Source of the DNA: Salpingoeca rosetta
Lineage: Eukaryota; Protista; Choanoflagellata
Length of the DNA stretch: 64,000 nt
Direction: 5' to 3'
NCBI GenBank assembly: GCA_033442325.1
Contig: JAWQFM010000002.1
Location: 1,752,795-1,816,794, forward strand
This document shows positions 1 to 64,000 of the stretch, one piece after another (the first letter of the stretch is position 1; each line of letters begins with the position of its first letter). The position numbers and the translations under genes are program-made. Under the pieces are notes generated by a model. The model saw only the letters and a program-made list of their open reading frames with translations. It was not told the origin of the DNA and made no database searches.

Positions 1-1
1 T

Positions 2-565
2 GAGAAGCGGGATGAAAGCAGCGGCGTGCTGCAGACGGTGGCCATGGAGCAGAAGAGCCAGCTGCTGGTGGACTCCAACCCAGAGGTGACAAAGCAGATG
101 GTGTCCACGAGCGCCGTGCACCGCATGAACGACCCCAACGACCTGGTCACGCTCGCCCAATACGTGCAGACCGCAGACGACTTCACAAAGGCCACGGTGG
201 GCGGGAAGCTGGAGCTCATCGCAGACCAGATTAAGGCATTGCAGGACCAGGCGCGGCAGGTGCTCGAGTCTGCAAAACGCGACGTCGAGCTGAACCACGC
301 CAAGTGCAACTTCCGCCGCATCCCAGGCAAGGTGTACCACCTCTTCCGCAAGGAGAGCGACGGCTCTACATACTTCTCCATGCTGTCCCCCGAGGAGTGG
401 GGCGACCGCGCCACAGACACATTCATCGACTCGTATCGCCTGGAGTACGACATGAGCTGGACCCCGCTCTCCAAGATCCAGGAGCGCGACGAGCGTCGCC
501 GACTGGACGCACAGCTCCTCGGTGTCGACCGTGAGCAGGCAAAGCAGCTCTCCCTCGAGTGCTAG
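2..565 (+). CDS. DUF2452 family protein (C1orf50 homologue), possibly 5'-partial
   Basis: Motifs KLELIADQIKALQDQA, LNHAKCNFRRIPGKVYHLF, YFSMLSPEEWG and SYRLEYDMSWTP match C1orf50/DUF2452. The frame is open to the window edge; first in-frame ATG at 44; TAG at 563-565. Confidence 0.85.
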   Translation, partial: EKRDESSGVLQTVAMEQKSQLLVDSNPEVTKQMVSTSAVHRMNDPNDLVTLAQYVQTADDFTKATVGGKLELIADQIKALQDQARQVLESAKRDVELNHAKCNFRRIPGKVYHLFRKESDGSTYFSMLSPEEWGDRATDTFIDSYRLEYDMSWTPLSKIQERDERRRLDAQLLGVDREQAKQLSLEC

Positions 566-1349
566 CCAATGTGTATGTGTGCTTGTGTGTGCTTGTGTGT
601 GCTTGTGTGCTTGTGTGTGTGTGCCCGTGTGTGTGCTTGTGTGCACGTGTGTGCACGTGTGTGTGTGCACGTGTGTGTGTGTGTGCACGTGTGTGCACGC
701 GTGTGCACGTGTACTCGTGTTTGTGTGCACGTGTGTATGTACTTGTGTATGTATGTCTTCACGCGTATGTACGTGTGTGTATGTGTGTGTTCTTGTTTGT
801 GTACTTGTGTGCTTGTGTCCGTATGTGCTCGTCTCCCCTTCTCCTTTACACGGGTACGCCTTGCTTGTGAGTGTGGATAGGCAGCTTAGTAGTACGTGAC
901 GTGATTGATGGCGTGCTTGTGATGTGTAGTTGTTTGCTGGCTCACGCGCCAGTTGCAGTTTGGCTCTTTTTGTTTCAGTGTGCGTCCTTGGTTCACATTC
1001 ACGTCAGTTTGGTTCGTTCAGTCTCAGATACATATAAACAACCCCGTCACCATGTCATCACAACCGCACCACCACCACCACCACGACCATGAGTGTGACG
1101 GCTATGGACAAGCGAGCTAGAGCAGAGGCAGCCAAATGCGCACACGCACACACGCACATAGACACAGGCGCACAGACAGACAGACACACACACACAGACA
1201 GACGCACAGACACACAGACGCACAGACACACAGACAGACGGACACAGACAGACGCACAGACACACAGACGCACAGACACACAGACGCACAGACAGACGGA
1301 CACACACACACACACACACACACAGACGCACACACACACGCACACAACA

Positions 1350-1896
1350 TCAAGAGGAGCTTGTGTGGGTGTCGGTGGTGGTGAGGCCGAGAATCTTCAA
1401 GCATGTGTCTGCGTACTCCCTAAAGATGGCGACGTTGGCCATGGCCTTCTGTACTTCCCGCGCAGGCGCCCGTGCGGTGCTCACGCGCTTCAGGGTGGCC
1501 TGCAGGTGCGGGTTGGCCAGCTGTGCTCGCACCTCCTTGGTGGCAGACAGAAGGTCCAACAGCTGCCCCGGCACCTGGTCATCCTCGGTGATGGTCGGTG
1601 CTTGCTCGCCACGTTCCCCGCCAGCGTTTGCCACTGCACCTGGCTCGGTGCTGGGCGCAGGCTCGCAAGGCACCTGCTTGTGCTGCTTGTAGCACTTGAG
1701 AGAGCAGTAGCGCAGTTCACACCGTGGGCACTTGTACTTTGGATTCTCCTCCGTGCACACGCCGCACAGCCGTGCCTGCTGCTGGTGTGGTTGCTTACTG
1801 TGTTGCGGCTGTCTCTGTTGTGGCAGTTGTTGTTGTTGCTTCTGCTGCTGTTGCGGTCGTTGGTGAGGTGTTGTGGGCTTGGCGCTTGTCGATCGC

Positions 1897-1966
<70 letters not shown>

Positions 1967-2900
1967 GCTGCTGCTGCTGCAGCTGTTGTTGTTGTTGTTG
2001 TTGTTGCTGCTGCTGTTGTTGCTGCTGTGGCGTGGATGTGCCATGTGCACTTGCGAGCCGCTTGTTGACGCAGTCTGTCTTGATCGTGTCGACAACTGCC
2101 TCTGTGGTCTCCTCTTTCATTTTGGCTTGGTCGTCCTGTGATTGCTGGTCCACACCCACTTGCCTGTGGCTGGATTGCCGCGCACGCTTGGTCGCGGGTT
2201 CCTCATCGTAGCACTGCTGCCGTACCTGTTGTTGCAGCTGTTGTTGTTGTTGTTGCTGTTTCTGCTGTTTCTGCTCACCCTTTGCCTCCACGTCTTGTGC
2301 TTGCTCTTGGTCTTGTGCTTGCCCTTGCGCCTGATCTTCCGGCCCTTGAGCTTGTCCCTGATCTTGTGGCTTCTTGTCCTTGCGCGCGGGATGGTCGTGG
2401 TGCTTGGCGCTGCCCGTGATGGCTGGGTTGAGCGTGAGCGATGACGACTGCCACGGCTGCACCACGTGCTCTGCATCATCGCCACCACCTTGATTTCTCC
2501 TGTGGAAGCGGCCTCCTCCCCTTCCGCCCCTTCCCCTGCCTCTTCCGCGATGTCCACGCCCCCTGTATCCACCTCTACGTCCTCCACGCTGCCCTCTTCC
2601 TCCCCTGCCCCTGCCCCTGCCCCTGCCTCTGCCTCTGCCTCTCCCTCTGCCTCTCCCACCACGTTGCTGCTGCCGTGGCGAGCACGTTGCGCTGGCGGCT
2701 TCCATATCTTCGTGTGTCGCCTGTCGCACGTATTTTGAGAAGGAAAACGAGAGGAAGGACACAAGACCGCCAACAACGCACAGATACCCAGCAGCGCACA
2801 CCCACGCAACGCACATCGTCGCTTCAGACTGCTGGCCATCTTGCGGGATGGGCGTTGGTGTATCGCTTGGGCGCAATGCTTTCCCAGCACGAGACGCCAT
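1350..2900 (-). CDS. ZNHIT3: HIT zinc-finger protein ZNHIT3/Hit1-like (box C/D snoRNP assembly) with RG-rich and poly-Q N-terminal extension
   Basis: zf-HIT CGVC..NPKYKCPRCELRYCSLKCYKQHK..C, plus a Hit1-type C-terminal region (VPGQLLDLL..LANPHLQ..FREYADTCLKIL). Continuous ORF. Start uncertain (ATG at 2900 or 2705). Confidence 0.8.
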
Positions 2901-3064
2901 CGCGTTGCTTTGCAGCGAGGAGAAGGTGCCGTGTGAATGCCAGTGTGTTGTGCGTGTGCGTGTGTGTGTGTGTGCTTCAAGTGTGTTGAGTTGAACATGA
3001 AACTGACATGAATATGCTTGAGATGGACGATGCCCCTCCCAACACGCATACACACCCACACACG

Positions 3065-3106
<42 letters not shown>

Positions 3107-3310
3107 TACGCACACACACACACACACACACACGCATATGCACACACACGCATACGCACACACACGCATACGCACACACACACTCACTCATTCACACACT
3201 CTCTCACACACTCTCACACTAACTCACTCTCTTTCTGTCTCTTTACACACTCTCCCTCGCTTCGCATACGCACCAACATCCCTTTGTGTAGGTCTCACGC
3301 GACAAAGAGG

Positions 3311-8933
<5,623 letters not shown>

Positions 8934-8939
8934 CACCAG

Positions 8940-9051
<112 letters not shown>

Positions 9052-9660
9052 GAATTATCGTGTCTCTCCTGGCTCTGTTTATCTCCCTCAAGCAACCCCC
9101 TTTCCCCCAAATCAGCCCTCGCGCACATGTCGTCGTCGTCGCTCGGCCATTCGTTTGTATTTGTGATAGGATTGGTTGTTTCTTGAAATGCACGGCGTAT
9201 ATGTGTACAGAAAGACGAACACGAAATGCATAACCACAACATCAATACAGCAATCGGTTTGAGATGGGTAGCCGCCACTCCGTGCACACCCGTGATGACG
9301 ACGATGGTGGTGGTGGTGGTGGGGTCAGAAAGAAAAAGCACAAATGCACAACAACAACACCAGGAATCAAATAAATGACGCACATGTGCTTCAAATACAT
9401 ATGCACACGTGCGTGTGGTGTGGTGTCCAACATTCAGACACCAACGCACAACAAAGAATAATTCAACAGTACGAAAGAAAAAAATTGCACCGAAAAGGAA
9501 CACACAACAAGAAGATTGAACAGATGTAAGGAAAGACTTGAGGTAACGATCAGCACAAGACACAACCCATGCACATACACACCCATCACCGCACACAAAA
9601 CAAACACATTATCTCCCCTTCATCCACGCACATGCACCATCACCCTCTTTCCGCGTTCCT

Positions 9661-14904
<5,244 letters not shown>

Positions 14905-15208
14905 GGCGTCAGTGACCGTTCCCTTTTGCACTGCTCGCCTCCTCCGCTGTGGTGCCAGACACAACAATCAAACCAAAACAACAACAACAACACCCTCAGC
15001 AAGCGATGACGAAGTCAGTTGTGCCCGCCTTGTTGCCTTGCTTTTGCTTGTAACGCCTTCTTGCTGTCCTCTCACTCGCGCACACAACAAGCAAGGTTGT
15101 AGAAAGTTGTTGAAAATACACGCAATTTTCTACCCACACCAACAAGCCAACAAGGTCACATCACAAAGCACACACCGTCAGCCATCACACACAAGCAACA
15201 GCGCGAAG

Positions 15209-17632
15209 ATGAGCAAGTCCGTGACGGAGACCAGCAATGAGCTGACGGATGGGCTGGACATGGCAAGCCCGGAGCAGATTGTGCGCTTGCTGCGTCAGGC
15301 TGATGCGCAGATGTTCAGTGGGTGGCGCGAATTCCCAGGCATCAATGACACCTCCACTATCGACACCATGGCGGAGCTTGCTGAGGTCGCTTCCACCATC
15401 CTTGCCGCCTCACCGCACACCAAGCCCGCGCGGCGGACAGCAGCCAAGGGGCAGGGCTTCAAGCTGTCGGCGTCTGCAAACACCTCTGCCAAGGCCACGT
15501 CCCCGATGACGTGCGTGCACTCGCCGACTCTTGCTGCGTCCGTGTACGCGACATCAAGGGTCGTCATCACTGGCAGCGGCACGTCTGGTCGCATGGCCTT
15601 CTTCATCTGCCGCGCCTTCAATGAGATGATGCTGCGGTCCGGCCGCGCCCCTTGCTTTGAGTACCTGCATGCAGGAGAAGATCCGGCCCTGTTCGTGTCG
15701 CGGGAGGCTCCCGAGGACAACTGGCAGCTGGCGCAGCGCCGCCTGGCAGAGGTCATGTCCCGCTCCGAGCGCATCATGCTCGTCGGCATCACGTGCGGCC
15801 TCTCGGCCCCGTTTGTCGCCAGCCAGCTCGAGTATGCCATGGGCTTCCTCAACTCCAAGGTGCACGCCGTGGCCCTGCTCGGATTCAACCCCGTGGAGCG
15901 CGCACGCAACGCGCCCGTCGAGGGCTGGCACCGCACGGTCGCCGACGTCGTGCAGGAGATGGCACGGCGCAGGGCGGAGGGCGAGCCCTGCTTCATCCTC
16001 AACCCCGTCGTTGGACCAGAGGCCGTCACAGGGTCCACGCGCATGAAGGGCGGTTCGGCCACCAAGTTCCTGCTGGAGATTGTGTTTGAGCGGGCGTTTG
16101 TGGCCATGGCTGCCAACGTGGCGACACCTGGCCCGTCCACGCCGTCAACACCGGAAACCCGGCGCCGTGGCAGCCGCGACTGCAGGGCGGATCGGCGCAC
16201 GCACTCGCCATCGCCAGCCCGCGCAACAAGCGGCGCAGTCTCGTCATCATCACAGGAGACCGCTACCGTGGACTCGGCCACCGCAGCAACGACGACGCCG
16301 ACGACAGTACCAGCCGAGCCAGCAGCCACGGCAGCCACTGCACCAACGGCAGCCACGGCAGAACAAGGGTCCTCCAACAACCATCACACCCTGCAGAGCA
16401 TCCTGTTCCCGTTCCTGCGTCGCCACCACCAGCAGCACCATCACCGCCACCACCAGCGCCACCATCACCGCCGCACTGGCAGCGCCACATCGTCACCCGA
16501 CAGCCAACAGCAGCAGCAGCAGCAGTCGCAGCTGTGCGAGGGCGGGTGTCTTGGACGCGCCAGCATCAGCGCTCTCCTGATGAACTATGAGGCAGCGGTG
16601 CGCGCCACGTATCTTTCGCTTGTCGATATTGCCACTGTTGTTGCCATGGGAGCTGAGGCCCTGAGCAAGGGCGGGCACATCTACTACCTCGGCCGCAACT
16701 CATATGGCCTTGCCGCCGTGATTGACGCGAGCGAGTGCCAGCCCACGTACAATGCGCGCTTCGAGGATGTGCGTGCGTTCCTGTGTGGCGGGTATGCGAC
16801 GCTGCGCAACGTGCAGGGCGACCTGTCGTCCCACTCGCGTGACTTCCGCCTCGGTTGGTGCCACTTCGGCGAGGACATTGTGCCGACGCTGACTTCACAC
16901 GACCTCGTCGTTGTCGTGGATGGCGCGTACACGTGTGCAGACACGCCGGCGGCGATGGAGGACGAGAAGCTGCTGCCGTCCATCCTGACGGACGTCAAGG
17001 CCAAGGGCGCCGCGCTCGTTGCAGCCGTGGTCGGTGATGTGCAGTGCAAGGCCACCTCCCACCCGGTCTACGCATCATCGTCATCATCATCATCACCATC
17101 ATCATCGTCATCATCGCCTGTGGATGAGGTGTTACAGCAGGAGTTGTCGAGCCCACAGCGTTTTGATTTTGTTCTGCGCGTGGATCTGCAGCACGTGGCG
17201 TTTGATACGCTCCCCATCCCCGTGTTTGCTGAAATTGCGATGAAGCTCGTTCTAAACGCAATTACAACAGGCGCGTTTGTCCTCACGGGCAAAGTCATGA
17301 AGAACCGCATGATCGACCTGCAGGTACTTTCGTTTTGCGTGTGCGTGTGTGTGTGTTTGCGTGTGTGTATGTGTGTGTTTGCGTGTGTATGTGTGTGTGT
17401 GTGTGTTTGCGTGTGTGGGTGGGGGACTGAGCTTTCCTGAAGCAATCTACACCCGGTTCAACTGCGACCGTCTGTCACTCACGTCTGGTCGATGCCTCGT
17501 GGCGACAGGTGAGCAACAACAAGTTGTTCTTCCGCTCGCTGGGAATCATCCAGGAGTTTTCGGGCGTGAGCGAAACACACGCGCGCACCGCTCTCCTCCG
17601 CTCCATTTACGACTGCACAGACGTCTCAAAGG

Positions 17633-17701
<69 letters not shown>

Positions 17702-17988
17702 GGTACGAATCAATTGTGGCGTCACTGTTCATGGTCTTGTTTGCTCACGGGCGCCAATGTTACCATCGTCCACGTGCGTGTGTGCATGCGTTCATGTGTG
17801 GCCGTCAGGTGTGTGATGCGCCCATCAGCCAGCACATCCGCAGCGCCGTCGCTGCTGCCCAGGCCGCCCATCGCGTCGTCCCAACAGCGGTCGTTCTCGC
17901 GTCCCAGCCCGATCTCTCCCCAGACGCAGCGAGGAAGCTGCTGGCTGCACACCCCATTGTCGCACACGCCCTCAGCGAACTCAACTAG
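15209..17988 (+). CDS. GCKR: Glucokinase regulatory protein-like, double SIS domain (MurQ-related); exons 15209-17323, 17509-17634, 17809-17988
   Basis: VTETSNELT..LD.A....IVRLLRQADAQMF, GSGTSGRMAF, SREAPED, GITCGLSAPFVA, GFNPVERARN, LNPVVGPEAVTGSTRMKGGSATKFLLE, KLVLNAITTGAFVLTGKVMKNRMIDLQ|VSNNKLF all match the GKRP architecture. Confidence 0.9.
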
Positions 17989-18569
17989 GCATGTGAAGCA
18001 CTCTCTGTAGTTTTGTTTGTTTGTGTCTGTGTCTGTGTGTGTGTGTCTGTGTGTGTGTGTGTGTCTGTATTCGTGCGCAATTTCCAGAGTGAACCTCTTT
18101 TTCTCCTTGCGCGTGTCTGTATGTCTCTCTGTGCGCATGCTTCTCCCTGTGTGTGCTGTGTGATGGATTAGGGCTTTGCATCGAAACTACACTTTGATTG
18201 TCTGCCGACATCGGTTTGCGTTTGTGCACGTGCGGTTTTGGATGTGGGAATGAACAAACATGTCAAACATAGCCAAGACAAGCGATGCACGTATGAACAC
18301 TGTGGGAAGGAAGGAACGAAAGGAGGGGAGCGAATTGTCAGCGTGCAATGCAGCCACAGGATGTTCGATTAAACACACATGAAATGAATGGGGTGGGATT
18401 GAGAGCGGAAACAACGGACCAGTCCGCGCGAAGAAAAGCGAAAGCGCGAGCGAGGAGAGGGGAGGGGGGCAATGCAAGCCAAGAAGGAACGGAACTTACA
18501 GTGCAAGTTTATACACGCACAGGTGCATTGGTTCACAGTTACACAGACACACCTGCAAACAAACACCTA

Positions 18570-24968
<6,399 letters not shown>

Positions 24969-25164
24969 CCTCCACTGCTGCTCACTTGCTTGCTCGCTCG
25001 CTCGTTTTGTTGTCTTGTTCGCTGGCTGTCGTTGGCGACGGCCGCTTCGACTGAATTCAGTCTGTACCTAGCGACAGCATTAAATACAACGGCGGTCGAC
25101 CCGAGCAGCAGCAGCAAACGAACCAAACCACGTGTTTGCACAACCACCTGCCCGCACTGTCATC

Positions 25165-26351
25165 ATGAGCGAGGTGGCCGTCCTCAGTCGAGCTGTGCCC
25201 ACGAGCGATGGCAAGGGCATCAGCATCAATGTGTGGAACCAATCCAACGGTGAGCAGTCGTTGCATTCGGCTGGGTTGTGTCTGTCTGTCTGTGTGAGTG
25301 TGTGTGTCTGTGTGTGTGCATGTGTGCGCACGTGTGTCTGCGTGTGCGTGTGTGTGTGTGTGTGTGCACGCGCGCGTGGATGTGTGTGTCTGTGTGTGTA
25401 TGTGTGCGTATGTGTGTGCGTGCACTGCCGGCTGCATACGCTCTGTGCTACGTGTGCGGGACTCACGCGCGCAAACACGCATACTCGTGGTAGGATCATA
25501 CCTGAAGGTGTTCCTGTCGGGACTGTGCGCGCCACGCACAGTCGTGCCCTTGAAGCAGTTCCTTGTGGCCTCACAAGCTGAGAAAGGTGCAATCATCTTC
25601 TGGAGATGGAATCAGGTAGGGTGGGCAGATGAGGCGTGCGCTGACGCTTCAATTCGCAAGAGCATCACTTATACGCACGCACATGTGCACACACACACAC
25701 ACATGCACGCACACATGCGCCACTCACACAAACATTCACGAACAAATGCACGCACGCATGCATACACTCGCTTGCACGTACAAAACGCAAATGCGCGCAC
25801 TCATACATACACGCGTACATGCACTGATTTACTCTGCCTCCTTGTCATCATGGCTTCGTTACTTGAATAGGACAAGCCTGTGATTAGGATCCCGATGTCC
25901 GAGCGCATCACTGGTCTGGCCTGTACACAAAATGCACAGCTGTGCTTTGGAGGCTCTGCTCAAGGCACCTTGTTCGTCTGGCAGGTGCGCGTAACGGCTG
26001 TGGTTCATGAGAACAACACCGGCACTGTGTAACTCCCTGCGCCAGCTCATACCTGGCCCCTTGCGTCTCTAACCCACATCTGTATTCTGCTGCTCCCGTA
26101 ACACCGTGCTTCCACGTGTTTTCTGCGCTTTTGGCGGGGGGCTAACGTGCTCCTTTCCCCAACCTTGATCACCATGCTCTCGCAGATCACCACGGGAAAG
26201 CTGTTGTGTCGCATCAACGCTGCACATTACAGGGGCATCAGCCAATGCAGCCTGACATCGGATGACTCTCACCTCGTCACTGCAGGCGAGGACGGCATCG
26301 TTCGCGTCTGGTCCGTCGCCAGGTCGGTCCGCACAGAGACAGAGAGAGAGA

Positions 26352-26383
<32 letters not shown>

Positions 26384-27369
26384 GAGTGCGTGTGTGTGTT
26401 TGACGTGCTCGCGCACATGATCTTCTTGACACTCGCCAGAAGATGCAAGCTTGTAAATGTCCATCCGTGCGATCTCACCTCTATGTACCATTCCCATACT
26501 ACACACACCATACACCACACACACACACACACACACTGCACACACCACACACACCTCAAACAACTCGCACGGTAGCCTGGTGAGCGCGGCGCCTGCGAAT
26601 CGAGGGCAGTCGATGCTGGCGCAGACAAAGAAACCGCTGCACACCCTCCACAAACACACGCTCGCCGTCTCCTCCATGTGCATCAGCAAAAGTGCGTGGC
26701 GTGTGTCAAGGCACAGGCCTGCTGATTGATCCTGCACTGCTGCCTCTTGTTCTCGTTCCGTTGAAACTGCAGCATTCTTGTGCCATCCTCCTCACCTGAA
26801 CCACATCTCCACATGTGCCATCAACCTCATTGCCCATCTCTAGCACTTTGCTCACTTGCGCGTGTGTTCACTGGCGGCCATGACCGCGCCTGTCACGTAA
26901 GCGACGCGTGTGGCTGCAAAGTGTCGGGTGCTGCGCGATCTGGCGACTGCTCTTGCCCGAACATAGCTTGCACTTTCCCCACCAAACACATACAAATGCA
27001 CACACGCACACGCGCGCACACATGCACACGCATACACGCGCACACACACACGCACATGCATGCACACGCACACATGCGTGCACGCAAGTGTTAACCTCAC
27101 CATCCCCGTGTTTCTCCCCTTGATCGTGTGCTGCAGATCTGGGAGCTGTCGACTGGGGAGCTGCTCGGATCGCTGACGTTTGAGGACGAGGTGACGTCGC
27201 TCGCCCTCGATCCCGCTGAGACGTTTCTCTACGTCGGTCTCGCAAACGGCGTCATCCACCGTATCTGCCTCCATGACACGGTGAGCTGATGCAAACGCGC
27301 TTATGCTCCTTGTTGTTGGCGGGTTTGCTACAATTTGTTCGTTGTGCCTCCCTTGACGTGTCAACATGC

Positions 27370-27422
<53 letters not shown>

Positions 27423-28053
27423 AGACACAGACACACACAAAACTAACCCCATCCTCCCCCCTCTGTGGGCTCTGTAGAGCATCGAGGCGAGCACGGGTCT
27501 GCTGCTTGCGGAATCGCAACAGAAAGTGGCTGCACACCAAGCTGCCGTCGCATCACTGGCCATCACCCACGATGCAACGGCTCTCGTCAGCTGCGGCGCC
27601 GTGAGTTGCCCATGCATGGTGGTGGCGATGGTGGTCGCGGTGGTGGCGTAAGAGGCAGTGAACCATGGTGTTCAACGGTTGCAACAAGACAGAAACCTGC
27701 ACTGCCGCCCTCACGCACGCACACACGGGCTGACGTGGCTGTGAATTGTGCACCTTTGAATTGCCAGGACGGGATGCTGCGCGTGTGGGACACGGCGTCG
27801 TTTCAGGCAACGCGGACAGTGGCGGGGTCAGGTGAGACGAAAGCTAGATCATGTGTGGGTGCACACGCACGCACGCACGTATGAATTCCTTGCGCATTTC
27901 GTGCCATTTTGTTAGCTCATTCGATTGTGGCTGATTCACACTTCTGTACACCACACGCCACTGAACAGACACGTTCAACAACGTCGTGCTTGTGCCAAAA
28001 CTCGTCCTGGACCAACCGGTATGATCGTGAGGGTGTGTGTGTGTGTGTGTTTG

Positions 28054-28115
<62 letters not shown>

Positions 28116-29144
28116 TGTGTGTGATGGAGTATTGACGGTACTTTGGGCACGTTCGTCGTGCCTCTGTTCAGAGATGAAAGCCCACAATACAGTGAGTGCA
28201 TGTTCACATCTTCACCACACTGTGTGTGTGTGTGTGCTGTGTTTGTGATCATGGCAGGCGCGGCAAGATCCCGTGCGTGTGTTTGGCCGCGAAGTTCGTC
28301 CGTTTATCGAGGTGTGACAGCAGCTCAAACGCCCATTGTAATGCTCATGCATGCGTGCGCATGTGGTCGGCAAGTCATTCCTCATTCCCGCCCCGGCCTC
28401 CGACCCATTGCATGTCTGTCCAACCCATCTGCCTCACCACATCACACCACTTGACACCACTTGATACCACGTCACATTGTGTGCAGGCAACGACGGCGTC
28501 TGAGAAGATGCCAACTGTGCCCGTCGCCCTGCCGGCCAGAATGCAGGTGCAGCGCCCGTGCTGTGGCTCGTGACTTGAGCACTGTTTTTTTGCCCAACGG
28601 CAAAGGTTGTTTGAAACACACACACACACACATGTACGCATGTCTCGTACACTCTTGCTCACACAACCCTCCTCTCCTCCCCCCGCACACACACACACAC
28701 ACGTGTAGACGTCCCGCGATGAGCACATGCATGCGGCGGCGCATCGGCACGTGAACGCAACGGGGCGCGGAAGGACACACGCACACGACAGCAGCGACAA
28801 AGACGTGGAGAACGTCGGTGAGAGTGAGGGCAAGGCTGGCGGGGCCAAGCAGCAAGGTGGCGGGCAAACACAGAAGGCGAAGAAGGGAAAGAAGGGTGGT
28901 CACAAGGGCAAGAGCAACGCTACCAACCAGAGCAAAGGCAATGCTACCACAGACACTGCCAAGGACACCGACACAACCAACACCAGCACCAGCGCGAAAG
29001 AGGCAGCACCAGCGGAACAGACGCAGACGCATGGTGACGGGACACAGTCAAGCAACACAACGAAGCAGGAGGTGAACACGAAGCAACCCCAGAAGAGCAA
29101 AACCACAAGCACTGACGCCATTGCCCGTGCTCGTCAGGTGTGTG

Positions 29145-29211
<67 letters not shown>

Positions 29212-29439
29212 CGTTTCAACGCTTTGCTTCCATCACATACTGGCTGTTCGTCCACTCATGCTCACGACTGATGTGTGAATGTTCAGGCGATTGCGGCGGC
29301 GCGAGCGAACGGCGATGGCGATGAGCAGCAGAGCAAACGCGCCAAGTCTGCCGGCGACACCACAGCAACACCCCCGAGCGCAGGGAAGGGCAAGGGAAAG
29401 CGGCGACGGAAGAAGAACAAGGGCAAGGCAGGGAAGTAG
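25165..29439 (+). CDS. WDR18: WD-repeat protein 18 / Ipi3 (Rix1 complex), multi-exon
   Basis: GGSAQGTLFVWQ|ITTGKLL..AHYRGISQCSLTSDDSHLVTAGEDGIVRVWSV, HTLHKHTLAVSS, RVFTGGHDRAC|IWELSTGELL, LDPAETFLYVG. Lys-rich tail ends at TAG 29437-29439. Confidence 0.85.
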
Positions 29440-29924
29440 TGGGGTGGTGCGTAATGGTTGTGATGATCCCGACTTCACATTGTTCTTCATGTGGTAAGTC
29501 CGTGTTGTTGATTGCATTCATGCCTTTTGTTTGGAAACAGAGCCGTGATTCTATTGTGGCCGAACCAAAACATCCATGCACGAAACCCAATGACAAGACA
29601 CAATGTCTGCGCCGGCCACGAGCGACTGTTGACCAGTGCACAGATTGACAGCATCACCATGGACACGCACACACGCACACACGCACACACACATGCAAAC
29701 AGCCAGCGCAAACACACGAGGAGATGATAACTGTGGGAAAGACCAACGAGTGAACAGGACTTACAAAAGACACATACACGCACGCATGCATGGATAGGTG
29801 AGGAGAACAGGTAGGAAGAGGGAAGGGGAGAACAAAGACAGACACGAGCGAACAGCACTTCAAGCGAACAAACAAGGCACACAACAACAAGGCCGGGGGA
29901 GGTAAGAATGAAACGCTTTTGCGC

Positions 29925-31504
<1,580 letters not shown>

Positions 31505-32117
31505 GGCTGTTGGTTTGTGTGGCTTCCGGAGTTTCTTCGAATTGGACGCTTGCGAGCGATGTGGGGGAATGGGAAGGAAGCTGCTGCAGGATGGGATGCA
31601 TGAAGGAGGCCAGGTAGGCAGGCAGTGTGAGGAAGAGAAGAGGAGACGAGGGTGACATGGAAGGAGGACAGGAAGGTGTGCAAAGCAAAGCAAGCAAGCA
31701 AGCAACAGAGGCGACCCAAACAAACCACACACACACACACACAACAAGAAGGAAGGCGAGCATGGATACAGACACCAGCGGTGGTGGGCGGTTGGCTTCC
31801 AGACCTGTTGTCGTGCTGTTTTGTGTGCGTCTCCTTTTCTCTTTCTTGCCACTCACACAGTCCACACACACACGTCAAGAAGAAGGCAAAAAAAAAATAA
31901 GTGGTGAAAAAATTGGACATTAAATCACCATCATATCCCACATGCGAGTGGTGCGTGCCTTGTGATTTGAGGCTGATTTAATCTACATCGATGTGCGGTG
32001 TTGGCACAGCACAACCACAAGCAAGCCAAGCAACCAGGCAGGCAAGCAACCAGCAAACAAGTACACGCACAGGTTGTCATGTCACATCACACCACACAGG
32101 CACACACACAAACAACG

Positions 32118-43493
<11,376 letters not shown>

Positions 43494-44120
43494 GGTGGCG
43501 GTCGTTTACTGTGTGCTGTGTTGTGCTGTGTTGTACTTGGTATCCTTCGTTTGTGCCCTGTACGAATGCGTACGTTCGTTTGTTTGTGTGCGTATGTTTT
43601 GTGTTGTGCGTGTATGAAGAAAGGAATGCAAGTGAAATGAATGAGCGTTGCAATGATGGGAGGACAGTGGATACTCACCCAGTCAAGTGTGAGAGAGCGC
43701 GAGCGGTTGCAAGGTCTGTGCAGAGAGTGTGTGTGAGAGTTGTGTCGTCTGTTGCTTTGGTGTGGTGTGGTGTGCCCGTTGTTGGACTGGTACGCACACT
43801 CAACGACGACAGGAGGCGGCAAAGGAAACTGGTTTTTTTCGCTGGCCAGCCAGTGCATGTGAGACAATATCGCTGACGTCAGCAACACAGAGGGAGGGAC
43901 GACATATGACATACGGAAATGTAGTGAACAGCAAGGCGGATACACGCGCACTCCTTCCAAACACACGACTGAGGACACATGTACGTGCTGCAACAGAGAA
44001 ACAGACAAACACAGCCACAACACAGGCATATTCACGCACACACGCATACACACAGACAAACACAGCCACAACACACGCATACACACGCATACGCATACGC
44101 ATTCGCACGCACGCACAGCC

Positions 44121-45769
44121 ATGGGACGAAGACGGGCGCAGTTGGAGAAGCTGCGACGGAAGAAGCGCGGTGAATACAAGAGGAAGATGAAGCTGTTGAA
44201 GCAGAATGCACCCGTGGTGGGTAACAGTGACCAGGACGCCGCCTGCCAAGCGTTTGTGCAGTGGTGCTTGCATCGCGGCATTGAATTCTCGCCCAACGTG
44301 GCCATCACCCGCAAACGTGTCGTGCATGGCCGGGGCATGGTTGCCACTGCCAACATCAAGGCCGGCGAAGTGCTCTTCGAGATCCCTCGCTCAGGTGTGT
44401 TTCTGTGTGTATCTTTGTGTGTGTGTGTGTGTGTGTGTATCTGTGTGTATAGTGTGTGTGTATGTGTATAGTGTGTATGTGTACCTGTGTGTATGTGTGT
44501 GTGAGTGTGTGTGTGTGTGTATGTGTGTATAGTGTGTGTGTATGTGTGTGAGTGTGTAGTGTGTTTTGTGTGTTTTATGTGTCACGGAGCCCAAGAGACA
44601 AGAGGAACTCACGTGCACACATCTGCATGGGTGTTCCTGTCAGTGCAATGGATTGTGACGGTGCAAATTGCTGTGAACCGCTTTCCCCGTGTCGCACAAC
44701 TCGCACACATACACGCACACGTTCACGCACACATGCACACAACTCGCACGCATGCACAACTCGCACACATACACCCACATAAACGCGGTTGTGTTTGATG
44801 ATCGGCTGCAGCCATGTTCTCAGAAAAGACGTGCAAGCATGCTGACGTGTTGATGGCCAACTTGGACCATGGCGTACACAGCGTGGAGGAAGACAGTGCC
44901 GACTGCCACGAGGAGGCGGATGCATGCGATGGCGCGTGCAGGACAACCGCCGCATCCAACAGGGAAGACGGGGGCGGAGACCACGGGGGCACCTGCTGCG
45001 GCAGCCACGCGAAGGAGCACAAACCAACCACGGATGAGCAGACCGGAGACATCAAACTCAGCGGATGGTCACCTCTGCTGCTGGCCATGATGCTTGACAT
45101 GGACGCGGGGGAGGCGAGCGAGTTTGCGCCGTACTTCAACATCCTTCCCGAGGACGATGAGCTGCACCACCCACACGTGTGGACGGACCGCGAGCGCAGC
45201 ACGCTGCTCAAGGACTCGCGGCTGCAGGAGGACGTGGCACGTGACCTCACACTCATGAAACGCGAATACGACACAATCGCCAAGCCGTTTATGATTCGTC
45301 ACCCAAAGATCTTTCCTCAGCCAGGTCTGTGTGTGTGCGCGGGTGGGTGTGGGTGTGTGGGGGGGGGGTGCATATGTGTGTATGTGGGTTTCGTGTCTGG
45401 TTCATGTCTGTGTCATTCATGTGTGTTTGTGCATGTGTGTGTCTCCGTGTCTGACTGTTTGCATGTCTGGTTTGTGTGGGTGGGCCGCTCACGTTCACAT
45501 CACGCATGCCATGTTGTGTGTCCACGACAGGCAAGAAGGCGTTTTCATTTCGAAAGTATGCGCAATGCGCAGCGATAGTGATGGGCTACAGCTTCACGGA
45601 TGAAGAGGATGGCCGTGTGTGTCTTGTGCCTGTTGCTGATATCCTCAACCACGTCACGGGCAAGAACAACGCTCGCCTCTTCTTCTCCGACAAAACACTG
45701 CAGGTTGTGTGTGTGTCTGCATGCGCATGTATGTGTATGCGCGCGTGTGTGAGTGCGTGTGCGTGTGTA

Positions 45770-45840
<71 letters not shown>

Positions 45841-46434
45841 GTGTTTGCATCTCCATGTGTCAGTTTCCGTCTGCTGGATGCTTATTTGCGTGCGTTTTGT
45901 GTCCCATTCACCGGTCATTCTTTCGTGCGGCACGATTGTGACTGAACATCAGATGCGGAGCATCAAGCGCATCCCTGCTGGCGCCGAGGTGAGGCGTAGG
46001 AAACGGTCGAACTTGATCTGCTGGATGGTGTTGTGACATAAAAGATGCGCATTCAAATGTGTTCACGCATGTGTTCAATCCACAGCACACGTGCTTGTTC
46101 GCTCGACCACTTTCAGCCCCGTTTCCCACCACTCTAACAAACACACACTCTCTCTCACTCACACGTCACACACACACACACATCACACACGCGCGCGCGC
46201 AGATCTTCAACACATACGGCGACCTGGACAACCTGCAGCTTGTGCAGCAGCACGGGTTTGCTGAGCCATCGCCGACGCCATGGGAGGAGGTCTCGCTCCA
46301 TCCGCGCGCGCTCAAAGCAATCCTGCACCTCACAGACGACCGATTCGCCTTCCTGAAGGAGTGCGTGGAGCCATGCGTGTCGTGTGCACGCTGCTGCTGC
46401 TGCTGCTGCTGCTGTTGTTGTTGTTGTTGTTTAA

Positions 46435-46466
<32 letters not shown>

Positions 46467-46486
46467 AGTTGTTGTTGTTGTTGAAG

Positions 46487-46548
<62 letters not shown>

Positions 46549-47615
46549 ATTGTTGTTGTTGTTATTGTTGTTGTTGTTGGATTTCTTGTTTTTCATTCGC
46601 CCGTGTGGCAGCGGCCCCGTCTGCGTGTACAGTTGTCCATCATACACGCACACGTACTCACGCACACGCACCACACACTCACACACACACTCACTCACTC
46701 ATGCACATTCACTTACACGTGCTGTTTGCACTGCCTCCTCCGCCCCTGGTTGCTTGCACCAGCACCGTGAGCGGCTTGCTCGGAGAAGATGCGCGGCTGC
46801 TGGTGGGCATCTTGGGCGACGCAGCCATGTCGTACCCAAACTGGCTCTTCGCTGCCCTCGTCACCCTCTGCGTCTGTCAGAAGGACAAGGTGTGTGTGTG
46901 TGCGTGTGTGTGTGTGTGTATGTATGTGTGTGTGTGTGTGTACTTCTTGGTTTGCGGTCGTCTGCCACTGCAAGGATGGCTCACGCACCTTACTGCACGT
47001 GCTGTTTGCAAGTGCGAGCCCTTGCGAGAGCACATTGAACAGGTACACGCAGCACAGGCGGAGGCAGACAGCGACGAGGACGAGGCAGAGGAGGAGAAGG
47101 AGGAGGAGGACGAGGCTGTTGAAGGTCAAGTGGAAGCTGCACGTGCTGACGATGGTGCTGAAAAGGGTGAGGAGGCACAGGAGCAAGAGGGGCAAGAGGT
47201 ACAGGAGCAAGAGGAGCAGGTGTCCAAGCGCGCGAAGAAAGGTGCCGACGATGGCAATGGCAATGACGATGATGATGACGATGATGATGATGATGGCAAC
47301 ATGGAGGTGGACGAGGACGATGATGATGACGATGGTGACGACCAACACGAGGGCAAGACGCTGGCTGAGCAGATGGAAGGGTTTGAGTATGGCGGGATTG
47401 AGCTGACAGAGGCCACACAGATCGCGCTGCATCGGGTGATGAAGCACCAGTCTGAGCTGTATGCGCGGCGAGCAGAGGAGGTCAAGGCGGCAGGCGAGTG
47501 TGTGCGGAAGCGACGAAAGCTGGCCGCGGCCGTGTTTGAGGCCGGTCAGGCAGTGTGCGCATCCTGGCTCGCGCGCCTGGGTGCCAGCGATGGCGGTGAT
47601 GCCGAGAAGAGCTAG
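44121..47615 (+). CDS. SETD6: SET-domain protein lysine methyltransferase, SETD6/Rkm-type, multi-exon
   Basis: GRGMVATANIKAGEVLFEIPRS, GWSPLLLAM, MGYSF..LVPVADILNH..NNARL, IFNTYGDLDNLQLVQQHGF; acidic C-terminal region. Confidence 0.8.
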
Positions 47616-47875
47616 CTGCGCGCGGGAATGTGTGTGTGTGTGTGTGTCTGTCTGTGTGTCTGTATGTATGTATGTATGTATGTATGTGTGTGTGTATGTG
47701 TGTGTGTGTGTGTGTGTCAAGACCACAGTAAACGATGATGACGTCATATCTCAACGGCGACAGTCCTCGCACATTTTGGGCAACGTGCATTGAGACACTT
47801 GCACACAACAAACAACGCAAGTGCCACTGCTCCGCTTCACCACACACACGCACACGCACACCCGCTGCCTGGCCA

Positions 47876-50260
<2,385 letters not shown>

Positions 50261-50304
50261 CTTCAGTTTCCGCTAGCTTTGTTTGTTGTTGCTGTGTGCT
50301 GATC

Positions 50305-51432
50305 ATGGTTGCGTGTCGCTGCTGGTGTCTTGGGCTTGTGATTGCATTGGCGTGTGTCGCTGTGACCGCCGCCACAAATGTCAACAACAACAACAACAAC
50401 AACAATGAGGCGCCGAGCATTGAAGCACGCAACGGGTCGCTGGTGTTCTTGCTGAGCGCCAACGGAGATGCAACGTTCAAGATTGCCAATGCCAACCAAG
50501 ACAACAACAACGAAAACAACAACAACAACAACAACGACAACGACAACAGCGGGTATGAAGAGGTGAGCATGCGGGCAATGGCGTCACAGCTGGCAGCGCT
50601 CACAACCCAGCTTACGGAAGAACTGAGCACCGTTCGGTCTCAGGCGGAGAGCCAGGCCCGCGCAGTGACAAGCGCGGCCACGGACGCGCTCAACGCCACG
50701 CTGCAAGACGAGCTGTCACGCCTGCGGTCTGCGCTCGACCACGAGCGGCAGCTGCGCCTGCAGCAGGACACTGCCGCCCAATCCCTGCAAGTGGAGGTGT
50801 CTTCCCTGCGCCAAGAGGCCGCATGGCTCCGCACTAACCTCTCGGACGCCGAGGGTGAGGCTGCTCGCCTCAGCGCAGAAGTTGCGCGCCAGAACACCGC
50901 CCTCATCGGTGCGCTGGAGATGGTCAGCAACGTGCGCGATGAAGCGGAGCAGCGGGACGCCGGACTGGACAGCCGCATCACGGACGTGGTGAACGACATT
51001 GGAGACGTGAGCATGGCGACGGAGAACGTCCACACGGCCGTGGAAGGCCTGACAACGCAGGTGGACCGCGTGAAGCCGCAGGTGTTGTGGCAGACAAGCT
51101 CCGCAAACACGTACAGCCTACGCGACATCTTCGACGACCTGCGCAGACAAGGCATGAGCCCTGGCGTGTACGACTGCGTCCTGCGCACCAACAACGAAGC
51201 TCATTGGACCGGCCGTCGCTTCACCATTACCGTCAACTTGTATGTTCGTACGACCAATCCCAACTACCCCCACATCATCAAGGAGTTGATTGACATCAAC
51301 GCCGGAAGCAGCGGGTGCAATGGCGGCCTCACGTCCTTCTCCGTGTCCTCGTCCAACACTGCCACCTTCTCCTTCACCCCCGGCAACTGCGTCCAGAAAC
51401 TCACCCTGGCCTGCAAGCCACGCTGGATTTGA
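50305..51432 (+). CDS. Intronless secreted protein: signal peptide, cubilin-N-terminal-like motif, about 170-aa coiled coil, novel Cys-containing C-terminal domain
   Basis: MVACRCWCLGLVIALACVAVTAA hydrophobic leader; APSIEARNGSLVFL; heptad-rich helix; about 115-aa beta-rich tail. GC-rich coding-like sequence throughout. Confidence 0.8.
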   Translation: MVACRCWCLGLVIALACVAVTAATNVNNNNNNNNEAPSIEARNGSLVFLLSANGDATFKIANANQDNNNENNNNNNNDNDNSGYEEVSMRAMASQLAALTTQLTEELSTVRSQAESQARAVTSAATDALNATLQDELSRLRSALDHERQLRLQQDTAAQSLQVEVSSLRQEAAWLRTNLSDAEGEAARLSAEVARQNTALIGALEMVSNVRDEAEQRDAGLDSRITDVVNDIGDVSMATENVHTAVEGLTTQVDRVKPQVLWQTSSANTYSLRDIFDDLRRQGMSPGVYDCVLRTNNEAHWTGRRFTITVNLYVRTTNPNYPHIIKELIDINAGSSGCNGGLTSFSVSSSNTATFSFTPGNCVQKLTLACKPRWI

Positions 51433-51441
51433 TCTCGGCTC

Positions 51442-51472
<31 letters not shown>

Positions 51473-51974
51473 CTGTGTGTCTGTGTCTGTGTCTGTGTCT
51501 GCCTGTGTGAGTGTGTGTTTGTGCGTCTGTGTGTCTGTGTGAGTGTGTGTTTGTGTCTGTGTGTCTGTGTGTGTCTGTGTGTGTCTGTGTGTGTGTCTGT
51601 GTCTGCCTGTGTTGACATGACTGCTCTTCTGTTGTTTCCTACTTCTTCTTACTTCCTGTTGGTTCCTTCTTGCTCCCTCCTCTTGCTGGCTCCTGCGACT
51701 GCTTCCTGTCTCTTTCATTCCCTGCCTGCCTGCCTGCCTGCTTGCTTGCTTGTTGGCTTTGCTCGTTCCCCTTTGTGGTCGTGCCTCCGTTCTTACCCCT
51801 CGCCACACCAGCGTTACATCTTGCCAGTGCAAACAACAACAACAAAGAAAGGGACCAGAAGCAAAGCAAGCAGCACGCACAGCACGCACAAACAGGACAC
51901 AAAACACACAAGCAACAGCAAAGCGACCGACCATCCATCATCCATGTTGTTGTTGTTGGTGACCTGGGATCATC

Positions 51975-54173
51975 ATGGGCCGGAACCGCAGTGCTAACGG
52001 CGGTGAGCAGCGCCGTCGCCGGCCTACTGCAACTGATGCTGCAGCTGATGCTGATGCTGCTGGGGACAAGGGGGACAAGGGGCCATCAACAGCACGCGGT
52101 GAACGCGCGCGCGGCGCTGGTCGTGTGGTGGCGGACGGGTGGCAGGAGCCGAGGAAGAAGAAGCCGCCGCACAAACACCGTGACCGCGGTCACGTCGGTC
52201 CAGAGAGTGCCCGCCAGCCACATCGCCCCCAGAGGTCTCAGCAGCCTCAGAGGCAGCACCCACAGCAGGCAAGGCAACAGCAGGGGCAGCGTGGGGCGTC
52301 GCTTGCCAAGCACTCAGCGGCAGGGCGGCGGCTGAATCAGGCGAAGGCATCCAAAGCACAGACACTACAAACGAGCCGACATGGGCGGCAACAACACAGC
52401 CGCGACACTGATGGACAAAGGGCTTCAGGCAGCTGGCACAGCAGCCACAATGGGACAACGACACGAGGCAAGCCCTCACAGAGGGGCACACGGACCACCA
52501 ACACACATCAGCTGAAGCAGCAACGCACCAAGACGGCGGAACTGAAGGACCGCCAGCCTCAGAGAACACAACCCCAAACGCGCACCGCATTGTCAGCAGG
52601 TAACAGTGCAGCGCAAGAGTCTCCGGCCAGGTCAGCGCCGAGCAGTGCTCCGCCATCAGAGGCAAAGCTGACTCCGAGGAGGTGGGAGCAGGTGCCATCG
52701 GCCCCATCCACACGCACGGCCATATCCTCCTCACAACAAGATGAGTTACACCACAAGGTGCAGGCCAAGGCCAAAGCCAAAGCCAAAGGCAAGACGCGAC
52801 AGCAACAACAACAACAACAGCAGCAGCAGCAGCAGCAGCGCAGTCGGCCCATTCCCAAGTCTGGTGCCATCGACGTTGACTTGTCAAGTGAGTGTGTGTG
52901 TGTGTGTGTGTGCGTGTGTGTGTGCTGTGGGTGTGACTGGCTTTCACTCCCTTTGCGGTTTGTTGTGTCTGCGTTCCTATGACATGCTCACACCATCGCT
53001 GATGTCCTGCTTGCGTGTCTAGAGATGCTACGTGTTCTCATATCCCAGTCTTCATCAAAGAAGAAGAAGAAGAAGGCCATGACACTTCATGTGGGCATGG
53101 GCCCATCGCCCAGTTCGCGCACATCCGCCTCTCGCAAGCGTGTCCAGAAGAGCAAGAGCACCACCCCCGGATCAAGCGAACGACACAGGTTGGTGTGTGT
53201 GTCTGCGTGTGTCTGTGTCTGTGTGTGTCTGTGTCTGTGTCTGTGTCTGTGTCTGTGTGTGTGTGTGCGTGTGTGTGTCTGCCTCTCCATGTGCCTGCCT
53301 GTCTGGCTGCCGACGTGATTCTGTCTCAATCTCTGTCTCTTTATTGTCCTCGCCTTGTCTCCTTGTTTGAATGCATGGCATGCATTCACCCTGGTGCACC
53401 GGCTGCTGTTGTCTTGGCTGCCGCCAACACGTGACCGCAGGGGCAAATTCAACGCACTGGACTCCACAGCGCCGCGCCAGAAGAGGGGCGTGGTGAGTAG
53501 GAATCACAACCACTTACAGCGCCACACAGCACACGGCCGTATAATGGGATGCAGCTTTGTGTGCTTTGCTTTGCCAACCACGTCCCTCCTCACTCACTCA
53601 CTCACTCACTCACTCACTCACTCACTCACTCACTCACTCACTCACTCACCCACCCACTCACTCACTCACTCATTCACTCACTCATCCCTGTGCAGGTGAA
53701 GAGCAGCCAGCGACGGAAGCGGCCAACGCGTATCAGGCGCGCCCTCCTCCGCCACCGCGCAGCCGCTGTTGCTGCCACGCTCGAGCAGCTTGCTGCCGAC
53801 ATGGACGCACTGCGCATTGCTGGTGGTGATGGTGGTGGTGGTGGTGGAGTTGGCGCTGATGCTGATGATGCTGATGCTGTCAAGCGCAAAACAGGGAGCA
53901 ATGTCCTGGTCAAGATCAAGGAAGAAGAAGAAGTTGCAGAAGAAGACGAGGAGAAAGCAGAATCCACTGCAACCGCCACCGCCACCAGCAGCAGCATTGC
54001 GCGTTCTGCCAGTGCTTCCGGTGCCACAACGCAACAAGTGGGAACTTCTGACACAGGCCCACCAGCAGCCACAGCGGCGGTAGTGAAGAGCGAGGTGGTC
54101 GTGCCATCAGCCGTCATCAAGGATGAGGACGAGTGCTCGGCACCGGCAATGGCGACGCAGCAGACCAGCAAGC

Positions 54174-54210
<37 letters not shown>

Positions 54211-54414
54211 CAAGCAGCAGCAACCGGTAGTACGTGACGTTTCTGGCGCACGCTGGCCCATCGTTACGGGTGTGCACAGCAACAAGTTTCGCGAATACTG
54301 CACACACGCCCTCAGCAAGGAGCTGGACAAAACCGTCGCTGCCATGTTCAAGGTGACACGAGATGCTTTGCACTTTATACGTTGCGTGTTGTGCTGTCTG
54401 TGTCAGTGTCTGCG

Positions 54415-54479
<65 letters not shown>

Positions 54480-55211
54480 ATGAATTCCACCTCCATCTGA
54501 CCTTCTTCACCGCTGCCACTGTGCTTTTCCTTTCCCACCACCCTCGCATGCATACATGTGTGTTTGCAGAAACTGCTCAAGTTCCAGAAGCGCCAGCAGG
54601 GATCGGTGAGCAAGCCACATCCTAACACGCGCGTTGCTTCGAGTCATTGTCGGCAGTGCGTTAATGTGTGCAGTGCGTTAATGTGTGCAGTGCGTTAATG
54701 TGTGCAGCGTGTTAATGTCGGCAGTGTGTTAACGTCTGCTGCGTGACGAGCTGTTGCGTTTATCGCCATCACCGCTCAAATGTGGGGGAGGGGGTCACTG
54801 TCCCTCGCTTGGCTGTTGCTCACACTTGTGTGGTGCTTGTGGCAGGTGGCGATGAAGAAGCGACTGTGCATGGGGTTTCATGAAGTGCAGATCAAGCTGG
54901 ATGCCGCAAAGCCGTCGCTCGTCATCCTCGCGCCAGACATCAAGCGCCACCCAGGCAAAGGTGTGTGATGTGGTGTGGTGTGGTGTGCATTTGGGTGTGG
55001 GTGTGGGGGGGGGGGGGTACGCTGATGTGTGCCGGCGGGACTACTCACCTGTTTATTTGTCTGTCCTTTTCGCGACCTGCTTGTGTGTGTTTGTCTGTCT
55101 AAGTATCCATTTTCAACCCATAAGTCCGTCACCACCCTCCACACACCCCACACCCCTTGCCCAACTTTCCTCTCCTTCAACGTTCCCACCTCCCGCTCCC
55201 CCGCTCCCCTC

Positions 55212-55303
<92 letters not shown>

Positions 55304-55641
55304 ACATACACACATACACACACACAACACGCGCGCGTGCAGACGGGCTGGATGAGGCGGTTGAGCGGGTGGTGTCGACTGCAGCCCAGCACGAGATTCC
55401 CGTCGTGTTTGCACTCGGCAAGCGCAAGTTGGCGTATGCACTGAAGCGGACAGGGGACGTGAGTGTCGCCGCTGTGCTGTTCCATGACGGCGCTTGGGAC
55501 GAGTACAAGCACATCCAACGCCTGCTTCCTGATCTTCAGCAGCAACTCCGGGACAAGCTGGTCGCGGCAGCGGCTGACCCCTTACAGCAACAGCAACAAC
55601 AACATCATCAGCAGCAACAGCATCAGCAGCAGACTGAGTAA
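51975..55641 (+). CDS. SECISBP2: SECIS-binding protein 2 (selenocysteine insertion factor), multi-exon
   Basis: NALDSTAP..RG, KRPTRIRRALL, VHSNKFREYCTHALSKELD, KFQKR, then L7Ae domain KRLCMGFHEV..VILAPD..GLDEAV..IPVVFALGKRKL..VSVAAVL.HDGA. Confidence 0.88.
53588..53685 (+). repeat. (CTCA)n repeat immediately upstream of an SBP2 3' splice site
   Basis: CACT/CTCA run followed by tccctgtgcag|GTG. Confidence 0.9.
54652..54735. repeat. 17-bp tandem repeat GCAGTGCGTTAATGTGT, about 5 degenerate copies, SBP2 intron
   Basis: Direct reading of repeated units. Confidence 0.85.
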
Positions 55642-55923
55642 GGCGATACCACAGCTGCACACGAGGGTGCACATGACTGATGTTTTCAATTGCGTGCACG
55701 CATGCGAGGTTGCAAGCGTGTCGGCTTATGTGTGTGTGTGTGTTACCCGAATGGCTTGTGCGCCAGGCTGCTTGCTTGCTTGCTTGTTTGCTTGCTTGCT
55801 TGCATGCTTGGATATCATTCTGTTCTCTTGTCTTTTCTCTTGTTATTCTTCTGACCTCGTACATCATGAAGTAATGGACCCACAACATCGAATACACTGT
55901 TATTCACGAGAGAGCCTTCACGC

Positions 55924-56038
<115 letters not shown>

Positions 56039-56042
56039 CTTA

Positions 56043-56142
56043 NNNNNNNNNNNNNNNNNNNNNNNNNNNNNNNNNNNNNNNNNNNNNNNNNNNNNNNNNN
56101 NNNNNNNNNNNNNNNNNNNNNNNNNNNNNNNNNNNNNNNNNN
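56043..56142. other. Assembly gap (N)
   Basis: Run of 100 N inside (CA)n. Confidence 0.99.
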
Positions 56143-56187
<45 letters not shown>

Positions 56188-56280
56188 ATTTTTGGCTGTC
56201 GCCTGTCGACAACCCCCGAACAGCGGAACAGCCGCAACAGCAACAACAGCGAAACAGAAGACAAGAAGAAGACAGAAGAG

Positions 56281-62488
<6,208 letters not shown>

Positions 62489-62576
62489 GCAGGCATAACA
62501 TGCTATCGTGTCTCTGTCTATGTGTGTGTATCTCTGTGTGCATGACCGTGTGTGCGTGCGTGCGTGCGTGTGTGTA

Positions 62577-62634
<58 letters not shown>

Positions 62635-62682
62635 TGTGCGTGTGTACGTGTGTGTGTGTGCGTGTGTGTGTGTGTACGTGTG

Positions 62683-63131
62683 NNNNNNNNNNNNNNNNNN
62701 NNNNNNNNNNNNNNNNNNNNNNNNNNNNNNNNNNNNNNNNNNNNNNNNNNNNNNNNNNNNNNNNNNNNNNNNNNNNNNNNNNNNNNNNNNNNNNNNNNNN
62801 NNNNNNNNNNNNNNNNNNNNNNNNNNNNNNNNNNNNNNNNNNNNNNNNNNNNNNNNNNNNNNNNNNNNNNNNNNNNNNNNNNNNNNNNNNNNNNNNNNNN
62901 NNNNNNNNNNNNNNNNNNNNNNNNNNNNNNNNNNNNNNNNNNNNNNNNNNNNNNNNNNNNNNNNNNNNNNNNNNNNNNNNNNNNNNNNNNNNNNNNNNNN
63001 NNNNNNNNNNNNNNNNNNNNNNNNNNNNNNNNNNNNNNNNNNNNNNNNNNNNNNNNNNNNNNNNNNNNNNNNNNNNNNNNNNNNNNNNNNNNNNNNNNNN
63101 NNNNNNNNNNNNNNNNNNNNNNNNNNNNNNN
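62683..63131. other. Assembly gap (N)
   Basis: Run of about 449 N. Confidence 0.99.
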
Positions 63132-63732
63132 NCCCCCCCCACACACCAAACCACACACCAACAACCCCCCCGCATCCGCGTTGCAGTGGAGCGGGGGGGA
63201 AGAGAGACCCCACCACAACGACACACCCCGGTGTCTGCTCCGCACACCACCAGCAGCGCAGCAGTCGGCCTCTTGTTTGAAAGCCGCGGGGGTGTGGCTT
63301 CTTTTTCCACCTCTGCGGTGTCATTTTATAATATGCGGCGACAACCCGCCATCGAAGAAACTGCAGGATGAAACAACAGCGCCGCCCTAACAAAAACGGC
63401 AGTCCAGGAGTGGAGGAATGTTTTCACCACCTCTTATCGTCCCTCCTCCCCGGCGTTCTTTTCTTCTTCTTCCGCCTCATCAACATCCCCGCAACAACCA
63501 CCCCCCTCCTCCAACAAGTGGTCGTCTATTTCTTCCTGCGGTGCGGTCATCATCGAGGCCGTATCCCACCAGACTGCAGCCCCTCCCGCACCACAACATC
63601 CTCATCAAGGCTCTCATCAAACTCTCCCAGCAGCGATCATCTGTCCCCACCGAGGAGCCCTGACGCGATTGCAAAAGGGAGTGAGGGAGCAGTGAGGCAT
63701 AGTCACTGTAGGTAGGTAGGTAGGTAGGTAGG

Positions 63733-63854
<122 letters not shown>

Positions 63855-63910
63855 TAGCAATTCAGTGAGAGAGTGAGAGAGCAGTCACAACTCCATTCTT
63901 CGAAGCGCAC

Positions 63911-63979
63911 CTGCTCCAAGTCCATGGATGACATGGCCTTCTCCATACCCTTGACCACGGATCCCATTTGTTTCGACAT
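63911..63979 (-). CDS. CHMP1: Internal exon of ESCRT-III CHMP1/Did2 (gene begins beyond the window)
   Basis: cag|MSKQMGSVVKGMEKAMSSMDLEQ|gtgcgc resembles CHMP1 VTKSMxGVVKxMDxxxxxMNLEK. Confidence 0.7.
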
Positions 63980-64000
63980 CTGCATGTGGCGTTGTGAAAC

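What the first reader, a model, noticed from the sequence alone, without database searches (positions are those of the whole stretch)
15560..16800. GKRP-like protein keeps both MurQ etherase catalytic motifs: possible prey peptidoglycan recycling
Seen: SIS1 has GSGTSGR and REAPED (15701-15718); SIS2 has GHIYYLG..AVIDASECQPTY (~16721-16750). Known: bacterial MurQ (MurNAc-6-phosphate etherase) uses Glu83 in ILDASECPPTY and Glu114 in VEGAED. GKRP arose by duplication of a MurQ-like unit, and mammalian GKRP has the drifted motif MDGVECIHTF and acts as a sugar-phosphate-sensing glucokinase inhibitor. The SIS2 motif here is nearly the bacterial one. Inference: in a bacterivore this could be an active single-chain etherase converting prey MurNAc-6-P to GlcNAc-6-P, or a muramate sensor, representing the ancestral role of the vertebrate regulator.
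Basis: partly seen in the sequence, partly recalled or inferred. Interest (0 to 1): 0.75.

Follow-up and report, generated by a model that had tools for sequence, protein, structure and literature searches.

The report
Choanoflagellate GKRP gene, likely muramate etherase
This is the already annotated Salpingoeca rosetta orthologue of animal glucokinase regulatory protein; it very probably still works as the ancestral enzyme that splits the bacterial cell-wall sugar MurNAc-6-phosphate, a role already published for non-mammalian members of this family.

Summary
Its product is identical to the 806-aa NCBI protein 'glucokinase regulatory protein [Salpingoeca rosetta]'.

The interpretation, a single-chain MurNAc-6-P etherase that digests prey peptidoglycan, is well supported but not new. 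Veiga-da-Cunha et al. 2009, as cited in two papers I read, showed etherase activity for the Naegleria GKRP homologue and proposed digestion of bacterial walls. A 2026 preprint shows that lancelet and ancestral GKRPs are active etherases.

'Keeps both glutamates' is not a distinguishing feature: both are invariant in all 41 GKRP-family proteins I aligned, and human GKRP keeps them too.

What I add:
- The protein has the bacterial or active-enzyme residue at the second-domain positions where frog, rat and human GKRP have drifted.
- The genome also encodes an intron-containing AnmK, a NAGK orthologue, NagA and NagB.
- No hexokinase-family gene, the vertebrate partner, was detected; only a bacterial-type glucokinase.
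- A second, many-exon GKRP paralogue lies on another contig.

The scan's first readers flagged this gene twice on this genome, and flagged AnmK separately. Low novelty.

The parts
15132..15208 (+). 5' untranslated region. The transcript contigs start at 15132 and 15136. The long upstream 'ORF' from 14687 is not transcribed with the gene.
   Evidence: table 8 (X4 record 2, X5 record 7); sequence shows no ATG between 15132 and 15209
15209..17323 (+). Exon 1 (705 aa): N-terminal helices, SIS-1, a low-complexity linker insert, and SIS-2
   Evidence: tiles P0001 residues 1-705; Pfam; continuous RNA contig 15136-17067
15572..15592 (+). GSGTSGR phosphate-binding loop of SIS-1 (matches human Gly107/Thr109/Ser110)
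15701..15718 (+). REAPED motif. Glu166 is the equivalent of E. coli MurQ Glu114 and human GKRP Glu153.
   Evidence: invariant in alignment A1
16106..16558 (+). Low-complexity insert (about aa 300-450; Thr/Ala/Pro-, His- and Gln-rich) between SIS-1 and SIS-2. It is kept in the mRNA, and most of it is modelled with low confidence (pLDDT under 50 at aa 315-393 and 409-427).
   Evidence: no joint, continuous contig; pLDDT values; internal short tandem repeats
16724..16750 (+). DASECQPTY motif of SIS-2. Glu509 is the equivalent of MurQ Glu83 and human GKRP Glu348. Ser508 and Pro512 are in the bacterial state.
17324..17508 (+). Intron 1 (185 nt, GT..AG, GT-repeat rich)
   Evidence: RNA depth is 0 in bin 17392-17495, and spliced contigs join 17320 to 17506, with a 3-nt CAG ambiguity
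17509..17634 (+). Exon 2 (42 aa): start of the lid domain, with VSNNKLF. Lys710 (17521-17523) is the equivalent of human Lys514.
17635..17808 (+). Intron 2 (174 nt). It starts with a perfect (GT)33 and ends in AG. It is in frame and has no stop, which is why a mechanical ORF reads through it.
   Evidence: RNA depth 0.1-0.5 against 10-36 in the flanking exons, and a spliced contig
17809..17988 (+). Exon 3 (59 aa plus the TAG stop): C-terminal part of the lid domain

Best explanation
The gene encodes a cytosolic, single-chain N-acetylmuramate-6-phosphate etherase of the GKRP type, and it is the choanoflagellate orthologue of animal GKRP. Two MurQ-like halves have degenerated in complementary ways. 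SIS-1 keeps the GTSGR phosphate loop, the Ser/Thr-Arg-Met-Lys strand and the Glu114-equivalent (Glu166). SIS-2 keeps the Glu83-equivalent (Glu509, in DASEC) and the helix leading into the lid (Lys710). Together they rebuild one of the two active sites of a MurQ homodimer. Inferred pathway: bacterial wall fragments from food vacuoles reach the cytosol as anhMurNAc or MurNAc derivatives and are phosphorylated at O6 by the genome's AnmK, and possibly by its NAGK. This protein then removes D-lactate to give GlcNAc-6-P, and NagA and NagB carry that on to fructose-6-P. Shown here: gene structure, expression, family, fold, conserved site residues, and the presence of the pathway genes. Inferred: catalysis by this protein, substrate flux from prey, and transport out of the vacuole.
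For: Gene model and identity with NCBI protein P0001.

Transcription and splicing.

Domain architecture. The predicted model has pTM 0.82 and matches GKRP crystal structures at TM 0.83-0.86 and MurQ at TM 0.64-0.75.

Both halves align to E. coli MurQ, at E 7.6e-10 and 6.8e-19, with complementary motif loss.

Glu166, Glu169, Asp170, Arg278, Lys280, Asp506, Ser508, Glu509 and Thr513 are invariant across 41 family members, bacterial ones included.

The equivalents of the site residues listed for human GKRP (PMC4109836) are conserved or conservatively replaced, apart from Pro512 in place of His351. At the SIS-2 positions where frog (weak etherase) and human (its rat orthologue has no detectable activity) have drifted, Ala507, Ser508 and Pro512 are in the state seen in E. 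coli MurQ and lancelet.

Published activity: the Naegleria homologue, lancelet GKRP and resurrected ancestors are etherases.

Genome context: AnmK in 3 exons, equal to P0121, Pfam 2e-102; an NAGK orthologue exon, 3e-26 to human NAGK; NagA; NagB; no Hexokinase_1 or Hexokinase_2 hit, but a bacterial-type glucokinase.
Against: No enzymatic data exist for this protein.

The scores against the single-domain MurQ models are below NCBIfam's curated cut-offs (102 vs 302 bits; 135 vs 168). This is expected for a two-half protein, but it means there is no equivalog-level call.

Six-frame searches found no GH22, GH23/SLT or GH25 lysozyme and no Amidase_2, so how muramic acid is released from prey walls here is unexplained. 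The GH22 control rang nowhere, so that null result is uninformative.

anhMurNAc is only a minor part of intact peptidoglycan.

Frog GKRP shows that conserved glutamates can coexist with very low activity.

The protein carries three species-specific inserts of unknown effect.
Confidence: 0.72

Rival explanations
1. The protein binds phosphorylated sugars, including MurNAc-6-P, but has little or no turnover. It would act as a sensor or regulator of some partner protein, reporting the presence or digestion of bacteria.
For: The GKRP site is an ambiguous sugar-phosphate binding site in non-regulated GKRPs. Frog GKRP keeps both glutamates with activity reduced by orders of magnitude. The large disordered inserts could be interaction regions. 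S. rosetta life history is known to respond to bacterial cues (my own knowledge, not tested here).
Against: Every catalytic-site position that drifted in the weak or inactive vertebrate proteins is in the bacterial state here. A dedicated upstream kinase and the downstream NagA and NagB are present, which fits a metabolic route. No partner is known.
Confidence: 0.15
2. It is a true glucokinase regulatory protein that inhibits the cell's glucose-phosphorylating enzyme, as its database name says.
For: The NCBI name. The best solved-structure matches are vertebrate GKRPs. The tree places it in the eukaryotic clade that holds the animal GKRPs.
Against: [quoted passage not shown] No hexokinase-family domain was detected in this genome, only a bacterial-type glucokinase.
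Confidence: 0.03
3. The gene is a decaying relic, and the many-exon paralogue on contig C31 carries the real function.
For: A second paralogue exists. This copy has accumulated low-complexity inserts.
Against: The reading frame is intact and the gene is correctly spliced and transcribed. Close relatives at 54-66% identity keep the same core. All family-invariant residues are present.
Confidence: 0.05

Closest known systems
Non-vertebrate GKRP-type etherases: the Naegleria gruberi GKRP homologue (Veiga-da-Cunha et al. 2009, Biochem J 423:323, read only through citing papers) and lancelet GKRP (bioRxiv 10.64898/2026.05.08.723886)
   Same: Same three-domain architecture (SIS-1, SIS-2, lid), same conserved site residues, and the same proposed role in digesting bacterial cell walls. 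About 38% identity to Branchiostoma GKRP (P0058) across the alignment.
   Different: This protein has not been assayed. It carries three species-specific inserts modelled with low confidence (aa 77-104; about aa 300-450; a poly-Ser stretch near aa 620-636). It belongs to a choanoflagellate that also has a second paralogue.
Vertebrate glucokinase regulatory protein (human 4BB9/4LY9, rat 4LC9, Xenopus 3W0L)
   Same: Orthologous clade, same fold (TM 0.83-0.86), and the same composite sugar-phosphate site with both glutamates.
   Different: The SIS-2 motif is DASECQPTY here, against MDAVECVPTY in frog and MDGVECIHTF in human. No hexokinase-family partner was detected in this genome. GCK inhibition and sugar-phosphate allostery are reported as later vertebrate and mammalian innovations.
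Bacterial MurQ (E. coli b2428; H. influenzae 4LZJ; Yersinia 4S12)
   Same: Each half is homologous to MurQ. The Glu83 and Glu114 equivalents, the GTSGR loop, the S/T-R-M-K strand and the N.KL lid lysine are kept.
   Different: MurQ is a homodimer of about 300-aa chains with two sites. Here one chain of 806 aa has a single composite site, each half having lost the complementary motifs. It scores below the MurQ equivalog cut-offs.
Bacterial GKRP-like proteins of about 570-630 aa (Sumerlaeota and Phycisphaerae in my hits; Bacteroidetes GKRP-like in my recollection of the 2009 paper)
   Same: Same fused architecture, 37-43% identity. They are the sister groups of the eukaryotic clade.
   Different: They are prokaryotic and intronless, and lack the low-complexity inserts.

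Membership tests
GKRP family (fused double-SIS plus lid) | Pfam architecture GKRP_SIS_N + GKRP_SIS_2 + GKRP-like_C, each above its gathering score | tested here: met
   119.9, 65.1 and 76 bits against cut-offs of 27, 27 and 27.7
GKRP family (fused double-SIS plus lid) | Full-length fold match to solved GKRP structures | tested here: met
   The model (pLDDT 81.5, pTM 0.82) matches 3W0L, 4BB9 and 4LC9 at target-normalised TM 0.83-0.86.
GKRP family (fused double-SIS plus lid) | Falls in the eukaryotic clade that contains animal GKRP (orthology) | tested here: met
   Quick maximum-likelihood tree: the eukaryote clade has 99% support; the sub-clade holding the animal GKRPs plus Capsaspora, Monosiga and this protein has 88%; a separate Sycon-type clade has 100%. 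The tree is quick and rooted on bacteria, so support is moderate.
MurNAc-6-P etherase (EC 4.2.1.126, MurQ-like chemistry) | Acid/base glutamates equivalent to E. coli MurQ Glu83 and Glu114 | tested here: met
   Glu509 and Glu166. Both are invariant in 41 family members.
MurNAc-6-P etherase (EC 4.2.1.126, MurQ-like chemistry) | Both glutamates and the phosphate loop converge on one site | tested here: inconclusive
   This is shown for the homologous residues in human GKRP 4BB9 (PMC4109836), and the model superposes on that structure. The tools give no model coordinates, so I could not measure the distance in this model.
MurNAc-6-P etherase (EC 4.2.1.126, MurQ-like chemistry) | Scores above NCBIfam MurQ equivalog/subfamily cut-offs | tested here: not met
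   TIGR00274 scores 102 bits against a cut-off of 302, and NF003915 134.6 against 168. So it is not a canonical single-domain MurQ. This does not bear on GKRP-type etherases, which have no NCBIfam model of their own among these hits.
MurNAc-6-P etherase (EC 4.2.1.126, MurQ-like chemistry) | Catalytic release of D-lactate from MurNAc-6-P | not testable with these tools
   Needs an enzyme assay. Published for relatives only.
MurNAc-6-P etherase (EC 4.2.1.126, MurQ-like chemistry) | Pathway context: a kinase that makes MurNAc-6-P and enzymes that consume GlcNAc-6-P in the same genome | tested here: met
   AnmK on C11:629844-631736, equal to P0121; an NAGK-like exon on C6; NagA on C11; NagB on C26.
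Vertebrate-type glucokinase inhibitor | A hexokinase-family glucokinase partner in the genome | tested here: not met
   No candidate at all for PF00349 or PF03727 in the six-frame search. The bacterial-type glucokinase PF02685 is present. Caveat: the search works exon by exon and does not prove absence.
Vertebrate-type glucokinase inhibitor | The jawed-vertebrate six-residue GCK-binding loop insertion | tested here: inconclusive
   A scan of alignment A1 for insert columns specific to fish found none. The paper calls this region highly variable and gives no coordinates in the text I could read.

The most novel reading that the evidence does not exclude
S. rosetta, one of the closest living relatives of animals, runs a complete cytosolic, bacterial-style muramic-acid salvage route. 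The route would be a horizontally acquired AnmK and/or NAGK, then the GKRP-A etherase (plus a GKRP-B paralogue), then NagA and NagB, in a cell with no hexokinase-family enzyme. The GKRP site would then double as a MurNAc-6-P sensor linking bacterial digestion to cell behaviour. That would make this organism the tractable model for the pre-regulatory function of GKRP.
Probability: 0.12. Interest if true: 0.5.

Novelty: already known. Interest (0 to 1): 0.18.

Why it matters
It mainly corrects a database name. 'Glucokinase regulatory protein' in a choanoflagellate should be read as a GKRP-type MurNAc-6-P etherase.

If confirmed at the bench, S. rosetta, which can be genetically manipulated, would let one test the physiological role of the ancestral GKRP activity in a close relative of animals. 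It would also show how a bacterivore turns muramic acid into fructose-6-P. The co-occurrence of AnmK, NAGK, NagA and NagB, together with the apparent lack of a hexokinase, gives concrete knock-out targets. None of this changes current understanding of the family.

Tried and rejected
- The 917-aa mechanical ORF from 14687 is rejected. Transcripts start near 15132, and the ORF's end reads into intron 1.
- The low-complexity linker is not an unrecognised intron: a continuous RNA contig covers it and no joint is seen.
- The 'goes back 244' joint and the C>A at 16298 come from very deep foreign contigs that share only 20-23-nt low-complexity words with 16284-16306 and 16508-16527. I treat them as cross-mapping, not as a variant of this gene.
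- The search for the vertebrate GCK-binding loop as fish-specific insert columns found nothing.
- Six-frame searches for lysozyme or lytic transglycosylase families (SLT, GH25, GH22) and Amidase_2 found nothing. The SLT null result fits a paper stating that choanoflagellates lack g-type lysozymes (PMC11576321, abstract).
- The 2009 Biochem J paper (PubMed 19671048) is not held, so I cite it only through the papers that cite it.
- No held paper links choanoflagellates with 'etherase'. A literature search on hexokinase in choanoflagellates was uninformative.
- The GC dip at 62-64 kb is an assembly gap of N.
The exons were searched separately by reference. Full-length analyses used the database protein P0001, which the three exon translations tile exactly.
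- The large representative-protein search was not used, because the family was already clear.

Full report
**What is there**

The window is GC-rich eukaryotic DNA (53-61% GC outside the gap) with (GT)n/(CA)n microsatellites in introns and spacers.
- Exon by exon, the coding region is 15209-17323 (705 aa), 17509-17634 (42 aa) and 17809-17985 (59 aa), followed by a TAG stop.
- The introns are 17324-17508 and 17635-17808, both GT..AG. The second opens with a perfect (GT)33.
- The three exon translations tile, without gap or mismatch, residues 1-705, 706-747 and 748-806 of the database protein P0001, 'glucokinase regulatory protein [Salpingoeca rosetta]'.
They were searched separately by reference, and full-length analyses used P0001.

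**Expression**

- Stranded raw RNA reads from two runs cover the exons in the orientation expected of a + strand RNA in most stranded libraries. Depth drops to 0 and to 0.1-0.5 in the two introns.
- Assembled transcript contigs from two further runs join 17120-17320, 17506-17626 and 17807-18007.
- Other contigs run unbroken from 15132 or 15136 to 17067.
- So both introns are removed, the low-complexity linker is kept in the mRNA, and the transcript starts about 75 nt before the ATG. The 917-aa mechanical ORF from 14687 is an artefact.

**Checking the observation**

- E. coli K-12 MurQ, taken from the annotated genome, has Glu83 in ILDASECPPTY and Glu114 in AVEGAED.
- Human GKRP has MDGVECIHTF and Xenopus MDAVECVPTY at the aligned place.

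**Family**

- Pfam finds GKRP_SIS_N, GKRP_SIS_2 and GKRP-like_C, all far above their cut-offs.
- The best solved relatives are Xenopus (3e-76) and human (1.5e-70) GKRP. MurQ follows at 6e-16.
- The NCBIfam MurQ models match, but below their curated cut-offs.
- An AlphaFold model built on a 41-sequence alignment has pTM 0.82. Low confidence (pLDDT under 50) is confined to three segments: aa 77-104, 315-393 and 409-427.
- The model matches GKRP crystal structures at TM 0.83-0.86, and MurQ over one half at TM 0.64-0.75.

**How the two halves relate to MurQ**

E. coli MurQ aligns to residues 110-292 (E 7.6e-10) and to residues 471-741 (E 6.8e-19).
- The first half keeps GxGTSGR, the Glu114-equivalent Glu166 and GSTRMKGGS, but has lost DASEC.
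- The second half keeps DASEC (Glu509) and the helix and lid (K..LN...TG....GKV..N.M.D....N.KL). It has lost the P-loop (GRNSYG), the EGAED motif (VQGD) and the SRMK strand.

This is the known 'duplication and unequal fusion' that leaves one composite site.

**Is 'both glutamates kept' informative?**

No. In the alignment of 41 GKRP-family proteins (choanoflagellates, Capsaspora, sponge, cnidarian, echinoderms, molluscs, lancelets, lamprey, fishes and several bacterial phyla), Glu166, Glu169, Asp170, Arg278, Lys280, Asp506, Ser508, Glu509 and Thr513 are invariant. Human GKRP also keeps both glutamates (Glu153, Glu348), and both line its fructose-phosphate site together with the P-loop, the GLS strand, Ser258/Arg259 and the lid residues Asn512, Lys514, Leu515 and Arg518 (PMC4109836).

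The equivalents of those listed site residues are conserved or conservatively replaced here (for example Thr195 and Cys196 for Ser179 and Val180, Thr277 for Ser258). The exception is Pro512 in place of human His351.

What does separate this protein from the weak and inactive vertebrate forms are the neighbours of Glu509:

| Protein | SIS-2 motif | Reported etherase activity |
|---|---|---|
| S. rosetta (this gene) | DASECQP | not assayed |
| E. coli MurQ | DASECPP | strong |
| Lancelet GKRP (motif read in B. lanceolatum P0058) | DASECVP | active |
| Frog GKRP | DAVECVP | orders of magnitude weaker |
| Human GKRP (activity reported for the rat orthologue) | DGVECIH | rat: none detectable, or traces |

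. This favours real catalytic competence.

**Literature**

The 2026 preprint by Santiago et al. cites Veiga-da-Cunha et al. 2009. It states that the Naegleria homologue has etherase activity comparable to bacterial enzymes and probably serves digestion of bacterial walls. It also reports that lancelet GKRP and the resurrected chordate, vertebrate and gnathostome ancestors are active, that rat is not, and that a duplication before Holozoa left protist paralogues.

Butenko et al. 2020 has a section, 'Digestion of bacterial cell walls', built on the same enzyme in free-living protists. The companion preprint places GCK inhibition at the origin of jawed vertebrates, through a six-residue loop insertion.

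I found no held paper that applies it to choanoflagellates by name.

**Genome context (G000, 55.4 Mb; the window is on contig C2)**

- An AnmK gene in three exons on C11 covers the whole Pfam profile. It equals NCBI's 'anhydro-N-acetylmuramic acid kinase [Salpingoeca rosetta]' (P0121, 2e-102). Its nearest kin are bacterial at 57-59% identity, plus one eukaryotic transcriptome protein, so a horizontally acquired and 'eukaryotised' gene is likely.
- One exon on C6 is clearly an orthologue of human NAGK (3e-26), with a weaker match to a MurNAc/GlcNAc kinase.
- NagA and NagB are present.
- Neither hexokinase domain gave a single candidate, while a bacterial-type glucokinase is present. The method does find short-exon genes, such as the paralogue below, but it cannot prove absence.
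- No SLT, GH25, GH22 or Amidase_2 was found, so the wall-cleaving steps remain unidentified.

**Paralogy**

A second GKRP gene of at least 13 short exons lies at C31:695616-701670. Its exons are most like a separate, well-supported clade: Sycon 'GKRP-like' plus two eukaryotic transcriptome proteins, at 50-57% identity over 278-427 aa. They resemble the window's clade less (44-53% over 141-268 aa).

In the tree, the window protein groups with two close relatives (100% support) inside a Monosiga/Capsaspora assemblage. That assemblage lies in the clade that holds the animal GKRPs (88%); the eukaryotes as a whole have 99% support.

**Verdict**

The most likely function is a GKRP-type MurNAc-6-P etherase feeding prey muramic acid into amino-sugar catabolism. 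I put the full statement at about 0.7, and higher for bare catalytic competence. Remaining uncertainty is biochemical and not resolvable with these tools.

Noticed in passing
G000:C31:695616-701670 (loci L004, L006, L007): A second GKRP paralogue, split into at least 13 short exons by (GT)n-rich introns. It carries SGCGTSGR, ELPEDD, GLSAPY, SSRMKGGSATK and a DASEMVDTYG motif. It is closest to a separate clade that includes a Sycon (sponge) 'GKRP-like' protein. That suggests this paralogue was not lost before animals diverged, unlike what the 2026 preprint sketches.
   Followed up: partly
G000:C11:629844-631736 (loci L008-L010): An intron-containing AnmK (anhydro-MurNAc kinase), identical in its exons to NCBI protein P0121. 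Its nearest relatives are bacterial (Latescibacterota, Handelsmanbacteria). A 2026 tick preprint says anmK is 'normally absent in Eukaryota'; this is a counter-example, and it is paired with an etherase.
   Followed up: partly
G000, whole genome: No Hexokinase_1 or Hexokinase_2 domain was detected in six frames. A bacterial-type glucokinase (PF02685) lies at C27:878765-879527. S. rosetta may phosphorylate glucose with a bacterial-type enzyme only.
   Followed up: partly
window 15000-15136: RNA of the opposite orientation ends near 15081, and the GKRP transcript starts near 15132. The upstream minus-strand gene (an ankyrin-repeat ORF around 14266-14967) and this gene therefore appear to share a divergent promoter of about 50 bp.
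   Followed up: no
window 16284-16306 and 16508-16527: Very deep foreign contigs (depth 185-747) and many reads share only 20-23-nt low-complexity words with these places. This produces an apparent C>A at 16298 and a 'goes back 244' joint, probably cross-mapping from another highly expressed transcript.
   Followed up: no
window 17635-17808: Intron 2 is 174 nt long, in frame and free of stops, and begins with (GT)33. If retained, it would add a Val/Cys-repeat stretch. The reads show only trace retention.
   Followed up: partly
window about 62650-63100: The GC dip in the last 2 kb is an assembly gap (a run of N), not a compositional feature.
   Followed up: yes
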